DNA from: Alphaproteobacteria bacterium | GTDB lineage: Bacteria > Pseudomonadota > Alphaproteobacteria > GCA-2731375 | Assembly (NCBI GenBank): GCA_965232515.1 | Contig: CBDDPY010000002.1 | Coordinates: forward strand, 5,376,001 to 5,440,000 | DNA: 64,000 nt | Reading direction: 5' to 3' | In this document: positions 1 through 64,000 of the stretch, piece after piece | How positions within the stretch are numbered: the stretch's first letter is position 1 | Layout: each line of letters begins with the position of its first letter | Made by a program: the position numbers and the translations under genes | Notes under the pieces: model-generated | The model's input: only the letters and a program-made list of their open reading frames with translations | Told to the model about the DNA's origin: nothing | Databases searched by the model: none

Positions 1-125
1 CTTCGGCACGACAGTTCCTCCCAGACATGGCGCCTGCCGCGATTATGGCATAGGCTTTTTCCCGTCTCTACTTGCACGCGCCCGGCCCGAAATCGTCGCG
101 TCGCGCCAGCCAGCCGGAAACCGCC

Positions 126-1502
126 ATGACCGCCTATCTCGATCACGTCGCTCAGTTCGCCGCCGAATTTCCAGACGCCGACATCCCCGATGACGTGCGC
201 GACCATACGCGGCTGGTGGTTGCCGATTGCGTCGCCGCCGTCGTCGGCGGCGCGGCCGAGCCGGAGGTCGCGGCCATGACGGCGCGGCTGCTGCCGGCGG
301 GGGCGGGCGGCCCGGCCTCGGTGCTGGGCGCCGGGCGCACGGCCGATCCGGCCAAGGCGGCGCTGATCAACGGCACCGCCGGCACGTTTCTCGAGATGGA
401 CGAGGGTAACCAGTATTGCCGCGGCCATCCCGGCATCCACACCGTGCCCGCCGCCATCGCCTGGGGCCAGGCGCATGGCGTCAGCGGGCCGTCGCTATTG
501 GCCGCAATCGTCATGGGCTACGAGATCGGCTCCCGCGTCGGCATCGCCGCGAACCTGCGGCCGACCATGCATCCGCACGGCACCTGGGGCGCGGTCTGCG
601 CCGCGGTCGCGGTCGGGCGGATGGCGGGCTACGACGCCGGCCGCATGCAAACGCTGTTGAACGTCTGCTCCAACATGGGCCTCGCGACCAGCCGGCGCAC
701 CATGCTCGAGGGCGGGACCGTGCGGAACATCTTCGCCGGCGTCGGCAACCAGATGGGCATCCTGGCGCACGATCTGGTCGAGGCCGGCTTCACCGGCGAG
801 AACGACGGCCTCGGCAATGTCTTCGGTAAGGTCGTCTCGGAAACCTTCGATGCGTCGGCCATGACCGAGGAACTTGGCAGCCGCTGGGAGATCGCCCGCA
901 ACTACTTCAAGGGCCATTCCTGCTGCCGCTACAACCACGCGTCATTGGACGCATTGGAGATGATCCTGGCCCAACGCCCCGGCGGCATCCGCGCCGAGGA
1001 GATCGACCGCGTCGAGGTCCAGACCTACTCGCTCGCCGTCGAGCTCGGCGACCAGAGCCCGCGCAACACGCTCGCCGGCAAGTTCTCGGTGCCGTTCGCC
1101 ATCGCCACCACGCTCATCAACGGCAACAGCGGCGTCGCCAGCTTCACCTGGGACGCCATCCGCAACGACGAGATCCAGGCGCTGGCGAAAAAGGTCGAGG
1201 TCCGCGAAGACCCCGCCATGACCGCCAAGATGCCCGACCTCCGCCCGGCCGCCGTCAAGGTGACGTTGACCGACGGCACCGCGTTGACGGCCGCGACGGA
1301 CACCAACAAGGGCGACTGGCAGGACCCCTACACCGAGCCCGAGCTCGCCGAAAAGTTCATGGCCCTCACCACCCGCCGCTGGACACCCGCCGGCGCCCAA
1401 GCCGTCCACGACGAAATCATGTCCCTGCGCAACGCCCCGTCGCTCGACCGACTGACGGCTCTGATCGAAAGCGCCGGCGATGCCACGGAGGCGGTGGCAT
1501 GA
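126..1502 (+). CDS. MmgE/PrpD family protein
   Basis: AALINGTAGTFLEMDEG, HPG, GYEIG, YFKGHSCCRYNH and KFSVPF motifs typical of MmgE/PrpD. Start moved to the ATG at 126. Confidence 0.9.
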   Translation: MTAYLDHVAQFAAEFPDADIPDDVRDHTRLVVADCVAAVVGGAAEPEVAAMTARLLPAGAGGPASVLGAGRTADPAKAALINGTAGTFLEMDEGNQYCRGHPGIHTVPAAIAWGQAHGVSGPSLLAAIVMGYEIGSRVGIAANLRPTMHPHGTWGAVCAAVAVGRMAGYDAGRMQTLLNVCSNMGLATSRRTMLEGGTVRNIFAGVGNQMGILAHDLVEAGFTGENDGLGNVFGKVVSETFDASAMTEELGSRWEIARNYFKGHSCCRYNHASLDALEMILAQRPGGIRAEEIDRVEVQTYSLAVELGDQSPRNTLAGKFSVPFAIATTLINGNSGVASFTWDAIRNDEIQALAKKVEVREDPAMTAKMPDLRPAAVKVTLTDGTALTAATDTNKGDWQDPYTEPELAEKFMALTTRRWTPAGAQAVHDEIMSLRNAPSLDRLTALIESAGDATEAVA

Positions 1503-1527
1503 CTGGCGGGTCATTGCACGATGGCCC

Positions 1528-1615
1528 TGGATGCCCGTGTCGAGCACGGGCATGACGTATTAGGGTGGTGATAGAGCACCCCTGCCGTCATTGCCGGGCT
1601 TGACCCGGCAATCCA
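1528..1615. repeat. Inverted pair of GTCAT-stem-ATCCA REP-like palindromes
   Basis: TGGATGCCCGTGTCGAGCACGGGCATGAC (1528-1556) and GTCATTGCCGGGCTTGACCCGGCAATCCA (1587-1615). Each forms its own hairpin, and the two are in opposite orientation. Confidence 0.8.
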
Positions 1616-1657
1616 GAAGCGGGCCACCTACCGCTCCAATCTGAACGAGGTCGTTTC

Positions 1658-2344
1658 ATGTCCACACCCGGTATCGACGAGAGCGATTACATCCGCGCCT
1701 TCATGACCGAGCGGCCGGTCGATTTCGGCGCGGCCGCGCTGATCGTCGTCGACATGCAATACGCCACCGGACATCGGGACGGCGCGCTCGGCCGGCGCAT
1801 GGCGGCCGAGGGCTCGAACGTCGCCGGCTACCGCTTCGACCGCATCGAGACCAAGGTGGTGCCGAACATCAAGCGGCTGCTGGACGACTTTCGCGCGCGT
1901 GGCGGCGCCGTCGTCTACCTGACCGTCGGCGCGCGCAACCGCGATTGCTCGGACGCGCCGCCGCACATGAAGAAACTGTTCGTGTCATTGGATAATTTCG
2001 AAGGCAGCCGCGACCACGAGATCATCGACGAGCTGAAGCCCGAACCGGGCGAAGCCGTGATCAACAAGACCTCGATCGGCGCCTTTGCGTCGACCGGCAT
2101 CGACCACCTGCTGCGGTCCTTGGGCAAAAGTCAGCTCTACATATCCGGCGTTTCGACCAACATGTGCGTCGACACCACGGCCCGCGAGGCCGCTGACCGG
2201 GGCTACAAGGTAACGCTCATCGAGGATGCCTGCGCCACCACGCACGAAGACCTGCACAACGCCACCATCACCAATTTCCAGCGCCTTTTCGGCCGCGTGA
2301 TCTCGACCGACGACGCGCTGACGGAATTGCAGTCCGGAGCGTGA
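1658..2344 (+). CDS. Isochorismatase family cysteine hydrolase
   Basis: ALIVVDMQ, INKTSIGAFAST and GVSTNMCVDTTAR give the D-K-C triad. Confidence 0.9.
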   Translation: MSTPGIDESDYIRAFMTERPVDFGAAALIVVDMQYATGHRDGALGRRMAAEGSNVAGYRFDRIETKVVPNIKRLLDDFRARGGAVVYLTVGARNRDCSDAPPHMKKLFVSLDNFEGSRDHEIIDELKPEPGEAVINKTSIGAFASTGIDHLLRSLGKSQLYISGVSTNMCVDTTAREAADRGYKVTLIEDACATTHEDLHNATITNFQRLFGRVISTDDALTELQSGA

Positions 2345-2345
2345 G

Positions 2346-2379
2346 AAAACGTTCGGGGAGGGTACGACCTCCCCGAACG
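2346..2379 (-). terminator. Intrinsic terminator hairpin between convergent genes
   Basis: 12-bp stem CGTTCGGGGAGG/CCTCCCCGAACG with an AAAA flank (U-tract on the minus strand). A second hairpin lies at 2395-2423. Confidence 0.55.
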
Positions 2380-2511
2380 GATCGGCAAAACGCAGAGCGG
2401 TTCCGCGCGAGGCGGAACCGCTCCAGGCCGCGACTGCGGCCCGCCGGCTTATCCGGCGCGCCCGTGCAGGCGCGGACCGTCAGGTCCGCTGCCGTGAGCG
2501 CAAACCACGAC

Positions 2512-3000
2512 CTAAAGGTCCCGCGCCGCGGTGTGCACGATCTTCGGCCAGTTGCCCTCGGCCTTGTCGATGTTGCCGTCGACGTCTTTCAGGAAGGTGG
2601 CGTAGATCTCCTCGTTCAGGTTCAGATACAGCTTGCCATCCTCGATCTTCCACAGATTCGGATCGCCGTCGAACTTCTTGCCGACGGAGACGCCGTAGGC
2701 GCAAAAGCCGCCGTACTGCGGCAGGTAGCGGCCGGGGTTTTGCGCGAAGGCGTCGAGATGCTGCTGGCTGCTGAAGCGGTAGGCGGCGCCGTCATGCACG
2801 TGCACGAACGCGTCCGAGCCGCGCATCGGCTTGCCCACGGTGAAATAGGCGACCGCGTCGTAGCCGTGCAAGGCCAGCGGCGCGCCGCTGATCGACAGGC
2901 CCGGCACCACGTTCAGTTCGTCGGCCGCCTGGGCCGGCGCCGTGGCGCCGATCAGAGCGGCCGAGACAAGGGCGGCGGTAGCGAGTTTCGTAAACAACAT
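2512..3000 (-). CDS. Secreted YHS-domain protein
   Basis: Signal peptide (..AQA), GYDAVAYF, YRFSS, YLPQYGGFCAYG, DPNLWKIEDGKLYLN. Confidence 0.85.
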   Translation of the reverse strand: MLFTKLATAALVSAALIGATAPAQAADELNVVPGLSISGAPLALHGYDAVAYFTVGKPMRGSDAFVHVHDGAAYRFSSQQHLDAFAQNPGRYLPQYGGFCAYGVSVGKKFDGDPNLWKIEDGKLYLNLNEEIYATFLKDVDGNIDKAEGNWPKIVHTAARDL

Positions 3001-3146
3001 AATCGTTCTCCCAACGGTTTCGGTTGCCGCCGGCGGATCGTGCCGGCATGGGCACAGGTTGGGAGAGGGGGCTGATCAGACAAGAAAGAGACATATAATT
3101 GGTCTGAACGGCATCGTCTTCAGGACGATATGCAAAGTAATCTATA

Positions 3147-4079
3147 TCAGGCCGCCTCGCGGCGCACGTCGCGCGGGCTGCGGCCGTAGCGGTTGGCGAA
3201 GGCGCGCGAGAAGGCGGCCGGCGACTGATAGCCGACCCGGGCCGCGACCGCCTGGATCGGCTCGGCGGTGCCGGTCAGCAGCTGCACCGCCTTCTGCAGC
3301 CGGAGATCGGTCAGATAGGCCATCGGCGCCGCGCCCATCAGCGCCTGAAATCGGTCGGCGAAGCGGCTGCGCGACATGCCGGCCGCCGCGGCGAGGCCGT
3401 CGAGCGTCCAGCCCGTCTCGATCTGCCGGTGCATGTGGCCGAGCGCGCGCCCGATGCGCGGGTCGGCCAGCGCCTCGATCATCTTCGCCAAAGCCGGATC
3501 CTGGCCGGCGCAGGCGCGGATCACCTCGATGAACAGCGCCTCCGACAGGCGCATCACCGACGTCGTGAAGCCCGGTTCGCCCGCAAACATCTGTCGTGTG
3601 ATCAGCCGCATCAGCTCGTCGAGCCAGGGCTCCGCCAGCCGCACGTCGGCCGTCACCAGCAGGTGGTCGGGCAGCGCCCTGAGCAAGGCATGGTCGCCGT
3701 GGCCGGCGAAGTCGAAATGGCCGCAGATCAGCTTGGTGTCAGCGTCCGGCCGCGGCTCGCCGCCATAGACGAGCAGCCCGTCGCCGCCATAACCCGCGCG
3801 CTCGAGCACGGTCTCGAGCGGCGCCGGCGCGGCGTCCGGCCGGTCGCTCAAGACATGCGCTGCGCCGTTCGGAATGACGATCATGTCGCCGGGGTTCAAC
3901 GCCACGATATCGCCGTCCTCGCCGATCCGCACATGGCAGCGCCCCTGCACGGCGAGATGAAACCGCGCCGCCCGCCCATAGGCCGGCACCGCCACCGACC
4001 AGGGCGGCGAGAAGGCCGTGCGGAAATAGAGCGTGCCGCGCAGCTGCAGCAGGTCGAGGATATCGCTTAAGGCATCCAT
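3147..4079 (-). CDS. AraC family transcriptional regulator with N-terminal cupin domain
   Basis: MDALSDILDLLQLRG start, cupin FHLAVQG, C-terminal double HTH (WTLDGLAAAAGMSRSRF; VGYQSPAAFSRAF). Confidence 0.9.
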   Translation of the reverse strand: MDALSDILDLLQLRGTLYFRTAFSPPWSVAVPAYGRAARFHLAVQGRCHVRIGEDGDIVALNPGDMIVIPNGAAHVLSDRPDAAPAPLETVLERAGYGGDGLLVYGGEPRPDADTKLICGHFDFAGHGDHALLRALPDHLLVTADVRLAEPWLDELMRLITRQMFAGEPGFTTSVMRLSEALFIEVIRACAGQDPALAKMIEALADPRIGRALGHMHRQIETGWTLDGLAAAAGMSRSRFADRFQALMGAAPMAYLTDLRLQKAVQLLTGTAEPIQAVAARVGYQSPAAFSRAFANRYGRSPRDVRREAA

Positions 4080-4240
4080 TTGCTGATCGTCCCATAGAGC
4101 CAGACGATCAGGTAAGCATTCAGGCGCCGAATTTCGAGTCCGTGCCGCCGTTCGGCAAAGAAATCTCCACGAAACCTCCACGCCGTCTTCAAGCATCGCC
4201 GTTCGCGCCGTCATAGCGTCGGGGCTACCGGTCCACCGTC

Positions 4241-4328
4241 GGATCGGTCGAATTCCACGGTTTCGGCGGTTCGTTTCGACGCCGAAACAAACGCTCTTTC
4301 ACACGGCGGGGCGTCATCTTGCCGACAT
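4241..4328 (+). promoter_or_regulatory. Conserved upstream motif, copy A
   Basis: AATTCCACGGTTTCGGCGGTTCGTTTCGACGC is closely similar to 6327-6357. ACG triplets at 4257/4279/4291/4303. Confidence 0.55.
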
Positions 4329-4410
4329 TGGCCGCGCGCATCGACCGGGGTTCCGGCGCGGCGCGACGGCAGCACCGCCGGCTCCGACAATTCCACTTCA
4401 GGAGGATGAC

Positions 4411-5469
4411 ATGCCTATCGATCAAGCCAAGCTCGAAGCCTTCGGCGGCCAGATGGTCAACGATCTCGCCGCTGCCTATTCCGGCGTCATGACCAATATC
4501 GGCCACAAACTCGGCCTTTACCGGGCGCTCGCCGGCGCCGGGCCCATGACCTCGGTCGAGCTCGCCGACAAGACCGGCACGCTCGAGCGCTATGTGCGCG
4601 AATGGCTGAACAACCAGGCCGCGGGCGGCTACGTGACCTACGACCCGGCGACGCGCGCCTATACGCTGCCGGACGAGCACGCGCTGATGCTGGCCGATGC
4701 CGACAGCGAGGTTTTCATGGCGCCGGCATTCGACGTCGTCTCCTCGATCTGGCACGACGAGGACATGGTGGCCGAGGCTTTCCAGTCGGGCCGCGGCATC
4801 GGCTGGCACGAGCATGACGGCCGGCTGTTCTGCGGCGTCGAGGCCTTCTTCCGGCCGGGCTACAAGGCGAACCTGACCACGACCTGGATTCCGGCGCTGA
4901 CCGGCGTCGAGAAGAAGCTCTGCGCCGGCGGCCACGTCGCTGACATCGGCTGCGGCCACGGCGCCTCGACCGTGATCATGGCCCAGGCCTATCCGAACTC
5001 GACCTTCCGCGGTTTCGACTACCATGCCGGTTCGATCGAGGTTGCACGGCAGCGGGCCGACGAGGCCGGCGTCGCCGACCGTGTCAGCTTCGAGGTCGCC
5101 AGCGCCAAGACCTATGACGGCGGCGACTACGATCTCGTCTGCTTCATGGATTGCTTTCACGATCTCGGCGATCCCCTGGGCGCGGCCCGGCACACCCGCC
5201 GCCGGCTCGCCCGCGGCGGCACGGTGCTGATGGTCGAGCCGTTCGCCAACGATAACCTCGAGGACAACCTGAACCCGGTCGGCCGGCTCTACTACGCGGC
5301 CTCGACCGCGATCTGCACGCCGAACTCGTTGTCGCAGGAGGTCGGGCTGGGGCTCGGCGCCCAGGCCGGCGAGGCCCGGCTCAGCGACGTGCTGCGCGAG
5401 GCCGGCTTCGGCCATATCCGCCGCGCCCACGAAACCCCGTTCAACATCATCCTGGAGGCGCGCGTCTGA
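4411..5469 (+). CDS. Class I SAM-dependent methyltransferase with N-terminal winged-helix region
   Basis: VADIGCGHG motif I, FMDCFHDLGDP, N-terminal ELADKTGTLERYVREWL. RBS AGGAGG upstream. Confidence 0.9.
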   Translation: MPIDQAKLEAFGGQMVNDLAAAYSGVMTNIGHKLGLYRALAGAGPMTSVELADKTGTLERYVREWLNNQAAGGYVTYDPATRAYTLPDEHALMLADADSEVFMAPAFDVVSSIWHDEDMVAEAFQSGRGIGWHEHDGRLFCGVEAFFRPGYKANLTTTWIPALTGVEKKLCAGGHVADIGCGHGASTVIMAQAYPNSTFRGFDYHAGSIEVARQRADEAGVADRVSFEVASAKTYDGGDYDLVCFMDCFHDLGDPLGAARHTRRRLARGGTVLMVEPFANDNLEDNLNPVGRLYYAASTAICTPNSLSQEVGLGLGAQAGEARLSDVLREAGFGHIRRAHETPFNIILEARV

Positions 5470-5502
5470 GCGCGTCCCACGACCCCGAAAGGAATCTTCG
5501 AT

Positions 5503-6219
5503 ATGACTCTTCGCAACAAGCTGCTGGCGACGGCGTTCGTCGCCGGCCTCGCGACGGCGCCGGCGCAGGCCAACCAGTCGGGCTACGACGCGCCGGTCGA
5601 GCTCGACATCACCTTCGTCTTCCACATCGACGACAACCTGCCCGAGCAGGACGTCTTCGTCGAGCGCGGCCGCGGCGCGAACGAGGTCTTCCGCCCGACG
5701 CGCGGCGACCGTGACCTGAACCGGCCGCTCTATGCATCGGCGACGCCGCTGAAGCATCAGCCCTTCGACGCCGACGCGGTCGGCCCCTGGCCGAAAGGCA
5801 AGGCGCTCGGCCTGACGTTGCGTGAATGGCTGCAGGCGGCTGGCGCCGGGCGCTATAGCTGTCGCGACGGCGAGGGCCATATCGCCGTCGACTTCACCGG
5901 CCTGGTGCCCGATGGCGTCTACACCATGTGGCATTACTTCATGGCCTGGCCGCCGACCGAGCCGTTCATCGGCACCTACGACCTGCCGCTCGGCAGCCGC
6001 GACGGCGCGCAGTCCGTGTTCACCGCCGACGCCAAGGGCGACGCCCGCTTCGAGCAGCGGTTCAAGCCCTGTCTGCAGCTCACCGGCGAGCATCTCGCCG
6101 CCGGCCTCGCCATCGCCTGGCACAGCGACGGCAAGACCTATGGCGTGAAGCCGGGCGACTTCGCCACGGTCTCGCACATCCAGCTCTATACCGGCCTGCC
6201 GCAACGCGCCGGCATGTAA
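5503..6219 (+). CDS. Secreted protein of unknown function, paralog 1
   Basis: Signal peptide ending AQA, RBS GAAAGGA. Strongly similar to 6454-7230. Confidence 0.8.
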   Translation: MTLRNKLLATAFVAGLATAPAQANQSGYDAPVELDITFVFHIDDNLPEQDVFVERGRGANEVFRPTRGDRDLNRPLYASATPLKHQPFDADAVGPWPKGKALGLTLREWLQAAGAGRYSCRDGEGHIAVDFTGLVPDGVYTMWHYFMAWPPTEPFIGTYDLPLGSRDGAQSVFTADAKGDARFEQRFKPCLQLTGEHLAAGLAIAWHSDGKTYGVKPGDFATVSHIQLYTGLPQRAGM

Positions 6220-6228
6220 GGCTGGTCA

Positions 6229-6281
6229 CGGCCGCCGCCGGTCCGGAATCTCCCAGCGGACCGGCGGCGGCCGAATTTTTT
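6229..6281 (+). terminator. Intrinsic terminator
   Basis: 17-bp stem CGGCCGCCGCCGGTCCG/CGGACCGGCGGCGGCCG followed by AATTTTTT. Confidence 0.75.
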
Positions 6282-6317
6282 GTGGCCTCACAATTTCGTT
6301 ATCCCGCGCCGGCGCCA

Positions 6318-6403
6318 GGATCACTCAATTCAACGGTTTCAGGGTTCTTTTCGACGCTTTCACCTACGCGCGCTCCAACGCCGCGTCCCCATGTTGGCAG
6401 CAT
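6318..6403 (+). promoter_or_regulatory. Conserved upstream motif, copy B
   Basis: AATTCAACGGTTTCAGGGTTCTTTTCGACGC. ACG triplets at 6333/6354/6366/6378, essentially the same spacing as copy A. Confidence 0.55.
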
Positions 6404-6453
6404 CGGCGGCGCGCCTCACCCGCGCGTCCCGCAACCCGAAAGGAACCTTTGAG

Positions 6454-7230
6454 ATGACACTTCACAATAAACTGCTGGCGACCGCGTTCGCCGTCGGCGT
6501 CGCCGCGGCCTACGGGGCCGGCGCCACGCCGGCGCAGGCCAACGCCGGCGGCATCGAAGCCACCGCCAAGGCCGCCGCAAAGGCGAAGCAGGCCTACGAC
6601 GCGCCCGTCGAGCTCGATGTCAATTTCGTGTTCCACATCGACAACAACCTGCCGGAACAGGACGTCTTCGTCGCGCGCACGCCCGGTTCGGATCAGGTCT
6701 ACCGGCCAAACGCCGGCGAGCGCGATCTCGACCAGCCGCTCTATGCCGCCGCCAGGAAGGTAAAGCGCGATCCGTTCGACGACGCCGCGGTCGGTCCCTG
6801 GCCCAAGGGCAAGGCGCTCGGCCTGACGCTCAGCGACTGGCTGCAGGCCACCGGCGCCGGGCGCTATACCTGCCGCGACGGCGAGGGTCATATCGAGGTC
6901 GAGTTCGCCGGCCTGGTGCCGGACGGCGTCTACACCATGTGGCACTACTTCGTCGCCTGGCCGCCAACCGACCCGTTCATCGGCGCCTATTCGCTGCCGC
7001 TCGGCAGCCGCGACGGCGCGCAATCCATCTTCACCGCCGACGCCAAGGGCGACGCCCGCTTCGAGCGCCGCTTCAGGCCCTGCCTGCAGCTGACCGGCGA
7101 GCATCTCGCCGCCGGCCTCGCCATCGCCTGGCACAGCGACGGCAAGACCTACGGCGCGCGGCCGGGTGACCTGACCACGGTCTCGCACATCCAGCTCTAC
7201 AGCCGCCTGCCGCAACGTGCCGGCATGTAA
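6454..7230 (+). CDS. Secreted protein of unknown function, paralog 2
   Basis: MTLHNKLLATAF start with the same RBS context as paralog 1. Same C-terminus LPQRAGM. Confidence 0.8.
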   Translation: MTLHNKLLATAFAVGVAAAYGAGATPAQANAGGIEATAKAAAKAKQAYDAPVELDVNFVFHIDNNLPEQDVFVARTPGSDQVYRPNAGERDLDQPLYAAARKVKRDPFDDAAVGPWPKGKALGLTLSDWLQATGAGRYTCRDGEGHIEVEFAGLVPDGVYTMWHYFVAWPPTDPFIGAYSLPLGSRDGAQSIFTADAKGDARFERRFRPCLQLTGEHLAAGLAIAWHSDGKTYGARPGDLTTVSHIQLYSRLPQRAGM

Positions 7231-7240
7231 CGCCGGCCCA

Positions 7241-7283
7241 GGCCGCCGCCGGGCCGAGTTCTCCTGACGGCCCGGCGGCGGCC
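7241..7283 (+). terminator. Terminator-like hairpin, duplicate of 6229-6273
   Basis: 16-bp stem GGCCGCCGCCGGGCCG/CGGCCCGGCGGCGGCC. No clear U-tract. Confidence 0.55.
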
Positions 7284-7302
7284 GCCATCTCCGAGCTGCG
7301 CT

Positions 7303-7395
7303 AATTCCGGGGACAGTAACCATAACTCCTTCGATTCTGACAAATAATTAGAGTTACTGTCCCCGGAATTAATTTCGGTGACAGTAACTCTAATT
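7303..7395. repeat. Triad 1 of 25-bp GACAGTA-core repeat (fwd/rev/fwd)
   Basis: Copies at 7303-7327 (+), 7346-7370 (-), 7371-7395 (+). Confidence 0.9.
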
Positions 7396-7457
7396 CGAAT
7401 GGCTTCGGCGCGTCGCGCCGGTCGATCGTCGCGGCGCGTCGGGCGCGCAGTTGCTGG

Positions 7458-8336
7458 TTACCGCGGTTCCCAGACCGTGTTGCCGGCGGCCTCGATCGCC
7501 AATCGGACCGGCGCGCTGTGCGGCCGCCCGCCGACGCTGACCAGGCAGATCGTGCGCGAGACCTCGGGCTCGACCAGCGGGCGCGTCGGCAGCGCCGGCA
7601 GGATCGGCAGGTAGGCCGGCATCATCGCGACGCCGAAGCCGGCCTGCACCATGGCCTGCACCCAGTCCTCGCGCTCGCTGACATAACGCACGCTGACCGA
7701 TTCATAGGGCGGCGCCGTGCCGAGCTTCGCGAAGTTCGCGGGAAACTCGCAATGCAGCCGCTTCACATAGGGTTCGCCATCCAGCTCGCGCATCGGCACG
7801 GCCTCCATGGCCTCGAAGCGGTGTCCGGGCGGAAACGCCACCCGATACGGCTCGCGCATCAGCTCCCGCGTCCGCAGGCTGTCGTCATATCCCGGCAGGC
7901 TCATGATGGCGAGGTCGATCTCGCCGGTTTTCAGGGCCTGATCCAGCTCCGCGCAGTGGCTTTCCCAGATCCACATCTCCAGGTCCGGCGCGGCCGCCCG
8001 CAGATTGTCGAGATACTGGATCAGCGGTGTCGCCGGCATGGTTGTCATCACGCCCAGCTTCAGCCTGTCGGCCAGCCGCCGATAGCGTTGGGCCGCCTGC
8101 TGCGCCGCATCGATATTCTGCTGCGCCTCGGCCAGATGCTGCTGCATCAGGCGTCCGAGGTCGCTGAGGCTGATGATATGCCGTTCGCGGCGGAAGAGCG
8201 CGCCGCCGACCTCTTCCTCCAGCGCCTTGATCGCCCGTGTCAATGTCGGCACCGCGACGCCGCAGGCCTCCGCCGCGCGGGTAAAATTCAGGCTGTCGCA
8301 GGCCGTCAGAAAGTAGCGGATCTGACGCGCTTCCAT
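7458..8336 (-). CDS. LysR family transcriptional regulator
   Basis: N-terminal HTH LNFTRAAEACGVAVPTLTRAIKALEEE plus a substrate-binding domain. Confidence 0.92.
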   Translation of the reverse strand: MEARQIRYFLTACDSLNFTRAAEACGVAVPTLTRAIKALEEEVGGALFRRERHIISLSDLGRLMQQHLAEAQQNIDAAQQAAQRYRRLADRLKLGVMTTMPATPLIQYLDNLRAAAPDLEMWIWESHCAELDQALKTGEIDLAIMSLPGYDDSLRTRELMREPYRVAFPPGHRFEAMEAVPMRELDGEPYVKRLHCEFPANFAKLGTAPPYESVSVRYVSEREDWVQAMVQAGFGVAMMPAYLPILPALPTRPLVEPEVSRTICLVSVGGRPHSAPVRLAIEAAGNTVWEPR

Positions 8337-8426
8337 CGGTAGACCCCAACGTCACGTTCACCCCTGGCTGCGCGCGGCCGTCCCCATGGCCGCGGCAGAG
8401 ATCTACGCCCGGTTCGCGCAGACATC

Positions 8427-8441
8427 TTGCACATCATGCAA
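8427..8441. promoter_or_regulatory. Putative LysR T-N11-A operator
   Basis: Palindrome TTGCA-CATCA-TGCAA in the divergent LysR/PEP-CTERM intergenic region. Confidence 0.35.
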
Positions 8442-8605
8442 CGAAACGTTGCCTTCGGCGACTCTGTTCGATGCCAACGATGGATGGCATGTATCCGTGC
8501 GAGGCGCGACCCGCGGGGACATGGGCCGTCGTTCGAAAACCGCCAACCCGATCCGGTGGACCGGTGTCCGCCGACAGTATTGACCAAAACCAGGAGATTG
8601 GCGTT

Positions 8606-9376
8606 ATGCGTGGACAGTTGCTCAGCATGGCTGCGGCGGCCGCAATGGTCGCGGCGTCAACATTCGCCACACCGCCGGCGGGCGCCGGCGTGATCACGAT
8701 ATCCGCCCAGTCGGGCGCCAGGGGCACGCTTCAGGACGGCAACGGCGACGGCGTCGTCGACCTCGGAACTTCCCCGGTCGACCAGTTGTTTCAGTCAAGC
8801 ATCCTCGTGCGGACGTTCCCGACCGCCGACATCGACCAGCGCGGCATCGCCGAGTTCAATATCAGCGCCGCCCGCGCGGCGATCGGGGATCCGAGCCTGA
8901 TCACCTCGGCCCGGCTGGTCCTGACCGCCTTCACCGGGCAGACGATAACGCCGCTCACGCCCAACGGCATCTCGATCACGCCGGGCTTCGAGCTGGATCT
9001 CTACGGCTATGTCGGCAACGGCATCATCGATGTCGGCGACTTCGGCCTGGGCACGCTCCTGGCTTCCCAGACGCTCGACGGCTTGAGTGAGGTCGTCACG
9101 TTCGACGCGACCGGCTTCGTCGTGCCGCAAGTCTTGGGCAGCGCCAGCTTCGTCGGCGTCAACCTGCGGACGCCGTTCGACCAGCTCATCGGCGCGACGC
9201 CGTTCGCCCAGTTCCGCACCGGGCCCGACCCGTTCCAGCCCCAATTGATCATCGAATTCGACGATCCGCCACCGCCGCCGACGGCCGACGTTCCGGCGCC
9301 GTCAGCGATCGCCGTCTTTGCGACGGGTTTGTTCGGACTGGCCGTCCTCAACCGCCGCCGTCGCCGGTCGACTTAG
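8606..9376 (+). CDS. PEP-CTERM-like (VPAP) sorting-signal surface protein
   Basis: N-terminal signal peptide. C-terminal Pro linker, VPAPSAIAVFATGLFGLAVL TM helix and RRRRR tail. RBS AGGAG. Confidence 0.85.
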   Translation: MRGQLLSMAAAAAMVAASTFATPPAGAGVITISAQSGARGTLQDGNGDGVVDLGTSPVDQLFQSSILVRTFPTADIDQRGIAEFNISAARAAIGDPSLITSARLVLTAFTGQTITPLTPNGISITPGFELDLYGYVGNGIIDVGDFGLGTLLASQTLDGLSEVVTFDATGFVVPQVLGSASFVGVNLRTPFDQLIGATPFAQFRTGPDPFQPQLIIEFDDPPPPPTADVPAPSAIAVFATGLFGLAVLNRRRRRST

Positions 9377-9400
9377 ATAGACGGCTTCCAAAGGCTGAAA

Positions 9401-9521
9401 AGTTCCGGGGACAGTAACCATAACTAACGTGACTCCTTCGGATAATTACGGGTACTGTCACCGGAATCAAGTCGAGGCGATCAGGCTGTCCATCTGAATC
9501 ACGGTGACAGTAACCATAATT
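9401..9521. repeat. Triad 2 of 25-bp GACAGTA-core repeat (fwd/rev/fwd)
   Basis: Copies at 9401-9425 (+), 9444-9468 (-), 9497-9521 (+). Confidence 0.9.
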
Positions 9522-9547
9522 CGGCAAGCCGCCACGCGCCAGGCAGG

Positions 9548-10492
9548 CTAGGTCGGCGTCTTGCTTAGAAACGCTTCGATTTCGTGACGGCGGGGCAGGT
9601 CGGCGCCGCGGCGGGCGCAGGTGAGCGCCGCGGCGGCGGTGGCGAAGCGGGCGGCGTCGGTAAGCCGCTTCGCGTCCCAGGGTTCGGCCGCGCCCTCGGC
9701 GCGCAGTGCCGAGAGTAGGGCGGCCTGGAAGGCGTCGCCGGCGCCGACCGTGTCGACGACCTCGACGGATGCCGCCGGCGTATCGACGCGCGTTTCGGCC
9801 GTCCAGACCGTAACGCCCCGCTCCGCTTGCGTGAAGGCGACGGCGCGCGCGCCGCCCGTCAGCCAATCGGCGGCCTGGCGCTCGGGATCGGCGCCGGGAT
9901 AGAGCAGTGCCATATCCTCGTCGCTGATCTTGATCAGGTCGGCAGCCGCCGCGAACAGCGCCACCCGCTCGCGCCAAAGGTCGATATCGGGCTCGACGTT
10001 CGCCCGCACGTTGGGGTCGAGCGAGATGAAGCGCCGGCCCTTCTCGCGCGTCGCCAGCGTGGCAAGCGCATCGGCCGTCGGCGGCGCAACGAGCGCATAG
10101 GACCCGAAATGCAGGCAGTCCGCTCTGCCGAGGTCCGCCGGCAGATCGGCCGCGGTCAGCGCCCGGTCCGCCGCGCCGTCGCCATAGAAGGCGTAGGCCG
10201 GCGCGCCGCCACGGCTCAGGCTGACGAGCCCCAGCGTGGTCGGCGCCGATTTCCGCACGACAAGCCGGTCGGAGACGTTCTCGGCGGCCAGCACGGCGGC
10301 CAGTCGGTCGCCCAGGAAATCCGTCGACAGCCCGGTCAGCAGCGCCGCCGGCCGGCCCAATCGCGCCAGCCCGATGGCGACATTGAACGGCGAGCCGCCG
10401 ACCCGCGCCGACAGCGGCAGCATCGGGCTCGCGGGCGCGACGTCGCCCTCCAGAAAGACGTCGAACAGCGCTTCGCCGCAGACCACGAACAT
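9548..10492 (-). CDS. PfkB family carbohydrate kinase (probable fructokinase)
   Basis: CGEALFD, GGSPFNVAIGLARLG, DPNVR, DTVGAGDAF. Last gene of the sugar ABC operon. Confidence 0.9.
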   Translation of the reverse strand: MFVVCGEALFDVFLEGDVAPASPMLPLSARVGGSPFNVAIGLARLGRPAALLTGLSTDFLGDRLAAVLAAENVSDRLVVRKSAPTTLGLVSLSRGGAPAYAFYGDGAADRALTAADLPADLGRADCLHFGSYALVAPPTADALATLATREKGRRFISLDPNVRANVEPDIDLWRERVALFAAAADLIKISDEDMALLYPGADPERQAADWLTGGARAVAFTQAERGVTVWTAETRVDTPAASVEVVDTVGAGDAFQAALLSALRAEGAAEPWDAKRLTDAARFATAAAALTCARRGADLPRRHEIEAFLSKTPT

Positions 10493-10506
10493 GGAATGCC
10501 CCGCCG

Positions 10507-11291
<785 letters not shown>

Positions 11292-11295
<4 letters not shown>

Positions 11296-12374
11296 GACGA
11301 CACCTTGCGGATCCACTGGTCCATGGCGACGGCGATGATGATCAGCAGGCCGACGGCGAACTGCTGCCAGAGTACGTCGACGCCGCCGAGCTTCAGCCCT
11401 GAGCGGAACACGCCGACGATCAGCGCCCCGATCAGCGTGCCGAGGATCGAGCCGCGGCCGCCGAACAGCGAGCTGCCGCCGATCACCACCGCGGTGATCG
11501 CATCGAGGTTGGCGTCGTAGAAGCTCTGCGGGCTGACCGAGCCGACGCGGCCGATCGCCGCCCAGCCGCCGAGCGCGCAGAGGAACCCGGCGACGCCGTA
11601 AACCGACAGCAGCACCTTGTTCACCGGCACGCCCGAGAGGCGCGCCGCGTCCGGGTCGTCGCCGACCGCATAGACGTGCCGGCCCCAGGCCGTGCGGTTC
11701 AACAGGTACCAGAACAGCGCGAACAGCCCCAGCATCAGGAACGAGCCGAAGGTGAATTGCGCGCCCATGATGCCGACCCGCTCGCCGAACAGCTTCAGCA
11801 CCGGCGCGGCCTGGTCGATGTCCTGGCTGCGGATGGTTTCGCTTTCGGAATACCAGAGATTGAGCGCGTAGAAGATGCTCCAGGTGCCGAGCGTGACGAT
11901 GAAGGGCGGCAACCGGAACACCGTCACCAGCATGCCGTTGATGACGCCGCAAGCCGTGCCGACGGCAAGCCCCAGCGGGATCGCCAGCACCGGCGGCACG
12001 CCCATGATCACGGCCAGCTTGCCCATCACCACTGAGCTCAGGACCATGATGGCGGCGACGCTCAGATCGATGCCGGCGGTCAGGATGATCAGCGTCTGGG
12101 CCACGCCCAGGATACCGATGATCGTCACCTGCTGGATGATCAGCGACATGTTGAAGGCGGAGAAGAAGTTGTTCGCCACCGCGCCGAACAGCAGCACGCT
12201 GACGATCAGCACGATCAGCGGCACCGCCGTCGGGTTGGCGTGCAGGAAATGGTGCAGCCGCTTCAGGGCCGAGACGTCGGACTCCTCGAAGGACGCGACC
12301 TCGGTGGCGCTGTTGTCCAGCGTCTGCTCGAAGGCCTGCGGACCCCGGGCCTCGGGTGTACCGGCGTCGGTCAT
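11292..12374 (-). CDS. frcC: Sugar ABC transporter permease (fructose-type)
   Basis: ILTAGIDLSV, LPPFIVTLG, AVVIGGSSLFGGRGS. Confidence 0.85.
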
Positions 12375-12482
12375 GGTCTCGGTTCCGTCTAGGGGAGGTC
12401 AGATTCAGAGGTCAGGTCGAACGGGGTAGGGCCCGCCGCCGCGCTCAGACGCGGCGACGGATACCCCGTGATGCCCTCAGCC

Positions 12483-13529
12483 TCAGCCCCAGCACTTGCC
12501 CAGGCCGTCCTTCGACGACAGCGATGTCAGGCCGCCCACCGGCTCGTCGGTGATCAGCTCGACGCCGGTGTTGAAGAAGTCGAGGCCCGGTGTGTTCGCC
12601 GGCTTATTGCCGGTCTTCGCATATTCGACCACGGCCTCGACGCCCATCGAGGCCATCAGCAGCGGGAACTGCATCGACGTCGCGCCGATCACGCCGTCGC
12701 GCACGTTCTTGACGCCCGGACAGCCGCCGTCGACCGAGACGATCAGCACCTGCTCTTCCAGGCCGAAGGCCTTCAGCGCCTCGTAGGCGCCGGCCGCGGC
12801 CGGTTCGTTGATCGTATAGACCACGTTGATGCCGGGGTCGCGCTGCAGCAGGTTTTCCATCGCCGTGCGGCCGCCTTCCTCGGCGCCGTCGGTGACGTCA
12901 TGGCCGACGATGCGCGGATCGTCCTCGTCGCCGATGTCGTTGGGGTCCTTGAGGTCGATGCCGAAGCCCTTCATGAAACCCTGGTTGCGCAGCACGTCGA
13001 CCGTCACTTCCGATGCATTCAGGTTCAACAGCGCGATCTTGGCGTCTGCCGCCGTGCCGCCCAGCTTGGCCTTGGCCCAGGCGCCGATCAGCTCGCCGGC
13101 CTTGAAATTGTCGGTCGCCAGCGTCGCGTCTGCCGCGTCGATCGGCTGCAACGGCGTGTCCAGCGCGATCACCAGGATGCCGGCCTCGCGCGCCTTCTGC
13201 ACCGTCGGCACGATGGCCGAGGTATCCGACGGGGTAATCAAGATACCGGCCGCCTCGGCCGCGATCAGGCTTTCGATCGCCTCGATCTGCGCCTGGTTGT
13301 CGCCGTCGTACTTGCCGGCGAAGGTGCGCAGCTCGACGCCCATCGCCTCGGCCTTGGCCTTGGCGCCCTCGCGCATCTTGACGAAGAACGGGTTGGTGTT
13401 GGTTTTGGTGATCAGGCCGACGATCGGCTGGTCGCCCAGCGCCGGCGCCGCGGCCGTCACGGCGATCGCGGTCGCGCCGGCGGCGAGCAACGAAAACGCC
13501 TTCGGGAATGCCCTGTTTCGACGAGGCAT
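12483..13529 (-). CDS. frcB: Sugar ABC transporter periplasmic binding protein (fructose-type)
   Basis: [39 protein letters not shown] and the GLGKCWG end, all characteristic of FrcB-like proteins. Confidence 0.85.
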
Positions 13530-13641
13530 GATGACTCCTCCTCCGTTTCGACGACGCCGATCGTTGTCCTCTCGGCCGGCCCGTCTGGCGGGTCGGTGTC
13601 GGCGTGATGATGGTATCGAAGCATCGCCGCCGCAGGCCTGT

Positions 13642-13672
13642 CAATAAATAAATTAAATTACTTTATTTATTG
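13642..13672. promoter_or_regulatory. AT-rich palindromic operator, probable ROK regulator site
   Basis: CAATAAATAAA-N9-TTTATTTATTG perfect 11-bp inverted repeat between divergent frcB and the ROK gene. Overlaps a TTGACA on the minus strand (13639-13644). Confidence 0.65.
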
Positions 13673-13725
13673 TGCGCAACCGGCGGCCATGGCATGGTTG
13701 CGTCCATGCAGATGGCCTTGGTTCC

Positions 13726-14973
13726 ATGAGTGATGCCGTCCGGACAGCCGAGAAGGGCGCCGCGAACGGCGTGGGGGCCATGTCGTTCGCCCGCGGCAGC
13801 AACAACAGCGGCGTGCGCCTCTATAACGAACGGCTGGTGCTGTCGCTGATCCGCCGCTCGACGGGGCTTGCCAAGGCCGAGATCGCCCGCCGCACGGGGC
13901 TCACCGCGCCGGCGGTGATGAAGATCATCCGCCAGCTCGAGGCCGACGGCCTGGTCAAGCGCGAGGCGCCGCAGCGCGGCCGGGTGGGGCAGCCCTCGGT
14001 GCCGTTCACGCTCAACCCTGACGGCGCCTTCTCGCTCGGCCTGAAGATCGGCCGCCGCAGCACCGAGCTGGTGCTGCTCGATCTCGCCGGCAATACCCGC
14101 ACGGTCATCGAGCGCTCGTATGCCTATCCCGAGGTCGCGGCCGTCGGCCGCTTCGTCCGCTACGGCATCGATGAAGTGACGCGCGGACTGAACGCCGGCC
14201 AGCGCGCCCGGATCTGCGGACTCGGCGTCGGCATGCCGTTCGAGCTCTGGAACTGGCGCGACGAGATCGCCGCGCCCGACGGTGTGCTGGAAGCCTGGCG
14301 CGACGTCGATGTCGCCGCCGAAATCGGCGCCCATTTCGATCGCCCGGTGCATGTCAGCAACGACGCGACGGCGGCCTGCGCGGCCGAGCTCGCCTTCGGC
14401 GCCAACCGGGATTATCTCGACTACTTCTATCTCTTCATCGCCTGGTTCGCCGGCGGCGGCGTCGTCCTGAACGGCGCGCTGTTTCCGGGCCGCACCGGCA
14501 ACGCCGGCGCCGCCGGCTCGATGCCGGTCGTCGGCGCCAGCGGACGGCCGCAACAGCTGATCCGCGCCGCCTCGCTCTATCCCTTGGAACGCCGATTCGT
14601 GGAGGCCGGCCGCGACCCGACCGCGTTCTGGGACGACGGCCACGACTGGCGCACGCTCGGGCCCCAGCTCGACGACTGGATCGCCACCGCCGCCGCCGCG
14701 CTGGCCCAGGCCGCCGCCGCCGCCGCCGCGGTCATCGACTTCCAGGCCGTCGTCATCGACGGCGCCATGCCGCCGGATATCCGCGCCCGCCTGGTCGCCG
14801 AAACGTCAGCCGCCTACGCCAACCTCGACCGCCAGGGCCTCTCACCGCTCGACATCGCCGAAGGCAGCATCGGCCGCCGCGCCCGCGCCATCGGCGCCGC
14901 CAGCCTCCCCCTCATCGCCAATTTCGAGCTCGACCAGAACCTCCTCTTCAAGCACCAGCCCACCCCCGCCTGA
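13726..14973 (+). CDS. ROK family transcriptional regulator (FrcR-like)
   Basis: RGSNNSGVRLYNERLVL HTH region, GLKIGRRS, VSNDATAACAAEL. Divergent from frcBCA. Confidence 0.88.
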   Translation: MSDAVRTAEKGAANGVGAMSFARGSNNSGVRLYNERLVLSLIRRSTGLAKAEIARRTGLTAPAVMKIIRQLEADGLVKREAPQRGRVGQPSVPFTLNPDGAFSLGLKIGRRSTELVLLDLAGNTRTVIERSYAYPEVAAVGRFVRYGIDEVTRGLNAGQRARICGLGVGMPFELWNWRDEIAAPDGVLEAWRDVDVAAEIGAHFDRPVHVSNDATAACAAELAFGANRDYLDYFYLFIAWFAGGGVVLNGALFPGRTGNAGAAGSMPVVGASGRPQQLIRAASLYPLERRFVEAGRDPTAFWDDGHDWRTLGPQLDDWIATAAAALAQAAAAAAAVIDFQAVVIDGAMPPDIRARLVAETSAAYANLDRQGLSPLDIAEGSIGRRARAIGAASLPLIANFELDQNLLFKHQPTPA

Positions 14974-14980
14974 ATGGCCA

Positions 14981-15071
14981 AGTTCCGGTGACAGTAACCA
15001 TAACCCCGACAGTCCATGCGTAATTAAAGTTACTGTCACCGGGTTTAATTACGGTGACAGTAACCGTAATT
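14981..15071. repeat. Triad 3 of 25-bp GACAGTA-core repeat (fwd/rev/fwd)
   Basis: Copies at 14981-15005 (+), 15022-15046 (-), 15047-15071 (+). Confidence 0.9.
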
Positions 15072-15097
15072 CGTTTATCAAGGCGTGGACGTCGCGG

Positions 15098-15805
15098 TCA
15101 CCAGTTCTCGCCGTAGGGGCGGATCATCACGTCGAAGGTCCAGGCCGAGCGCGGCTGGTGGGCGATGCGGAAGCATTCCTCGGCGATATCGTCGGGCTGG
15201 CAGAAGAAGTCGTCCGGCTTGCCGGGCAGGCGTTCGCGCATGCGCGGCACGTCGATCACCGCGTCGACCGCCACATAGGCGACATGCACGCCCTTGGGTC
15301 CGACCGAGCGCGCGATCGCTTCGGCCAGCACCCGCTGGGCCGCCTTCGACGGCGCGAACATGGCGAAATCAGACTTGCCGCGATAGGCCGACGTGTTGCC
15401 GGTGCAGATGATGGCGCCGTGCCCCGCCGCCGCCATGTCCGGCACCAGGGCGCGAGCGAGATGCAGCAGCGCCATGGTGTTGATCTGGAAGTTGCGCTCC
15501 AGCACCTCGGGCTCGAGCGTCAGGAAATCGCCGAACGCCCCGCCGACCGCGTTGTGGATCGCCACGTCGGGCGGCCCCATCTGGTCCTTGATCAGCTTCA
15601 GGGTCGCGTTCAGCGCCTCGATGTCGGTCACGTCGCAGGGATAGGCCGTGCTGTTCGGCACATCGGACGCCATGGCGTCCAGCCGTTCCGCCGTGCGCGC
15701 GATCATCGCCACCTTGTAGCCGCCTTCGGCGAACCGCCGCACCAGCGCCGACCCCGTCCCCGGCCCAACCCCCGTCACCACGCAGGTCTTCCGATCGTCC
15801 ACCAC
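15098..15805 (-). CDS. SDR family oxidoreductase
   Basis: VTGVGPGTG Rossmann motif, FAPSKAAQR, GPKGVHVAY. Confidence 0.88.
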   Translation of the reverse strand: MVDDRKTCVVTGVGPGTGSALVRRFAEGGYKVAMIARTAERLDAMASDVPNSTAYPCDVTDIEALNATLKLIKDQMGPPDVAIHNAVGGAFGDFLTLEPEVLERNFQINTMALLHLARALVPDMAAAGHGAIICTGNTSAYRGKSDFAMFAPSKAAQRVLAEAIARSVGPKGVHVAYVAVDAVIDVPRMRERLPGKPDDFFCQPDDIAEECFRIAHQPRSAWTFDVMIRPYGENW

Positions 15806-15820
15806 CGCCTCCCTTGTCGC

Positions 15821-16462
15821 CTATGTCGGCCGCGCCAGCGCCTGCCGTTCCTGCTCCACCACCTCGCGCACGTAACAGCCTTCGATATGGTCGTTCACGA
15901 GACCCATGGCCTGCATGAAGGCGTAGACGGTGGTCGGGCCGACGAAACGCCAGCCGCGCTTCTTCAGGTCCTTGCTCATGGCTTCCGACGCCGGCGTCTT
16001 GGCGAGCGCGCCCAGCACGGCGCGGGTGAGCTCGGTCGGGCGCTCGTCCGGGCCCGGCTCGTGACGCCAGACATAGGCGGCGAGCGAGCCGCATTCGTCG
16101 CGCAGCTCACGCGCACGCTTCGCGTTGTTGATCGTCGCCTCGATCTTGCCGCGATGGCGGATGATGCCGGCGTCCTGCAGCAGACGCTCGACGTCGGTCT
16201 CGGTGAATTCGGCGACCCGGTCGATGTCGAAGCCGGCAAAGGCCGCGCGGAAGTTCTCGCGCTTGCGCAGGATCGTCAGCCAGCTCAGGCCGGACTGGAA
16301 GCCCTCGAGGCAGATCTTCTCGAACAGCCGCGTATCGCTGGTCACCGGCCGGCCCCACTCGGCGTCGTGGTAGGCGAGATAATCGTCCAGCCCGCCATGC
16401 CACCAGCACCGCGCCTTGCCGTCCGCGCCCGTCAGCAACCCGTCGTCCGCGCCATCCGCCAT
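15821..16462 (-). CDS. tag: DNA-3-methyladenine glycosylase I
   Basis: RCWW, YHDAEWG, LEGFQSGLSW, FVGPTTVYAFMQAMGLVNDH..C. Confidence 0.93.
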   Translation of the reverse strand: MADGADDGLLTGADGKARCWWHGGLDDYLAYHDAEWGRPVTSDTRLFEKICLEGFQSGLSWLTILRKRENFRAAFAGFDIDRVAEFTETDVERLLQDAGIIRHRGKIEATINNAKRARELRDECGSLAAYVWRHEPGPDERPTELTRAVLGALAKTPASEAMSKDLKKRGWRFVGPTTVYAFMQAMGLVNDHIEGCYVREVVEQERQALARPT

Positions 16463-16495
16463 ATACGCCCCTCGTTCGTTCGCTTGCCTTAGGTA

Positions 16496-16595
16496 GGGTT
16501 TACCGCCAAGACGCCAAGACACCAAGGGGCAGGCAATCCGTCCGTCTGTCACGCCGCGTGATCTTGGTGCCTTCGCGTCTTGGCGGTGAAATCCC
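16496..16595. repeat. Inverted pair of ACCGCCAAGACGCCAAG-type REP-like repeats
   Basis: Left arm GGGTTTACCGCCAAGACGCCAAGACACCAAG (16496-16526) pairs with CTTGGTGCCTTCGCGTCTTGGCGGTGAAATCCC (16563-16595). Confidence 0.7.
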
Positions 16596-16760
16596 CGCGT
16601 GCCAGCGTCCGCGGCGGTGCCAGATCGGCTATCAATTCGACATTTTCAGAACGATCGAAACGGCCCGGACTTCCGCCATTCTTTTTCCTTGACCGTTCCT
16701 GTGCATGGGGTTGTTCCGCGGTTCCCCGCGCGCGACGCCCCCCCCCCCCACCAAATGGGC

Positions 16761-17633
16761 TCAGTAGGGCACGTCGCCAAGAATGGTGCAGCGGCGGATC
16801 ACGCGCGCCTCGGTCGCGGTGTCGTACTCCGTCGCCCGGTGCTGCAGGCAACGGTTGTCCCAGACCACGAAGTCGCGCGGCCGCCAGCGGTGGCGGTAGA
16901 CGTTGTCGGGCCGGATGGCGAGCCGGTTCAGTTCCTCGACCAGCGGCCGGCCGGCCTCGAACGTCTCGCCGGCGATGTGCGAGGCATGGTCGCCGAGATA
17001 GAGGCACTTGCGGCCGGTCTCGGGATGGGTGCGCACGATGGGCTGGTCGACCGGCGGCACCGCGGCCCGCTGCTCCTCGGTCATCGGCTCGTCGCCGTGG
17101 CGCAGGTTGCGCGAGAAGTCGAGGCTGTGGATCGCCCTCAGGCCGGCGATGCGCTCCTTCATGCCGGCGTCCAGGCCGTCGTAGGCGGCGTACATGTCGG
17201 CATAGTGGGTCTCGCCGCCCGTCGCCGGGATGACCTCGGCATAGAGCATGGTCGCCTGGCCGGTGCGGCGCTGCCAGGAGCCGTCGGTATGCCAGGCGAG
17301 CGTGCCCTTGTCCGGATGCTTGCCCGTGGGCTTGCCGTCTTCGTCAACGTTCGACAGCCGGTAGAGCTCCGGGTGGCCGTCGGCGTGGTACTGGTTCATC
17401 ACATGCACCTGCACCTCGCCGAAGCGACGGGCGAAGTCGACATGGGCCGCCGGCGGCAAGTCCTGATCCCGGAACAGCAGCAGCTGGTAATCGAGAAACG
17501 CCCGGTAGATGGCGGCGAACAGCGCGTCGCTCATCGGCGTCGACAGGTCGACGTTCAGCACCTCGGCGCCGAGCGCCGGCGACAGCGGGCGCAGCTCGAT
17601 GGGGTGATCTGGTTCTGCCCGGGGTTGCGACAT
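16761..17633 (-). CDS. TauD/TfdA family Fe(II)/2-oxoglutarate dioxygenase
   Basis: LGAEV, WHTDGS (HxD), GGETHYAD, VWDNRCLQHRA. Confidence 0.92.
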   Translation of the reverse strand: MSQPRAEPDHPIELRPLSPALGAEVLNVDLSTPMSDALFAAIYRAFLDYQLLLFRDQDLPPAAHVDFARRFGEVQVHVMNQYHADGHPELYRLSNVDEDGKPTGKHPDKGTLAWHTDGSWQRRTGQATMLYAEVIPATGGETHYADMYAAYDGLDAGMKERIAGLRAIHSLDFSRNLRHGDEPMTEEQRAAVPPVDQPIVRTHPETGRKCLYLGDHASHIAGETFEAGRPLVEELNRLAIRPDNVYRHRWRPRDFVVWDNRCLQHRATEYDTATEARVIRRCTILGDVPY

Positions 17634-17775
17634 GATGTCCGGTTCCTCCCACTTCCCATGTTTCCGCAAAGTTGTCATTCCTGCAACGACGTTGACAGGG
17701 TCGGCGCTGACGGTCGAAAACCGGAGGCGAGATCCCTGACATCGAACAAACAACGCCAGCAACGGAGAGAGCGTC

Positions 17776-18585
17776 ATGAGCGAGCGATACGCCAAGTACA
17801 AAGCCTTCGAGATCGACTTCCCCGCCGAGCGCATCCTGCGCATCACCCTGAACAAGCCCGAGACCTATAACTCGCTCGACGCCGACGGCCACCGCGAGAT
17901 CACGAATATCTGGCGCGACATCGACGACGACGAGGACATCTCGGCCGTGATCCTGACGGCCAAGGGCAAGGCGTTCTCGTCCGGCGGCGATTTCGGCATG
18001 ATTGAAAAGAACATGAACGACTATCACGCGCGCGTGCGCGCCTGGAAGGAGGCCCGCGACCTCGTCTACAACATCATCAACTGCAACAAGCCCATCGTCT
18101 CGGCCATCAACGGCGTCGCCGTCGGCGCCGGCCTGGTGGCGGCGCTCCTGGCCGACATCTCGATCGCCGCGCGCTCGGCCAAGATCATCGACGGCCACAC
18201 CCGGCTCGGCGTCGCCGCCGGCGACCACGCGGTGATCAACTGGCCGCTGCTTTGCGGCATGGCCAAGGCCAAGTACTTGCTGATGCTCTGCGAGCCGGTC
18301 GACGGCACCGAGGCCGAGCGCATCGGCCTGGTCTCGCTGGTGGTCGAGGACGACGAGCTGCAGGCGAAGGCCATGCAGATCGCCGAACGCCTGGTGGCAG
18401 GTGCGCCGACGGCGATCCGCTGGACCAAGTACGCGCTCAACAACTGGTACCGGGCCATGGGGCCGAGCTTCGACGCCTCGCTGTCCATGGAGATGATCGG
18501 CTTCTCCAGCGACGAAGTGCGTGAAGGCCTGGCCTCGCACCTCGAAAAGCGCAAGCCCGAGTTCGACCCCAAGTCGCCCCTCTAA
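17776..18585 (+). CDS. Enoyl-CoA hydratase/isomerase family protein
   Basis: [31 protein letters not shown]. Confidence 0.92.
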
Positions 18586-18608
18586 GGCGATCGCGGAGGA
18601 CGGGACCG

Positions 18609-19526
18609 ATGGCGGCGCCCGCGCTGATCGGCGTCGATTGGGGCAGCAGCAGCCTGCGCGCCTTCCTGATCGGCGCCGACGGCGTCCGCCTCGACCACCG
18701 CCGCTCGGATCGGGGCATCCTGAACGTCGCCGACGGCGGCTTCGCGGATGTGCTGGACGCCACGGTCGGCGATTGGCGGCGGGCGGCGCCCGGCCTGCCG
18801 GTGCTGCTGTCGGGCATGATCGGCAGCCGGCAGGGCTGGGCCGAGGCGCCGTACGCCGCCTGTCCGGTCGCGCTCAGCGTGCTCGCGGATCAGTTCCTGG
18901 CCCTCGACGATGGCGTGCATATCGTGCCCGGCCTGTCGGCGGTGGGGCCGGACGGCGTGCATGACGTGATGCGCGGCGAGGAGACGCAGCTCGTCGGCGC
19001 GCTCAGCCTGAGCGGACGCGGCGAGGGCCTGTTCTGCCTGCCCGGCACGCACGCCAAATGGGCGCGGATTGCCGACGAGGCGATCACGGCGTTCCACACC
19101 GCCATGACCGGCGAGGTCTTTGCCGTGCTGCGGGCGCACAGCATCCTGCGCCATGGCATGGCCGAACTCGGCGACCGCGACGCCGACGCCTTCGATCGCG
19201 GGCTGACACGCGCGCGGCAGCCCGGCGGGCTGCTGCATCACCTGTTTGGCGTCCGCGCCGAGGGCCTGTTCGACGCGCTCGGGCCGGCCGCCGCGCCGAG
19301 CTACCTGTCGGGCCTGCTGATTGGCCACGAGCTTTCCGGCATCCGCGACCTGGTCGGCGCGATCGATCGAGTGACGCTGGTCGGGCAGGGCGAACTGATC
19401 AATCTCTATGCCCGCGCGCTTGACGCGGCGGGCGTGCAGGTCGACATGATGGAAGGCGAGACGGCGGCCGAGGCCGGCCTGTGGCGGCTCGCCCGGCTCG
19501 CCGGTCTGGTGGAGGGAGAGGGATGA
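18609..19526 (+). CDS. dgoK: 2-dehydro-3-deoxygalactonokinase
   Basis: GVDWGSSSLRA, GMIGSRQGW, DVMRGEETQ, LPGTHAKW, MTGE, YLSGLLIG. Confidence 0.92.
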   Translation: MAAPALIGVDWGSSSLRAFLIGADGVRLDHRRSDRGILNVADGGFADVLDATVGDWRRAAPGLPVLLSGMIGSRQGWAEAPYAACPVALSVLADQFLALDDGVHIVPGLSAVGPDGVHDVMRGEETQLVGALSLSGRGEGLFCLPGTHAKWARIADEAITAFHTAMTGEVFAVLRAHSILRHGMAELGDRDADAFDRGLTRARQPGGLLHHLFGVRAEGLFDALGPAAAPSYLSGLLIGHELSGIRDLVGAIDRVTLVGQGELINLYARALDAAGVQVDMMEGETAAEAGLWRLARLAGLVEGEG

Positions 19527-20164
19527 CACTCGGCTTGCACGACGCCCTGGCGGCCTGTCCGCTGGTCGCCATCCTGCGCGGCCTGACGCCCGACGAGGCT
19601 TCGCCGGTCGGCGAGGTCCTGCTCGGCGCCGGTTTCCGCATCCTCGAGGTTCCACTGAACTCACCCGAACCGTTGGAGAGCATCCGCCGCCTCAACGCGG
19701 CCTTCGGCGCCAATGCCCTGATCGGGGCCGGCACCGTGCTGTCCCCGGCCGATGTCGCCGGCGTGGCCGAGGCGGGCGGGCGGCTGATCGTCATGCCGCA
19801 CGGCGACGTCGAGGTGGTGCGCGCCGCCAAGGCCGCGGGCCTCCTCTGCGTGCCCGGCTTCGCCACGCCGACCGAAGCCTTTGCCGCGCTGGCGGCCGGC
19901 GCCGACGCGCTGAAGCTGTTTCCGGCCGAGTCCCATCCGCCGGCCGTGCTGAAGGCCATGAAGGCGGTGCTGCCGGCCGATGTCCCGGTGCTCCCTGTCG
20001 GCGGCATCACGCCGCTGAAGATGGCCGACTACTGGCGCGCCGGCGCGGCCGGTTTCGGCCTCGGCTCGGCGCTCTACAAGCCGGGCCTTTCACCGGCCCA
20101 GATCGAAGAGCACGCCCATGCCTTCGTTACCGAATTGCGACATATCCATGACAGCGGTTGCTGA
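19523..20164 (+). CDS. dgoA: 2-dehydro-3-deoxy-6-phosphogalactonate aldolase
   Basis: PLVAILRG, EVPLNSP, GAGTVL, LKLFPA, GFGLGSALY. ATGA coupling to dgoK. Confidence 0.92.
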   Translation: MTLGLHDALAACPLVAILRGLTPDEASPVGEVLLGAGFRILEVPLNSPEPLESIRRLNAAFGANALIGAGTVLSPADVAGVAEAGGRLIVMPHGDVEVVRAAKAAGLLCVPGFATPTEAFAALAAGADALKLFPAESHPPAVLKAMKAVLPADVPVLPVGGITPLKMADYWRAGAAGFGLGSALYKPGLSPAQIEEHAHAFVTELRHIHDSGC

Positions 20165-20194
20165 CCGGCGCGGCTGGGTGTAGATGGTGATTGT

Positions 20195-20707
20195 ATGAAA
20201 GTGGTCCTAAAGATCGTGGGATATGTATTCCTTGCCGTCGTCGCGATCGTCGTGGTCGGCGTGATCGCGACAGCGTTCGTCGGCCGCGAGGGCATGCTCA
20301 GCCTCGTCTTCGGACCGGTCGAAGAGCGCGAGATCGATTTCACCACGCTGCAGAAGACCGACAAGCCGAATCAGTTCCTGGTCTGCCCGCTCGACGTCTG
20401 CGCCGAGACGCCCGATATGGTCGCGCCGGTCTACGAGATGTCAGCCACGGACCTTCGCGACAAATGGCTGGCGATGCTGGCCGAGCAGCCGCGTGTTGAG
20501 CAGATCAGCGCCGACGATGAGAACATGCACTACGACTTTCGCCAGCATACCGAGCTGATGCGGTTTCCGGACACGATCACGGTCCGTTTCATTCCACTCG
20601 GGGACACCCAGTCGACGCTTGCCGTCTACAGCCGGTCGCACTACGGATATTCCGACTGGGGCGTTAATCAAAAGCGCGTGACGGCCTGGCTCGAGTCCCT
20701 GCGGTAG
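20195..20707 (+). CDS. DUF1499-like membrane-anchored protein
   Basis: N-terminal TM, PNQFLVCP, LMRFPD, YSRSHYGYSDWGVNQKR. Confidence 0.8.
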   Translation: MKVVLKIVGYVFLAVVAIVVVGVIATAFVGREGMLSLVFGPVEEREIDFTTLQKTDKPNQFLVCPLDVCAETPDMVAPVYEMSATDLRDKWLAMLAEQPRVEQISADDENMHYDFRQHTELMRFPDTITVRFIPLGDTQSTLAVYSRSHYGYSDWGVNQKRVTAWLESLR

Positions 20708-20961
20708 CGCCGCATCCCCACGATTGTAAGGAATTCCGACACGCGCCGGCGTGTCCGGCGTTAACCATTCTTTATCCCCGGTTTCAGTGACTTCGGCCCG
20801 CAATCGGCCCGAACGGCGGTGATTTGCGCCTGCCGATCTTCAAAAACCTGTCGGGAAAACTTACATGCGTCACAGAATTGTCCCATCGGATCTGCATAAC
20901 TATTTGATATTCAAGAGTTGGCAAGGGTCTTGCGTTACGTGTGATAATTCTGTGTCATAGA

Positions 20962-21166
20962 GCATCACACAACGCGACAGTTTGTGTATTTGGGAGGAGG
21001 ACCGGTCGAGAGGCTGGCGTTCTTGGCCACGGTTCGACCGGAAGTGTTTGGTGTCGGCCTGCGTGTCGTATCACGCGTAGCAGGAAGACACCCGTCGACG
21101 TGACTGATGCCCTCTAGCGTCGACGAACTGCGGCGGTCCCAATTATCGGGGCCGCCGCTTTTTTTT
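20962..21166 (+). ncRNA. Candidate structured small RNA
   Basis: Successive stems (CCGGTCGA/TCGACCGG, GGTGTC/GACACC, CGTCGACG x2) ending in a strong terminator. AT-rich promoter-like DNA upstream. The 5' end is approximate. Confidence 0.45.
21130..21166 (+). terminator. Intrinsic terminator
   Basis: GCGGCGGTCCC-AATTATC-GGGGCCGCCGC followed by T8. Confidence 0.85.
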
Positions 21167-21254
21167 CGTCATGATCGACGTAAGCGCGCGGGCTGGTTGC
21201 GTGCGGCCAACCTGGGCTAGTCTACGTCCACGGGGACGCAGGCGGGGAGGGAAC

Positions 21255-23327
21255 ATGCGGATTCTGTCGCATCGCGAGCGGCCGGTGCATCTCGGTCCCT
21301 ATGCCATGGAGCGCCTGCCGCGGGCGGACGAGGCCGGGGCCATGCCGGCGGTAGCATGGCAGCGGTCCGATGCCGGCGGCGAATGGGCGATCCGCCGGGT
21401 CATGGGCGACTATGCGGCGCTCTATGATTCGCTGCGTGACGGCGCCATCGCGCCGCAGCGGGCGCCGATTTCCCAGGACCCTGACCGGCGGACGCGGGAC
21501 CTGAAGGCGCACTGCTACTTCCTCGACGCCCAGATCGTGGGCACCGCGCGGGTGCCGGCCGACGCCTGGCTCGGCGAGGCGGTGGCCGATCACACGCATG
21601 CCCTCGTCATCGCCATCGAATACGCCAAGGATCCGGCCTCCGGCGCGCCGGGCGATGCCTGGCTGACCGGCTCGCAGGACGCGCGGTCGGACCTGCGGGC
21701 CGGTGAGATCGCCACCATCATGGCCGGCTATGTCCGCCATCTCGGCTACGCCGCGCGGGCTCATTCGGCGACCATGTCCGATGTCGATTTGCCGCGCCTC
21801 GCCGTCGCCGCCGGCATTGCCGAGATCGGTTCCGATGGCGCGCTCCGCAATCCGTTTCTCGGCCGGCGGTTTCGGCTTGCCGCGGTCACCATGGCGTTCG
21901 AGATCGCGGCGGACCGCCCGTTGGCGCCCAGGCGGATCGGCGACGGCTGGCGGGTCTGGGGGCCGGGCTATTGGCTCGGCGCAGGCGGCGCCAAGCCCGG
22001 CTGGCAACGGCTGAACGCGGCGTCGCGACCGCTGCATCTCGGGCCGTATCCCATGGAGAAGATCGACCGAGCGCCCGAGACCACGACGCTGATCACCGAC
22101 GATGTGCCGCGCGTGCCGAAGCGGGCGAACTTCTTCACCCGCTGCCTGAACGGCGACCTCGGCCCGAAGGCCCAGCGCGAACGCAACCGCTTCGCCTTCA
22201 AGACGCCCTACGCCCAGGGCTACATGCCGCTGATCAAGAACCTGGTGCCGATGCAGGATGGTCCGATCGCCGAGGCGGCCGCGTCCGGGACGGACGATCC
22301 GGCGGCCAATGCCAACGACGTCAAGGCCGCCGGCTATTTCCTGGGCGCCGACATGATCGGCATCTGCGAGGCCCCCGCCTTCGCTTATTACTCGCACGAG
22401 CTCGACGGCACGCCGATCGCGCCCTATCACAAATACGCCATCGTCATGCTGATCGATCAGGGCTATGAGACCATGGAGGGCGCGTCGGGCGACGACTGGA
22501 TCTCGGGCGCCCAATCGATGCGGGCCTATATGCGCGGCGCCGAGATCGCCGGCGTGCTGGCGGCGCAGATCCGGCGCCTGGGCTACGGCGCGAAGTCCCA
22601 CACCAACGCCGATTCCGACGTGCTGCACATCCCGCTGATCCTGCTGGCCGGTCTGGGCGAGCTGTCGCGCATCGGCGAGCTGGTTCTGAATCCGTTCGTC
22701 GGGCCGCGCTTCAAGTCGGTGGTGGTGACGACCGACATGCCGCTTGAGCCGGACCGGCCGATCGATTTCGGCCTGCAGGACTTTTGCGACCAGTGCATGA
22801 AGTGCGCCCGCGAATGCCCCTGCGATGCGATCTCGTTCGGCGACAAGATCATGTTCAACGGCTACGAGATGTGGAAGCCGGACGTCGAGAAATGTGTCCG
22901 CTATCGGGTCACCAATCCGAAGGGGTCGGCCTGCGGCCGCTGCATGAAGATGTGCCCCTACAACTCGGAAGGGCTGCTGCTGCATCGCTTGTTTCTGTGG
23001 GCCGCGATCAAGCTGCCGTTCACCCGCAAGTGGATCGCCATCCTGGACGACAAGGTCGGCAACGGCCGGCGCAATCCGGCGAAACGCTGGTGGTACGATC
23101 TGGAAATCGTCGACGATGTGGCGGTATCGCCGCCCTTGGGCACCAACGAGCGCGATCTGGATTTGGACCGTGTTGTCGATCCGGCGAAACAGAAGCTGGC
23201 AATCTATCCCGCCGACACCATGCCGCCGCCGGACTCCACTGAGCCGGTCACGGTGGACAGGAAGGCGGGGTTGCGCCGCGCCGCGGAGGCCGAGAAGGCC
23301 GCCGACGCACGGGCGCGGGTCGGCTAA
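21255..23327 (+). CDS. rdhA: Catabolic (NpRdhA-type) cobalamin-dependent reductive dehalogenase
   Basis: Duplicated RPxHLGPYxME/LKA..YFL.A modules, DQGYETMEGASGDDWIS, QSMRAYMRG, AGLGELSRIG, GPRFKS, and two Fe-S motifs (CDQCMKCARECP; C-X12-CGRCMKMCP). No Tat signal. RBS GGGAGG. Confidence 0.88.
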   Translation: MRILSHRERPVHLGPYAMERLPRADEAGAMPAVAWQRSDAGGEWAIRRVMGDYAALYDSLRDGAIAPQRAPISQDPDRRTRDLKAHCYFLDAQIVGTARVPADAWLGEAVADHTHALVIAIEYAKDPASGAPGDAWLTGSQDARSDLRAGEIATIMAGYVRHLGYAARAHSATMSDVDLPRLAVAAGIAEIGSDGALRNPFLGRRFRLAAVTMAFEIAADRPLAPRRIGDGWRVWGPGYWLGAGGAKPGWQRLNAASRPLHLGPYPMEKIDRAPETTTLITDDVPRVPKRANFFTRCLNGDLGPKAQRERNRFAFKTPYAQGYMPLIKNLVPMQDGPIAEAAASGTDDPAANANDVKAAGYFLGADMIGICEAPAFAYYSHELDGTPIAPYHKYAIVMLIDQGYETMEGASGDDWISGAQSMRAYMRGAEIAGVLAAQIRRLGYGAKSHTNADSDVLHIPLILLAGLGELSRIGELVLNPFVGPRFKSVVVTTDMPLEPDRPIDFGLQDFCDQCMKCARECPCDAISFGDKIMFNGYEMWKPDVEKCVRYRVTNPKGSACGRCMKMCPYNSEGLLLHRLFLWAAIKLPFTRKWIAILDDKVGNGRRNPAKRWWYDLEIVDDVAVSPPLGTNERDLDLDRVVDPAKQKLAIYPADTMPPPDSTEPVTVDRKAGLRRAAEAEKAADARARVG

Positions 23328-23980
23328 GGGCTCAGCGAGATACCGAGAACGGCTTCGAGGTCGGCAATAGCCTGAGCGGGCTCGCCGACCTTGATCGTCC
23401 GCATGCCCATGGCGCGGGCCGGCTTCAGGTTGATGCCGAGATCGTCCAGGAACACGGCTTCCGTCGGCGCGATCTCGAGTTGCTCGCAGGCGATTTCGTA
23501 GAACCGCGGCTCCGGCTTACGGACGCCAACGGCGCTCGACTCGATGACGGCGTCGAAGATGGTCATGATTTCGGCAATCGCCTGCGCCTTCTCCGGCGTG
23601 CGGGCCATGCCGGGCCCATCGCCCAGCCGGGCGTTGTTGGTCAGGCACGCGGTCTTGAAGTTCGCCGCCACGGTGCGCAAGGCCGCCACCATCTCGGGCC
23701 GCACCTCGCCGGCCAGCAGCTTCAGCACGTCCCGGCCGCTGACCGCGTGGCCCGCCGCCCGCGACTCCGCTTCGAACAGTTCGCAGAAGCCGTCAATGTC
23801 GACCTCGCTGCGTTCCAGCTTGGCCCAGGCATTGTCATGCGCATTGCGGGCGTTCAGCCCGCGAATGAAATCCTGGGGCAGGCCCTTCTCCGCTTCGTAA
23901 TGCCGGAACGCCGCGAATGGACTGGTCAGGATGACGCCGCCGAAGTCCCAGAGGACGGCCTTGATCTCCGCGCCGCTCAC
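23324..23980 (-). CDS. HAD-IA family hydrolase
   Basis: [29 protein letters not shown]. The GTG start overlaps the msrB stop. Confidence 0.88.
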
Positions 23981-24417
23981 GCCGTGCGTTCTTTGGCGTC
24001 GGCTTCGGTGTCCGCTTCCGTTTGCGCCGGGTCGAGATCCAGTGAGGCGCTGTTCATGCAGTAGCGCTGGCCGGTTGGCGCCGGGCCGTCTGGAAAGACA
24101 TGGCCGAGATGCGCATCGCAGGTGGCGCAGAGCACTTCCGTGCGCCGCATGAACAGCGAATTGTCCGCTTCCTCGCGCACGGCTTCCGGCGATACCGGCG
24201 CCCAGAAGCTCGGCCAACCGGTGCCGGAGTCGTATTTCGTGTCGGACTTGAACAGCGGAGTGCCGCAGCAGATGCAGTTGTAGGTGCCGGGCGTTTTGTC
24301 GTCCCAGTATTTGCCGGTGAAGGCTCGCTCGGTGTCCTTGCGCCGGGTGACCTGATACTGCTCGGGCGTCAGTTGCGCCTGCCATTCCGCTTCGGATTTC
24401 TGAATCTTGGCCGCCAT
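23977..24417 (-). CDS. msrB: Peptide-methionine (R)-S-oxide reductase
   Basis: [46 protein letters not shown]. Confidence 0.95.
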
Positions 24418-24603
24418 GCTGCTGCTCCCAGGGGAATTCGCTGTGCTTAGACATAGTTTGACAGGCCGTGCCGGGTCAATCGCCGGCCATGCCGGCGCCG
24501 CGCTCACGCAACGTTGATTTGCCACAGGCGGCCTGTCCCTGGCTCTTGACGTAGGATTTCGGCGATGAATGTCCAAGACCAAAAGACAACAGGAGGCGCG
24601 TTC

Positions 24604-25098
24604 ATGAACATCAAAAGCTCAGGCTTTGTTGCCGGCGCCATCGCGGCGGCCGCACTGCTGGCTTCGGCGGCTCTCGCTGAGAAGGGCGAGATGGGGCCGA
24701 CGGTGATCGAATTCACCCAGACCGGCTGCCAGTTCCTGGAGTCGGAAGGCGGCGTCGATCACGGCTACATGCCGATGACGGCCAAGGACTGCAAGACGAT
24801 CAACGCCCAGACCGGTGGCGAGCGCCTGACCAAGTCCGAGGTGCTGACGCTGAAGCCGGGCAAGTACCTGTTCCGGGTGGCGAACCAGGACGTGCCCTAC
24901 GAACTCGGCTTCTGGCTGCGCGAGCACGACTACGACTGGCGGAATCCGCTGCACAAGGTCAGCAAGATTTCGGTCTCGGGCGGCGGCCTGGTTCAGGGCA
25001 AGGTCAACGAATACGAGGTCGAGCTGAAGCCGGGCGAATACCTCTATTCCTGCCCGCTGAATCCGACGCCGAACTATCGGATCAAGGTCGAAGGTTAG
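24604..25098 (+). CDS. Secreted cupredoxin-like fold protein
   Basis: Signal peptide, [41 protein letters not shown]. Confidence 0.65.
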
Positions 25099-25858
25099 CG
25101 CGCATTTCAGCTACGGCGGCGCCAAGCGCGTCGGTGAGAATCCAGGCATCGCCGGAATAGCCGATGAAGTCGAAGCCCTGCGCGTTTCGGGCGATGCCCT
25201 CCCGCACGCTGGCCACGAGTTTCCCGAGCGACCGGCCGTGGATTCGTGCCGCGTCCACCAGACGGTCGACGGCGGCGATGAAGTCGGGATGCTCGAACTG
25301 CTCGGGAATGCCCATGGCAACCGACAGGTCGTAGTGACCGAGCCAGAGTCCGTCGACACCATCGATGGCGGCAATCGCCGCCGCATTGTCGATGCCCTTC
25401 GGCGTCTCGATCTTGGCGAAGTAGCTGGTCTCGGCGTTTGCACGCGCCATCATGGCTGACGTCGGACCGGGAGTGTAGCGGTCGTGCGCGACACGGGCGG
25501 CAACGCCCCGGCGCCCGTCGGGCGCGTACTTCATTTGCGCCAGGAAACGCTCTACCTCGTCGACCGTCTCGACCATAGGCGACATGATGCTGGCCGCGCC
25601 AACGTCCAGTGCCTGGTGCAGGAAGTGCAGATCCTTTGACGGCAGCCCGACGATCACCGGCAGATCGGCAGTGTCGAAATAGGGCAACACGCGCTTGACG
25701 GTCTCGATGCCGAAGCCGCTGTGCTCCATATCGAACAAGGCGAAGTCGCAGGCCGCGCCTTTGAGAATATGGCCGATACCGGGCGTATCGAATTCGACGA
25801 CGAACGTGCCGAACTTCGCCGCACGGCTTTTTGTCAGCGCCTTCAAGGATGCCGCCAT
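25082..25858 (-). CDS. HpcH/HpaI aldolase family protein
   Basis: FDMEHS, PMVET, KYAPDGRRG, KIET, DGLWLGHYDLS. Confidence 0.88.
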   Translation of the reverse strand: MAASLKALTKSRAAKFGTFVVEFDTPGIGHILKGAACDFALFDMEHSGFGIETVKRVLPYFDTADLPVIVGLPSKDLHFLHQALDVGAASIMSPMVETVDEVERFLAQMKYAPDGRRGVAARVAHDRYTPGPTSAMMARANAETSYFAKIETPKGIDNAAAIAAIDGVDGLWLGHYDLSVAMGIPEQFEHPDFIAAVDRLVDAARIHGRSLGKLVASVREGIARNAQGFDFIGYSGDAWILTDALGAAVAEMRANLRP

Positions 25859-25956
25859 TGCCGCCTCCGCGCCGGTCGGCGCCGACCGAGTTCCGGAATG
25901 GTTGACCGGGGCGCCGGTGAACGCAAACATTAGTGCATTCAATTTGGAGCCAAGCA

Positions 25957-26847
25957 ATGCTCAGCGACGCCGACGTCGAATTCTATCGCGAGAACGGCTA
26001 CATCGTGGTGCCGGACGTGGTCTCGGCCGAAGAGATCGCGCGGTTGCGCGCCGTCACCGAGGAGATTGTCGCGCAGTCCCGGCAGGTGCGGGAAAATGAC
26101 GACGTCTACGATCTCGAGGACAGCCATGCGCCGGACCGGCCACGGGTGCGCCGGATCAAGACGCCGCACAAATGGCACGAGGCCTATGCCGCGCTGGTGC
26201 GTCATCCCAACATCGTCGCGGTGCTGCGCCGCCTGATCGGGCCGAACATCCGGTTCGACACGTCCAAGCTGAACATGAAGAGCGAGGCCGGCGGCGCCCC
26301 CGTCGGCTGGCACCAGGACTGGGCCTTCTATCCGCATACCAACGATGATCTCTGCGCGACCGGTCTGATGCTGGACGATGTCGGCCTCGACAATGGGCCG
26401 ATGATGGTGGTGCCCGGCAGCCACCGCGGTCCGACCTACGACCATCACGCCGACGGCTATTTCTGCGGTGCGATCAACGACGATACGGCCGAGGCCGAAT
26501 ATCCCAAGGCGGTACCGCTGACCGGCACGGCCGGATCGCTGACCGTGCACCACGTGCGCATCCTGCACGGCTCGGCGCCGAACCGCTCAAACCGGCCGCG
26601 CCGGTTCCTGCTGCATCAGTATCGCGCCGCCGATGCCTGGCCGCTGTTGGGCTTCGACGACATTGGCCAGTACGACGATCTGATGGTCGCGGGCGAAACG
26701 ACCATCGCGCCGCGTCTCGTGCCGACGCCGGTACGCCTGCCGCTGCCGCCGGCGCCGCACCAGGGCTCGATCTACGAGAACCAGCGCGGTCTGGGTGACA
26801 ATGTCCGCATTCCGGACGACGAACCAAAGAGGGCAGAGGCGACGTAA
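25957..26847 (+). CDS. Phytanoyl-CoA dioxygenase (PhyH) family protein
   Basis: FYRENGY, KLNMK, WHQD, NGPMMVVPGSH, LHGSAPNRS. Confidence 0.92.
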   Translation: MLSDADVEFYRENGYIVVPDVVSAEEIARLRAVTEEIVAQSRQVRENDDVYDLEDSHAPDRPRVRRIKTPHKWHEAYAALVRHPNIVAVLRRLIGPNIRFDTSKLNMKSEAGGAPVGWHQDWAFYPHTNDDLCATGLMLDDVGLDNGPMMVVPGSHRGPTYDHHADGYFCGAINDDTAEAEYPKAVPLTGTAGSLTVHHVRILHGSAPNRSNRPRRFLLHQYRAADAWPLLGFDDIGQYDDLMVAGETTIAPRLVPTPVRLPLPPAPHQGSIYENQRGLGDNVRIPDDEPKRAEAT

Positions 26848-26856
26848 CGCAGAACC

Positions 26857-26882
26857 GTCATCCTGGCGAAGGCCAGGATCCA
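26857..26882 (+). repeat. GTCAT-stem-ATCCA REP-like palindrome (intact partner of the IS-disrupted copy)
   Basis: GTCATCCTGGCGAAGGCCAGGATCCA. The inverted partner is split into TGGAT (26916-26920) and CCTGGCCTGCGCCAGGATGAC (27961-27981). Confidence 0.8.
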
Positions 26883-26920
26883 CTGCCGCGGTTCACCAAT
26901 ACGGCGAAAAGTCGTTGGAT

Positions 26921-27960
26921 GCCCTGAGTTCACAAACGAAGTGCAACACCTTGTGTTGGAGGTGTTGCGATGGGATCCGATTACGCCCAGTTGTCACTGG
27001 AAGAGCGGTGTGAGATTTCCCGCCTTCAAACCGCCGGCCGCTCGATCCGGCAAATCGCGGCAGCTCTGGATCGCGCGCCATCAACAGTCTCTCGCGAACT
27101 GAAACGCAACAGCGGCCGACAGGTCGGCTACAAGCCAGCCTATGCCCAGCAGCAGGCCCGCGCCCGGCGCTGGTCCGGGCCCCGCCTGCAACGCGATCCG
27201 AGCTTGCGCGACCGCGTCCTCGACGGCCTCAAACGCGGCTGGTCGCCGGAACAGGTCGCCGGCCGGCTCGCCCACACCGCCGGCCAACACGTCATCTCGC
27301 ATGAAAGCATCTACCGCTTCGTCTATGCCCAGCTCGCCCGCACCCAGGACTTCCGCTGGCGCCTGCTGCTGCCGCGCGGCAAAAGCAAACGCGGCTGGCG
27401 CGGCCGCAGGGGCGGCAGCCCGGCCAGCTTCATCGCCGGCCGCGTGCCCATCGCCGATCGCCCGGCCGACGTCGACGACCGCACAACCCCGGGACACTGG
27501 GAAGCCGACCTCATGCTGTTCGCGACCTACGGCCAGGCCATCCTCGTCTGCCATGAACGTCTCTCCCGCATCCTCCTCGCCACCCGGCCACCGGGTAAGG
27601 CCGCACAGCCCATCGCAGACCACCTGCACGCCCTGTTCGCCGACCTGCCGCCCGACCTGCGCCAGACCGTCACCTTCGACAACGGCACCGAATTCGCCCG
27701 CCACACCGAACTCCAGCACATCGACATGCAAACCTACTTCTGCGACCCCCATGCCCCCTGGCAGAAGGGCGGCATCGAAAACGCCATCGGCCGCTTCCGA
27801 CGCTTCATCCCCCGAAAGACAAACCTCGACGAGCTCAACCGCCGGCGCCTGCACCAATACCTGCGCGCCTACAACACCACGCCGCGGAAATGCCTTGACT
27901 ACAGAACCCCAGCCGAGGTCTTCATCGAACACCTGTTGCACTTCGAATGTGAATCCACCT
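26921..27960 (+). mobile_element. IS30 family insertion sequence
   Basis: Imperfect terminal IRs TGAGTTCACAAACGAAGTGCAACA (26925-26948) and TGTTGCACTTCGAATGTGAATCCA (27934-27957). Exact ends are uncertain by a few bp. Confidence 0.9.
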
Positions 27961-27980
27961 CCTGGCCTGCGCCAGGATGA
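26970..27980 (+). CDS. IS30 family transposase
   Basis: HTH SIRQIAAALDRAPSTVSRELKRN, WSPEQ, ISHESIY. DDE residues in GHWEADL, TFDNGTEF, WQKGGIEN. Confidence 0.95.
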   Translation: MGSDYAQLSLEERCEISRLQTAGRSIRQIAAALDRAPSTVSRELKRNSGRQVGYKPAYAQQQARARRWSGPRLQRDPSLRDRVLDGLKRGWSPEQVAGRLAHTAGQHVISHESIYRFVYAQLARTQDFRWRLLLPRGKSKRGWRGRRGGSPASFIAGRVPIADRPADVDDRTTPGHWEADLMLFATYGQAILVCHERLSRILLATRPPGKAAQPIADHLHALFADLPPDLRQTVTFDNGTEFARHTELQHIDMQTYFCDPHAPWQKGGIENAIGRFRRFIPRKTNLDELNRRRLHQYLRAYNTTPRKCLDYRTPAEVFIEHLLHFECESTSWPAPG

Positions 27981-28007
27981 CGTGGTTGGGGGTGCGATGC
28001 CCGGAAG

Positions 28008-28781
28008 TTAGCTAGCCCCGGCCTTGCTCAGCGCCTTCGCGACCTGCTTGATCTGGTGGCCGACGGAGACCGGCATCATCGAGGTGATCTCCAGGTCGCG
28101 GTCCTCGTAGGCGTCGGCCTCGGTATGCTTCCGCCGCCAGTCTTCGATGGCTGCGTCGCGCTGGTGCAGCAGCTGCTCGATCTGCGGCCGGAACAGCACC
28201 AGCATAGCCGTGACCCAACGGTTAGTCGGCCATGACGGCCAGGCATGGTCCATGGCGAAACGGTCGAGCAGCCGGATCACGTCGTCGGCTTCATAGAAAG
28301 ACTCGCCCGTGACCCAGCGGTTGGTCGTGAACAGGTGGGTCGGGAAGCCTTTCTTGTCCATCGAGATCGCGATGAGATGGCTGAGGCGTTCGTCGCCCGT
28401 CGGCCACTCGGCCTCACCGTCGTAGGCGACGGGATCGACGCCGGACGGCATGCCCTTCTGGCGCAGAAACGTATGGAAATGGCCGTGCTCGCCCTGTGCG
28501 CCGCGATGGGCGTGATAGTAGTACTGCGAGTGGGTCTCTTTGTCGTAGACATCGCCCTCGGGATAATGGTCCCACTCATAGAAGGTGCCCTGTCCCTTCA
28601 GCACCTCGCCGACGATGTTGGCGTCCACCTTGGTCAATACCCGATAGCACTCGAGCACTTCCTCGCCGGCCTGCCGCATCGCCGTCAGGCGCGCGACCGA
28701 CAGCTCGTCGAAGAGGGATCTCGGCCGGCTCTTGGCCGCCCCGGTCTCGTTCGCCTGCACGATTTCGATCTGTCCTTCCAT
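28008..28781 (-). CDS. His-rich conserved protein of unknown function (DUF6969-like)
   Basis: HYPEGDVYD, QYYYHAH, EHGHFHTF, SHLIAISMD, LFTTNRWVTGE. TGATG coupling to the upstream FGE-like gene, with RBS GAGGGAG. The family name is from recollection. Confidence 0.75.
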   Translation of the reverse strand: MEGQIEIVQANETGAAKSRPRSLFDELSVARLTAMRQAGEEVLECYRVLTKVDANIVGEVLKGQGTFYEWDHYPEGDVYDKETHSQYYYHAHRGAQGEHGHFHTFLRQKGMPSGVDPVAYDGEAEWPTGDERLSHLIAISMDKKGFPTHLFTTNRWVTGESFYEADDVIRLLDRFAMDHAWPSWPTNRWVTAMLVLFRPQIEQLLHQRDAAIEDWRRKHTEADAYEDRDLEITSMMPVSVGHQIKQVAKALSKAGAS

Positions 28782-29632
28782 CACTCCCTCACCAACCTGA
28801 ACCCGATAAGAATATGTTTCAAGGCCTCGGGGCGGGAATGCCGGGCCGCGGGCCGGCAGACGCCGCAGCCGCTGTCGTCCCAGGAACCGCCCTTGACCGT
28901 GTAACGGCCGGCGCCCGCCGCGGTCGCGGTCCACTCGAACACCTGACCGGCCGCGTCGAGCAGGCCGAAGGGACTGGCGCCGTCGGGAAAGCTGCCGACC
29001 GGCATGGTGTCGAAGGGACCGGCGTCGTGGCTGTTCAGCCTCGCCGGTGTGAAGACATCGCCCCAGGGAAAACGCCGCCCGTCCACGCCGCGTGCCGCTT
29101 TCTCCCACTCCGTCTCGCTCGGCAGCCGCCAGGTTTGCCCGGTGCGTTCTGACAGCCAGGCCGCATAGTCCCGCGCGTCGGCGTGGCTGACCAGCACGAC
29201 CGGATGGTCGGCCCGACCCGCCGGCGGTCGGCCGTTTTGCCAGGCGTGACGCCGCGTCCGCTCGAAGGGATGGATCAGGCCATAGCCTTGCCAGACATCG
29301 GGCTGGACATCCGGCGCGCGGTGGCCGGTTTCGGCCACGAAGGCCGCGTACTGGGCATTGGTGATCGGCGTTCGGGTGATCGCGAAGGCTTCCGTCGTGG
29401 CGGTCGCACGAGCCGCCTCGCGGTCGTACCACTTCCACTGCCGGGTCCGAGTGTGTCCGTAAGCCTGCTCGTCCAGGCGATAGCCGGCCTCGCGTTCGAA
29501 GCTGTCGGAACCCATGACGAACGGGCCCGCTGGCACCTCGACCACCGCCGGAATCCCATCGTCGGCCAATGAAGCTCCAGCAAGGCCCAGGCCCAAGATC
29601 ATCAATGCCGGCAAATATCCGCGCACCCGCAA
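28781..29632 (-). CDS. Secreted formylglycine-generating-enzyme (SUMF1/EgtB/PvdO) family protein
   Basis: VPAGPFVMGS, PITNAQYAAF, HPVVLVSH, RLPSETEWEKAARG, FGLLDAAGQVFEW, KGGSW, IGFRLV, plus an N-terminal signal peptide. The start (TTG 29632 or ATG 29602) is uncertain. Confidence 0.88.
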   Translation of the reverse strand: MRVRGYLPALMILGLGLAGASLADDGIPAVVEVPAGPFVMGSDSFEREAGYRLDEQAYGHTRTRQWKWYDREAARATATTEAFAITRTPITNAQYAAFVAETGHRAPDVQPDVWQGYGLIHPFERTRRHAWQNGRPPAGRADHPVVLVSHADARDYAAWLSERTGQTWRLPSETEWEKAARGVDGRRFPWGDVFTPARLNSHDAGPFDTMPVGSFPDGASPFGLLDAAGQVFEWTATAAGAGRYTVKGGSWDDSGCGVCRPAARHSRPEALKHILIGFRLVRE

Positions 29633-29810
29633 TACCCTTGTTTACACATCGGGCCCAAATCCATCGGCGGCCCGTTCTAAGTATAGGAAGCATCGGCCGT
29701 GCTGCATCGCAGCATCACAGACTGTTGAGTGAACTTGACTGGTCTGCCGGGGGCAAACGTAGTCCCCTTAAACGACCAGAAAATCACAAGTTCTGACAGG
29801 AGGCCGGCTC

Positions 29811-31247
29811 ATGCGAGCCCATCGATCAAAACTGCTTTCAACGACTGTTATCCATATGTGTTTCGGTGCCGGCCTTGCCGCGGGTAGCGCCCTGGCGATG
29901 GCGCAAGCGGCGACGGCGGCGGGCACGACGACTGGGCTTGCCAATCCCGATGCCGTCGCCAAACCGACGGCCGGTCTGATCCGCCTCGCGGCCTGCAATC
30001 CGTGCGCGGCCAAGGCATGTAATCCCTGCGCCGCCAAGGCCTGTAATCCTTGTGCGGCGAAGGCTTGCAACCCGTGTGCCGCCAAGGCCTGCAATCCCTG
30101 TGCGGCGAAGGCGTGCAACCCCTGCGCGGCCAAAGCCTGCAACCCGTGCAGTCCGTGTGCGGCCAAGGCTTGCAATCCATGCAATCCCTGCCGTGCGGCG
30201 GCGGCTTGTAATCCCTGCAACCCGTGCAATCCCTGCAACCCGTGCGCGGGCGGTGCGGCTTCGGTCTCGGCCAAGTGTCAGGTGCCGCGCCTGGTGACAG
30301 CGGCGCTGTGCAACCCGTGCGCGGCCAAGGCCTGCAACCCCTGTGCGGCGAAGGCGTGCAATCCTTGCGCCGCGAAAGCCTGTAACCCGTGTGCCGCAAA
30401 GGCCTGCAACCCTTGCGCTGCCAAGGCCTGTAACCCCTGCGCGGCCAAAGCTTGCAACCCGTGCGCCGCGAAGGCGTGCAATCCATGTGCAGCCAAGGCC
30501 TGCAACCCTTGCGCCGCGAAGGCCTGCAACCCGTGTGCGGCCAAGGCCTGCAATCCGTGCCGCGTGGCCAAGGCCTGCAATCCCTGCGCGGCCAAAGCTT
30601 GCAACCCGTGCAATCCGTGTGCGGCCAAGAAGGCCTGCAATCCGTGCAACCCCTGCGCGGCCAAGGCCTGCAACCCCTGCAATCCGTGTGCGGCAAATGC
30701 CTGCAATCCTTGCAACCCGTGCGGACCTTGCGGCGCGGCCGAGGCGCCGGAGCTGAGCACCGCCGAAGTGCGGGCGGCCTACGACTGCCTGCGCGGCGAG
30801 ATGGTCGCGGGCTATGCCAAGTCGGGCATGCAGACCGCCAGCTTCTACAAGGACTGGGCGATCTACAACTCCCAGCCCTACGTCTCCGACACGCATGGCG
30901 GCCGGTTCGTCAACAACTACACCAATGTCGTCGGCAGCCAGAAGTACGGCAAGTACGAGGACGCCGGCCGCATGCCGGTGGGCGCGATGATGGCGAAGGA
31001 CAGCTTCGTCGTGCGCCCGGACGGCAAGATGGCCTCGGGTCCGTTGTTCCTCATGGAGAAGATGCCGGCCGGCTTCAACAAGGAAAGCGGCAACTGGCGC
31101 TACACCATGGTCATGGCGGACGGCGCCGTGTTCGGCACCACCAACGGCCAGGGCTCGAACAACGTGAAGTTCTGCATCGAATGCCACGCGGCGGTGGCGG
31201 AAGATCAGGACAGCGTGTTCTTCCTGCCGGAGGAGTATCGGAACTAG
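29811..31247 (+). CDS. Exported Cys-rich (CNPCAAKA)n repeat protein fused to a cytochrome P460-family heme c domain
   Basis: RBS AGGAGG, signal peptide (..AQA), two repeat blocks. The C-terminal domain has [22 protein letters not shown] and a late CIECH heme motif. Confidence 0.85.
29994..30731 (+). repeat. 24-bp/9-bp coding tandem repeats (CNPCAAKA / NPC) in two blocks
   Basis: Block 1 is 29994-30245 (23 Cys) and block 2 is 30309-30731 (37 Cys). Confidence 0.95.
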
Positions 31248-31301
31248 TTGGCGGTTCGGGCGGCTGGATGTACCGGCCGCCCGCCCTGCCGATCACGGGA
31301 G

Positions 31302-31328
31302 AAAGCGGCGTTTCGACGCCGCTTTTTT
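31302..31328 (+). terminator. Intrinsic terminator
   Basis: AAAGCGGCGT-TTCG-ACGCCGCTTTTTT. Confidence 0.8.
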
Positions 31329-31390
31329 CATTGTCGACGGCGCGGGACAGGTAGACTTCGTCGAACCAAACAACAGACGAGGCCGATGCC

Positions 31391-31999
31391 GTGGCGACTG
31401 TGACGTTCTATTTCGACTGTTCCAGCCCCTGGACCTATCTGGGCTTTCATCGTTTTCTGCCGCTCGCCGACGAACTTGGCGTGACCGTCGACTGGCGGCC
31501 GATCCTGGTTGGCGGCGTGTTCAACACGGTCAATCCCAGCGTCTATCAGAGCCGCGAGAACCCGGTCCCGGCGAAGCAGGCCTATATGCTCAAGGACCTG
31601 CAGGACTGGGCCCGCTTTACCGGTATCGAGATCGTCTGGCCGCCCGGCATCTTTCCGATCAACAGCGTCAAGGCCATGCGCGGCTGCATCCACGCCGACC
31701 GGCAGGGCCGCCTGGTGCCGTTCGCGACGGCGGTGTTCGAGGCCTATTGGGGCGCCGATCGCGATATCGCCAACGAGGCCGTGTTGTCCGAGCTCGCGAC
31801 GACGGCCGGGCTCGATGCCGACGCGTTGCTGGCGGCCATCGCGTCGCCCGACATCAAACAGGCGCTGCGCGAGAACACCGACGAACTGATCGGGCGCGGC
31901 GGCTTCGGCACGCCGACGATCTTCATCGACGACGATATGTATTTCGGCAACGACCGCCTGCCGCTGATCCGCGCCGCGCTTGAACGCGCGGCCGCTTGA
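31391..31999 (+). CDS. 2-hydroxychromene-2-carboxylate isomerase / DsbA-like (kappa GST) protein
   Basis: FYFDCSSPWTY, WRPILVGGVF, GGFGTPT, YFGNDRL. Confidence 0.9.
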   Translation: MATVTFYFDCSSPWTYLGFHRFLPLADELGVTVDWRPILVGGVFNTVNPSVYQSRENPVPAKQAYMLKDLQDWARFTGIEIVWPPGIFPINSVKAMRGCIHADRQGRLVPFATAVFEAYWGADRDIANEAVLSELATTAGLDADALLAAIASPDIKQALRENTDELIGRGGFGTPTIFIDDDMYFGNDRLPLIRAALERAAA

Positions 32000-32002
32000 G
32001 CG

Positions 32003-32806
32003 TCAGGCAATAACCCGAATGACGCGGCTGTCGGGATGCAGCAGGATCTCGCTGAAACCGTAGTCGGCGGCGGCCGGGATGCGCATGACGCGGCCCTCGT
32101 CGTGCGGTGTGATTTGTGGCTGGACGGTAACGACGGTCGCATCCGCCGCCGCCGCCATCGCCGACGCAGTGTCCCGCGAGCGGGCCAGCTTGCCGAGGTT
32201 CGTGCGGGTCGGAAAGACGATTGAGCGGCGGCCGGCATCGGCTTCGGTGAGCGCTTGCGCCGGCGCGATCCACTCCGACTCCAGCGTCTCTTCGCCGTCG
32301 TGAAGTGCTACCTGGTCCGGCGGCGCGGCGGCCAGGAAGAACTGCGTATCGAAGATCTTCGGCTGCTGCTTCGGCGTAATCCAGTGCGCGAAGCGGACCA
32401 GGCGGTCGCAGGCGAGATGCAGATTTTCGCGCCGGCACAGCTCGGCCAAAGTCGTCTCGCCGGCGACCAGCGGCTTGCGCAAGGCATCGAGCGCCTCGAC
32501 GCGGGCGGCGGGCAGCAGCTCGGTCTCGCCGTCGGCCCGGGCCAGCAGCACGCCGGCCTCCTCGAAGGCCTCGCGGATCGCGGCGACGCGAAACTGCAGC
32601 TCGACATCGCCCAGGCCGTCGGCGCCGTCACAGAATTCGCGCAGCTCGGGCGCGGCGTCGTTTGCGTCGACCTTGCCGCCGGGGAACACCAGCGCGCCCG
32701 AGAACGAGTCGATCTCGTAGTGCCTGCGCACCATGAAGACTTCCAGGCCGTCGTCGCCGTCGCGCAGCAGCAGCACGGTGGCCGCGGGAATGACAGGTGC
32801 GGTCAT
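32003..32806 (-). CDS. NUDIX hydrolase
   Basis: PAATVLLLRD, VFPGGKVD, AAIREAFEEAG, HWITP, FDTQFF. Confidence 0.88.
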   Translation of the reverse strand: MTAPVIPAATVLLLRDGDDGLEVFMVRRHYEIDSFSGALVFPGGKVDANDAAPELREFCDGADGLGDVELQFRVAAIREAFEEAGVLLARADGETELLPAARVEALDALRKPLVAGETTLAELCRRENLHLACDRLVRFAHWITPKQQPKIFDTQFFLAAAPPDQVALHDGEETLESEWIAPAQALTEADAGRRSIVFPTRTNLGKLARSRDTASAMAAAADATVVTVQPQITPHDEGRVMRIPAAADYGFSEILLHPDSRVIRVIA

Positions 32807-32816
32807 GTGCGGACAG

Positions 32817-33911
32817 TCAGGCGACCTGGCGGGCGCGTTCGGCCGCCGGCGCGGCGCGCTTCAGCTCCGGCATGACTTGGTCGGCGAACAGGCGCATGTT
32901 GCGCTCCGCTTCGTCCGCCGGCATGCCGGCATAGCTGAACACGCCCACGAAATGGTCGGCGCCGGTGCGGTCCGAGACCTCCATGATCTTCTCGTAGCAC
33001 ATCTCGGGCGTGCCCCAGACCTGCAGGTTCATGAAGAATTCGATCGCCGCTTCGTCGCCGTACTTCTCCAGCTTATCGGCAAACTTGCCGTAATACTCAT
33101 AGCCCTTCGTGGTGCGCAGGTGGCCCTTGCCGAACTGGTAATGGTCCAGCACGGTCATCCAGTAGCCGCCGATATAGCGCCGCGCCATCTCGTAGGCGCG
33201 TTCGGGATCCTCGTCGCAGAAGGTCCAGCCGGCCGAGATCGGCGGCGGCGCCTCGGCGCCGTTCACCCGACGGAAGACCTGGCGGTAATTGTCCAGTTCC
33301 TTCTTCACCTCGTCCCAGGGCTTTTGCGGGATGATCAAGATGCCGATGCCGAGCTCGGCCATGATCTGCGAGGATTCCGGCGACACCGCCGCGGCGTAGG
33401 TGCGGCCGCGAAAGCTCTTGAATGGCGCCGGACGGATGTCGGCGCGGGCCTGCTGGACGAACGTGCCGTCATATTCGCAATAGCCCTGCTCAAGTCCCTT
33501 CAGCACCATCTCGGCGCATTCGACGAAGCGCGCCCGGCTCTCCTCCATGGGGATGCCGAAGCCGTCGAACTCGACCTTGCCGGCGCCGCGGCCGAGCCCC
33601 AGGATCACCCGGCCGTTGGAGATGTTATCGAGCATGGAGATCTCTTCGGCCGCCCGCATGGGGTCGTGCCAGGGCAGCACGATGACCATGGAGCCGAGCT
33701 GCGCCGTCTCGGTGCGGCCCGCCATGTAGGTCAGGAACTGATAGACATCGGGGCACATGGTGTAGTCGGTGAAATGGTGCTCGACGCCCCAGATCGACTG
33801 GAACCCCAGCGGCTCGGCCAGATCGGCCAGCTTCAGGTCGCTCTGATAGACCTCCAAGTCGCTCCGTTCACGGTGCGGATTCTGGAAAATCGCCGCCATT
33901 CCCACATGCAT
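32817..33911 (-). CDS. LLM-class flavin-dependent oxidoreductase
   Basis: AEPLGFQSIWGVEHHF, PMRAAEEISMLD, GRVILGLGRG, LFADQVMP. Confidence 0.9.
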   Translation of the reverse strand: MHVGMAAIFQNPHRERSDLEVYQSDLKLADLAEPLGFQSIWGVEHHFTDYTMCPDVYQFLTYMAGRTETAQLGSMVIVLPWHDPMRAAEEISMLDNISNGRVILGLGRGAGKVEFDGFGIPMEESRARFVECAEMVLKGLEQGYCEYDGTFVQQARADIRPAPFKSFRGRTYAAAVSPESSQIMAELGIGILIIPQKPWDEVKKELDNYRQVFRRVNGAEAPPPISAGWTFCDEDPERAYEMARRYIGGYWMTVLDHYQFGKGHLRTTKGYEYYGKFADKLEKYGDEAAIEFFMNLQVWGTPEMCYEKIMEVSDRTGADHFVGVFSYAGMPADEAERNMRLFADQVMPELKRAAPAAERARQVA

Positions 33912-34113
33912 GCCGCTCTGCGCTCCTCGTGCCCCGTATCGTCGTTTGCTGGATCCGCGGTCAGGATGCCATAGGGCCTCTCGCGCGAACAAATGTTTGT
34001 TTCTCGAACCCCCGAGAGCGTCGGTTGCGGCTGTCACAAGGTCGTGAAGATTCGTTAACCATATATTCAAGGTCGCTTGTATAGCGTTAAGAGGCTGAAT
34101 TTATTGAGGAAAA

Positions 34114-36006
34114 ATGTCCTCGACCGCATTCCGCCGTTGGCTGCAGCTGGTGCCGGCATCCCTGCAATGCCGCATCTGCCGCCGAGTCGCGTTGCTGGTC
34201 TTCCTCAGCATCGTCGCCATCGAGGCGGCGATCCTGGTGCCGTCCTATCGAAATTACGAGCGCGATCTGCTGCAGCGGCTCGAGGACACCAGCCATGCCG
34301 CGATCCTGGCGGCGTTCAACCTGCACGGCCACGCGCGTCACCGGGATCTGCTGATCCTGGGACGCGCGCTCACGCGGATGACTGATATCCGTGGCGGCGC
34401 CCTCTACACGGCCGAAGGCGACGAGATCGGCAAGTTCGGCGAGACGCCGATGCTGACCTTGGCCGACCCTGGCGCCGCGGGAATCGGCCGTCGGCACCTG
34501 CGCAGCGCACGGCGCTACGAGGTGGCCTGGCCGGCGGCCGGCGGGTCGTTGCCCGTCGGCGTCGTCGTCCGCTTGGACAGCGCCTGGGTCGCCGACGAGC
34601 TGGTCAGTTTCGTCTGGCGCATTGGCGGCCTGGTGCTGTTGATTTCGGTCGTCGTCTGCGGCGGCGCCATGCTGGTGCTCAGCCGCACGGTGCTGGGGCC
34701 CATGCTCGACTTGCGCACGGCCCTGATGGCGGCCGGCGAGCGTCCCGCGGAGTCCGAGCGGCACATGCTGACGGTCGCACGACAGGACGAGCTTGGCGAT
34801 GTCGTCGATGCCGTGAACAAGCTGCTGTACCGGGTCTCGCGCACATTTCGGGAAGAGCTCGCGACCATGTTCGCCATGGTCGACGAGGCGAACGACGCGA
34901 TCCTGGCCTATGACGGCGGCGGACGCCTGATCTACGCCAACCATGCGGCCCTTGCGCTCTGCGGCTGTGAAAGCCTCGATGACCTTGTCGCAGCCGATCT
35001 GCCGCGGTTCCTTGAACACGATGACGACGCGGCCTGCACACTGACGGCGCTGTTGGCCGATGGCGCTTATGCCGGCGAGGTTACGCTGGTGGCGGCCGGC
35101 GGCCGGACGGTGCCCTGTCTCGTGAACGCGGCCACGCTCAGGGACGAGGAGGGCGCGCCGCTGCGCTATTTCACATCGATCCTCGACATTTCCGAGATCC
35201 GCGACGCGCGCGAGCAGCTGCAACAGCAGAACCTGGAACTGGCCACCGCCGACCGGGCCAAGTCCGAGTTCCTGGCGAATATGAGCCACGAGCTGCGGAC
35301 GCCGCTCAACGCCATCATCGGCTTTTCCGAGATTATGACCGAGAGCGCGCGGGCCGGCGCGCCGCCGGACAAGATCGGCGAGTATGCCCGGGACATCAAC
35401 AACGCCGGCACGCATCTGCTGGGCATCATCAACGATATCCTCGATCTCTCGAAGATCGAGGCCGGCCGCATGAAGCTGCATTGCGAACCGGTGACACTGC
35501 CGGAGACGGCGGCGGCGAGTGTCGCGCTGATCCGCGGACGGGCCGAGGCGGCGGGCGTCGATGTCAGGCTCGATCTGCCGGCGACACTGCGGCCGCTTAC
35601 CGCCGATCCGGTGAAGTTGAAACAGATTCTGCTGAACCTGTTGTCCAATGCCGTGAAGTTCACCGAGACCGGGGGCTCCGTGACGTTGTCGGCGCGGGCC
35701 GAAGCCGACGGCCTGGCCGTTGAGGTGACCGATACCGGCATCGGCATCGCATCCCACGACATCCCCAAGGCCATGGCGCCGTTCAGTCAGGTCGACAACG
35801 CCATGTCCCGCCGCTTCGAGGGCACGGGCCTGGGATTGCCGTTATCGAAGGCGCTGGTCGACCTGCATGGCGGATCGCTCGAGCTGGAGAGTGAGCCGGG
35901 GCGCGGCACGACGGTGCGGATCTGGCTGCCCAGCGACGGTGCGGCCCGGCAGATCGGCGATCAGGCGTTGAAGTCGCCCGGCTCCAGCAGCCGCGACGCG
36001 GCATAG
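34114..36006 (+). CDS. Membrane HAMP-PAS sensor histidine kinase (PleC/DivJ-like HisKA)
   Basis: Two TMs, RQDELG, a PAS region, KSEFLANMSHELRTPLNAIIGFSE, NLLSNAVKFT, DTGIGI, GTGLGL. Confidence 0.92.
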   Translation: MSSTAFRRWLQLVPASLQCRICRRVALLVFLSIVAIEAAILVPSYRNYERDLLQRLEDTSHAAILAAFNLHGHARHRDLLILGRALTRMTDIRGGALYTAEGDEIGKFGETPMLTLADPGAAGIGRRHLRSARRYEVAWPAAGGSLPVGVVVRLDSAWVADELVSFVWRIGGLVLLISVVVCGGAMLVLSRTVLGPMLDLRTALMAAGERPAESERHMLTVARQDELGDVVDAVNKLLYRVSRTFREELATMFAMVDEANDAILAYDGGGRLIYANHAALALCGCESLDDLVAADLPRFLEHDDDAACTLTALLADGAYAGEVTLVAAGGRTVPCLVNAATLRDEEGAPLRYFTSILDISEIRDAREQLQQQNLELATADRAKSEFLANMSHELRTPLNAIIGFSEIMTESARAGAPPDKIGEYARDINNAGTHLLGIINDILDLSKIEAGRMKLHCEPVTLPETAAASVALIRGRAEAAGVDVRLDLPATLRPLTADPVKLKQILLNLLSNAVKFTETGGSVTLSARAEADGLAVEVTDTGIGIASHDIPKAMAPFSQVDNAMSRRFEGTGLGLPLSKALVDLHGGSLELESEPGRGTTVRIWLPSDGAARQIGDQALKSPGSSSRDAA

Positions 36007-37181
36007 CCGAACACCAGGCCCCAGAAAGCGGCGCCGATATTGAAGATGGTCACGTCGGAGATCGTGACCAGGAAGGTGACCAGCGCGCCGAGTCGGAACG
36101 ATCCGCCAAACGCCGTTGTAAAGGCGCTCTGCAGCACGCCGAGCAGGGCGAGACCGCCCAGCATGCCGATAAAGGCGGCCGGTACGGCCAGGCCCAGGCT
36201 GGCCGTGACCGGCGCGAACACGCCGAACAGCAGCATCAACAGGCCGAACGTGATCCCGCCGACATAGCGTCGTTCCGGCGCGCCGGACGCGTTCAGGATG
36301 GCGTTCGACGGCCCGGTGACGCAGGCCGGCACCGAACCGAGCAGACCGAAGAAGAAGCTGCCGACGCCCGACGCCAGCGTCAGCATGTTCTGCGGCGGCC
36401 GATAGCCGGCGTCGCGCAGGATCACGAAGCCTTGCGCGTTCTGGATGCCGACGACGGTGATGGTCAGCGGCAGCACCAGCTCGGCCAACGCGGCCCAGGA
36501 AAACTCCGGCCGGAAAAGGATCGGCTGCGCCAGGGTGAAGCTGATCGGCCGGTCCGGCGACAGGCCGCCGGAGACCGCGATCACGACGCTGCCGGCCAGC
36601 AGCGCCACCAGCACCGGCGGCACGATCTGCGCGAGGCGCCCGGCCGCCGACATCAGTACGAAACCGGCCAGCATGGCGAGCGCGATCCACCAGGCCTGTT
36701 GGAAGGCGGTGATGATGTTCAGCCCCAGAGGCAGGAACACGCCGGCGACCATGGCCATGACGATGGGCAGCGGAAACAGCGCCATGACGCGCGCGACCCA
36801 GCCGGTGACGCCGAGGAGCGTGATCAGCGCCGCCGTCGCCATGTAGGCGAAGACGATTTCGTTCAGACTGAGATGCTCGAGCGCCGGCCCCAGCAGCACG
36901 GTGCCGGGGATGGTCCAGGCCATGGCGATCGGCATGCGGTAGAGCAGGCTGAACAGCACCGACATGACGCCGCCGATGCCGTAGGCGGCGAAGATCCAGG
37001 AGCCGATCTCGGCCTCGCGCAGTCCGCCCTCGCTGGCGACGGTCAGGATGATCGCGAGCGGACCGGTGGTCGCGAACAGAAAGGCGACGAAGCCGTTCAC
37101 CAGGCCATGATGATTGATGTCGCGGAGGAGTTCGCCGACTCGCGGCGCCGGCGCTTCCGCGGGTTCCAGTCTGCCTTTCAC
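35961..37181 (-). CDS. BenE family benzoate/H+ symporter
   Basis: YRMPIAMAWTIPG, QNAQG, AGYRPP, IGAAFWGLVFG. Highly hydrophobic. Confidence 0.85.
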   Translation of the reverse strand: MKGRLEPAEAPAPRVGELLRDINHHGLVNGFVAFLFATTGPLAIILTVASEGGLREAEIGSWIFAAYGIGGVMSVLFSLLYRMPIAMAWTIPGTVLLGPALEHLSLNEIVFAYMATAALITLLGVTGWVARVMALFPLPIVMAMVAGVFLPLGLNIITAFQQAWWIALAMLAGFVLMSAAGRLAQIVPPVLVALLAGSVVIAVSGGLSPDRPISFTLAQPILFRPEFSWAALAELVLPLTITVVGIQNAQGFVILRDAGYRPPQNMLTLASGVGSFFFGLLGSVPACVTGPSNAILNASGAPERRYVGGITFGLLMLLFGVFAPVTASLGLAVPAAFIGMLGGLALLGVLQSAFTTAFGGSFRLGALVTFLVTISDVTIFNIGAAFWGLVFGYAASRLLEPGDFNA

Positions 37182-37408
37182 CGTCGGCGTCTCGCCTTCC
37201 CCCCAAATGCGGCCGGCGTCGACAACCGGCCCAGCGAGACCGAATCGGCCTCCGAGACGAGGCTAACATGCTGAATCTCAGGCGCAAATTCGTTGTCTGT
37301 GACCTATTTCACAGCCCCGCGAAATAGATCGGTTAATACTGATGAAGCTTGTCCCGATGTCGGAAAGGGCAGGCGTTGGAGGTCACCGGTCGGAGGGGGG
37401 GAAAGACG

Positions 37409-37777
37409 ATGACGGACCTCAAAACCAAGGTCAAAGCCAATCTCAACGCGGATCTGAACGACGTATCGTTCGAGGTGCTGTTGCGCGACGACACCGAACG
37501 CGCAAAGCGCGCCGGCGATATGGCGGACAAGAAGGTCGAGCTCGAAGATCTCCGCCAGTGTTTGAACTGGTTCGCTGCCCGCGGCATTACTGTCAAGGCG
37601 ACGCGTTCCGGACTGCACTGCGAGACACCCCGGGAAATGTTCGAGTTCCTGTTCGGCGTGACGCTGCACCGTCGCGTGTCGGCCGCGGGTTCGCCGGTCT
37701 TCGAGATCGACGGCACACTCAAGTTGCCGCGCGAGCTCGCGTCTTTGATCGACCGGATCTGCCTGCAGCCGAACTGA
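37409..37777 (+). CDS. Hypothetical protein (resembles a peptidase prodomain)
   Basis: 122-aa ORF with RBS GGAGGG and ordinary codon use. Confidence 0.55.
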   Translation: MTDLKTKVKANLNADLNDVSFEVLLRDDTERAKRAGDMADKKVELEDLRQCLNWFAARGITVKATRSGLHCETPREMFEFLFGVTLHRRVSAAGSPVFEIDGTLKLPRELASLIDRICLQPN

Positions 37778-37957
37778 CCTCCGGACCCGGCCGGCGGCCG
37801 ACCGCCGTAGGATCGCGACACGAAACCTGCGCGACGGTTGCTCGACCGGCCGCGAGTGCCGTGCTAGTGCCATGCAAATGCCACGAATGTTGACGGGGAT
37901 TGCCGGTACAACAGGCAACGTGCGCCACGATCGAAGCATCCGTTTCGGAGCGAAAAC

Positions 37958-38740
37958 ATGTTCAAGGACAAGGTCGCCATCGTCACCGGCTCGACCAGCG
38001 GCATCGGCTTGGGCATTGCCCGGTCGCTGGCCGCGGAGGGCTGCAAGGTGGTGCTGAACGGGCGTAAGTCGACGCCCGAGAATGACCGGCTCTGCGCCGA
38101 GCTGGCCGATGAAACAGGCGCCGAAATCGTATTCGGCGCGGCCGACATGGGCGAGCCGGCACAGATCGCCGATATGATCTCGACGGTGACGGTGCGTTTC
38201 GGCGGCTGCGATATCCTTATCAACAACGCCGGTATCCAGCACGTCGCGCCGATTGACGAATTCCCCGACGACCGCTGGGATCTGGTCATCGCCACCAATC
38301 TCAGCGCCGCGTTCCACACCACCAAGGCCGTGCTGCCGGGCATGCGCGACAAGGGCTGGGGCCGGATCATCAACATCGCCTCGGCGCACGGCCTGGTCGC
38401 CTCGGCCTATAAATCTGCCTACGTCGCCGCCAAACACGGCATTGTCGGCCTGACCAAGGTGACCGCGCTCGAGGTCGCCGAGCAGGGCGTGACGGCGAAC
38501 GCGATCTGTCCCGGCTATGTCTGGACGCCGCTGGTAGAGAAGCAGATCCCCGATCAGGCGAAGACGCACGACATGTCCGAGGCGGATGTGATCCGGAACG
38601 TTCTGCTGTCGAACCAGCCGAACAAGAAATTCGCCACCGTCGAGGAGGTCGGGGCGCTCGCCGTGTTCCTGGCCTCGGACGCCGCTGCCTCGATTACCGG
38701 TACGGCGCTGCCGGTCGACGGCGGCTGGACGGCGCACTGA
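37958..38740 (+). CDS. bdhA: 3-hydroxybutyrate dehydrogenase
   Basis: TGSTSGIG, NNAGIQHV, ASAHGLVAS..KSAYVAAKHG, CPGYVWTPLVEKQI. Confidence 0.93.
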   Translation: MFKDKVAIVTGSTSGIGLGIARSLAAEGCKVVLNGRKSTPENDRLCAELADETGAEIVFGAADMGEPAQIADMISTVTVRFGGCDILINNAGIQHVAPIDEFPDDRWDLVIATNLSAAFHTTKAVLPGMRDKGWGRIINIASAHGLVASAYKSAYVAAKHGIVGLTKVTALEVAEQGVTANAICPGYVWTPLVEKQIPDQAKTHDMSEADVIRNVLLSNQPNKKFATVEEVGALAVFLASDAAASITGTALPVDGGWTAH

Positions 38741-38763
38741 CGCGGCGCGCCGGAGACCGGCAC

Positions 38764-39834
38764 ATGTCAGGCAAGCAAGCGGCGGCGGGATCGCGCAACG
38801 GCCGGGCCGGCCGGACGTCGCGCAAAAGAAAGCCGATCAATCTCGCCCTGCAGGGCGGCGGCGCGCACGGCGCCTTCGCCTGGGGCGTGATCGACATGCT
38901 CTTGCAGGAGGACTGCCTCGATATCGAGGCCATTGTCGGCACCTCGGCCGGCGCCATGAATGCCGCGGTCACGGCCTGCGGTCTGTATCAGGGAGGGCCC
39001 GAGGGCGCGCGCGAGCGGCTGCGGGAATTTTGGACGCTGGTCTCGAAGTCCGCCAAGCTGTCGCCGCTGCAGCCGACGCCATGGGACAAGCTGTTCGGCA
39101 ACGGTAACCTGGAATTCTCGCCGGGCTACCAGGCGTTCGACGCCATCTCGCGCATGCTTTCGCCGTACCAGCTCAATCCCCTGAACTACAATCCGGTCAA
39201 GGAAGTCCTGGAAACGGTTATCGATTGCAATCGCCTGCACGGGCAGAACCGGGTCAAGCTGTTCATCTGCGCCACCAACGTGTTGAGCGGCAAGATCCGG
39301 GTTTTCGACAACGACGACGTGACGACCGATGCCGTGCTGGCGTCGGCCTGCCTGCCGTACATGTTCCAAGCCGTGGAGATCGACGGCGAGTACTATTGGG
39401 ACGGCGGTTACATGGGCAACCCGCCGATCTATCCGCTGATCTACGACGCCGCCTGCCGCGATGTCCTGATCATCCAGATCAATCCCATCAAGATACCGGA
39501 GCTGCCGACGACCGCGCAGGCGATCCTCGATCGCATCAACACGCTCAGCTTCAATTCCAGCCTGATGCGCGAGATGCGCGCCATCAACTTCGTCACCAGG
39601 CTGATCGACGCCGGCTTCGACGACGGCGGCCGGCTGAAGCGCATGCTGCTGCATACCGTTGATGCCGAGGACGTGCTGTCGAAGATGGGCGTCTCGTCCA
39701 AGCTCAACGCCGATTGGGATTTCCTCATGCACCTGTTCGAGCTCGGCCGAGAGCGCGGCATGCAGTTTCTGGACAGGCACTACGACAAGATCGGGAAGGA
39801 ATCGTCAACCGACATCGCCGAGAGGTTTTTGTGA
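38764..39834 (+). CDS. Patatin-like phospholipase (possible PHB depolymerase)
   Basis: LQGGGAHGAF, GTSAG, YWDGG. Directly downstream of bdhA. Confidence 0.9.
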   Translation: MSGKQAAAGSRNGRAGRTSRKRKPINLALQGGGAHGAFAWGVIDMLLQEDCLDIEAIVGTSAGAMNAAVTACGLYQGGPEGARERLREFWTLVSKSAKLSPLQPTPWDKLFGNGNLEFSPGYQAFDAISRMLSPYQLNPLNYNPVKEVLETVIDCNRLHGQNRVKLFICATNVLSGKIRVFDNDDVTTDAVLASACLPYMFQAVEIDGEYYWDGGYMGNPPIYPLIYDAACRDVLIIQINPIKIPELPTTAQAILDRINTLSFNSSLMREMRAINFVTRLIDAGFDDGGRLKRMLLHTVDAEDVLSKMGVSSKLNADWDFLMHLFELGRERGMQFLDRHYDKIGKESSTDIAERFL

Positions 39835-39948
39835 AGCCGGACGGTGCGGCCGGAACGTCGGGTGAGGTCCCAGTCTACCCGCCGTCCCGGCCGGCTGTAC
39901 GGCCATGGTCGTGAGACCGCGGCCGTTTCCAGGCGATCTTGGTAACCG

Positions 39949-40824
39949 TCAGGGCTTCTTGTAGGGCGGGTCGCTGGCGTGGACCGTGATGAAGTCATCC
40001 AGCGCTTCCGTCAGAATGCTCTGACACGAACGGTGCAGGCGGTCGGAGATGTCCCGCAGCCGGTGATGCCGATCGGGATCGAGGCGCAGTGTCATCGCGC
40101 GCCGCCGCGATTTCGACCGACGCGGACGTCGTTTCAGGATCTGGGCGGCGACGGCTTCCCGCGCGCCGGCCAATGACAGCGTCGGCGCCTTGCCGGCCGA
40201 TGCCGGTGCCGGTGCCTCCGGCGTGGGCGGCGGCGCGACTTCCGAAGCCGGGGTCGGCATCGAAGTTTCGGCTGCCGGCGTCTCCGGTCGCGACGTCTCC
40301 GGCGCCGTTGACTGCGGCGCCGGCGGCTCCGGCGGGGTCGGCGCGGCCTCCTCTGGCGAGGGCGGCCGGTTGCGGCGGCCGAAAATCTTACCGTAGGCCA
40401 GCGGCGGCACCTTGCGTCCCGCCGGCCCGCGGGTGTTCGTCGCCGGTGGCCGCTCGGTGCTGGGCGCCGCGACGGTCGGTTCCGCGTCGGCCGGACCGTC
40501 TTGATCGGCGGCCGGCGAAAGCGGTTGCAACGGCGCGACGCTCGGCACCAGCGGATGGCTCGGCGTCGCCGTCGACCGCGTCATCGGCGCGGTGGTCAAC
40601 GCATCAGCCGTGTCCTTCGTCATGACCGGCGGCGCGACGCTGGGCGCCTCGGCCTCGGTTTCGGCCTCGACGGTCGTCGTGGCAGCCGGCGCCGGCGATG
40701 GCGGGCTCGGATCGCCCCCCATGTGACCGTCGGGTTGATTCATATCGACGTCGTCGTCGAGGTTCGAGCCACGTTCACGCAGCAGGAGGCCAGCGTGAAG
40801 GGTGGCAAATTTGACTTTGCCCAT
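39949..40824 (-). CDS. Pro/Ala-rich protein with C-terminal ribbon-helix-helix-like motif
   Basis: N-terminal FATLHAGLLLR, a disordered PAP-rich middle, C-terminal RRAMTLRLDPDRHHRLR..SCQSILTEALD. Confidence 0.7.
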   Translation of the reverse strand: MGKVKFATLHAGLLLRERGSNLDDDVDMNQPDGHMGGDPSPPSPAPAATTTVEAETEAEAPSVAPPVMTKDTADALTTAPMTRSTATPSHPLVPSVAPLQPLSPAADQDGPADAEPTVAAPSTERPPATNTRGPAGRKVPPLAYGKIFGRRNRPPSPEEAAPTPPEPPAPQSTAPETSRPETPAAETSMPTPASEVAPPPTPEAPAPASAGKAPTLSLAGAREAVAAQILKRRPRRSKSRRRAMTLRLDPDRHHRLRDISDRLHRSCQSILTEALDDFITVHASDPPYKKP

Positions 40825-40850
40825 GATCGTCTACCCCTTCGCTCGCGCAG

Positions 40851-41606
40851 TTAGCCGATCACCCGGCGTCCGAATGCGGCCGGCGCCTGGCGTCGAAGCA
40901 GTCCGCCTTCCTGGTTGCTCGCGGCCAGGCCGACACGCGGTACCTCGGATGACTGCTGCTGCTGGTGCGCATGCGCCAGCTTCTGGAGGCGTTCGTGGAT
41001 GTAGTTCCAGAGATCGGAGATCTCGGTGGCCGATTGCGACGATGGATTGACCTCCATCACCGTCCGACCGTCGATCATGCTGGCAGCGTAGTCGATCCGG
41101 TGATGCAGCGTCACCGGCGCGACGGTGCCGTGTTGCGAGAGCGCGACGGCGGCGTCCGATGTGATCCGAGCCCGCCGGGTCGCCGCGTTGACCACGAAGA
41201 TCATGGCCTTGCGGCGCTGCTCCACCAGGTCGACGGTGGCGCCGACGGCGCGCAGGTCGTGCGGGCTCGGCCGGGTCGGGATAACGACAAGATCCGCGAA
41301 ACGAACCACGTTGCCGATGGCGGTGGTCGCCGCCGGCGGCGTGTCGATCACGATCAGCTTGGCGCCGCGATTGCGCATCTCGAAGATGTGGCCGTCCAGA
41401 TCCTCGACACTGCTCTTCTGGAACAGCGGCGTGTCGGCGGCGCGCGCTTTCGCCCAGCCCGCCAGGCTCGCCTGGCGGTCGGTGTCGATCAGGCCGACCG
41501 GCCCGGCGCCGCAAAGGCCCGCCTGCACGGCGATATGTCCGGAAAGCGTCGACTTTCCGGAGCCGCCTTTCTGCGAGGCGAACACGATGACTTGGGCGGT
41601 ATCCAT
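40851..41606 (-). CDS. ParA family ATPase
   Basis: Deviant Walker A SQKGGSGKST, IDTDRQAS, IDTPP, ADLVVIP. Confidence 0.92.
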   Translation of the reverse strand: MDTAQVIVFASQKGGSGKSTLSGHIAVQAGLCGAGPVGLIDTDRQASLAGWAKARAADTPLFQKSSVEDLDGHIFEMRNRGAKLIVIDTPPAATTAIGNVVRFADLVVIPTRPSPHDLRAVGATVDLVEQRRKAMIFVVNAATRRARITSDAAVALSQHGTVAPVTLHHRIDYAASMIDGRTVMEVNPSSQSATEISDLWNYIHERLQKLAHAHQQQQSSEVPRVGLAASNQEGGLLRRQAPAAFGRRVIG

Positions 41607-42093
41607 TGTCTTCTCCTCAAAGCCCCCACGGACACGAACCTCGGCCCGCGAAATCCATTCCCGATGTCGTTCCTCGTCCCCGGCCGGCGGTCATTGCCGC
41701 CGGCATACGCCATCTACCGGGCGCGGCCGTTCGGCGCCTTGGGCGGGCGTGACGCGTTCATGGAGGGATGGCGGATTCGGCGTTGTCGCCGTCATGCCGG
41801 TCGTCTCCATTCGACAGCCCCGCTACCAGTCCCATGCAAACAGCCGCATGGGGGCAGGCCGGTGGCTTTGCGCCCCGCCGTTTCCGGCGGTTTGCCCCTT
41901 CGTGGACCCAACGCACCGGACGTAGCCGCTCAAGGCAACGCCCAGATATTTGGCGTTAACAGCCTAGCCCCGAACCACTTAAGAATTGGTGAAACGGCGG
42001 AAACACGCGGGTTTTCCGCTTTTCCGCCGCCCCGGTCGGTTTGACGTCAAGGCGACGTCATGCTGCCTGAAGCGATCGGGCTAGGTTCCCCGG

Positions 42094-43086
42094 CTAGTCG
42101 ACCGGGCCGTTCGGCGTGACCAGGATTTTGCCGCTCCGGCCTTCGCGGCCGGCATGCTCGAGCGCCGCCTTGATATCCTCGATGGCGTAGGTCTGCTCGA
42201 CCGGCGCGTGCAGCGCGCCGTCGCGGATGCGGCCGGCGAGATCGCCATAGAGGGTCTCCAGGTCGGGCCGCGGCATCGCGCGCAGCGCCGCGGCGAGCCA
42301 GAAGCCGGTGAGCGTCAAGCCCCGGAACACGAGCTGATGCGAGGTCATCACGCAGGGCTCGCCGCTCAACAGGCCGTAGTTCACCATGGTGCCGCCGTCG
42401 GCGAGGCAGTCGGCCATGCGCCGGACCATATCGCCGCCGATGGCGTCGATGCCGAGACGGATGGCGCCGCCGCCGGTTTCTGCGGCGACACGTTCGGCCA
42501 GGCCGTCGCCGTCGACGACCACGACGTCGGCGCCGATCGCCTTAAGCGGTTCGATCAGGCTCTCGCGCCGGACGATATTGACCGTGCGGTGGTCGGCCGC
42601 CTTCGCCAGCCTGATCAGGTTGTCGCCGACAGCCGAGTTGGCGGCGTTCTGGATCACCCAGTCGCCCGGCGCCAGGCGCACGAAGTCACGCAGCATCATC
42701 AATGCCGTCGGTGGGTTCACCTTCAGCATCGCCGTCTGCAGCACGTCGATGTCGTCGGGCACCTTCACCACCTGATCGGCCGTGGTCTGTTTGATTTGGC
42801 AGAAGTTCTCGCGGTCCAGCATTATCACCCGGTCGCCCACCTGCACGTCGGTGACATCGGCCCCGATCGCCGTCACCCGTCCACAGCCCTCGGCGCCCGG
42901 CGTCGCCGGGAACTCGGGCAGGGCGGCGTAGCGGCCCTCGATCATCAGCAGGTCGGCGGGATTGATCGGAAAGGCCTCGATCTCGACGGTCACGCCGTTG
43001 CCGCCGGGCGCCGGCGGATCGGGAAGCTCGACGCATTCGCAGACCTCCTGCGGCGCCCCGGTGGCGTTGAACTGAACGACTTTCAT
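42094..43086 (-). CDS. MDR family oxidoreductase (trans-2-enoyl-CoA reductase-like)
   Basis: PINPADL, GAEG, VNPPTA, QNAANSAVG. Confidence 0.88.
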   Translation of the reverse strand: MKVVQFNATGAPQEVCECVELPDPPAPGGNGVTVEIEAFPINPADLLMIEGRYAALPEFPATPGAEGCGRVTAIGADVTDVQVGDRVIMLDRENFCQIKQTTADQVVKVPDDIDVLQTAMLKVNPPTALMMLRDFVRLAPGDWVIQNAANSAVGDNLIRLAKAADHRTVNIVRRESLIEPLKAIGADVVVVDGDGLAERVAAETGGGAIRLGIDAIGGDMVRRMADCLADGGTMVNYGLLSGEPCVMTSHQLVFRGLTLTGFWLAAALRAMPRPDLETLYGDLAGRIRDGALHAPVEQTYAIEDIKAALEHAGREGRSGKILVTPNGPVD

Positions 43087-43210
43087 GCGGCTGGCCCCTC
43101 TAACGGCTGTCGGTATTGCGGACGATCCTAGCGCGAAATCGACATCGGTTGCCGATTGCGTGGCGCTGGATCAGAATCAATTGCGAAACAACGGATGACG
43201 GGAGGCGGAG

Positions 43211-44821
43211 ATGACGGCGCGGCGGTTGAAGTTCTGGGGCTGGGGCTACGACGACGAGCGGCTGAGCGAGGCCGAGGAGCAGATGGCCATGCGCCGCTAT
43301 GCCGAACGCTTCGGCGTCGACGAGTTCGCGCGCCTGCCCAATCCGACGGTCGAGGACGTGTCGCTGGCGACGCCGGCCGTGAGCCCGCCGGCGAACCTGA
43401 ATGACATCTGCAGCACCGACGCGCACGACCGTCTGGTGCACACCTACGGCCGGTCGTTCCCCGACTATGTGCGAATTTTCGACCGGGACTTCACGAACGC
43501 GCCCGACGTCGTTGCCTTCGCCAGGTCGGAGGATGACGTGATCGCCGTGCTCGACTGGGCCGCCGGCGCCAATGTCGCCGTGATCCCGTTCGGCGGCGGC
43601 ACCAGCGTGGTCGGCGGCGTTGAAGCCGCGGTCGGCGACGGCTATGCCGGCGTCGTCAGCCTCGACCTCACCGGCCTCGACGGCGTCGTGGAAGTCGACG
43701 ATGTCAGCCGCACGGCGCGCATCCGCGGCGGCATGCGCGTGCCGGCGCTCGAGGCGGCGCTGAAACCGTCGGGCCTGACGCTGCGGCACTTCCCGCAGAG
43801 CTTCGAGCTCGCGACCGTGGGCGGCATGATCGCCACGCGTTCGGGCGGACATTTCGCCACGCTCTACACGCATATAGACGACTTCGTCGAATCCACGCGC
43901 ACGGTAACGCCGACCGGCGTGATGGAAAGCCGGCGGCTGCCGGGCTCCGGCGCCGGGCCGAGCCCGGACCGGCTGATGCTGGGCTCGGAAGGCGCGCTCG
44001 GCATCATCACCGAGGCCTGGCTGCGGCTGCAGAACAGGCCGACCTACCGGGCCGGCGGCGCGCTGATGTTCGACGACATCTACAAGGGCGCGGAAGCCGT
44101 GCGGGTGATCAGCCAGGCCGGCCTCTACCCTTCGAACGTGCGCCTCCTGGACGCTGCCGAGGCCGCGATGAACGGATTCGGCGATGGCCAGGAGGCCGTC
44201 ATGGTGTTGGCCTTTGAGTCGGCCGATCATCCGGTCGATCCCTGGATGGCGCGAGCGTCAGATATCGCCATCGAGCTCGGCGGCCGGCCCGAGGGAAGGG
44301 ATGCCGGATCGTCCGAAGGCCACACCGAGGGTGCTGCCGGCGCTTGGCGTCAGGCCTTCATGCGCATGCCCTATTTTCGCGAGCTGCTGACGCCCATCGG
44401 CGTCCTCAACGACACCTTCGAGACGGCGATTACCTGGGATCGGTTCAGCACGTTCCACGACAACGTCAAGGCAGCGACGGCGACTGCCATCGAGGAGGCG
44501 ACCGGTGCGCCCGGCATCGTCACCTGCCGTTTCACGCACAGCTATCCCGACGGTCCCGCGCCCTATTTCACCTTCCACTGTATGGGCCGGCAGGGCGGCA
44601 TGATGGAGCAGTGGCGGCACATCAAGGAAAAGGCGTCGGACGCCGTGATCGAGAACGGCGGCACCATCACCCACCACCACGCCGTCGGGCGCGATCACAT
44701 GCCGTGGTACACGCGGCAGCGGCCGGACGCTTTCGGCACGGCGCTCAAGGCCGCCAAGGACGCGCTCGATCCGGCCGGGATCTTGAATCCGGGCGTCATC
44801 GTCCCGCTACCGGGCGCATGA
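43211..44821 (+). CDS. FAD-binding oxidoreductase (alkyl-DHAP synthase-like)
   Basis: PFGGGTSVVGG, HFPQSFE, GSEGALGIIT, TFETA, GGTITHHHAVG, LNPG. Confidence 0.88.
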   Translation: MTARRLKFWGWGYDDERLSEAEEQMAMRRYAERFGVDEFARLPNPTVEDVSLATPAVSPPANLNDICSTDAHDRLVHTYGRSFPDYVRIFDRDFTNAPDVVAFARSEDDVIAVLDWAAGANVAVIPFGGGTSVVGGVEAAVGDGYAGVVSLDLTGLDGVVEVDDVSRTARIRGGMRVPALEAALKPSGLTLRHFPQSFELATVGGMIATRSGGHFATLYTHIDDFVESTRTVTPTGVMESRRLPGSGAGPSPDRLMLGSEGALGIITEAWLRLQNRPTYRAGGALMFDDIYKGAEAVRVISQAGLYPSNVRLLDAAEAAMNGFGDGQEAVMVLAFESADHPVDPWMARASDIAIELGGRPEGRDAGSSEGHTEGAAGAWRQAFMRMPYFRELLTPIGVLNDTFETAITWDRFSTFHDNVKAATATAIEEATGAPGIVTCRFTHSYPDGPAPYFTFHCMGRQGGMMEQWRHIKEKASDAVIENGGTITHHHAVGRDHMPWYTRQRPDAFGTALKAAKDALDPAGILNPGVIVPLPGA

Positions 44822-45762
44822 AGGCGGTCTTCCATTATGCCGTGAGCCCCGGCATGACGGCGCGGTTGCAGGCGGCGGCGCCGGATTGGCTGGAGATAGA
44901 CGCCTGCCCGGAGTCGGACGACCGGCGGCTGTTCGCGCTGCTGGCCGAGACCGACTTTCTGCTGCATGTGCTGAAACCGGCAACGGCGGAGGTGATCGAC
45001 GCGGCCCCTGACCTGAAGCTGATCCAGAAGATCGGCGTCGGCGTCAACACGATCGATCTCGATCGTGCCAAGGCGCGTGGCATTCCGGTCTGCAACATGC
45101 CCGGCACCAACAGCCGCGCCGTCGCCGAGGCGACCCTGATGCTGATGCTGGCGGCGCTGCGCCGCGCGCGGGCCTTCGACAGCGCCACGCGGGCCGGCCG
45201 GGGCTGGGCGCTCGATGCGGCCGACTTCGACCGGGTCGGCGAGATCGGCGGGCGCACGGTCGGTCTGGTCGGCTATGGCGCGGTGGCGCGTCTGCTGACG
45301 CCGGTGCTAACCGCGCTCGGCGCGCGCGTGCTCTATACGGCGACGAGCGAAAAGCCCGACGTGGCGGCCGAGTGGCGCGATCTGGGTGCCCTGCTGGCCG
45401 AATCCGACGTGGTCTCGCTGCATCTGCCGTTGACGCCGGACACCGAAAGTATGCTCGACAGCGCCGCCTTCGCCCGCATGAAACAGGGCGCTGTGCTGGT
45501 CAACACGGCCCGTGGCGGCTTGGTCGGCGAGGCGGCGTTGATCGCGGCGCTGGACGAGGGGCGGCTGCTGGCCGCGGGCCTGGATGTTTTCGCCGAGGAG
45601 CCGGTCGCGGTCGACAATCCGTTGCTTCGGCGCGATGACGTTGTGATGATGCCGCATGTGGCCTGGCTGACGCCCGAGACCATCGACCGCAGCCTGGCGA
45701 TCGCCTTTGAAAACTGCCGTCGGGTGCGCGACGGGGAACCGCTGGTTCACCGCGTGGTCTGA
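44818..45762 (+). CDS. D-2-hydroxyacid dehydrogenase family protein
   Basis: GVGVNTID, VGLVGYG, VNTARG, GLDVFAEEP, PHVA. ATGA coupling. Confidence 0.9.
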   Translation: MKAVFHYAVSPGMTARLQAAAPDWLEIDACPESDDRRLFALLAETDFLLHVLKPATAEVIDAAPDLKLIQKIGVGVNTIDLDRAKARGIPVCNMPGTNSRAVAEATLMLMLAALRRARAFDSATRAGRGWALDAADFDRVGEIGGRTVGLVGYGAVARLLTPVLTALGARVLYTATSEKPDVAAEWRDLGALLAESDVVSLHLPLTPDTESMLDSAAFARMKQGAVLVNTARGGLVGEAALIAALDEGRLLAAGLDVFAEEPVAVDNPLLRRDDVVMMPHVAWLTPETIDRSLAIAFENCRRVRDGEPLVHRVV

Positions 45763-45782
45763 CGAGGGAGAGACGGACCGAG

Positions 45783-47213
45783 ATGACGACGACCTGCATC
45801 CGCAACGCCGACTGGGTGATCGCCTGGGACGGGACGCGCCATGCCTTTCTGAACGGCGCCGACGTCGCCTTCACCGGCAACGAGATCGTGCATGTGGGGC
45901 CGGGCTATGACGGCGCCGTCGACGACGAGGTCGACGGCCGTGGCCTGATGGTCATGCCGGGCCTGGTCGACATCCACTCGCATCCGATGTCCGAGCCCAT
46001 GAACAAGGGCATCACGGACGAGCTCGGCAGCCCGCGCCTCGGCATGAGCGGCCTCTACGAATACATGCCGGTGTTCCGCCCCGACGAAGACGGCGTCGCC
46101 GCCTGCGCCGAGCAGGCCTATGCCGAGCTGCTGCTGAGCGGCGTTACGACATTGGTCGATCTGTCGGTGGCTTGGCCCGGTTGGCTGGACCTGCTGGCCA
46201 AGAGCGGTCTGCGCGGCGTCGTCGCGCCAATGTACCGCTCGGCGCGTTGGTACACGCCCAACGGCCATGTGGTGGAATACGAATGGGACGAGGCGGCCGG
46301 CCGAGACGGTCTTGACAAGGCGGTCCGGCTGATCGATCTGGCGCGCCAGCATCCCTCGGGCCGCCTCGACGGCATGCTGTCGCCCTCGCAGATCGATACC
46401 TGCACGCAAGAACTGTTGCGCGACAGCGTGGCGGCCGCCAGGGAGCGCAGCGCGCCGATCCAGATCCACGCCTCGCAGAGCGTCGTCGAGTTCAACGAGA
46501 TGACGCGGCGGCACGGCGTGACGCCGGTGCAGTGGCTGAACGAGATCGGCTTCTTAGGCGATCGCTCGATCGTCGCCCATTGCATCTTCGTCGACCATCA
46601 CTCCTGGGTGCGCTGGCACACGCGCGACGATGTCGGGCTCCTGGCCGAGACCGGCACAAGCGTCGCGCATTGCCCTAATGTGTTCGTGCGCCGCGGCATC
46701 ACGCTCGAAAGCTTGGGCGGCTATCTCCGGGCCGGCATCAATGTCGGCCTCGGCACCGACACCTTCCCGCACAATTTGCTGGAGGAGATGCGGTGGGCCG
46801 CGACCTTGAGCCGTGTCGCCGCGAAGAACGTGAACGACCTCGGCACGTCAGATGTGCTGACGGCGGCCACCATCGGCGGTGCCAACGCGCTCGGCCGTGA
46901 CGACATCGGCCGGCTCAGCCCCGGCGCCAAGGCCGATGTCGTGCTGATCGACACCGAGCTGCCGGGCATGAAGCCGCTGCGCGACCCCTTGCGCAGCCTG
47001 ATCTATTCGAATGCCGAGCGTGCCGTGCGCGACGTCTACGTGGACGGTGTCAAGGTCGTCGCCGACCGCAAGGTGTTGACATTGGATCCGGCGGACGCCG
47101 CCGCCCGCGTGCACGAGGCGCAGAAGCGGGCCGAGGTCGTCGTGCCCGATCTCGATTACGCCAAACGACCGGCCCGCGAGCTGGCGCCGCTCAGCCTGCC
47201 GATGGGCGAATGA
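45783..47213 (+). CDS. Amidohydrolase family protein (Atz/Trz-like)
   Basis: PGLVDIHSH, QIHASQ, VAHC, VAHCP, GLGTD, GAKAD. Confidence 0.9.
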   Translation: MTTTCIRNADWVIAWDGTRHAFLNGADVAFTGNEIVHVGPGYDGAVDDEVDGRGLMVMPGLVDIHSHPMSEPMNKGITDELGSPRLGMSGLYEYMPVFRPDEDGVAACAEQAYAELLLSGVTTLVDLSVAWPGWLDLLAKSGLRGVVAPMYRSARWYTPNGHVVEYEWDEAAGRDGLDKAVRLIDLARQHPSGRLDGMLSPSQIDTCTQELLRDSVAAARERSAPIQIHASQSVVEFNEMTRRHGVTPVQWLNEIGFLGDRSIVAHCIFVDHHSWVRWHTRDDVGLLAETGTSVAHCPNVFVRRGITLESLGGYLRAGINVGLGTDTFPHNLLEEMRWAATLSRVAAKNVNDLGTSDVLTAATIGGANALGRDDIGRLSPGAKADVVLIDTELPGMKPLRDPLRSLIYSNAERAVRDVYVDGVKVVADRKVLTLDPADAAARVHEAQKRAEVVVPDLDYAKRPARELAPLSLPMGE

Positions 47214-47227
47214 TTGGAGAACCCCAG

Positions 47228-48259
47228 ATGACCGCGAATTTGATCGATCTTTACAGCGACACCGTCAGCCGGCCGTCGCCGGGCATGCGCCAGGCCATAG
47301 CCGAGGCCGAGGTCGGCAACGAGCAAGCCGGCGAGGACCCGACCACCAACCGGCTGCAGGAGATGGCGGCCGAACTGTTGGGCAAGGAGGCGGCGCTGCT
47401 GCTGCCGTCGGGCACCATGTGTAACCAGATCGCCTTCCGCGCGGTCTGCGAGCCGGGCGACGAGATCCTGCTCGACAAAACCGCGCACCCGCTGCACTAC
47501 GAGACCGGCGGCCCGGCGGCGCTGTCGGGCGCCATGACCCGCGCGCTCGACGGTGAGCGCGGGATCTTCAATGCCGACCAGGTGCGCGACGCCATCCGCA
47601 CCCGCGGCGGCCACTACCCGATCTCCAAGGTGCTGTCGGTCGAGAATACGTCGAACGGCGGCGGCGGCTCGGTCTGGCCGCTTGAGCAAATCGACGAAGT
47701 GACCGACGCCGCGCACGAAAAGGGCCTGAAAACGCATATGGACGGCGCGCGTCTGTTGAACGCCGTCGTCGCCAGCGGCATCCCGGCCGCCACATATGCG
47801 AAGAACTTCGATTCCTTATGGATCTGCCTGAGCAAGGGCCTTGGCTGTCCGATGGGTGGCGTGCTGGCCGGCTCGCGCGATTTCATCGACCGCGCCTGGC
47901 GCTTCAAGCATCAGTTCGGCGGCGCCATGCGGCAGTCCGGGATCTTCGCCGCCGCCGGCATCTACGCGCTGGAGAACAATGTCGACCGCTTGGCGGACGA
48001 TCACGCCAACGCCAAGCACCTGGCCATGCTGATCGCCGACATCCCCGGCATCGCCGTCGAGCCGGTCGAGACCAATATGGTCTTCTTCGACGTCGCCGGT
48101 ACCGGCAAGACGGCAGGCGAAGTCTCCGAGGCCCTGCTGTCGCATGGCGTCCGCATTGGCGCGAACGCCGAGACCCGCATGCGCGCCGTTGCGCATATCG
48201 ACGTCGACCGTACCGGCATCGAGACCGCTGCCGCGGCGTTGCGCGAGGTGGTCGGCTGA
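47228..48259 (+). CDS. Low-specificity L-threonine aldolase family (PLP)
   Basis: DLYSDT, PSGTMCN, ENT, HMDGAR, LSKGLG, GGAMRQSG. Confidence 0.9.
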   Translation: MTANLIDLYSDTVSRPSPGMRQAIAEAEVGNEQAGEDPTTNRLQEMAAELLGKEAALLLPSGTMCNQIAFRAVCEPGDEILLDKTAHPLHYETGGPAALSGAMTRALDGERGIFNADQVRDAIRTRGGHYPISKVLSVENTSNGGGGSVWPLEQIDEVTDAAHEKGLKTHMDGARLLNAVVASGIPAATYAKNFDSLWICLSKGLGCPMGGVLAGSRDFIDRAWRFKHQFGGAMRQSGIFAAAGIYALENNVDRLADDHANAKHLAMLIADIPGIAVEPVETNMVFFDVAGTGKTAGEVSEALLSHGVRIGANAETRMRAVAHIDVDRTGIETAAAALREVVG

Positions 48260-48266
48260 ACGCCGG

Positions 48267-49211
48267 CTATAGCTGTTTCAGGATCCAGTCCTGCACCAGC
48301 GTGGCCAGCGCGTCGCTGTTGTCGTCCATCATGAGCATGTGCGAGTTGCCGGTGATGTCGTGTTCTGCGAGTGCCAGGTATTCCGATTTGGCGCCGCGTT
48401 CTGCCAACGCTGTGGCCGTTTCGCGGATACGCGCCGTCAGGTCGACCCATAGCGGCGTCGCATCGAGATAGTCGCCCATCAGGAACAGGAACGACCGGCC
48501 GTCGACGTCGAGGCCCTCGATGTTCTCGGGCAGGCCCGAGGGTTCGGCGAAGACGGCGACGGGCACGTGCTCGGGCATGTCGAGCACGGCCTTCTGGGCC
48601 AGATCGCCGCCTTGGCTGTGGCCGATCACCACGCAGCGGCCGATCCGCGCGATCGCCGCTTTCAAGGCCGCGACCTGCAGCGGCGGCGTGCTGGTCCAGC
48701 GCGGCACATGACGCGCGTTCATCGCTTCGAAAGCGGCAAGCGGGAAGCGCTGGCCGGGAAACGGCGTCCGGCTGTCGTAGTTTTCGGCGGCGCCGATGCG
48801 GTAGAGCCACCAGGCCTCCTGCCAGGAGCGGATCACCGGCTTGCCCGGCCATTCATCGTCGAGCGCACACCAGCCGGCGCGGCCGCGTTCGACGTTGTCG
48901 ATGACATAGACGGCGAAACCGGCGCGCAGGAAGTGATGCAGCCAGCCCGGCCGCCCGTCGGGCGTGGTCTCCCAGGACGCGCCGGTCAGGCCGCCGCCGT
49001 GCTGCAGCAGCACCGGCAGGTCCGAGACGCGCTTCGCCGGAATGAAATACTGCACATAGGCCTGCTCGACGGTGAAATCGCCGTTCGGGTCGTAGGCGAA
49101 GTCGGGCAGGTCCTGCGTCACCCAGATATGCTCGATGTCGCGCCCGCGCACCTCGACATCGCGGCCGCCGACGTAGAAGCTGCCCATGTCTTCCAGAACG
49201 ATGTTCGTCAC
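48267..49211 (-). CDS. Alpha/beta hydrolase (esterase)
   Basis: HGGGLTG, WETTPDGRPGW, GHSQG, GNSHMLM. GTG start with RBS GGGAGG. Confidence 0.85.
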   Translation of the reverse strand: MTNIVLEDMGSFYVGGRDVEVRGRDIEHIWVTQDLPDFAYDPNGDFTVEQAYVQYFIPAKRVSDLPVLLQHGGGLTGASWETTPDGRPGWLHHFLRAGFAVYVIDNVERGRAGWCALDDEWPGKPVIRSWQEAWWLYRIGAAENYDSRTPFPGQRFPLAAFEAMNARHVPRWTSTPPLQVAALKAAIARIGRCVVIGHSQGGDLAQKAVLDMPEHVPVAVFAEPSGLPENIEGLDVDGRSFLFLMGDYLDATPLWVDLTARIRETATALAERGAKSEYLALAEHDITGNSHMLMMDDNSDALATLVQDWILKQL

Positions 49212-49312
49212 CGCCGAACCTCCCATTGCCGTGGGCGGCCAACCTATCTCGAACGCCAGCCCGGCGACAGGCGGCGTTTGCGGCGAACGCGGGCGAGAGG
49301 CATACTGAGCCG

Positions 49313-50455
49313 ATGGCGGCAGGCACGACATCGGACCGGCGCGACACGTTTGTGGCCGCGCACACCGCCGCGGACGATTGGCGCACGGCCAGCGCCGAGT
49401 GCCTTGCTCAGCTCGGTCAAACCAAAAGCCGCGCCAATATCGGTTTTCTCTATGTTTCCGACCGGCTGGCCGACAACTACGGCGATATTCTGGAGTTCCT
49501 GGGCGCCCGCACCGGGGTCAAGAGCTGGGTCGGCACGGTGGGCATCGGCGTCTGCGCGACGGGCACGGAATACTTCGACCGGCCGGCGGTGACGGCGATG
49601 ATCGGCGAGTTGCCGGACGACGGCTTCGCGCTGTTCGACTCCAGCGGCGAGGACCTGGTCGAGATCATTCGCCAGAACCGGGCCCTGTTGGCGCGCGGCG
49701 ACAGCACCTTCGGCGTCGTGCATCTCGACCCGCAGAACCAGGAAGCCTTCAGCCTGATCCCGGTTTTTGCCGAGGCAGCGAACGGCTTCCTCGTCGGCGC
49801 ATTGACCTCGTCGCGCGGCGCCGCGGTGCAGGCGGCGGGCAGCGTCACCGGCGGCGGCATGTCGGGCGTGCTGATGGCCGGCGACATCGCCGTCGCCACG
49901 GGTCTGACGCAAGGCTGCAGCCCGATCGGCACGCCGCACGAGGTTACGGCGGCCGAGGGGAACGTCGTCATCGAGCTCGACGGCCGGCCGGCGTTAGATG
50001 TCTTCAAGCAGGATATCGGCGAGCTGCTGGCCCGCGATCTGCGAAAGGTGGCGGGCTATATCTTCGCCGCGATGCCGGTGGCCGGCACCGATTGGGGCGA
50101 CTATCTGGTGCGTAACCTGACCGGCATCGACGAGCAGCAGGGCCTGGTTGCCATCGCCGACCGGGTCGAGAGCGGCCAGTCGCTGATGTTTTGCCGTCGC
50201 GACCGCGAGGCGGCGGAAAAAGACCTGCGCCGTATGCTCGCCAATCTGAAAAGCCGGATCGACCGGCCGCCGCGCGGCGCGCTCTACCACACCTGCCTGG
50301 CGCGCGGCCCGAACATGTTCGAGGGCGAGTCGGCCGAGCTCGGCATCATCGCCGAGGAGCTCGGCGACGTGCCATTGGTCGGGTTCTTCGGCAACGGCGA
50401 AATCTCCAACAACCGCCTCTACGCCTACACCGGCGTCCTGACGTTGTTCCTTTAG
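49313..50455 (+). CDS. FIST N/C domain signal transduction protein
   Basis: TQGCSPIG, ELDGRPA, YLVRNL, CLARG, PLVGFFGNGEI, LYAYT. Confidence 0.9.
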   Translation: MAAGTTSDRRDTFVAAHTAADDWRTASAECLAQLGQTKSRANIGFLYVSDRLADNYGDILEFLGARTGVKSWVGTVGIGVCATGTEYFDRPAVTAMIGELPDDGFALFDSSGEDLVEIIRQNRALLARGDSTFGVVHLDPQNQEAFSLIPVFAEAANGFLVGALTSSRGAAVQAAGSVTGGGMSGVLMAGDIAVATGLTQGCSPIGTPHEVTAAEGNVVIELDGRPALDVFKQDIGELLARDLRKVAGYIFAAMPVAGTDWGDYLVRNLTGIDEQQGLVAIADRVESGQSLMFCRRDREAAEKDLRRMLANLKSRIDRPPRGALYHTCLARGPNMFEGESAELGIIAEELGDVPLVGFFGNGEISNNRLYAYTGVLTLFL

Positions 50456-51297
50456 GGCATCGTCGGTCGGCGCAGCGCGTCGACGATGGCGAGGTAGCCG
50501 GGGTCATCGGGACCGATCAGGCCGTGGCGGATGAAGAAGTCGATCAGCGTCAGGTTGATGTTGAACTTGAAGTCCGTCGTCGTGCGCACGGTCTCCATCA
50601 CCCGGTCGACCGGCCAGAGCATGAACTCGGCGACCTCGCCGTCGGAATTCTGCGGCCGGAAGTCGGCCGGCAGCTCCAGGTCGAAGGTGAATTCGACGTC
50701 CGGCTCCAAGCCGGCCGGCGTTTCGCGGCAGCAGGCGACGGTGCCCACGGGTCGCGCCATTGCGATCAGCTCCGGGGCGACGCCGGCCTCCTCTCGGGCC
50801 TCCTTCATCAAATTTTCCATGACGCCGATGCCGACGGGCTGGCCGCCGCCGATCATGGAATCGAGCTTGCCGGGATCGGTTTGCTTGTCGGCGCTGCGCC
50901 GCGCGACCCAGAGCGACAGGCCGTCCGCCGCTCGGACATAGCCGTTGACCTGCACGCCATAGGCCGTGAAGCCGAAATGCGGCGCGGCCGCGCGTTCGAT
51001 GCCGAGCAGCGACTCCGCGTCGAAAGCCGTCGCCACCGGATACATCTCGTCGCGCCAGCCCGGCAGGTCGAACTGCCGCAGCACCGTGTCGACCGCGGCC
51101 GTCCGGGCGGCATAGTCCGTCAGGTCGGGCGAGAGGCGAACGCCGCCGGCATCGACCGTGAACACATCCGCATGACCGGCGAGCCGCTCGGCGAAGGCCG
51201 GCCGGATCCAGCCGACCCTGTTGTCGCCGACCGCGAACGGCCGGAAGCCGCTCAGGTCGTAGCGGTTGGCCTCGGCGATCCGGTCGAGGAAGCTCAA
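50452..51297 (-). CDS. DUF4743-NUDIX protein (Tnr3/NUDT20-like)
   Basis: GWRDEMY, ERAAAPHFG, GVQVNGY, LWVARRS, KEAREEAG, DGEVAEF, FKFN. The TTG start overlaps the upstream stop. Confidence 0.85.
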   Translation of the reverse strand: MSFLDRIAEANRYDLSGFRPFAVGDNRVGWIRPAFAERLAGHADVFTVDAGGVRLSPDLTDYAARTAAVDTVLRQFDLPGWRDEMYPVATAFDAESLLGIERAAAPHFGFTAYGVQVNGYVRAADGLSLWVARRSADKQTDPGKLDSMIGGGQPVGIGVMENLMKEAREEAGVAPELIAMARPVGTVACCRETPAGLEPDVEFTFDLELPADFRPQNSDGEVAEFMLWPVDRVMETVRTTTDFKFNINLTLIDFFIRHGLIGPDDPGYLAIVDALRRPTMP

Positions 51298-53048
51298 GCG
51301 ATCCGGTCGCCCTTCTTGGCTTGCACGGCCCGGTTGTCGACGCCGGGCAGCATCTTGGTCGGATCGCGCGTGACCACGACGTCGATGATCGTCGGCAGGT
51401 TGCGCTCGGCCATGCCGTCGCGCAGCGCGCCGGCCAGCGCCCCCGGTTCCTCGACCCGGATGCCGTGGCAGCCGAAGGCGTTGGCGATCTCGGCATAGTT
51501 CAGTTCGTTCAGGTCGCTCGACTGGAACTGGCCGCCGAACAGCGCCTGCTGCAACGCCTTCACGTAGCCCGAGGCGGCGTTGTTGACGATGATCAGCGTG
51601 AAGGCGGTGCCCAGACGCTTCGCCGTCTCCATCTCGCCCATCACCATGTTGAAGCCGGCGTCGCCCGTCAGCCCGACCACCGGCCGGTCCGGCGCCGCGA
51701 GCTGCGCGCCCATGGAGCCCGGCATGCCGTAGCCGATCGAGGCGAAGCCGCGATTGGCGATGATGCCGCGTCCGGCCCGCTTGGTGTCGTAGAGCAGGCC
51801 GGTCCAGTGCGCCGCGAAGCCGCCGTCGGTGACGACGATGGCGTCCTCCGGCAGTTCGTTGTTCAGCTCCTGGCACATCCGGGCCATGTTGACCGGCGTC
51901 TCGTCGGAGGTCAGCCGCGGCGTCACTTCCTCGCGCCACGTCGCCATGCGGGACCCGACCTCGGCGGCATAGTCGGCGCGGGCCTGGCGCGCGCCGGCCG
52001 AGCCGTCCGACAGCTCGGCGTGCAGGTCTGATATGCCGGCGCCGACGTCGCCCCACAGCGCCACATCGGTTCGGGCGCAGCGGCCGATCTCCTCGGCGAC
52101 GATGTCGAGATGGATCAGCGGCACGTCCTGCGGCGGCAGGGTGTAGCGCTTGGTGGCGATTTCGCCCAGCTTGCAGCCAACCACGAGAATACAGTCGGCC
52201 GCCTCCAGCAGGTCGTTGGCGATGCGCGAATAGCGGCCGAACAGGCCGGCCGACAGCGGGTGCGTGCAGGGGATGGCGCCCTTGCCGCTCATGGTGTGCG
52301 CGACCGGAATGGCGAAGACGTCGGCGAAGCCGGTCAGCACTTCCTGCGCGCCGCTTAGGTGGACACCGCCGCCGGCAAGGATGACCGGCCGCTTGGCGCC
52401 GGCCAGCAGCTCGGCCGCGCGCTTGACCTCGGCGGCGTCGGGCCGAATGCGGCGGGCCGGGATCGAGATCGTCGCCGGATCGGCGTAGAGATCGTCCTCG
52501 GGGAAGTCGAACTCGCCATGGGCGATGTCTTCCGGCACGTCCAGCAGTACGGGGCCCGGCCGGCCCGACGTCGCCACGGCATAGGCGCGGCGGACATGTT
52601 CCGGAATGCGCTGGATACGTTCGACACGGATCACTTCCTTGACGGTGGGCGCCAGGATCTCGGTCTGCCGCGCCTCTTGCGTCATGTTCTTCCAGGAATA
52701 GTCGCGGTTGGTGTTGCCGGCGAACGCGATCATCGGCACGCCGGCATTCAGCGACTCGACGAGACCCGTCGTCAGGTTGGTGGCGCCCGGCCCGAGCGTG
52801 CCGTCGCACAGGCCCGGCCGGCCGGTGATCCGCGCCCAGGCGTCCGCGGCGAAGGCGCCGCAGCGCTCGTCGTTGATCAGGGTGTGGCTGAGGCCGACCT
52901 GACCGACGGCGTGATAGAACGGCAGCAGTTGAAAGCCGCCCATGCCGAACATCGGCGCGGCCTCGTGCAGCTTCAGCATTTCGGCCAGCGCCCGCCCGCC
53001 GCTCATATTGCGGTGGGGACGGTTCGAAAGGGCGGGGGCGTCAGACAT
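51294..53048 (-). CDS. Thiamine-diphosphate-dependent enzyme (acetolactate synthase large subunit-like)
   Basis: NDE, GPGATN, GRPGPVLLDVP, GDAGFNM..NN ThDP motif. Confidence 0.9.
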   Translation of the reverse strand: MSDAPALSNRPHRNMSGGRALAEMLKLHEAAPMFGMGGFQLLPFYHAVGQVGLSHTLINDERCGAFAADAWARITGRPGLCDGTLGPGATNLTTGLVESLNAGVPMIAFAGNTNRDYSWKNMTQEARQTEILAPTVKEVIRVERIQRIPEHVRRAYAVATSGRPGPVLLDVPEDIAHGEFDFPEDDLYADPATISIPARRIRPDAAEVKRAAELLAGAKRPVILAGGGVHLSGAQEVLTGFADVFAIPVAHTMSGKGAIPCTHPLSAGLFGRYSRIANDLLEAADCILVVGCKLGEIATKRYTLPPQDVPLIHLDIVAEEIGRCARTDVALWGDVGAGISDLHAELSDGSAGARQARADYAAEVGSRMATWREEVTPRLTSDETPVNMARMCQELNNELPEDAIVVTDGGFAAHWTGLLYDTKRAGRGIIANRGFASIGYGMPGSMGAQLAAPDRPVVGLTGDAGFNMVMGEMETAKRLGTAFTLIIVNNAASGYVKALQQALFGGQFQSSDLNELNYAEIANAFGCHGIRVEEPGALAGALRDGMAERNLPTIIDVVVTRDPTKMLPGVDNRAVQAKKGDRIA

Positions 53049-53883
53049 CGTTGGGGGCTCCTTGACCGGTTACATGGCGGATCACGCGATCCGCGAACGC
53101 TTTTGTTGTCATGCCGACCGCGGCGCCCATGGCCGCGGCGGTGTCGTTGATATGGCTGATGACGCCGGTTTCCCAGACCGAGCGCGCATCGCCGATGCGG
53201 GCGGTGTTGCAATCGACCGTGGCGCCGGCGATGCCGCGCGCGTCCATGACCGGCAGCCGGGTGATGCCGACGCCGTCCTTGCCGACGCCCGCGTCCGAGA
53301 ACACGGCGGCCAGCGCGTCGACCTTGATGGCGGTCTTGGGATCGCCACCCAGCAGGCCGCCGTGGCTGGCGGCAATGACGATCTGGCCGGCGTCATCGGC
53401 GCGCACCAGCGAGACGGAGTCGATGCCCCAGACCTCGGGGCCGCCATCGCTGTCGCGCAGCAGGAAGCGGGACTCCTCGTAAACCGGCGGCTCGCCCTTC
53501 GGCGCTTTCGCGGCCAGCATGGCGCGGGCGCAGTCCATCGCGGATTGGCCGGCTTGGCAGCCGACCCCGGCGGCGGTCTCGTTCACCCGGCTGATCCGGC
53601 CGTTCGCCGCCATGTCGTCGCCGTCGCCAATCCGGGCCGACCGGCAGTCGATGGTGGCGGCCGCGATGCCGATGGCATCCAGGAACGTCAGCGAGCCGCA
53701 GCCCGCCTCGTCCTTGCCGATGCCGGCATCGTTGAGGATCACCGCCCGGGCGCCGGCCTTGGCGGCGAGATAGCCGGCATAGACGCCGCCATGGCTGCCG
53801 CCGATCAGCACCTTGCCGCGATGCTCGGGCCCCAGCTTGGTGACGCTGTCGGCGATGGCGATATCGGGATGGCTCTCGGTCAT
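53041..53883 (-). CDS. Conserved hypothetical protein with internal domain duplication
   Basis: Two copies of DSV..SHGG..DAG.GKD..G..LD..GI..AT.DC..ARIGD..G.IS..N. Confidence 0.8.
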   Translation of the reverse strand: MTESHPDIAIADSVTKLGPEHRGKVLIGGSHGGVYAGYLAAKAGARAVILNDAGIGKDEAGCGSLTFLDAIGIAAATIDCRSARIGDGDDMAANGRISRVNETAAGVGCQAGQSAMDCARAMLAAKAPKGEPPVYEESRFLLRDSDGGPEVWGIDSVSLVRADDAGQIVIAASHGGLLGGDPKTAIKVDALAAVFSDAGVGKDGVGITRLPVMDARGIAGATVDCNTARIGDARSVWETGVISHINDTAAAMGAAVGMTTKAFADRVIRHVTGQGAPNDV

Positions 53884-53978
53884 GGTCGGCGGGGCGGTCT
53901 TCAATGGCGGGAGAAAACCTTATACAACATCGGCGGGGTAAGCCATCGGCCGGCGTTGTCGATCGGTCGTGATTTGGT

Positions 53979-54980
53979 ATGGGAGGACGCGTTTTGGCCG
54001 AACGGCATCATAATGTCGACGTCGATCGACTGACCCGGCACTACCAGGCGATGTGCCGCATCCGGGCCTTCGAGACCGCGGCGGAGCAGGCCCAGGCCGA
54101 CGGAAAGGTCGGCGGCGCCATTCACCTGTCGATTGGCCAGGAGGCCATCGCCGCCGGGGTCTGCGGCAACCTGCGCACCTCGGACCAGATCACCACCACG
54201 CACCGCGGCCACGGCCACTGCATCGCCAAGGGCACCGATCCGGAAGCGATGATGCTGGAGCTGTTCGGCCGCGACGGCGGCACCTGCGGCGGCAAGGGCG
54301 GCTCCATGCATATCGCCGATTTCTCGGTCGGCATGCTGGGCGCCAACGGCGTTGTCGCCGCCGGTATTCCCATCGCCGTCGGCGCCGCGCACGGCGCCAA
54401 GTTGAAGGGCGAGGACAAGGTCGTGGTCTGCTTTTTCGGCGACGGCGCGGTCAACCGGGGACCGTTTCTGGAAGGGCTGAACTGGGCCAAGGTCTTCGAT
54501 CTGCCAGTGCTGTTCGTCTGTGAGGCGAATTCCTTTGCCTCGACGACCCGCAGCGAGGACGTCACGGCCGGTCCCGGGCCGTCGGCGCGAGCCGAGAGCC
54601 TGGGGATCGAGGCGTTCGATGTGGACGGCAACGACATCGTCGCCGTCGACGATCTCGCCGGCGAGCTCGTGCGCCGCATTCGGGCGGGCGAGGGGCCGAA
54701 ATTCGTCACCGCCCGGACCTACCGGTTGAAAGGTCATACCGCGTCCGATACCGCGCCCTACCGTGAGGCGGCCGAGGTCGAGGCCCGCTGGCAGGAGGAT
54801 CCCATCGCCCGTTGCGCGGCGCTGTTGGCCGATGCCGGCGTGTCGGCGGCCGAGCTGGCGACGATCCGCTCGGACGCCGACGCCGAGATGGCGGCGGCGG
54901 TCGGGACGGCCGAAGCCGCGCCATACCCGCCGATCGCGCACGCCTTCGACGATATCCAGGACGTGGGGGCGCCGGCATGA
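53979..54980 (+). CDS. 2-oxoacid/acetoin dehydrogenase E1 alpha subunit
   Basis: HLSIGQEA, THRGHGH, GKGGSMH, FFGDGA, TYRLKGH. Confidence 0.92.
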   Translation: MGGRVLAERHHNVDVDRLTRHYQAMCRIRAFETAAEQAQADGKVGGAIHLSIGQEAIAAGVCGNLRTSDQITTTHRGHGHCIAKGTDPEAMMLELFGRDGGTCGGKGGSMHIADFSVGMLGANGVVAAGIPIAVGAAHGAKLKGEDKVVVCFFGDGAVNRGPFLEGLNWAKVFDLPVLFVCEANSFASTTRSEDVTAGPGPSARAESLGIEAFDVDGNDIVAVDDLAGELVRRIRAGEGPKFVTARTYRLKGHTASDTAPYREAAEVEARWQEDPIARCAALLADAGVSAAELATIRSDADAEMAAAVGTAEAAPYPPIAHAFDDIQDVGAPA

Positions 54981-55954
54981 GCGAGATGACCTATGCCGGC
55001 GCGGCGATGGCGGCGCTGGCCGAAGAAATGCGGCGCGATCCCGCCGTCTGGGCGCTGGGCGAGGATCTGGGGCGCGGCGGCGTCTTCGGTCAGTACAAGG
55101 GCCTGGCCGAGGAATTCGGCCATGACCGCATCGCCTCGACCCCGATTTCCGAGGCTACGATCATGGGCGCCGCGGTCGGCGCAGCCATGGTGGGCACCCG
55201 GCCCGTGGTCGAGATGCGGTTTTCCGACTTCGCGCTCTGCGCGGTCGACGAGATGGTGAACCAGGCCGCCAAGGCGCGGTTCATGTTCGGCGGCCAGGCC
55301 CGCGTGCCGGTGGTGATTCGTCAGCCAAGCGGCATGTGGCGGTCGTCGGCGGCCCAGCACTCGCAGTCGCTCGAGGCCTGGTATGTCCACATCCCGGGCC
55401 TGGTGGTGGTGACCCCGGCAACGCCAGCCGACAACAAGGGCCTGCTGACCGCGTCGATCCGTTGTGACGATCCGGTCATTTACATGGAGCACAAGGGGCT
55501 GTGGGGCGCGACCGGCGAGGTGCCGGACGATGCCGACTTCGAGGTGCCGTTGGGCAGCGCCCGAATCGCCCGCGCCGGCAGCGACATCACCGTGGTCGCC
55601 TGGTCGGCCATGGTGCATGAGGCGATGGCCGCGGCCGATCTTGCCGCCGAAATTGGGCTCGATATTGAGGTGATCGACCTGCGCACGCTCTGGCCCTGGG
55701 ACCGCGCGGCGGTGTGCCAGTCGGTGGCCAGGACCGGCCGGCTGATCGTTGCCCAGGAAGCCGTACAGGTCGGCGGATTCGGCGCCGAAATCGCGGCCAG
55801 CGTGGCCGAAGAGCTGGCTGGCGACCTGAAGACGCCGGTCCGGCGCATGGGTGCGCCGCGGGCGCCGATTTCCTATTCCAAGCCGCTGGAGGACCGGTTG
55901 CGCGTCACCGCGGCGCAAATTGCCGAAACCGCCAAGGAACTCTTGGCGGCTTAA
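54977..55954 (+). CDS. 2-oxoacid/acetoin dehydrogenase E1 beta subunit
   Basis: GED..RGGVF, TPISE, RPVVEMRF, AQHSQ, EVIDLRTL. ATGA coupling. Confidence 0.92.
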   Translation: MSEMTYAGAAMAALAEEMRRDPAVWALGEDLGRGGVFGQYKGLAEEFGHDRIASTPISEATIMGAAVGAAMVGTRPVVEMRFSDFALCAVDEMVNQAAKARFMFGGQARVPVVIRQPSGMWRSSAAQHSQSLEAWYVHIPGLVVVTPATPADNKGLLTASIRCDDPVIYMEHKGLWGATGEVPDDADFEVPLGSARIARAGSDITVVAWSAMVHEAMAAADLAAEIGLDIEVIDLRTLWPWDRAAVCQSVARTGRLIVAQEAVQVGGFGAEIAASVAEELAGDLKTPVRRMGAPRAPISYSKPLEDRLRVTAAQIAETAKELLAA

Positions 55955-56038
55955 CGATTTTGTTGGTTAATTGATCCACTTTACCGAATCGCCAGCGGCG
56001 CGTAGGTTGGAGCCCTACTTGCCGCCCTACTCTGGAGG

Positions 56039-57811
56039 ATGGCGATGAAACCGGGTCTACCCTGGAGCGTGAAGGGGGTCGAACCGGACGCGCGTGAAGC
56101 CGCCAAGGCGGCGGCGCGCCGTGACGGCGTGACGCTCGGCGTCTGGCTTAACCGCACGATCTATGCGAACAGCGCCGAGGATGCGGCGTCGTCTGAGAAC
56201 GCGGATGTATCGTCGAAGCCGGCGGCAGCGGCGCCGACCGCCGATCCGACGGCCGTTACCGCCGCCGATCTGCAGCGGCTCAACGCGCCGCTGATCGCCG
56301 CCGTCCGCAACATCGAGCAGGCGACCTCGCAACTGACCGATCGATTGACCGCGCTGGAGAAGTCCCAGCAGGAAATCACACTGGCGGCGATGCGCGATAT
56401 CGCCAGCGAAGCCGCCCGCGTGGCGGCGGAAGCGGTCGGCCAGCCGGCCGCCGAAAAGCCGGAGCGCGCGCCGGCGGCAAAGGAAGCCGCCCCCAAGGCG
56501 CCGCCACCGCCACCGCCGTCCCCGAGCCCGGCGCCCCGGCATCGCCCGCCCGCGAACGACGATGCCGAGGCCGCCAACGATGCGGCGAAAACGAAGGCTG
56601 GCGACAAAGACAAAAAACCGATGGTGGAACGGGCGGCGAAGGACCTGCCAATGCCCGTCGCGGCCGCCGAGGCCGAAGCGGAGACCGATAAGGATACGGA
56701 GAAGCCGGCGCGGCCATCCGCGATGCGCCGTTTTGCCGTCTGGACCTTCGCGACGGCCGTGCTGGTCGCGGCGCTGCTCTACGGCTACAACACGCTCTTC
56801 CCGGAATGGGCGGTACAGATCTGGCCGGCGCAGGAGCGCATGGCCGCGACCGACGCGCCGCCGGCGACGTCGTCCGCCCCACCGCCGCCGGCGACGACCG
56901 ACGAGAAGGTTGCCGACGTGCCGCCGCCGGCGCCCCTCGATACGGCGGAAAATGAAACGGCATCCGCCGACGCCACGCCGCTCGATCCCGAGGACGTGGC
57001 GCTCGCCAATTCTTACCGCAGCGAGGCCGAGGCCGGGTCGGCGATCGCACAATACAACCTCGCCAACCTCTATGCCGACGGCAAGGGCGTGCCGCAGGAC
57101 GACGACGAGGCGGCGAAATGGTACCTGGCGGCGGCCGAGCAGGATCTGCCGGAGGCGCAGTACAATCTCGGTGTGCTCTACCAGCTCGGCCGCGGCGTGC
57201 CGCAGGATTCGGCGCAGACGCTGCGCTGGTTCTTCAAGGCCGCCGACGAGGGCAACCATATCGGCGCCCAGCACGGCCTTGCCGTGATGTACGCCACCGG
57301 CCGTGGCGTCACACGCGACTACGCTCAGGCAGCGAAGTGGTTCAAGCGCGCCGCCGTCCAGGACCATATGGATTCGAAATACAATCTCGGCATCCTTTAC
57401 GCCCAGGGCCTGGGCGTGCAGGCCGACCCCAGCACCGCTTATGTCTGGTTCAGCCTCGCCGCCAAGCAGGGTGACGAGGAGGCCGGGCGGCGAAGTGACG
57501 ACCTGAAGGCGACGCTGGCCTCGGCCGATGTTGCAGCGGCCGACACGTTCGTCGACAACTGGCGGCCGGGGGCCGACGTCACGGCGGCCGCGCTCGCGCC
57601 GGCAGAACCGGAAGAGCCGACACGCGATGCGGTGCGGCAGGCGCAGCGTCTGCTGTCGCGGCTCGGCTTCGAGCCGGGTCCGGCCGACGGCGTTATCGGC
57701 TCGCGCACCGAGCGTTCGGTGCGCCAGTTCCAGGAGCGCGAGGGTCTGCCGACCGACGGCCGCATTTCGGCCACCCTGCTCGACCGCCTGAAGCAGGCCG
57801 CGGAAAGCTAG
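56039..57811 (+). CDS. PodJ-like polar localization protein (SEL1 repeats + peptidoglycan-binding domain)
   Basis: N-terminal PWSVKGVEPDAREAAK..ARRDG.TLG.WLN as in PodJ, one TM, four SEL1 repeats, C-terminal PGPADGVIG PG-binding domain. Confidence 0.82.
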   Translation: MAMKPGLPWSVKGVEPDAREAAKAAARRDGVTLGVWLNRTIYANSAEDAASSENADVSSKPAAAAPTADPTAVTAADLQRLNAPLIAAVRNIEQATSQLTDRLTALEKSQQEITLAAMRDIASEAARVAAEAVGQPAAEKPERAPAAKEAAPKAPPPPPPSPSPAPRHRPPANDDAEAANDAAKTKAGDKDKKPMVERAAKDLPMPVAAAEAEAETDKDTEKPARPSAMRRFAVWTFATAVLVAALLYGYNTLFPEWAVQIWPAQERMAATDAPPATSSAPPPPATTDEKVADVPPPAPLDTAENETASADATPLDPEDVALANSYRSEAEAGSAIAQYNLANLYADGKGVPQDDDEAAKWYLAAAEQDLPEAQYNLGVLYQLGRGVPQDSAQTLRWFFKAADEGNHIGAQHGLAVMYATGRGVTRDYAQAAKWFKRAAVQDHMDSKYNLGILYAQGLGVQADPSTAYVWFSLAAKQGDEEAGRRSDDLKATLASADVAAADTFVDNWRPGADVTAAALAPAEPEEPTRDAVRQAQRLLSRLGFEPGPADGVIGSRTERSVRQFQEREGLPTDGRISATLLDRLKQAAES

Positions 57812-58473
57812 ATTTCGACCAACCGTCGAGAGGCGACGCGGTGAATGGCGCCGCGGCCGAGCATGTGCGCGTGGAAAGCGCTGGGGAACAGCCCGTGAAA
57901 GGCCGTGTCGAGGACGTCGAGGCCGCCCGTGAAGGCGCCGAACGACGGCAGGATCAGGCGCAGGCCGTCGGTCACGAAGCAGCGCCGCACCATGCGCCGG
58001 CCGCGCACCCGCACCGCCGCCTTCGGGTGCAGATGCCCGGCCACTTCACCCGGCGCCGGGGCCGGCTGCGGCTCGTGCCGCAGCAGCAGCGGACCGCGGC
58101 GGTATTCCTCCAGCACCCGGCCGCCGAGATGCGCCGGCGGTTCGGGATCGTGATTGCCGGCGATCCAGATCCAGTCGCGGCCCTCGCGCAGGGCTTTGAG
58201 CCGAATCACGTCTTCCCGGGCCAGCCGCTCGCCGGCCCGGCGGTCGTGAAAGCTGTCGCCGAGACAGACGACGGTCTGGGGTTGGTGCCGTTCGATCAGA
58301 TCCGCGAGATCGTCCAACGTCGCCGGCGTGTCATAGGGCGGCAACGGCACGCCGCGCTCGGCATAGGCCGAGCCCTTCTCGAAATGCAGGTCGGCCGCGA
58401 TCAGCAGCGACTCCGCCGGCCAGAACAGGCCGCCGGACAGGTCGGGCTCAAGACGCGCGCCGTTGACGATCAT
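57808..58473 (-). CDS. pdeM: Ligase-associated DNA damage response metallophosphoesterase
   Basis: ADLHFEKG, PPYDT, LGDSFHD, GNHD, GHLHP, PSFGAFTGG. Confidence 0.9.
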   Translation of the reverse strand: MIVNGARLEPDLSGGLFWPAESLLIAADLHFEKGSAYAERGVPLPPYDTPATLDDLADLIERHQPQTVVCLGDSFHDRRAGERLAREDVIRLKALREGRDWIWIAGNHDPEPPAHLGGRVLEEYRRGPLLLRHEPQPAPAPGEVAGHLHPKAAVRVRGRRMVRRCFVTDGLRLILPSFGAFTGGLDVLDTAFHGLFPSAFHAHMLGRGAIHRVASRRLVEI

Positions 58474-58528
58474 GGCGAATCTTCTAGCCGCGCCGTTTGG
58501 CGAGGGCAATGTTGTTCGAAAACGCTAA

Positions 58529-60961
58529 TCAAATCAGCCGCGTCGCTTCGTCGATAAGGTCTTCTGCAGCCTCGCCCAACAGGTCTTCCATGGCCTGCCC
58601 GTAGACCGGTTCCTTGCCGATCTCCAGCATCAGCGGCACCGCCAGCGGCGACACCCGGTCGAGGCGCCGGTGCTCGATTCGCCCCTGAATCCGGGCCAGC
58701 ATGTCGGCAACGCGGCGGATGTCGAGCAGGCCCGTCGCCGCGTCGGCATAAGTCGCGCGCAGCAGCACATGGTCCGGCTGATAGCGCCGCAGGACGTCGT
58801 AGATCAGATCAGAGCTGAAGGTCACCTGCCGGCCTGACTTCTCCTGGCCGGGATAGCGGCGGTCGATCAGGCCGGCGATCACCGCGACGTTGCGGAACGT
58901 GCGCTTCATCAGATTCGATTCGGCCAACCAGGTTTCCAAGTCGTCGCCCAGCATGTCCTCCTCGAACAGCGCGTCCAGGCCGTCCGGCTCGCGCAGGCTC
59001 CAGACGGCGAGCGCGTATTCGCTGGCAACGAATCCCAACGGCCCGTGGCCGGCGCGCTCCATGCGCCGCGTCAGCAGCATGCCCAGCGTCTGGTGCGCCA
59101 GACGGCCCTCGAACGGATAGGCGACGAGATAATGCTTGTTGCCGCGCGGAAAGGTCTCGACCAGCAGACCGTCGGCCGCCGGCAGCACCGAACGCCAACG
59201 CTGGAACTTCAGCCACTCCCGCACCTGCGGCGGCAGGCGGCGCTGCCGCTTCGGCTCGGCCAGCATCTCGCGCACGCGGGCCGCCAGATAGGTCGATAAG
59301 GGAAACTTGCCGCCGTAGTAGGACGGGATCTTGGCATCCGTGCCGGTGGCGCGGCTGACGATCGCGGTCATCTCGCGCAAGCCCTCGAACCGCAGTACTT
59401 CGCCCGAGAAGATGAAGGTGTCGCCGACCGTCAGCTGCTCGATGAACCATTCCTCGATCTGGCCCAGTTCGCGGCCGCGCCGCAGCCGCACCTTCAGCAT
59501 CGGCTCGGCGACGATGGCGCCGGCATTCATGCGGTACTGCCGCGCCACCAGGCCGTTGGCGACGGTGTAGCAGCCGTCGGCGTCCTGCTTCAGCCGGTGG
59601 TAGCGCTCGTAGCGCCGGAGCGCGTAGCCGCCGGTGGCGACGAAATCGACCACGTCGTCGAAGGTCTCGCGCGGCAGGCCGGCATAGGGTTGCGCCCGGC
59701 GCACCTCGTCGTAGAGGGCGTCCGCGTGGAACGGCGCCGCGCAGGCCGCGCCCAGAATTTGCTGCGCCAGCACGTCGAGCGTGCCGGGCCGCGGCGCGTC
59801 GCCGTCGAGCTCGCCCACCATCACGGCCTCGGCCGCCGCCTGGCATTCCAGCACCTCGAAGCGGTTCGACGGCACCAGCAGCGCCCGGCTCGGTGCATCG
59901 AGCCGGTGGTTGGCACGGCCGATGCGCTGGACCAGCCGGCTCAGGCCCTTCGGCGCGCCGATCTGGATCACCAGATCGACGGCGCCCCAGTCGATGCCCA
60001 GGTCCAGCGTGGAGGTGCAGACGACGGCCCGCAGGTCGCCGCGCGTCATCGCCGCTTCGACCTTGCGGCGCTGTTCCGGCGACAGCGAGCCGTGGTGCAG
60101 CGCGATCGCCAGGTTGTCCTGGTTCAGCCGCCACAGCTCCTGGAAGACGAATTCGGCCTGGGCCCGGGTGTTGACGAACACCAGCGAGGTCTTGTGCTTG
60201 TCGATGGCTTCCATGACCTCGGGCAGGGCATGCTTCGCCATGTGCCCGGCCCAGGGCACGCGCGTTTGCGACGACAGGATGCCGATCTCGGGGCGTGGCC
60301 CCGGCCCGCCCGAGATCAGCCGCGCCGTCGCGCCGCAACCGATATAGCGGGTCAGCGCCTCCGGCTGCGCCACCGTCGCCGAGAGACCGATGCGGGTGGC
60401 GCGCGGCGCCAGTGTCGTCAGCCGTGCCAGACCCAGTGCCAGCAGGTCGCCGCGCTTCACGCCGGCCAGCGCGTGCAGCTCGTCGATCACCACATAGCGC
60501 AGGTGCGCGAAGAACCTGTCCGCATCGCGGTAGGAGAGCATCAGCGACAGCTGCTCGGGTGTGGTCAGCAGAATGTCGGGCGGGTTGTTGCGCTGGCGCT
60601 GCCGGCGTGCCTGCGGCGTGTCGCCGGTGCGGGTCTCGATACGGATCGGCAGACCCATTTCCGTGACCGGCGTTTCCAGGTTGCGGCGGATATCGATCGC
60701 CAGCGCTTTCAATGGCGACAGATAGAGCGTGTGTAGGCGCGCCTTGCGGTCGGCCGGTAGTTCCGCCAGATCCAGCAGGCTCGGCAGGAAACCGGCCAGC
60801 GTCTTGCCGCCGCCGGTCGGCGCCGTCAGCAGCACATGCTCGCTCGCCCGCGCCGCCGCCAGCACCGCGAGCTGATGCGACCGCGGTTCCCAGCCGCGCT
60901 GCGCGAACCAGTCGTCGAAGGCCGGCAGCAGCGCCGGCGATTGCGGTGCGATGACGTCCAT
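58529..60961 (-). CDS. lhr: Ligase-associated Lhr-core DEXH helicase
   Basis: APTGGGKT, SPLKAL, TTPE, DELH, GLSAT, HHGSL, LDLGID, QRIGRANH. Confidence 0.93.
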   Translation of the reverse strand: MDVIAPQSPALLPAFDDWFAQRGWEPRSHQLAVLAAARASEHVLLTAPTGGGKTLAGFLPSLLDLAELPADRKARLHTLYLSPLKALAIDIRRNLETPVTEMGLPIRIETRTGDTPQARRQRQRNNPPDILLTTPEQLSLMLSYRDADRFFAHLRYVVIDELHALAGVKRGDLLALGLARLTTLAPRATRIGLSATVAQPEALTRYIGCGATARLISGGPGPRPEIGILSSQTRVPWAGHMAKHALPEVMEAIDKHKTSLVFVNTRAQAEFVFQELWRLNQDNLAIALHHGSLSPEQRRKVEAAMTRGDLRAVVCTSTLDLGIDWGAVDLVIQIGAPKGLSRLVQRIGRANHRLDAPSRALLVPSNRFEVLECQAAAEAVMVGELDGDAPRPGTLDVLAQQILGAACAAPFHADALYDEVRRAQPYAGLPRETFDDVVDFVATGGYALRRYERYHRLKQDADGCYTVANGLVARQYRMNAGAIVAEPMLKVRLRRGRELGQIEEWFIEQLTVGDTFIFSGEVLRFEGLREMTAIVSRATGTDAKIPSYYGGKFPLSTYLAARVREMLAEPKRQRRLPPQVREWLKFQRWRSVLPAADGLLVETFPRGNKHYLVAYPFEGRLAHQTLGMLLTRRMERAGHGPLGFVASEYALAVWSLREPDGLDALFEEDMLGDDLETWLAESNLMKRTFRNVAVIAGLIDRRYPGQEKSGRQVTFSSDLIYDVLRRYQPDHVLLRATYADAATGLLDIRRVADMLARIQGRIEHRRLDRVSPLAVPLMLEIGKEPVYGQAMEDLLGEAAEDLIDEATRLI

Positions 60962-61042
60962 GCCACCCTATATAACCCGTTCGCCAGGCATCCGTACCTT
61001 CCCGAAGCCGGCGTTCCCGCACCGTCCGGAGTCGTTACCCGC

Positions 61043-62305
61043 ATGTTCGCCGGCCGCGCCATGCTGATCTTTGTCCTGTTCGCGATGCTCTATGGCGTCG
61101 GTCAATTCCATCGCGTGGCGACGGGCGTTGTGGTGACAGAGATCGAGCGCGAGCTGGCCTTCAGCGCCGATACGCTGGCCACGATCAGCGCCGTCCTGTT
61201 CCTGGCGGCGGCGCTTGTCCAGGTGCCGGTGGGCGTCGCGCTCGACCGCTACGGTCCGCGGCGTACCGTGCCGGCACTGCTGGTGCTGGCCGTGATCGGT
61301 ACGCTGACCTTCGCTTTGGCGCATACGGCGCCGGGCCTGATAATCGGCCGAATTCTATTGGGCGTCGGCTACGGCGCGGTGCTGATGGGCGGCTTCGTGA
61401 TCTTCGCCCGTTGGGTGCCGCCCGAACGTTTCGCGACCGCTACGGCCATGATGATCGCCTGCGGCAGCTTCGGCGGTTTGCTGGCGACGTCACCGCTTGC
61501 CGCGCTTGTCGAGCTGGTCGGCTGGCGATCGACCTTCGTTGGCGTCGCCGCGCTGACCGGCCTTCTGGCCGTCCTGGTCGCAACGTTTGTGCGCGATGCG
61601 CCGCCCGGCTATCGCGAGACCGGCGCCCGGCCGACGACACTGGCGGCTAGTCTGCGCGGCTTGGCCGACGTGCTGCGCAAGCGTCAGATGCGCTACATCC
61701 TGGCCATGGCGCTGGTCGGCTACGGTTCCGGCATGACCGTGCTGGGGCTTTGGGGCGGGCCGTTTTTGAGCGACTTGTTCGGCCTCGATGCCATCGCGCG
61801 CGGCCACGTGCTGTTCGCCATGGCGCTCGCTGGTCCGCTGTCGGTCGCCGTCGTCGGCCCGCTCGACCACCGCTTCAATACGCGAAAACGGATCGTCCTG
61901 GCGCTCGGCATCGGCCAGGTGCTGGTGCTGGCGGCGCTGGCGCTTTTCGGTAGCGCCAGCCTGGCCGTGGCCATTGTCGGCCTGGTGCTGATCATGGTGA
62001 CCCAGGCCTTCAACGTCACGCTCGCCGCCCATTGCCGCGCGGTGTTTCCGGACCATCTTGTCGGCAGGGCGAACACCATGGTGAACATGGCGGCAATTCT
62101 GGGCGTGGCGATCATGCAGTTTACGACCGGGCTGATTATCGAGGCGTTTCCGGCCGAGACCGGGATCGCCGATCCGTTGGCCTACCGGCTGTTGTTCGGC
62201 ATGCTGGCGCTGATGGTTGCGGCGGCCGCGCTCGTCTATGCTCGTGTCGAGGACGCGCCGCCGTTCGCCGATCGCGAACGCCTGCGTGGCGCGGAACAGA
62301 CCTGA
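61043..62305 (+). CDS. MFS transporter
   Basis: GVALDRYGPRR motif A and about 12 hydrophobic segments. Confidence 0.9.
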   Translation: MFAGRAMLIFVLFAMLYGVGQFHRVATGVVVTEIERELAFSADTLATISAVLFLAAALVQVPVGVALDRYGPRRTVPALLVLAVIGTLTFALAHTAPGLIIGRILLGVGYGAVLMGGFVIFARWVPPERFATATAMMIACGSFGGLLATSPLAALVELVGWRSTFVGVAALTGLLAVLVATFVRDAPPGYRETGARPTTLAASLRGLADVLRKRQMRYILAMALVGYGSGMTVLGLWGGPFLSDLFGLDAIARGHVLFAMALAGPLSVAVVGPLDHRFNTRKRIVLALGIGQVLVLAALALFGSASLAVAIVGLVLIMVTQAFNVTLAAHCRAVFPDHLVGRANTMVNMAAILGVAIMQFTTGLIIEAFPAETGIADPLAYRLLFGMLALMVAAAALVYARVEDAPPFADRERLRGAEQT

Positions 62306-62318
62306 GGTCCGCCGGATC

Positions 62319-63326
62319 ATGATCAAGCCACAGGATCTGCTGCGGCCGACAGCCGCCGGCCTTTATTGCCCGCCCGGCGACTTCTATATCGATCCGGTGC
62401 AGCCGGTCGCGCGCGCCATCGTCACGCACGGCCATGCCGATCATGCGCGGCCCGGCCACGGCGCCGTGCTGGCGACGCCGGCGACGCTCGACATCATGGC
62501 GCTCCGCATGGGCGACGATGCCGGCCGAGAACGCCAGCCGCTGGACTACGGCGACCGCATCAAGCTGAACGGCGTCGACGTCTGGCTCGCGCCGGCCGGC
62601 CACGTGCTCGGCAGTGCTCAGGTCGCAGTCGAGCACGGCGGCTGCCGCATTGTCGTCTCGGGCGACTACAAGCGCCGGCCGGACCCGACCTGCGCCGGCT
62701 TCGAGCCCGTGCCCTGCGATGTCTTCGTCAGCGAGGCGACATTCGCGCTGCCGGTGTTCCGCCATCCGCCGGATGCGGACGAGATCGACAAGCTGCTGGC
62801 CTCGATGCGCCTGTTTCCCGAACGCTGCCACCTGCTTGGCGTCTATGCGCTGGGCAAGGCGCAGCGCGTGCTGGCGGTGTTGCGGCAAGCCGGGTACGAC
62901 GCGCCGATCTATCTGCACGGCGCGCTGACCGCCATGTGCGAGCTCTACCGCCGCCATGGCATCGACCTCGGCGAGCTGCGGCTGGTGGCCGACACCGACA
63001 AGGCCGATCTCGCCGGCCAGTTGGTGCTGGCGCCGCCGTCCGCGCTGCAGGACCGCTGGACCCGGCGTCTGCCCGACCCGCTGCCGGCCTTCGCCTCGGG
63101 CTGGATGGGCGTGCGCGCACGGGCCCGGCAGCGCGCCGTCGAGCTGCCGCTGATCATCTCCGACCACGCCGACTGGGATGAGTTGACCGCGACGACGGAC
63201 GAGCTGGCGCCGGCCGAGATCTGGGTCACGCACGGGCGTGAAGAGGCGCTGGTGCATTATGCCCGGAGCCGGGGCCAGCGGGCGCAGGCCCTGGCGCTCG
63301 TCGGCTATGACGAGGACGCGGCGTGA
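62319..63326 (+). CDS. Ligase-associated DNA damage response exonuclease (MBL/beta-CASP)
   Basis: THGHADH, PAGHVLGS, SGDYK, EATF, YALGKAQR, ASGWM, SDHADW, VTHG. Confidence 0.92.
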   Translation: MIKPQDLLRPTAAGLYCPPGDFYIDPVQPVARAIVTHGHADHARPGHGAVLATPATLDIMALRMGDDAGRERQPLDYGDRIKLNGVDVWLAPAGHVLGSAQVAVEHGGCRIVVSGDYKRRPDPTCAGFEPVPCDVFVSEATFALPVFRHPPDADEIDKLLASMRLFPERCHLLGVYALGKAQRVLAVLRQAGYDAPIYLHGALTAMCELYRRHGIDLGELRLVADTDKADLAGQLVLAPPSALQDRWTRRLPDPLPAFASGWMGVRARARQRAVELPLIISDHADWDELTATTDELAPAEIWVTHGREEALVHYARSRGQRAQALALVGYDEDAA

Positions 63327-64000
63327 AGGCCTTCGCCGGCCTGCTCGACCGCCTGTCGTTTCAGCCTCAGCGCCTCGGCAAGCTGCGGCTGATCGAGGAC
63401 TACTTCGCCGCGACGCCGGACCCCGACCGCGGTTACGCGCTGGCCGCGATGACCCGCGGCCTGACGTTCCGGCATGCCAAGCCGGCGCTGATCCGTGGGT
63501 TGGTGGCGGAGCGGGTCGATCCCGTGCTGTTCGAGCTGTCCTACGACTATGTCGGCGATCTGGCCGAGACCGTCGCCTTGATCTGGCCCGCCCCGACCGT
63601 AGAGACCGCGCCGCCGCCATCGCTCGCCGAGGTCGTCACGCGGCTACAGGACACCGGAAAGACAGCGCTGCCGGGGCTTCTGGCCGGCTGGCTGGATGCG
63701 CTCGACGTCACGGGGCGCTGGGCGCTGATCAAGCTGATGACCGGCGGCTTGCGGATCGGCGTTTCGGCGCGGCTTGCCAAGACCGCGCTCGCCGGCTTCG
63801 GCAATCTCTCCGTGGACGATGTCGAGGAGGTCTGGCACGGCCAGGTGCCGCCCTACGAGGCGCTGTTCGCCTGGGCCGAGGGCCGTGGCGACCGGCCCGT
63901 GGTGCGCGCAGCCGGCGGCTTCCGGCCGGTGATGCTGGCGCAGCCGTTGGATGAGGCGGCGCTTTCGGGCCTTGATGCCTCCGCCTATCTCGCCGAGTGG
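63323..64000 (+). CDS. ATP-dependent DNA ligase (5' part; runs off window end)
   Basis: Absent from the ORF track. GTGA overlap with the exonuclease stop. Translates MKAFAGLLDRLSF..DPDRGYALAA..SYDYVGDLAETVAL..GLRIGVS..FRPVMLAQ..YLAEW and is cut off just before the expected KxDG motif. Confidence 0.9.
   Translation, partial: MKAFAGLLDRLSFQPQRLGKLRLIEDYFAATPDPDRGYALAAMTRGLTFRHAKPALIRGLVAERVDPVLFELSYDYVGDLAETVALIWPAPTVETAPPPSLAEVVTRLQDTGKTALPGLLAGWLDALDVTGRWALIKLMTGGLRIGVSARLAKTALAGFGNLSVDDVEEVWHGQVPPYEALFAWAEGRGDRPVVRAAGGFRPVMLAQPLDEAALSGLDASAYLAEW

Follow-up and report, generated by a model that had tools for sequence, protein, structure and literature searches.

A chromosome-wide family of short repeats probably derived from the ends of a RAYT/TIRYT-type Y1 transposase

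Canonical REP sequences are marked by the tetranucleotide GT[AG]G, which stands 5' at the hairpin foot, and residues W94, Q95, E100, H101, and R104 of the E. coli enzyme TnpAREP are said, in the part of the survey on this enzyme, to read the GTAG (PMC6006769). In REPIN-RAYT systems of Groups 2 and 3, the flanking 16-mer averages 57–140 occurrences in the figures given by Bertels et al., 2017 (PMC5581495). TIRYTs, or TIRtrons, are described by Di Nocera, De Gregorio and Rocco (2013, PMC3733652) as a RAYT-like transposase with flanking inverted repeats that contain GGGGWSAS and lie at a fixed distance; their repeats form moderately abundant families of singles, dimers, and clusters and, in the relevant sections of that account, have no GTAG tag. 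Quentin et al., 2018 (PMC6006769) equated TnpAY1 subclass 2.1 with the TIRYTs, gave the motif as GGGG[AT][CG]A[CG], and, in the section of that survey dealing with this subclass, REP-like sequences were not found near its genes.

Here we analysed a 64-kb stretch of DNA (the window) that contains nine copies of a 25-bp repeat. With a probability of about 0.8, by our estimate, these copies are part of a set of small non-autonomous repeats, spread over the chromosome, that has its origin in the terminal inverted repeats of a Y1 HUH transposase of the RAYT/TIRYT type, encoded at C2:3707842-3708558. Most likely, the repeats are a known and fairly ordinary sort of bacterial mobile repeat; this kind of system has been on record since 2010–2013 and holds no surprise for specialists. 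The first-pass annotation had made novelty depend on the motif not belonging to a catalogued REP class. That novelty is lost, since the conserved block matches the TIRYT end motif GGGGWSAS as published in PMC3733652, and in the terms of that account the repeat class is therefore already catalogued. The exact family sequence was not found in the literature texts searched.

Repeat units in the window and across the chromosome

The nine 25-mers, which had been described as three identical forward/reverse/forward triads around an invariant core, were all recovered, and all nine contain GACAGTA. Triad 1 consists of units at 7303..7327 (+; core 7312-7318), 7346..7370 (-; core 7355-7361), and 7371..7395 (+; core 7380-7386); in single-stranded DNA its units 1 and 2 are predicted to pair in a hairpin (-19.1 kcal/mol), and the rare ACTCTAATT arm is common to units 2 and 3. 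The units of triad 2 lie at 9401..9425 (+; core 9410-9416), 9444..9468 (-; core 9453-9459), and 9497..9521 (+; core 9506-9512), the third being the partner of the second in the minimum-energy fold. In triad 3, the unit at 15022..15046 (-; core 15031-15037) pairs with that at 14981..15005 (+; core 14990-14996), and the whole triad folds at -23.9 kcal/mol (z = -6.1). Its third unit (15047..15071, +; core 15056-15062) is the only one in the window with perfect 9-nt arms (AATTACGGT/ACCGTAATT), as had been noted, and alone folds at -7.2 kcal/mol. The spacers between copies 1 and 2 also agreed with the earlier description (18, 18, and 16 nt). The identity of the triads holds for their layout and not for their sequence, partner units differing at 4–9 of 28 positions; likewise, GACAGTA is indeed constant, and the core had been drawn too narrowly, since the conserved part comprises CGG, a T/G position, and GACAGTA, followed by AAC at 89–97%. 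GACAGTA occurs 11 times in the window versus 1.35 expected (0 of 100 shuffles gave 11), and the remaining two matches (8573 and 37588) lie outside the repeat family.

All three triads occupy AT-rich islands between convergent gene ends, as previously remarked, with 40–49% GC in the triad 100-nt bins versus 62–82% in the surroundings. Triad 1 is flanked on the left by an ORF of unknown function (6280-7230, +) and on the right by the 3' end of a LysR-family regulator gene (7458..8336, -). Triad 2 lies between a PEP-CTERM-like ORF (8471-9376, +) and the 3' end of a pfkB-family sugar kinase gene (9548..10510, -). A ROK-family regulator gene (13672..14973, +) stops 8 nt short of triad 3, toward which the 3' end of a short-chain dehydrogenase (SDR) gene (15098..15805, -) also points.

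Scanning the whole genome and counting triads, as the first-pass annotation had suggested, yielded 65 full and 2 degenerate copies (67 in all) at 32 intergenic loci, all on contig C2. Among the 32 clusters, inverted doublets prevail (13 plain and 6 joined by one further unit on the outside); the rest are 7 singles, 2 tandem pairs, 1 triple, and the 3 forward/reverse/forward triads, which are confined to the window. When the genome was scanned with the 26-position consensus and no requirement for the core, all 64 matches at ≥21 of 26 positions had the exact core; a reversed-consensus control scan gave one match at 21 and none above. The family consensus is TAATTCCGGKGACAGTAACCnTAAYTCG, with CGG-K-GACAGTA as its constant part and a nearly invariant AAC, and the repeat unit of ~27 nt can be written TAATTCCGG-K-GACAGTAACC-n-TAAYTCG. 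Its commonest form is the inverted doublet with the AATTCCGG ends pointing outward. As in REPINs, the inverted units are closely spaced (core-to-core distance 31–43 nt in 21 of 22 convergent pairs, 71 nt in one) and are predicted to form hairpins, with single-strand folds of -19 to -24 kcal/mol for doublets and triads (z = -2.4 for triad 2 and -5.5 to -6.1 for the other two triads). The minimum free energy of a typical lone unit is 0, and among the units folded only that at 15047 folds by itself. The doublet also behaves as the evolving unit, again as in REPINs: partner units of the 22 convergent pairs differ by 3.86 mismatches per 28 positions versus 4.99 for other pairs (1 of 20,000 shuffles was as low) and have rare variants in common, as expected if doublets were recently copied as units.

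The family is short, extragenic, and repeated, like REPs in the broad sense, at a moderate copy number. Called ORFs overlap none of the 32 clusters, and no cluster lies between divergent genes; 18 have a convergent, 12 a tandem, and 2 an undetermined context according to a gene caller that is a crude GC3 filter. Triad 2, one of the 12 tandem calls, is truly convergent according to the Pfam match of pfkB. As a separate observation, contigs from assembled reads break at the repeats, and 0 of the sampled reads of one raw-read RNA run aligned.

A candidate transposase and its homologues

One intact Y1/HUH transposase gene of the RAYT type was found outside the window, 1.67 Mb away (C2:3707842-3708558); a second RAYT copy in the genome is frameshifted. 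The protein matches Pfam Y1_Tnp with 43.9 bits (cut-off 23) and the NCBIfam REP-associated tyrosine transposase model NF047646 with 69.5 bits, which is under the cut-off of 80. Its Y1_Tnp domain has the HUH motif and catalytic tyrosine expected of a RAYT (HVH at residues 60-62 and Y119, invariant across 15 homologues), and WSS at 138-140 corresponds to a conserved serine motif beyond the tyrosine. Among PDB entries, the structure model (pLDDT 90.3) best matches E. coli TnpAREP in complex with a REP hairpin (4er8; E = 4e-8, TM = 0.72). In the C-terminal 107 residues (132-238), where the model places four short helices at 156-204, no Pfam match to Bac_DnaA_C, HTH_23, or HTH_28 was found at E ≤10.

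The earlier proposal to look for copies flanking a RAYT (Y1) gene proved fruitful. A full family unit adjoins the 3' end of the gene, and a degenerate, inverted copy (18 of 26 positions) lies 53 nt upstream of its ATG, a spacing as in relatives; like RAYT genes generally, it is present in a single intact copy and is flanked by the abundant repeat of its genome. This upstream repeat represents another variant, nearer to the relatives' type, with GACGGTA as its core and TATAC for TAACC. The 3' unit is also directly beyond the stop codon of the upstream gene, like any singleton of the family, which makes an ordinary insertion conceivable as the cause of the adjacency; we put the chance of this at roughly 1%.

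The orthologous regions were compared, as had been advised, with those of a same-genus genome (G001, 81% complete). Four of seven queried junctions could be recovered in G001, and the repeat is absent from all four. Intergenic sequences of the two genomes have diverged so far that neither insertion boundaries nor a target site could be made out, and homology beside the RAYT starts precisely at the outer boundary of its 5' repeat. Because the family is absent from the congener, we consider it young in the lineage studied here. Among 40 relatives, none has the repeat and 21 have RAYT homologues. A GGKGASAS-type motif was present on one or both flanks at 12 of the 17 RAYT loci examined; it lies at -40 to -70, and the ends read GGGGACAG or GGGGACAC. 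Variant 13-mers reach 7–33 copies in eight relatives versus 0–1 in controls, with pairs often 31 nt apart.

The 12-mer GGTGACAGTAAC occurs in 48 and 66 copies in two distant genomes, each of which encodes a RAYT 47–52% identical to the one studied here, and it is found on both flanks of the G042 RAYT and of one of two G041 RAYTs. Cognate RAYTs accompany the same 12-mer in genomes of an Aminicenantes bacterium and of an unclassified proteobacterium as well as in the present genome; for three genomes with only 2–4 copies of GGTGACAGTAAC, no close RAYT was found. In the RAYT tree our protein is unplaced and forms no group with the pair of RAYTs using this 12-mer, which are less similar to it (43–52% identity) than relatives with other variants are (54–63%). 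G002, a user of GGGGACACAATAC, lies outside the clade of the other GGGGACACAATAC users, and within one bacterial family sister RAYTs carry GGGGACAGTATAT or GGGGACACAATAC ends. Together, the RAYT with its flanking copies, the same-12-mer pairs in two distant genomes, and the absence from the congener support the first-pass suggestion that these are REP/REPIN sequences and owe their mobility to a RAYT-like HUH transposase encoded elsewhere.

Proposed mechanism and alternative origins

For repeats derived from the ends of this RAYT, we propose that the predicted transposase would recognise element ends by their invariant CGGKGACAGTAAC block. Using its HUH motif and tyrosine, it would cut and rejoin single-stranded DNA, like the E. 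coli REP enzyme and the IS200/IS605 transposases, and would thereby copy doublets into new sites. A doublet in single-stranded form would adopt a long hairpin, as in REPINs, and copies would persist only where harmless, directly beyond stop codons. The triads may be BIME-like composite clusters whose middle unit could pair with either neighbour. A present-day use to the host, for example as 3'-end RNA hairpins, is possible and putative.

An unlikely alternative is that the family is a fossil, spread by an enzyme since lost or by the frameshifted second RAYT, with hairpins kept for the host at gene 3' ends and the intact RAYT a bystander. The host roles in this reading would be those of transcript stabilisers, weak terminators, or nucleoid-protein binding sites. 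Such roles would suit the position of all clusters beyond gene ends, none being in a divergent promoter region, and the 29 of 65 units that have a long high-GC3 ORF in the same orientation ending ≤60 nt upstream; however, stop codons and units are separated by anything from 10 to 59 nt, and terminator-like sites (a G+C-rich stem, then a T run) were found at none of the three triads (2 elsewhere in 8.4 kb versus 4.2 expected). A lost or broken enzyme would accord with the frameshift in the second copy, the different variant of the 5' repeat, and the failure of the intact RAYT to group with those using the same 12-mer. Against it, the intact gene is full-length and conserved, the family is young here, being absent from the congener, and the rare variants common to partner units suit recent copying as doublets.

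We consider it very unlikely that the units derive from a classical DDE transposon (with, for example, a TA target duplication) as its miniature inverted-repeat elements and are only coincidentally linked to the RAYT: T at -10 (51%) and A at -9 (86%) on the outer flank give many doublets TA...TA ends, but in several doublets the conserved part begins at ATTCC with no TA before it, and where a gene was found between copies of the block, which was the case in three unrelated genomes, it was always a Y1 RAYT.

Core sites of tyrosine recombinases have conserved inverted binding arms, a variable 6–8 bp crossover region, and a cognate integrase nearby. The earlier suggestion that the units are such targets, or other protein-binding sites such as dimeric-regulator operators, was prompted by an arm-core-arm form best seen at 15047-15071 with its 7-nt spacer and is highly improbable, since the family centre is invariant and the arms variable, the arm pair -8:+14 varies independently (31 AT, 6 GC, 13 GT, 15 AC), G stands opposite the invariant C at -4 in just 19 of 65 units, the typical unit fails to fold, the sites are at gene 3' ends rather than promoters, and the nearest of 13 Phage_integrase matches is about 25 kb from any cluster.

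Significance and comparison with described systems

With an origin from RAYT ends, the AT-rich gene-end islands of this 65.5% GC genome would be accounted for by a single family of mobile repeats for which a candidate enzyme can be named, and annotators would have no need to call them regulatory sites. The family would also be a worked case for a poorly studied RAYT-like branch, with 67 end-derived copies, variant sister ends, and a motif found across phyla, and pairs of enzyme and site become testable. We tentatively go further, to something possible rather than probable: a working REPIN-like system under a TIRYT-type enzyme that would read a fixed 11–13 nt CGGKGACAGTAAC block, not a GTAG guide plus hairpin, enzyme and block moving jointly between phyla. 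If true, this would offer a natural enzyme/site series for change of specificity in HUH transposases and a counter-example to strictly vertical REPIN-RAYT inheritance.

IS200/IS605 enzymes act on single-stranded hairpin ends and make no target duplication. The RAYT resembles them (IS608, ISDra2; PDB 2vjv, 2xma) in its Y1 HUH fold (E about 2e-5); unlike theirs, its gene has not multiplied (one intact copy, one broken), and just its ends have spread. Structurally it is closest to E. coli TnpAREP (PDB 4er8; as presented in Corneloup et al., 2021, PMC8266576), with which the HUH motif and tyrosine align, whereas sequence similarity is weak (E = 2.5e-4) and ~90 extra C-terminal residues, partly helical in the model, are present. 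By a hand count along the alignment, only W and Q are kept of the five residues named in PMC6006769 as reading GTAG. The consensus contains neither GTAG nor GTGG, and single units are not the imperfect palindromes of canonical REPs (typical minimum free energy 0, no arm covariation).

The extragenic inverted doublets, the hairpins, the greater likeness of partners, and the one intact transposase copy flanked by elements recall the REPIN-RAYT systems of Pseudomonas fluorescens SBW25 and enterobacteria as characterised in PMC3116915 and PMC5581495; the 67 copies compare with the 57–140 of Groups 2 and 3, and the clusters of alternating orientation resemble BIMEs as described in PMC2817692. In contrast to those REPIN-RAYT accounts, there is no GT[AG]G tag here and the typical single unit is non-palindromic. 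Their strictly vertical descent also differs from the occurrence of the same 12-mer with 43–52% identical RAYTs in other phyla, which fits horizontal spread better.

Like TnpAY1 subclass 2.1 as outlined in PMC6006769, the RAYT is TnpAREP-like and long, extended at its C-terminus, and has a serine motif after the tyrosine. It is at most a candidate member, since its C-terminal part gave no match at E ≤10 to their HTH-like domain (Bac_DnaA_C, HTH_23, HTH_28), and it differs from the members surveyed there in that its ends have multiplied to 67 copies. The likeness to TIRYTs/TIRtrons, as these are defined in PMC3733652, rests on the end repeats, which flank the gene as inverted repeats at a conserved distance: 17 of 65 units read GGGGACAG, 48 of 65 read GGTGACAG, one mismatch from GGGGWSAS, and the 5' end of the RAYT at -53 reads GGGGACGG, likewise one mismatch from the TIRYT motif.

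Repeat triads in the window and the family across the genome

All nine copies that the first-pass annotation had placed in three forward/reverse/forward triads were recovered, each with the core GACAGTA: triad 1 at 7303-7327 (+), 7346-7370 (-) and 7371-7395 (+), triad 2 at 9401-9425 (+), 9444-9468 (-) and 9497-9521 (+), and triad 3 at 14981-15005 (+), 15022-15046 (-) and 15047-15071 (+). The window contains the core 11 times, where 1.35 would be expected, and none of 100 dinucleotide-preserving shuffles reached this count; nine of the 11 are these copies, and the other two (8573 and 37588) are not family members. The triads had been called identical, and they do share a common layout, but their sequences differ. 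As had been noted, they form AT-rich islands (100-nt bins of 40-49% GC vs 62-82% in adjoining bins) between convergent genes, facing 3' ends flanking all three. Triad 1 lies between an ORF of no known family (6280-7230, +) and a LysR regulator (7458-8336, -), triad 2 between a PEP-CTERM-like ORF (8471-9376, +) and a pfkB kinase (9548-10510, -), and triad 3 between a ROK regulator (13672-14973, +) and a short-chain dehydrogenase (15098-15805, -). Adjoining stretches at 5559-6273 and 6572-7285 are 83% identical; they seem to be tandem paralogues of one ORF, which has no Pfam match. Near them, the ORF at 8471-9376 has a weak C-terminal match of exosortase/PEP-CTERM type. The sole match in an Rfam scan of 7000-15400 (E ≤1) was a sub-threshold Actino-ugpB at 13747-13808, unrelated to the repeats.

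The 7.39-Mb source assembly (chromosome 65.5% GC), in which the window spans C2:5376001-5440000, contains the exact core 179 times, 65 of them in repeat context. A profile built from these 65 copies gave 79 matches at E ≤10, all on the chromosome contig C2, the 65 seeds (at least 22.5 bits) standing well apart from the others (13.8 bits or less); two weak matches sit within family clusters, bringing the family to 67 copies in 32 clusters. When the consensus was scanned with no requirement for the core, the exact core was still present in 64 of 64 matches with at least 21 of 26 positions, so its invariance is real. The reversed consensus, used as a control, gave one match at 21 and none above. 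Across the 65 copies, the CGG ahead of the core is also invariant, the intervening base is T (74%) or G (26%), the AAC after the core is 89-97% conserved, and the outer parts are more variable. The invariance claimed earlier thus stands, while its limit of seven bases gives way to a wider block that includes the preceding CGG. The whole unit of ~27 nt reads TAATTCCGG-K-GACAGTAACC-n-TAAYTCG.

Inverted doublets make up 13 of the 32 clusters, and another 6 are doublets with an extra outer unit; the remainder are 7 singles, 2 tandem pairs, 1 triple and the 3 forward/reverse/forward triads of the window, the sole cases genome-wide. The AATTCCGG ends face outward in 22 of 22 convergent pairs, with a core-to-core spacing of 31-43 nt in 21 and 71 nt in one. 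Doublet partners resemble each other more than other pairs do (3.86 vs 4.99 mismatches in 28; 1 of 20000 shuffles reached that value) and have rare variants in common, such as AATTAC, GTTTCGG and CATTCC. The triads are best described as composite clusters. Units 2 and 3 of triad 1 share the rare arm ACTCTAATT, a sequence resemblance that suggests local duplication, and we would guess at local copying for the confinement of the triad layout to 8 kb.

The same genome holds ~10 copies of a sister repeat, with ATTACGGTGACAGT followed by TTTACTnGATCCCCAAATG, in a 30-kb stretch of 58-64% GC (C2:1527303-1556725), some of them embedded in repeats of >100 nt just before the starts of similar ORFs. A further set with GACAGTGCACTAA consists of 6-7 dispersed copies. 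Two small contigs, C3 (5516 bp, 45.8% GC) and C4 (10862 bp, 42.3% GC), may be foreign or contaminant DNA, given the 65.5% of the chromosome.

Folding and placement of the units

Folded as single-stranded DNA, units 1 and 2 form a hairpin in triad 1 (-19.1 kcal/mol, z -5.5) and in triad 3 (-23.9 kcal/mol, z -6.1), and units 2 and 3 are paired in triad 2 (-19.4 kcal/mol, z -2.4). Single units typically stay unfolded (minimum free energy 0); the one at 15047, with its perfect arms, folds by itself (-7.2 kcal/mol). Between arm positions -8 and +14 there is no covariation (31 AT, 6 GC, 13 GT, 15 AC); together with the absence of folding in typical units, this leaves a hairpin within one unit unsupported.

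By a crude ORF call, which took ORFs of 70 or more codons with a GC3 of at least 0.78, none of the 32 clusters overlaps an ORF, and 18 are convergent, 12 co-directional, 0 divergent and 2 undetermined. Triad 2, counted as co-directional, is really convergent, because the minus-strand pfkB ORF has a strong Pfam match. For 29 of the 65 units, a long ORF in the same orientation ends within 60 nt upstream, at a distance of 10-59 nt. Two rules of placement, a constant distance from the stop codon and a stop supplied by the TAA of the unit, were not upheld (stop at -10 in 3 of 65, offsets from -10 to -59), and no terminator-like sites were found at the triads. The cumulative GC skew, with its minimum at 5.81 Mb and its maximum at 1.38 Mb, is noisy. 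Net-oriented clusters are '+' in 11 of 13 on one chromosome arm and 3 of 6 on the other; these proportions are confounded with gene direction, and replication-strand bias was left out of the argument.

A candidate RAYT enzyme and the distribution of the repeats

A Pfam Y1_Tnp search of the source genome identified two places. The intact gene (C2:3707842-3708558, -), a 238-aa ORF, encodes a REP-associated tyrosine transposase (RAYT) scoring 43.9 bits against Y1_Tnp (cut-off 23) and 69.5 bits, under the cut-off of 80, against the NCBIfam REP-associated tyrosine transposase model. The HUH motif (H60-V-H62), Y119 and WSS at 138-140 are invariant in 15 aligned homologues, among which a C-terminal region bearing RTGRPLG is also conserved. 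The best PDB match of its AlphaFold model (mean pLDDT 90.3) was 4er8, E. coli TnpAREP on a REP hairpin (E 4e-8, TM 0.72 on target), followed by IS200/IS605 transposases; by sequence, the match to 4er8 is weak (E 2.5e-4). Members of the repeat family do flank this gene: a full unit directly follows the stop codon, and on the 5' side lies a degenerate inverted copy (18 of 26 positions, core GACGGTA) whose GGGGAC is 53 nt ahead of the ATG. The resulting order of forward unit, gene and reverse unit has the orientation found in doublets. The second RAYT copy, from C2:5932606 onward (region 5932449-5933037; 1449-2037 of locus L002), is broken by a frameshift or deletion past its N-terminal PHHVTQRG motif and is flanked by inverted GGGGACAC- and GGGGACAT-type repeats. 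The RAYT had no tblastn match at E ≤1e-30 in 72,556 plasmids.

Orthologous intergenic regions were compared with a same-genus genome, G001 (81% complete, ~700 contigs), in which the repeat pattern has no copy; at one mismatch its 12-mer matched twice, in other contexts and below the control count. Seven loci were queried, four of which had contiguous orthologous junctions; the sites of L053, L054 and L055 fell at contig ends or had no orthologue. The repeats are absent at all four junctions. At three of them, between flanking genes of 79-93% identity, the intergenic stretch is short and diverged and has no doublet; at the fourth (C2:2497136-2498082; 436-1382 of L052), a 947-bp segment with one gene and a repeat triad is absent, the right edge of the indel lying 10 nt from the triad. 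Since the intergenic sequences have diverged, repeat boundaries and target sites cannot be read at these junctions. Beside the RAYT gene, the outer edge of the 5' repeat is precisely where homology to G001 starts; past it, G001 is unrelated. Judged from sequence, the absence would fit either gain in the source lineage or loss in G001. A 5.3-kb indel separates the two genomes at 10516-15824 of the window, as in G001 pfkB (9548-10510) is followed by ~380 bp and then by a match to 15825-16500; it contains several unannotated ORFs, the ROK regulator, triad 3 and the SDR gene. Of 24 public sequencing runs, four were compared: DNA contigs from X1 and X3 showed no differences from the source genome and break at or near the repeats, RNA-library contigs from X4 derive from a related strain and none crosses a triad, and none of the raw RNA reads sampled from X21 (~12% of the run) matched.

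An exact-match scan for the doublet pattern, with one genome per species, returned six records. Two Amycolatopsis records have one short palindrome in common, probably by chance. The 12-mer GGTGACAGTAAC is present in 48 copies in G041 (Aminicenantes), 66 in G042 (an unclassified proteobacterial genome) and 2-4 in the other three genomes. G041 and G042 encode full-length RAYTs 47% (43% for a second G041 copy) and 52% identical to the source protein, respectively; in the three low-copy genomes the RAYT is absent or matched only partially and more weakly. The 12-mer flanks the G042 gene (C74, 8783-9433) at 8673+ and 9444-, and one G041 gene (C17, 214387-215028) at 214219+ and 215089-. Paired blocks are spaced ~63-71 nt apart in G042 and mostly 106-137 nt in G041, so the same ends bound different inner sequences. 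Nested doublets are present in G042 (locus set L011, L012, L017 and L020 of these two genomes).

The 15-mer pattern was found in none of 40 relatives surveyed (24 of the same family), of which 21 have RAYT homologues at E ≤1e-10, many of them full length and 54-63% identical. A GGKGASAS-type motif was present at one or both flanks of 12 of 17 RAYT loci examined (both in 7), mostly 40-70 nt ahead of the start and reading CGGGGACAGTATAT, CGGGGACACAATAC or CCGGTGACAGCTTA. Eight relatives carry variant 13-mers in 33, 19, 19, 19, 15, 15, 8 and 7 copies vs 0-1 for the reversed control; in G014 most are paired, plus with minus, at a distance of 31 nt. A maximum-likelihood tree of 18 RAYTs places the four users of GGGGACAGTATAT in one clade (support 82/94) and three users of GGGGACACAATAC in another (94/95), together with two loci at which no motif was detected; G002, a fourth user of GGGGACACAATAC, falls in an unresolved comb with the source, G041 and G042 proteins. 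End type thus tracks enzyme subclade only partly, and the tree does not group the source RAYT with the same-12-mer enzymes as closest kin.

Interpretation and comparison with known systems

We conclude that the source genome most likely carries a RAYT/TIRYT system (TIRYTs being RAYT-like enzymes with terminal inverted repeats) with an end-derived, REPIN-like repeat family, a kind of system already described. The earlier proposal of a REP/REPIN family mobilised by a RAYT-like HUH transposase gains support from the RAYT with its family units and from the doublet structure. On the repeat side, the observations are an invariant-block family, doublet hairpins and placement past gene ends; on the enzyme side, an intact HUH/Tyr protein that has the TnpAREP fold and whose gene has family units where its ends are expected. 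Block and enzyme co-occur in distant genomes, and the repeats are absent from the congener. With a probability of roughly one in three, the system is active and guided by a sequence block (CGGKGACAGTAAC, which the RAYT is proposed to recognise), moving between phyla and shifting specificity among sister enzymes.

The IS200/IS605 transposases offer one analogy for the mechanism. The RAYT would bind the repeat ends in single-stranded DNA, and its tyrosine would cut and rejoin them, which could spread doublets without the transposase gene; TnpAREP (PMC8266576) provides the second analogy for these steps. The block might be read as a hairpin or as single strands, or else the helical C-terminal part might read it in duplex DNA.

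That the family is a fossil, retained for the use the host makes of it at gene 3' ends, would be compatible with the proposed RAYT origin; as the main account of its present state we consider this unlikely. For a DDE-type miniature element, the frequent outer TA is the one hint. The reading as recombinase sites or operators, also raised in the first-pass annotation, fails on the conservation pattern, the unpaired arms, the position at gene ends and the finding of no integrase less than 25 kb from a cluster.

Compared with canonical REPs, the RAYT-linked unit lacks the GT[AG]G tag, and of the E. coli residues said to read GTAG (W94, Q95, E100, H101, R104; PMC6006769) only W and Q are kept in the enzyme, as counted by hand along the 4er8 alignment. 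Quentin et al. 2018 assign most TIRYTs to their subclass 2.1, whose long proteins have a C-terminal HTH-like domain, and report that neither automatic nor manual search found REP-like sequences near subclass 2.1 genes (PMC6006769). The last 107 residues of the source RAYT have no Pfam match at E ≤10. In the main texts of PMC6006769, PMC3733652 and PMC2817692 and in four text supplements of PMC3733652, whose own list of end sequences is its Figure 9, the strings GACAGTAAC, GTTACTGTC and TGACAGTAACC do not occur; full-text literature matches to them, among those listed, are by their titles chance hits on primers or oligonucleotides. RAYT-like genes flanked by inverted repeats other than GTAG REPs were described by Di Nocera et al. 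2013, who named the enzymes TIRYTs and the units TIRtrons; many flanking repeats have GGGGWSAS in common at a similar distance from the gene, and some form moderately abundant families of singles, dimers and clusters (PMC3733652). The units of the source genome read GGGGACAG in 17 of 65 and GGTGACAG in 48 of 65, so the block fits this motif. As to novelty, the exact unit is new to the texts and supplements searched, and its kind is known. The likeness of doublet partners matches the behaviour described for REPINs, in which the doublet is the copied unit.

Follow-up and report, generated by a model that had tools for sequence, protein, structure and literature searches.

A conserved gene trio in which a 60-cysteine NPC-array/P460-fold haem protein accompanies FGE-like and DUF6969 proteins

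We found that a protein combining two dense cysteine arrays with a cytochrome P460-fold haem domain (P0001) is encoded in a conserved three-gene module, opposite the genes of a secreted FGE-like protein and a DUF6969 protein. The trio lies within an alphaproteobacterial stretch of DNA analyzed over 64,000 nucleotides (the window; Table 1), recurs in many bacteria, and fits no described system. Its probable role, outside the cytoplasm, is in the handling of copper-like metals or of reactive compounds of sulfur or nitrogen.

Table 1. Features of the module, by position in the window
Feature	Position	Strand	Basis or detail
DUF6969 protein, 257 aa	28008..28781	-	PF22308 300.3 bits, cut-off 27
Secreted FGE-sulfatase-fold protein, 283 aa from TTG 29632	28781..29632	-	PF03781 160.9 bits
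Divergent intergenic region, 178 bp	29633..29810	.
Palindrome TGCTGC-N3-GCAGCA	29700-29714		within intergenic region
Motif common to relatives (ATCAC...)	29714-29744		next to palindrome
Ribosome-binding site GGAGG for P0001	29799-29805
NPC-array/cytochrome P460-fold protein gene (P0001), 478 aa	29811..31247	+	ORF and translation
Putative signal peptide, ~residues 1-33	29811..29909	+	hydrophobic N-terminus read by eye
Cys array block 1, residues 62-145, CNPCAAKA and NPC units, 23 Cys	29994..30245	+
Inter-array spacer, residues 146-166, one Cys (C156)	30246..30308	+	conserved
Cys array block 2, residues 167-308, 37 Cys	30309..30734	+
Cytochrome P460/c'-beta-fold haem domain: CxxCH C455-H459, Lys396, Phe413	30735..31244	+	PF16694 match, structure match
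Intrinsic terminator: GC-rich hairpin 31298-31329, then U-run	31298..31335	+

The 65 Cys residues of P0001 are divided among the putative signal peptide (1), block 1 (23), the spacer (1), block 2 (37), and the C-terminal domain (3), so that the blocks together hold exactly 60, packed into ~250 Lys-rich residues. Translation and Cys count thus agree with the two-block, 60-Cys protein of the initial annotation, and the N-terminal pattern (M..HKS.LLS.T...GAG.AAG) that we read by eye as its signal peptide is kept among orthologues. P0001 contains 33 NPC motifs and 18 perfect CNPCAAKA units, the latter written in 18 distinct DNA versions with a mean pairwise identity of 0.82. Because the differences among these versions are all synonymous, the repeat is maintained as peptide rather than left by DNA slippage; judged from the sequence, such arrays are genuine and under selection as protein. 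Their unit had been described as CxxC, a description that gives way to NPC as the conserved unit, many relatives having a single Cys per repeat. AF2 gave both array blocks a pLDDT below 50, and they are therefore predicted to be disordered. The spacer is predicted to fold, on the basis of a pLDDT of 85-95 with a strand (152-157) and a helix (159-167), and its motif, K-C-x-[IV]-P-R-L-x-T-A-A, is kept in orthologues.

The surroundings of P0001 also matched the first description, which had placed a divergent promoter region of ~180 bp before it and a terminator of its own after it. The palindrome and the adjoining ATCAC... motif are common to the related loci L028-L031. The terminator hairpin is strong (-22.1 kcal/mol, z -4.97; none of 200 shuffles was as stable) and is missing from the output of a simple terminator scan. 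For the FGE-like gene, GTG 29626 is a likelier start than TTG 29632. Its TGA overlaps the ATG of DUF6969 as TGATG, and the translational coupling proposed for the two genes can be read directly from this overlap.

A conserved three-gene neighborhood had been set beforehand as the point on which the proposal would stand or fall. The trio was present in 17/17 loci fetched from relatives (L028-L044), these being relatives with DUF6969 and a P460 match on one contig. The flanks of the 17 loci are unrelated, and in L044, which comes from another taxonomic family, the order is rearranged, with FGE and P460 followed by DUF6969, and the trio is complete. Among 41 relatives, DUF6969 was found in 24, the NPCAAK DNA pattern in 25, and both in 23, and a reversed-pattern control gave 0 matches in 41/41. 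We also surveyed 80 wider DUF6969 loci, where an NPC-repeat ORF lay within 3.5 kb in 51 and an FGE-like gene, missing from 53, in 27; neither was found within that distance in 22. Where DUF6969 loci had no NPC genes, four of five such genomes carried NPC arrays elsewhere.

The haem domain was identified by profile and by structure. Scanned whole, P0001 had a single Pfam match, a spurious low-complexity match to "Cornifin"; its C-terminal 170 aa matched Cytochrome_P460 (PF16694) at 37.3 bits (cut-off 27) only when scanned alone. A profile from alignment A3 matched the solved cytochrome c'-beta 7s5o (70.7 bits, E 1.1e-18) and the P460 2je2 (41.7 bits, E 8.7e-10), and every one of the 18 PDB matches that Foldseek returned at E<=0.001 was a P460 or c'-beta. 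These results agree on the single-haem P460 domain first annotated, which has an AF2 pLDDT above 90 and one CxxCH near its C-terminus. Lys396 is invariant in 47/47 sequences. Its counterparts in the alignment are Met79 in 7s5o and Phe61 in McCP-beta, positions that a table in PMC11928373 equates with the cross-linking Lys70/78/106. Lys396 would therefore sit at the haem cross-link position and, as far as position goes, would supply the Lys that marks P460s proper (Lys70 in NeP460, Lys78 in McP460). Phe413 aligns with Ala109 of 7s5o and Gly82 of McCP-beta, the distal-base position, which is Phe in 110 of 121 homologues by a regex count and invariant in alignment A4. By this alignment, P0001 lacks the distal carboxylate (Glu96 in NeP460, Asp102 in McP460) that NH2OH-oxidizing P460s need. 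The initial P460 assignment itself holds. Among the matches listed, NPC repeats were also present in 112 of 120 homologues of the C-terminal domain, and 8 of the 120 were cyclase/membrane-helix/P460 fusions, which argue for a ligand-binding or sensing haem. The source genome also encodes a P460-domain paralogue without repeats.

Such a haem could act as a sink, binding NO or hydroxylamine, which the thiols nearby would trap or reduce through S-nitrosation and subsequent disulfide formation, thereby protecting the periplasm. The P460 fold with Lys at the cross-link position fits this idea, as do the small-ligand binding suggested by the cyclase-fused homologues and the nitrifier label (Nitrosomonas) of the genomes behind some related DUF6969 loci. 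There is also family precedent, in that characterized P460-family members bind NO and NH2OH according to PMC11928373. We nevertheless consider a sink quite improbable: Phe413 replaces the carboxylate required for NH2OH oxidation, and we found no NO-related genes and no FNR/NnrR-type boxes upstream. Moreover, the arrays of other lineages are joined to a very different cytochrome c or to nothing, so that their role is not bound to P460 chemistry.

Beyond this locus, NPC arrays form a secreted module that is widespread in Proteobacteria, either standing by itself or joined to P460 or a SoxA/TsdA-type cytochrome c; our literature search found no paper on them. Their haem partners, attached or adjacent, were P460 at 16 loci, the SoxA/TsdA-type cytochrome c at 13, and other haem proteins at 5. 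The cytochrome c domain, flanked by NPC arrays at its 13 of the 80 loci, matches PF21342 (SoxA-TsdA_cyt-c) at 35-47 bits (cut-off 27), and its match to solved SoxA is weak (E 0.005-0.03) and no better than that to CCP/MauG. The neighbors that recur at the 80 DUF6969 loci are YeeE/Sulf_transp (13), DUF302 (13), rhodanese (7), and DsbD_TM (6), and point to sulfur rather than copper; no copper-resistance or copper-regulator genes are among them. The YeeE, rhodanese, and DsbD families are also accessory in sox clusters.

A sulfur carrier or oxidizer is thus a possible, though somewhat unlikely, identity for the module. The array cysteines would bear sulfane or thiosulfonate sulfur like the SoxY arm, or would cycle as disulfides open to attack by sulfide or polythionates; oxidative S-S chemistry would be the task of the haem attached to them, which is P460-type here and SoxA/TsdA-type elsewhere, and YeeE-type transporters and rhodaneses would complete the pathway. 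Both the array-flanked SoxA-TsdA_cyt-c domains and the recurrent neighbors, whose rhodaneses are secreted, speak for it, and a five-coordinate open haem beside 60 thiolates might be expected to turn Cys-ligated readily. However, the family to which this module belongs retains the three genes only, no YeeE, rhodanese, or Sox genes being seen within ~7 kb at L028-L044 (one comparison covered only the window's own neighbors), and the likeness of the cytochrome c domain to SoxA is no closer than noted above. The DUF6969 loci also include genomes labeled Nitrosomonas and Gallionella, which are not known as classic sulfur oxidizers. Finally, other lineages have Met/His-rich linkers between their NPC units (e.g., NPCNPCAMKHKM, NPCAAMKPMG) that suit metal ligation better, Met/His-rich sets being typical ligands of Cu(I) and Ag(I).

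The third gene encodes the His-rich protein whose YYYHAH, EHGHFH, and SH motifs had been picked out initially, and which proved to be DUF6969. Its His cluster (H72, H90, H92, H99, H101, H103, and H135) is invariant in alignment A1, and its family, PF22308, comprises 1255 representative clusters at E<=0.001. Fold searches with the AF2 model (pLDDT 83.7, pTM 0.86) gave no convincing match among solved folds. No signal peptide or N-terminal hydrophobic stretch was present in alignment A1, and fusions run, from N- to C-terminus, DUF6969, coiled coil, membrane helix, SH3; for these two reasons DUF6969 appears to be cytoplasmic. The module, which had been supposed to be periplasmic, is therefore not wholly so. 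In beta- and gammaproteobacteria, only 0-120 bp separate DUF6969 from the small NPC-only gene directly ahead of it, and at many loci the proteins upstream of it are secreted NPC-only proteins of 87-130 aa. One small NPC-only secreted protein is also encoded elsewhere in the source genome. In a sample across the phylum, 43/300 genomes had at least five NPC-pattern matches on one strand, and just 4 of the 43 had DUF6969; 34 of these NPC genomes belong to one family (f50), in which DUF6969 was found in none. Arrays adjoin DUF6969 in genomes G206 and G152, and lone NPC-pattern matches lie within about 100 bp of it in G283 and G312. Since so many NPC-array genomes are without DUF6969, it is not an obligatory maturase. 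A predicted complex of DUF6969 with residues 40-110 of P0001 scored 0.39, versus 0.02 for the best of three controls. This score was reached by 58/80 solved complexes and 2/110 mismatched pairs, and the band from 0.39 to <=0.60 held 7/80 solved complexes and both mismatched pairs. With contact agreement between runs of at least 11% and a partner pLDDT of at least 29, the model lends the complex weak support, since pairings predicted at such scores are mostly incorrect if they were not already likely.

The FGE-like protein matches PF03781 over its full length and has a hydrophobic N-terminal stretch in 15/16 rows of alignment A2 (the L044 row is N-terminally cut), in line with the signal-peptide-bearing FGE-family gene first reported. 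Its C256-G-V-C259 lies in a GGSW...RPAAR loop, with C256 in 16/16 and C259 in 15/16 rows of alignment A2; this is putatively the loop bearing the catalytic Cys in FGEs. Solved FGEs (46-68 bits) fall outside its top-ranked alignments, the nearest solved proteins being ToxD (123 bits), CalU17 (98 bits), and SUMF2. It also scored below the cut-off of every NCBIfam subfamily (PvdO, SenA, EgtB, OvoA, GldK/PorK), with PvdO the best at 71.6 (cut-off 500), followed by SenA at 60.7 (420) and EgtB at 56.8 (360). More widely, the FGE-like gene goes together with C-x-P-C arrays: this form made up at least 0.3 of the NPC units at 18/20 FGE-positive loci (median 0.635) and at 11/31 FGE-negative loci (median 0.11). 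The correlation is confounded by relatedness because the FGE-positive loci are mostly alphaproteobacterial. The target motif of FGE itself is CxPxR.

These might all be ordinary parts that do not work together. The arrays would then serve a P460-family cytochrome as a surface anchor, or as a linker that is disordered and prone to form disulfides. The FGE-like protein would mature sulfatases encoded elsewhere in the genome, and DUF6969 would be a housekeeping protein with no relation to the others, its place beside them owed to chance or to common regulation. The predicted disorder of the arrays, the many NPC genomes without DUF6969, and the repeat-free P460 paralogue are compatible with this, as are nine sulfatase matches and several FGE-domain genes genome-wide. 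We regard it as improbable, because the trio withstands rearrangement and a change of both flanks, the 18 identical units persist despite synonymous divergence, the FGE-like gene tracks C-x-P-C arrays, DUF6969 follows NPC-only genes so closely in other classes, and the window contains no sulfatase gene.

We tentatively favor a module in which a haem is wired to disordered thiol "tentacles" that capture thiophilic species, likeliest Cu(I) or some other soft metal, with the partners serving as accessory maturation factors. The arrays would be flexible poly-thiolate arms that take up Cu(I) or a different metal or metalloid of the soft kind. Their cysteines would cycle among thiol(ate), disulfide, and ligand-bound forms, and the open-site haem attached to them would pass electrons or sense the load. 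The secreted FGE-like protein would belong to a Cu/O2-dependent, Cys-oxidizing enzyme family, its proposed target being the leading Cys of each C-x-P-C unit. DUF6969 would play an accessory part, either working on NPC proteins ahead of their export or servicing them. A metal is hinted at by the Met/His-rich linkers, the haem partners, and the copper-binding precedent of the bufferins.

We compared the module with known systems. With FGE/SUMF1, which acts on CxPxR, the FGE-like protein shares the PF03781 fold, secretion, and two Cys in what is putatively the catalytic-pair loop; the adjoining arrays present dozens of C-x-P units, and the gene tracks array type. It differs in its CxxC spacing, in arrays that, as translated, lack Arg at +4, and in having no sulfatase nearby. 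Like the SoxAX-SoxYZ/TsdA systems, P0001 has Cys thiols on flexible arms near a c-type haem, and its relatives alone add the SoxA/TsdA-type domain and the YeeE, rhodanese, and DsbD-type neighbors. P0001, however, has a P460 domain, and the resemblance is one of gene families only: the SoxY GGCGG arm, SoxB, and SoxCD were not seen among the scanned neighbors, and PF21342 occurs in the NPC proteins of relatives only. Within the P460/c'-beta superfamily (N. europaea P460 2je2, NeCP-beta 7s5o, and the M. capsulatus P460 and c'-beta), P0001 shares the fold, the CxxCH, and the Lys at the cross-link position, but has ahead of the domain a stretch of ~250 aa made up of Cys arrays and a docked spacer. 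With Phe in place of the distal Glu/Asp of NH2OH-oxidizing P460s, it is like the inactive protein of Nitrosomonas sp. AL212 in this respect. The words "repeat," "fusion," "cyclase," and "N-terminal" are absent from the available part of the 2025 review PMC11928373.

Bufferins are MNIO-modified, Sec-exported, Cys-repeat, copper-binding RiPP proteins in the available text of PMC11626156; that of PMC12452194 describes bufferins/oxazolins with Sec signal peptides, copper binding, and up to 58 Cys (Buf_EGKCG), as well as fusions of Buf1, Cytochrome_C, and FGE-sulfatase. On these descriptions, P0001 would share with them a Sec signal peptide in place of a leader peptide, many Cys in short repeats, and an adjoining gene whose product, here DUF6969, is putatively cytoplasmic and metal-binding. 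In contrast to their MNIO modification, no match to MNIO (PF05114/DUF692) was found in the whole genome (96% complete), and here the repeat motif is NPC and the partner is DUF6969, whose model found no match among solved folds. It is very improbable that P0001 is itself a true RiPP, its modified arrays cut from the haem domain and released as small peptide metallophores. The likeness to bufferin logic, as far as those texts describe it, and the small secreted NPC-only proteins that precede DUF6969 or, in this genome, stand elsewhere would agree with this. In addition to the missing MNIO, however, the module encodes neither a protease nor a transporter, nor a member of any known RiPP recognition or maturase family, and on one side or both the arrays continue in frame into folded haem domains. 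Bacterial metallothioneins and copper storage proteins, to whose Pfam and NCBIfam families P0001 has no match, have a similarly high Cys density; they are a folded cluster or a helix bundle, whereas P0001 is putatively exported, predicted to be disordered in its arrays, and fused to a haem domain.

The three genes form a conserved module in which a selected, disordered poly-Cys part is attached to redox haems. The gene encoding the Asn-Pro-Cys (NPC) arrays and the P460-fold haem domain has an open reading frame of 478 codons and a ribosome-binding site (GGAGG) 6 nt 5′ of its start, and the hydrophobic, signal-like N terminus of its product is kept in orthologues. The protein carries 65 cysteines: one in the signal peptide, one in the spacer, three in the C-terminal domain, and the remainder in two array blocks, exactly the 60 counted in the initial annotation. 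Tandem Repeats Finder reported 24-bp units matching at only 78-80%, and no two of the 18 perfect CNPCAAKA peptide units share a DNA version, all differences between them being synonymous. It is therefore at the protein level that the repeat is kept. From 47 sequences we built an AlphaFold2 model of the full-length protein, which predicted both arrays to be disordered (pLDDT <50) and the spacer motif K-C-x-[IV]-P-R-L-x-T-A-A to be confidently folded (pLDDT 85-95). A crude regex for the spacer and domain cysteines (C156 and C326) found both in 73 sequences and neither in 12; the spacer Cys stood alone in 6 (several of them regex misses) and the domain Cys in 22. These counts are compatible with a C156-C326 disulfide. 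The CxxPR of the spacer was also considered as an FGE recognition site; this idea was dropped because the spacer is predicted to be folded and docked and is absent from one-block orthologues. The gene has the terminator of its own that had been assigned to it: 3′ of the stop codon, a hairpin precedes a U-run, with a folding energy of -22.1 kcal/mol and z -4.97. A promoter/terminator scan missed it, calling no terminator and one promoter-like site, within a gene.

Coordinates of the module, its arrays and associated features (window positions unless stated otherwise)
Feature	Position	Strand	Remark
NPC-array/P460 gene	29811-31247	+	
Array block 1	residues 62-145		23 Cys
Array block 2	residues 167-308		37 Cys
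FGE-like gene	28781-29632	-	
DUF6969 gene	28008-28781	-	
Intergenic region between divergent genes			178 bp
Upstream palindrome (29700-29714) with adjacent ATCAC... motif	29700-29744		
DsbA-like gene	31391-31999	+	
IS30-type transposase gene	26970-27980	+	
PhyH gene	25933-26847		
Secreted-protein gene	24565-25098	+	177 aa
Second NPC gene	G000:C2:6541477-6541740 (L128:3978-4241), window's own genome	+	adjoins 957-aa TPR protein gene

The P460 assignment made in the initial annotation also held. The C-terminal 170 aa scored 37.3 bits with Pfam Cytochrome_P460 (cut-off 27), though only when this piece was scanned alone; the whole protein gave a meaningless 'Cornifin' match drawn by the arrays. 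A plain sequence search of the piece against PDB chains returned no matches, and a profile of the domain with its paralogues later found cytochrome c′-beta (7s5o, E 1.1e-18) and P460 (2je2, E 8.7e-10). Residues 310-478 were modeled at pLDDT >90, and every one of the 18 Foldseek matches to the PDB at E<=0.001 was a P460 or c′-beta. Lys396, the Lys of 'LAKDSF', is invariant in 47/47 sequences and aligns opposite Met79 of NeCP-beta and Phe61 of McCP-beta, positions that a table in a 2025 P460 review equates with the cross-linking Lys70/78/106 of true P460s (PMC11928373). Phe413 occupies the position of the distal carboxylate (Glu96/Asp102; Ala109 in 7s5o, Gly82 in McCP-beta), which according to that review is needed for hydroxylamine oxidation in P460s (PMC11928373). 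On the basis of these two positions, we predict a Lys-cross-linked, ligand-binding P460 that does not oxidize NH2OH. We consider it improbable that the protein acts as an NO/NH2OH sink; an FNR/NnrR-type box was found upstream in none of 17 sequences, except for one two-mismatch site in locus L039. The window's genome holds seven P460-domain matches, among them a repeat-free paralogue of the same subfamily. In eight homologues (P0094, P0097, P0101, P0103, P0104, P0113, P0114, and P0118), all free of repeats, a periplasmic P460-like domain is fused to a membrane helix and an adenylate/guanylate cyclase (PF00211), suggesting that this subfamily may serve as a sensor domain. If the work holds, dozens of thiols, or cyclases, are attached to a large P460 branch that has a Lys at the cross-link position and lacks the catalytic carboxylate, pointing to roles other than hydroxylamine oxidation.

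On the opposite strand, an FGE-sulfatase-fold gene (160.9 bits) overlaps the DUF6969 gene (300.3 bits) at TGATG; the coupling and the His motifs described earlier were both recovered here, the latter in DUF6969. Among 41 relatives, DUF6969 was present in 24 and a close P460-domain match in 23, and the two lay within ~3 kb of each other in 18 genomes, the window's own included. We fetched the loci of the other 17. All three genes were found in 17/17, bearing out the conserved neighborhood on which the initial annotation had made its proposal depend, and the arrangement was that of the window in 16; in L044, from another family, the order was reshuffled to FGE(-) / P460(+) DUF6969(+). The flanking genes varied from locus to locus. 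That these are ordinary parts with no joint function is, in our judgment, quite unlikely. Of the 24 genomes with DUF6969, the remaining six comprise four fragmented ones (G002, G008, G019, and G040), in which the matches lie at contig edges or on different contigs, G012, which is 71% complete, and G032, which has no close P460 match yet contains NPC arrays. A back-translated NPCAAK pattern occurred in 25/41 genomes and its reversed control in 0/41. DUF6969 and the NPC pattern co-occurred in 23 genomes; 2 had the pattern alone, 1 had DUF6969 alone, and 15 had neither of them. These counts are not independent because the genomes are related.

Several neighbors were observed alongside the module. 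Directly 3′ of the terminator lies a gene for a DsbA-like protein of thioredoxin fold (PF01323, 148 bits). A homologue adjoins the module in L028, the closest relative (92% identity), and in L042 (63%); in most loci of another genus it is 1-5 kb distant (30-35% identity). The DsbA-like protein could possibly help to handle the 60 thiols. Between the PhyH gene and the end of DUF6969 lies an IS30-type transposase gene (HTH_38 + rve), an insertion that disrupts none of the module's genes; in L028, PhyH and DUF6969 are ~30 bp apart with no insertion. A secreted protein that belongs to no Pfam family is encoded ~2.9 kb from DUF6969 in the window and was not seen in L029-L044; members of its family occur within a few hundred bp 3′ of DUF6969 in several of 10 loci taken from the wider set of 80.

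Arrays are a trait of the family. In a search limited to proteins of 262-837 aa, which favors long forms, at least two NPC motifs (up to 37) were found in 112/120 listed P460-domain homologues, the other eight being the cyclase fusions. Many relatives carry (ANPCA)n, with one Cys per unit, and by this comparison the conserved unit is NPC, not CxxC. In P0121 and P0123, the (ANPCA)n repeats do not precede the P460 domain but sit within one of its loops. A second NPC gene of the window's genome, at a distance of 1.1 Mb from the module, codes for a repeat-only secreted protein of 87 aa. It seems very improbable that the array protein is a cleaved RiPP.

Scanning species-representative genomes by pattern, we found at least 554 DUF6969 loci and analyzed the best 80. 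These came from genomes labeled alpha-, beta-, and gammaproteobacteria, including Nitrosomonas, Gallionella, Sideroxydans, Hyphomicrobium, Sneathiella, and Pelagibius. Counting as NPC ORFs those with at least four NPC within 3.5 kb of DUF6969, and as FGE-like genes those of >50% identity, we found an NPC ORF at 51 of these loci, an FGE-like gene at 27, both at 20, and neither at 22; at the 48 loci whose flanks were complete, the corresponding numbers were 30, 15, 11, and 14. Three types of NPC ORF were present at the best 80 loci. Small secreted proteins with repeats only accounted for 34 loci, P460 fusions for 16 (plus 2 partial), and arrays flanking a cytochrome c (PF21342 SoxA-TsdA_cyt-c, 35-47 bits) for 13; an unclassified haem motif occurred at a further 5. 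On the question of a SoxA/TsdA Cys ligand, the relatives' NPC cytochromes gave only weak PDB matches across their CxxCH region. The usual order in beta- and gammaproteobacteria was NPC-cytochrome, NPC-only, and DUF6969, often followed 3′ by a secreted protein of the family encoded at 24565-25098 in the window, then DUF302 and a YeeE/Sulf_transp permease. A sulfur carrier would fit the neighbors (YeeE, rhodanese, and DsbD-type) as well as the SoxA/TsdA-type domains; we rank this reading second and rate it as rather unlikely.

The association between NPC arrays and DUF6969 is one-sided. Arrays were found elsewhere in 4/5 genomes whose DUF6969 locus is without NPC genes. In a phylum sample of 300 further genomes (at least 90% complete), DUF6969 was present in nine. 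NPC-pattern matches lay right beside it in four of these (G206, G152, G283, and G312); of the other five, one had arrays elsewhere (G069), one had them at a place not listed (G143), and three had none beyond chance. As the loose NPC-pair DNA pattern was noisy, with at least one match in 160 of 301 genomes, we set a threshold of at least five matches per strand and checked four genomes of one family of the sample (f50) by translation. The threshold was reached in 43/300 genomes, 34 of them from f50, and only 4/43 had DUF6969, which thus looks like an accessory of NPC proteins rather than a universal requirement. In the four translated genomes the arrays were real, with NPCNPC-[AS]MK[HK]KM units, and belonged to small secreted NPC-only proteins and NPC/SoxA-TsdA-type cytochromes (L145, L146, L136, and L138). 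An MtrC-like multihaem cytochrome follows the NPC cytochrome in both f50 loci fetched with flanks (L145 from G094 and L146 from G134). The f50 genomes are 2-3 Mb in size and lack DUF6969, and one f50 locus has an ECF sigma/anti-sigma pair, an aquaglyceroporin with a His-rich N terminus, and a SAM methyltransferase nearby. Matches in G051 (~37, at many places on C1) were rejected as a dispersed intergenic repeat (AACCC.TGCTC.CTTAA...CCCTGC) that fits the pattern by chance and is unrelated to the NPC arrays described here.

The FGE-like protein, probably periplasmic, scored under all NCBIfam cut-offs for PvdO, SenA, EgtB, OvoA, and GldK; against solved relatives it scored 123 bits with ToxD, 98 with CalU17, and 46-68 with FGEs. 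C256 is invariant and C259 present in 15/16 sequences, as a CGVC within a GGSW...RPAAR loop, which was considered as a possible equivalent of the copper-ligating catalytic Cys pair of FGEs; solved FGEs were not among the alignments shown. Besides several more FGE-domain genes, the window's genome has nine sulfatase matches, all of them outside the window. FGEs recognize the motif CxPxR, at whose core stands C-x-P. At loci with the FGE-like gene, C-x-P-C made up at least 0.3 of NPC units in 18/20 (median 0.635), compared with 11/31 (median 0.11) at loci without it, a contrast that is inflated by relatedness and includes the gammaproteobacterial L065 and L068 among the loci having both.

DUF6969 has no signal peptide. 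Seven histidines (H72, H90, H92, H99, H101, H103, and H135) together with E69, E98, D77, and D80 are invariant in 16 sequences, and the AlphaFold2 model (pLDDT 83.7, pTM 0.86) places HxH and HxHxH on neighboring strands. No matches were found with the sequence among PDB chains or with the model in Foldseek at E<=0.001; the best VIA-align hit (Z 6.7 over 55 residues, a ribosomal L29 helical hairpin) is at noise level for helical pieces, and the ESM Atlas gave DUF6969 clusters only. Rare variants (P0148, P0200, and P0145) include fusions of DUF6969, a ~250 aa coiled coil, one membrane helix, and SH3_3 (625 and 633 aa) and a tandem duplication of 497 aa; the order of the fusions suggests a cytoplasmic location. 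Complex prediction with residues 40-110 of the array protein scored 0.39, against 0.02 for the best of three controls, with agreement between runs in at least 11% of contacts and partner pLDDT of at least 29. In a benchmark, 58/80 solved complexes and 2/110 mismatched pairs reached 0.39, but those that did so with a score of <=0.60 were just 7 of the 80 solved complexes and both mismatched pairs; the prediction hints that DUF6969 may pair with this part of the array. The module would provide a first functional context for DUF6969, which comprises 1255 representative clusters.

Upstream, the window and L028-L031 share a palindrome, TGCTGC-N3-GCAGCA, followed by ATCAC.... At the same place in another genus (among the upstream regions of L028-L043), we observed TCACGGAAGTTTGAG...GATGTGACTCGTC, which resembles an ECF-sigma promoter (GGAAGT-N16-CGTC). 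Exact k-mers of this ECF-like motif occurred in 7-8/17 sequences, which are related; shuffling gave at most 3-4. In RNA-seq data of one study, contigs of library X4 spanned 28/30 bins of 27900-31450 at 95-99% identity and those of library X6 9/30. No raw poly-A reads of run X21 were placed on the module, a result that is uninformative about transcription. Because RNA libraries can carry DNA and one contig (29418-30038) crosses the divergent intergenic region, transcription of the module is suggested only.

We propose that the arrays would act as thiolate tentacles holding thiophilic species, with the attached haem as the redox or sensing end. Our tentative preference, held at less than even confidence, is that these species are soft metals, Cu(I) first, a reading based on the Met/His/Cys linkers of other lineages, the copper-enzyme family of FGE, and published bufferin precedents. 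One such study describes bufferin-cytochrome c-FGE fusions and Sec-exported Cys-repeat copper binders (PMC12452194). An unlikely but more specific route would mature the arrays in two steps. DUF6969, as a His-cluster metalloenzyme matching no solved fold, would modify or load the Asn-Pro-Cys units in the cytoplasm before Sec export, and the FGE-like protein, as a copper-dependent periplasmic oxidase, would then turn the first Cys of C-x-P-C into formylglycine or another oxidized form. If true, this route would yield a post-translationally built metal-binding or cross-linkable polymer, wired to a haem of P460 or SoxA/TsdA type and widespread in Proteobacteria, genomes labeled Nitrosomonas and Gallionella included. 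Related DUF6969 loci occur in marine alphaproteobacteria and in genomes labeled Nitrosomonas, Gallionella, and Sideroxydans, a spread suggesting a general way to deal with soft metals or reactive S/N species in the periplasm. Every reading is directly testable with the three genes and mass spectrometry.

Our literature search, which covered sources other than subscription journals and supplements, found nothing on DUF6969, on P460 with Cys-rich repeats, or on P460 with formylglycine, and the repeat words (NPCAAK and similar) gave nothing relevant within the same scope; an earlier description may exist in those journals or supplements. Repeats and fusions go unmentioned in the accessible part of the P460 review (PMC11928373), as do NPC, P460, and DUF6969 in that of the MNIO landscape paper (PMC12452194). 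The Asn-Pro-Cys array would define a widespread building block of secreted bacterial proteins on which we found no literature, and for the metallophore/RiPP field, the module would represent a second, MNIO-independent route to Sec-exported Cys-repeat proteins. Compared with known systems, it is not a bufferin system, since the window's genome has no MNIO gene, and it falls outside both Sox and FGE proper by their membership tests. With P460 it agrees at the domain level only, and there its haem domain is predicted to be like the P460 protein of Nitrosomonas sp. AL212, ligand-binding and non-NH2OH-oxidizing.

Follow-up and report, generated by a model that had tools for sequence, protein, structure and literature searches.

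The CNPCR motifs of a cysteine-repeat/cytochrome P460 fusion are probably lineage-specific variants of its ordinary repeat unit rather than conserved aldehyde tags

The window examined here, a 64,000-nucleotide stretch of alphaproteobacterial DNA, carries an open reading frame in which two blocks of short cysteine repeats precede a cytochrome P460-family haem domain. This gene is arranged divergently to a gene for an FGE-fold protein, which is followed on the same strand by a gene for a DUF6969 protein. The locus contains these features:

28008–28781, minus strand: DUF6969 protein, 257 aa, no signal peptide (Pfam PF22308, E 7.7e-90)
28781–29632, minus strand: FGE-fold protein, 283 aa, predicted periplasmic, with a signal peptide (Pfam PF03781, E 5.8e-47)
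29633–29810, no strand: divergent intergenic region of 178 bp, flanked by the FGE-like and repeat genes, an arrangement that recurs in related loci
29811–31247, plus strand: open reading frame for a 478-aa, putatively secreted cysteine-repeat/cytochrome P460 fusion, with 339 fused homologues
29994–30245, plus strand: repeat block 1, 14 C-x-P-C units, mostly CNPCAAKA, with a 24-bp DNA period
30180–30194, plus strand: first CNPCR, residues 124–128 (tgc aat ccc tgc cgt), in block 1, probably a lineage-specific variant unit
30276–30293, plus strand: linker motif C-Q-V-P-R-L between the two blocks, conserved in the family as C-x-x-P-R-[LVI]
30309–30731, plus strand: repeat block 2, 21 C-x-P-C units
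30549–30563, plus strand: second CNPCR, residues 247–251 (tgc aat ccg tgc cgc), in the 9-residue unit CNPCRVAKA of block 2
30732–31244, plus strand: C-terminal cytochrome P460-family haem domain (Pfam PF16694)

The 478-residue protein begins with a hydrophobic N-terminus that ends in ...ALAMAQA, a putative Sec signal peptide; here, as for the stand-alone repeat peptides described below, signal peptides were judged by eye from hydrophobic N-termini. Its DNA is a 24-bp tandem array, and the encoded protein contains 65 Cys, with CNPC making up 33 of its 35 overlapping C-x-P-C units. A Pfam match of the repeat to Cornifin/SPRR was rejected as compositional, and the sulfatase family PF00884 gave no match to the protein. 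Residues 308–478, scanned alone, match PF16694 with an E value of 4.2e-9 and 37.3 bits (cut-off 27), which assigns them to the P460 family. As in cytochrome P460 and c′-β, a C-x-x-C-H haem site lies near the C-terminus, here as CIECH (residues 455–459; 31173–31187, plus strand). A Lys–haem cross-link is what sets true P460 apart from c′-β. The window domain is nevertheless very distant from the solved members of this family: phmmer found no match to it in the PDB, and a profile of the domain yielded only one weak match there (7s5o, E 0.02). It also differs from them in its cysteine-repeat extension of ~250 residues. Within CC-licensed PMC and bioRxiv texts, we found no description of such an extension on cytochrome P460 and no account of CNPC cysteine repeats in the periplasm.

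The divergently encoded neighbour belongs to the FGE family by both domain and fold. It shares the Pfam domain and the fold of aerobic FGE (SUMF1/FGE; S. coelicolor 2q17/6muj, T. curvata 6s07, human 1y1e), and a Foldseek search with its AF2 model (pLDDT 87.4) returned FGE-fold entries with E values from 6e-20 to 1e-14. Hydrophobic, signal-like N-termini are present in all 35 aligned FGE-like sequences (the window protein and 34 orthologues). The segment KGGSWDDSGCGVCRPAAR is present, with Cys256 and Cys259 encoded at 28856–28867, and the Cys256-G-V-Cys259 pair and several His are invariant in 35 orthologues. The second Cys of the pair may match that of FGE, with the loop being two residues shorter. 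The original prediction had described two Cys in the segment that holds the Cu-binding pair of canonical FGEs, at a different spacing, and the difference in spacing is borne out: it is C-x2-C versus C-x4-C. The catalytic cysteines of proven bacterial FGEs, as given in a passage of PMC2459300, are Cys-272/277 in S. coelicolor and Cys-263/268 in M. tuberculosis, both C-x4-C. A section of PMC12123546 describes the Cu(I) site of FGE as a bis-thiolate.

Proven FGEs are not the nearest relatives of this protein in either sequence or structure. A profile search placed ToxD (2.5e-38), CalU17 (5e-29), pFGE (2e-22), and OvsA (4e-22) ahead of FGE 6muj (7e-19), and by sequence ToxD (7spq), CalU17, pFGE, OvsA, EgtB, and PvdO all score above true FGEs. 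The Foldseek order runs from ToxD (6e-20) through CalU17, pFGE, and PvdO to FGE 6muj (3e-16). Four of five other genomes with an orthologue (92–100% complete) have no PF00884 match, so the protein is found in genomes without type I sulfatases. Given the C-x2-C spacing, the closer relationship to ToxD, CalU17, pFGE, and PvdO, and the absence of a sulfatase from four of these five carrier genomes, the neighbour has the FGE fold yet is no canonical FGE. Compared with aerobic FGE, it retains a conserved pair of Cys towards the C-terminus and has a candidate partner rich in Cys-x-Pro; it differs in the spacing of those Cys, in its signal peptide, in its occurrence in sulfatase-free genomes, and in a partner that has neither a conserved Arg nor a sulfatase domain. 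The window genome itself presents an unexplained combination of eight Cys-type sulfatases with C-x-P-x-R, FGE-domain paralogues none of which has C-x4-C or two active-site Cys, and no anSME above the cut-off (best 49.9 bits versus 349).

The start of the DUF6969 gene overlaps the stop of the FGE-like gene by 1 nt. Residues H90, H92, E98, H101, and H103 are invariant in DUF6969, and none of 35 DUF6969 sequences has a signal-like N-terminus. Its AF2 model (pLDDT 88.5) has no Foldseek match in the PDB at E ≤ 1e-3; a wide VIA-align comparison of the fold gave a best Z of 3.5, and the ESM Atlas gave no usable match. No account of DUF6969 was found in CC-licensed PMC and bioRxiv texts.

CNPCR occurs twice in the repeat protein, once per block, as both the DNA and its translation confirm. 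The original prediction attached meaning to this pattern, with each block holding a single C-x-P-x-R recognition motif for FGE. One CNPCR per block is no more than chance, however: two units picked at random among the 14 + 21 fall in different blocks with a probability of 0.49. At position +4 of the 35 C-x-P starts in the protein, A occurs 22 times, N eight times, R and G twice each, and S once. The long open frames of the genome have R at +4 in 284 of 1832 C-x-P, a rough figure since non-coding frames are included, and this rough background would give ~5 R in 35 starts; at two, R is if anything rarer. The +3 residue of CNPCR is Cys, whereas S, T, A, or G fills this position in all eight sulfatase motifs of the window genome, and the repeat protein shows neither a small +3 residue nor a sulfatase domain context.

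A search with the haem domain identified 339 fused homologues of 262–837 aa, and the best 120 of these 339 were examined for the motif. Two carry CNPCR, three carry CAPKR, and 115 have no C-x-P-x-R at all. The motif is present twice in P0001, which is 97% identical over the query region, and once in P0097. Across the 1723 C-x-P-C units in these best 120 of 339 fused proteins, the following residue is predominantly A (915), N (506), G (257), or S (29), with K (4), T (4), R (3), V (3), I (1), and W (1) as rarer choices. Among the 120 short repeat proteins listed from 828 matches, CNPCR is found in one, R follows 1 of 793 units, and 119 proteins are devoid of C-x-P-x-R. Neither the 19 resolved haem-domain genes from genomes without an FGE-like gene nor six stand-alone repeat peptides encoded beside an FGE-like gene contain C-x-P-x-R.

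The motif was also compared across 80 related genomic loci. An FGE-like gene lies in the flank of 41 loci and is absent from 23 (with at least 2.5 kb upstream); the other 16 have truncated or short flanks and were left unscored. Among the 41 with the neighbour, one has CNPCR (L001, 95% identical), three have CAPKR, and 37 have no such motif; the three CAPKR loci form a single clade with near-identical flanks. C-x-P-x-R occurs in none of the 23 loci without the neighbour. Conservation of CNPCR alongside an FGE neighbour, which had been proposed as a check, was not observed (1/41 versus 0/23; Fisher p = 1.0), and the corresponding comparison for any C-x-P-x-R (4/41 versus 0/23) gave p = 0.29. 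The Arg is therefore missing from homologues whether an FGE-like gene adjoins (37 of 41 loci) or not (23 of 23), which is the outcome that the original prediction itself had set against C-x-P-x-R as an FGE recognition element. Its alternative suggestion, that the Arg marks a cleavage site, founders on the same non-conservation.

The direction of the 4/41 versus 0/23 difference agrees with the original prediction, with three of the four positive loci coming from one clade and the p value being that given above. A fifth apparent match, CVPGR at locus L004, was dropped as it sits upstream of the start codon. The inter-block linker C-x-x-P-R-[LVI] is found in 33 of the 41 loci with an FGE-like neighbour versus 13 of the 23 without.

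Among the homologues examined, both Arg are common only to the window protein, P0001, and L001 (95–96% identical), and these three differ from one another by whole-unit indels. Since the Arg are shared by close relatives that differ in this way, we read them as variants passed down within one narrow clade. The CNPCR pair thus probably represents lineage-specific variants of the ordinary unit, in which C-N-P-C is followed by A, N, or G, and no conserved tag. Judged from the sequences compared, the candidate substrate family has no conserved C-x-P-x-R core. Both Arg may have a clade-specific role in the three proteins that keep them.

The repeat family extends well beyond the fusion at this locus. 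The 120 short proteins listed from the 828 matches include stand-alone peptides of ~85–160 aa, repeats joined to SoxA/TsdA-type cytochrome c domains (PF21342, confirmed), and repeat proteins with an unassigned middle domain; Magnetospirillum, Methylomirabilales, and Nitrospinota are among their sources. Repeat units take the form CNPCAAK(K)A, single-Cys NPCAAK, or C-G-A-C-G-A-K-K without Pro. Because the unit types vary in this manner, the shared core is Cys with Ala/Lys, mostly as N-P-C, rather than C-x-P-x-R.

Linkage of the FGE-like gene to this family is recurrent: of the 80 related loci, 41 contain this gene and 40 contain DUF6969. The complete set is found, for example, in the cultured Aestuariispira insulae (L029). 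Across 401 sampled genomes of the class, 33 have an FGE-like orthologue (E ≤ 1e-50), 56 have a haem-domain relative (E ≤ 1e-20), and 28 have both, versus ~5 expected by chance, a comparison in which related genomes are not independent. Five of 13 FGE-like loci situated away from a fusion gene contain stand-alone, putatively secreted CNPC peptides, namely the repeat-only ORFs of L099, L103, L104 (two), L105, and L109; the other eight have no repeat-only ORF within ~6 kb. These peptides (80–130 aa) have a signal-like N-terminus and CNPC units and lack the haem domain; that of L103 is 85 aa long. The window genome also encodes a stand-alone repeat peptide of its own, an 87-aa ORF (L133:6477–6740). 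Because repeat-only peptides adjoin the FGE-like gene, its linkage is to the cysteine repeat rather than to the P460 domain.

The partnership is not obligatory, since repeat genes also occur in genomes without an FGE-like orthologue. Five genomes have a fusion gene with no FGE-like neighbour; three of these encode an orthologue elsewhere, and neither of the other two, both Sneathiella, has one at E ≤ 1e-10. Twenty haem-domain genes from FGE-like-negative genomes comprise 12 with Cys repeats, seven without, and one unresolved case, and at least 12 genomes have repeat–haem genes and no FGE-like orthologue at E ≤ 1e-50. The share of CNPC-type units, in which a Cys precedes N-P-C, does not differ between loci with the neighbour (median 0.83, n = 41, window included) and those without it (0.76, n = 23). 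Other neighbours are recurrent and not universal: in 19 loci a class I cytochrome c lies immediately downstream, 11 have a YeeE/YedE-family transporter, 10 (including the window, at 24565–25098) have a cupredoxin-like 177-aa protein, and nine have a Sel1-repeat protein.

From this distribution, the FGE-like protein, paired with DUF6969, is likely to be a dedicated companion of cysteine-repeat proteins rather than of sulfatases. The proposal that the repeat protein is a non-sulfatase FGE substrate consequently finds partial support. The repeat protein, which is no sulfatase, is a conserved partner of the FGE-like protein, but the Arg tag that was to define it as a substrate is missing from 37 of 41 loci, and the idea survives only in an Arg-independent form. 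A complex model of the mature FGE-like protein with repeat residues 100–170 scored 0.01 against a mark of 0.32, which we treat as evidence neither way. A search of CC-licensed PMC and bioRxiv texts for a non-sulfatase role of FGE found nothing relevant.

If each block held one true aldehyde tag, the FGE-like enzyme would convert Cys124 and Cys247 to formylglycine by means of the +4 Arg. The literal C-x-P-x-R match, its retention in two close relatives, and an adjoining FGE-fold gene whose invariant Cys pair lies in the same C-terminal segment as the catalytic pair of FGE are all compatible with this, and a passage of PMC7756428 describes the oxidation by FGE of a Cys inside CxPxR. The Arg is nonetheless missing from 115 of the 120 best fused homologues, 119 of the 120 listed short ones, and nearly all loci with the neighbour; the stand-alone peptides beside the enzyme lack it; Cys occupies +3; and the enzyme is not of the canonical type. 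We consider such tags extremely improbable. That the FGE-like protein is the housekeeping sulfatase maturase of the organism, and lies beside the repeat gene incidentally, would account for the eight sulfatases of the window genome and for the lack there of another FGE-domain paralogue with two active-site Cys or of an anSME reaching the cut-off. It is also very improbable: true FGEs are not the nearest relatives, adjacency to a repeat gene recurs in 41 of 80 loci, and, because four of the five orthologue-bearing genomes have no sulfatase-family match, this clade is no housekeeping maturase.

Two further explanations leave the Arg aside. The FGE-like enzyme could modify many or all of the N-P-C or C-N-P-C cysteines, to formylglycine or another group, with the repeat being the tailored product. 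Conserved linkage that includes repeat-only peptides, signal peptides on both proteins, and the presence in C-N-P-C of the Cys and Pro(+2) of the FGE core motif all favour this. Parts of PMC12452194 supply a precedent in Sec-exported Cys-repeat precursors that are tailored into Cu(I) binders, and another in a Buf1|Cytochrom_C|FGE-sulfatase fusion. Set against it are the many members with single-Cys NPCAAK or Pro-less C-G-A-C units, the repeat proteins in genomes without the enzyme, and a share of CNPC-type units that shows no difference between loci with and without the neighbour, and we judge wholesale tailoring to be unlikely. There may instead be no enzyme–substrate relation, the FGE-fold protein being non-catalytic or, like PvdO, ToxD, and CalU17, acting on a small molecule, the genes being co-regulated in an envelope stress or redox response, and the Arg being meaningless. 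Its closest relatives of solved structure belong to small-molecule pathways or are inactive paralogues, the neighbours vary from locus to locus, and the two genes are not always found together, all of which fit co-regulation. The invariant Cys pair and the tight divergent or adjacent placement across many families, even with an 80–130-aa repeat peptide, speak against it; we give it an appreciable chance while thinking it somewhat unlikely.

The explanation that we prefer would begin with a Sec-exported array of ~60 thiols, in which two blocks of CNPC(AAKA) units are tethered to a P460-type haem domain. The FGE-like protein would represent a distinct, predicted-periplasmic FGE-fold clade in which C-x-x-C is invariant, paired with a cytoplasmic DUF6969. 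As CNPCR is not conserved, any action of this protein on the repeat must be Arg-independent. Its Cys pair, possibly a Cu(I) site as in FGE, would act on the N-P-C thiols in the periplasm or exchange a ligand with them there, and the repeat, beside the haem domain, would use its many thiols to bind or carry copper, another thiophilic metal, or sulfur species. Taken as a whole, with CNPCR as a variant unit, the thiol array joined to haem, and the FGE-like protein as companion of the repeats, this is the best explanation and we hold it with good confidence. The Arg-free action of the Cys pair on the repeat thiols and the binder or carrier role are tentative parts of it, with a chance below even.

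Comparison with known systems suggests what such a carrier might handle. Bufferins and oxazolins, according to sections of PMC12452194, bind Cu(I) and come from Sec-exported RiPP precursors whose Cys are modified by MNIO enzymes. The repeat proteins resemble them in having a Sec signal on a Cys-bearing precursor (by eye, in both the fusion and the stand-alone peptides), in their repeated short Cys/Lys units (Buf_EGKCG has repeated E-G-K-C-G), and in existing both as stand-alone peptides and as cytochrome-domain fusions. They differ in the repeat unit and in their companions, here the FGE-like protein and DUF6969. No match to MNIO (MbnB_TglH_ChrH, PF05114) was found in the window genome (96% complete) and neither an MNIO nor a DUF2063-type partner protein is present among the annotated conserved neighbour clusters; because the window genome has no MNIO gene, the repeat set is no bufferin system. 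Copper as the cargo would fit the copper dependence of FGE, the cupredoxin-like neighbour, and the example set by bufferins and oxazolins. Sulfur as the cargo would fit the fusions of SoxA/TsdA type and the presence of YeeE/YedE nearby. The SoxYZ/SoxAX thiol carriers offer a parallel, as SoxA/TsdA-type cytochrome c domains (PF21342) carry this repeat in other phyla and a YeeE/YedE-family sulfur transporter adjoins in 11 loci; with no homology to SoxY or SoxZ, the analogy is functional only.

Had the one-tag-per-block claim held, the repeat protein would have been a ready-made non-sulfatase substrate for FGE; since it does not hold, a peptide assay built on it can be spared. The analysis leaves a widespread and unstudied cell-envelope gene set, with 339 fused and 828 short repeat proteins and an FGE-like orthologue in 33 of 401 sampled genomes of the class, in which the FGE-fold protein has an altered Cys pair and keeps company with poly-cysteine proteins, not with sulfatases. 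For any test of the FGE-like protein, the stand-alone peptides of 80–130 aa are far easier substrates than the 478-aa fusion. At its most speculative, and with a low probability, the C-x-x-C FGE clade and the His-rich DUF6969 could constitute a new, MNIO-independent system that tailors Sec-exported poly-cysteine proteins and peptides without Arg, converting N-P-C Cys to formylglycine or another ligand; in marine Alphaproteobacteria and elsewhere, its products would be arrays of many ligands, free or tethered to haem, that handle copper or sulfur. If the FGE-like protein is catalytic, the substrate logic of the FGE family would widen, and the periplasm would have a possible second enzymatic route, besides MNIO, to Cys-derived binders.

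The only Cys...Pro-Arg element conserved across the repeat-protein family lies in the linker between the two repeat blocks, where it follows the pattern C-x-x-P-R-[LVI].

30276-30293: inter-block linker of the window's repeat-P460 gene, CQVPRL

This element shares with the FGE (sulfatase) motif, C-x-P-x-R, an Arg at position +4, but carries its Pro at +3. It is found in 33 of the 41 loci with an FGE-like neighbour and in 13 of the 23 without one, and is absent from the stand-alone repeat peptides. Across the whole of G000, the genome containing the window, eight Cys-type sulfatases carry the canonical C-x-P-x-R; a C-x4-C pair is missing from all of this genome's FGE-domain paralogues, and its anSME matches all fall short of the family cut-off.

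At a distance of 1.1 Mb from the window, G000 also encodes a secreted, stand-alone CNPC/NPC peptide; a further relative of the P460-type domain is encoded elsewhere in this genome.

L133:6477-6740 (G000:C2:6541477-6541740), plus strand: second cysteine-repeat gene, 87 aa
G000:C2:640827-641315: second P460-type domain relative, without repeats (40% identity)

Neighbouring the peptide gene are genes for Sel1-repeat, PG-binding and large TPR proteins, one of each, and for a CHASE histidine kinase. At several other loci (e.g., L027, L034 and L041), repeat-less P460-type paralogues adjoin the fusion gene in tandem. The same NPCAAK-type repeats as in the fusion family also border other domains at both ends, namely SoxA/TsdA-type cytochrome c domains (P0123, P0169, P0190 and P0212), and they border an unassigned domain in proteins whose source labels are Methylomirabilales and Nitrospinota (P0160 and P0179). 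Some genomes without an FGE-like orthologue have repeat variants, either Pro-free C-G-A-C-G-A-K-K units or single-Cys NPCAAK units (L119 in G352, L116 in G282, L118 in G306 and L120 in G059).

The module that includes the FGE-like and DUF6969 genes, and its surroundings in the window, contain the following genes, listed with a cytochrome c gene from another locus.

24565-25098: cupredoxin-like protein, also a neighbour of the module in 9 other loci
26970-27980: complete IS30-family transposase gene (NF033563, E 8e-71)
28008-28781, minus strand: DUF6969 protein, no signal peptide
31391-31999: DsbA-like gene, directly downstream of the repeat-P460 gene
L046:8600-9040: class I cytochrome c, CycA-like (NF043008, E 8e-30)

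The transposase gene, 27 bp past the end of the DUF6969 gene, separates the module from the genes upstream, among them the cupredoxin-like one. On the other side, the slot occupied by the DsbA-like gene is held in 19 loci (L046 and 18 others) by the class I cytochrome c gene, immediately downstream of the repeat-P460 gene.

The structure of the DUF6969 protein is predicted with confidence (pLDDT 88.5); a Foldseek search with this model returned no structural relative at E <= 1e-3, and the best VIA-align Z score was 3.5. Because His90, His92, Glu98, His101 and His103 are invariant, the sequence conservation suggests that these residues form a putative metal site in DUF6969.
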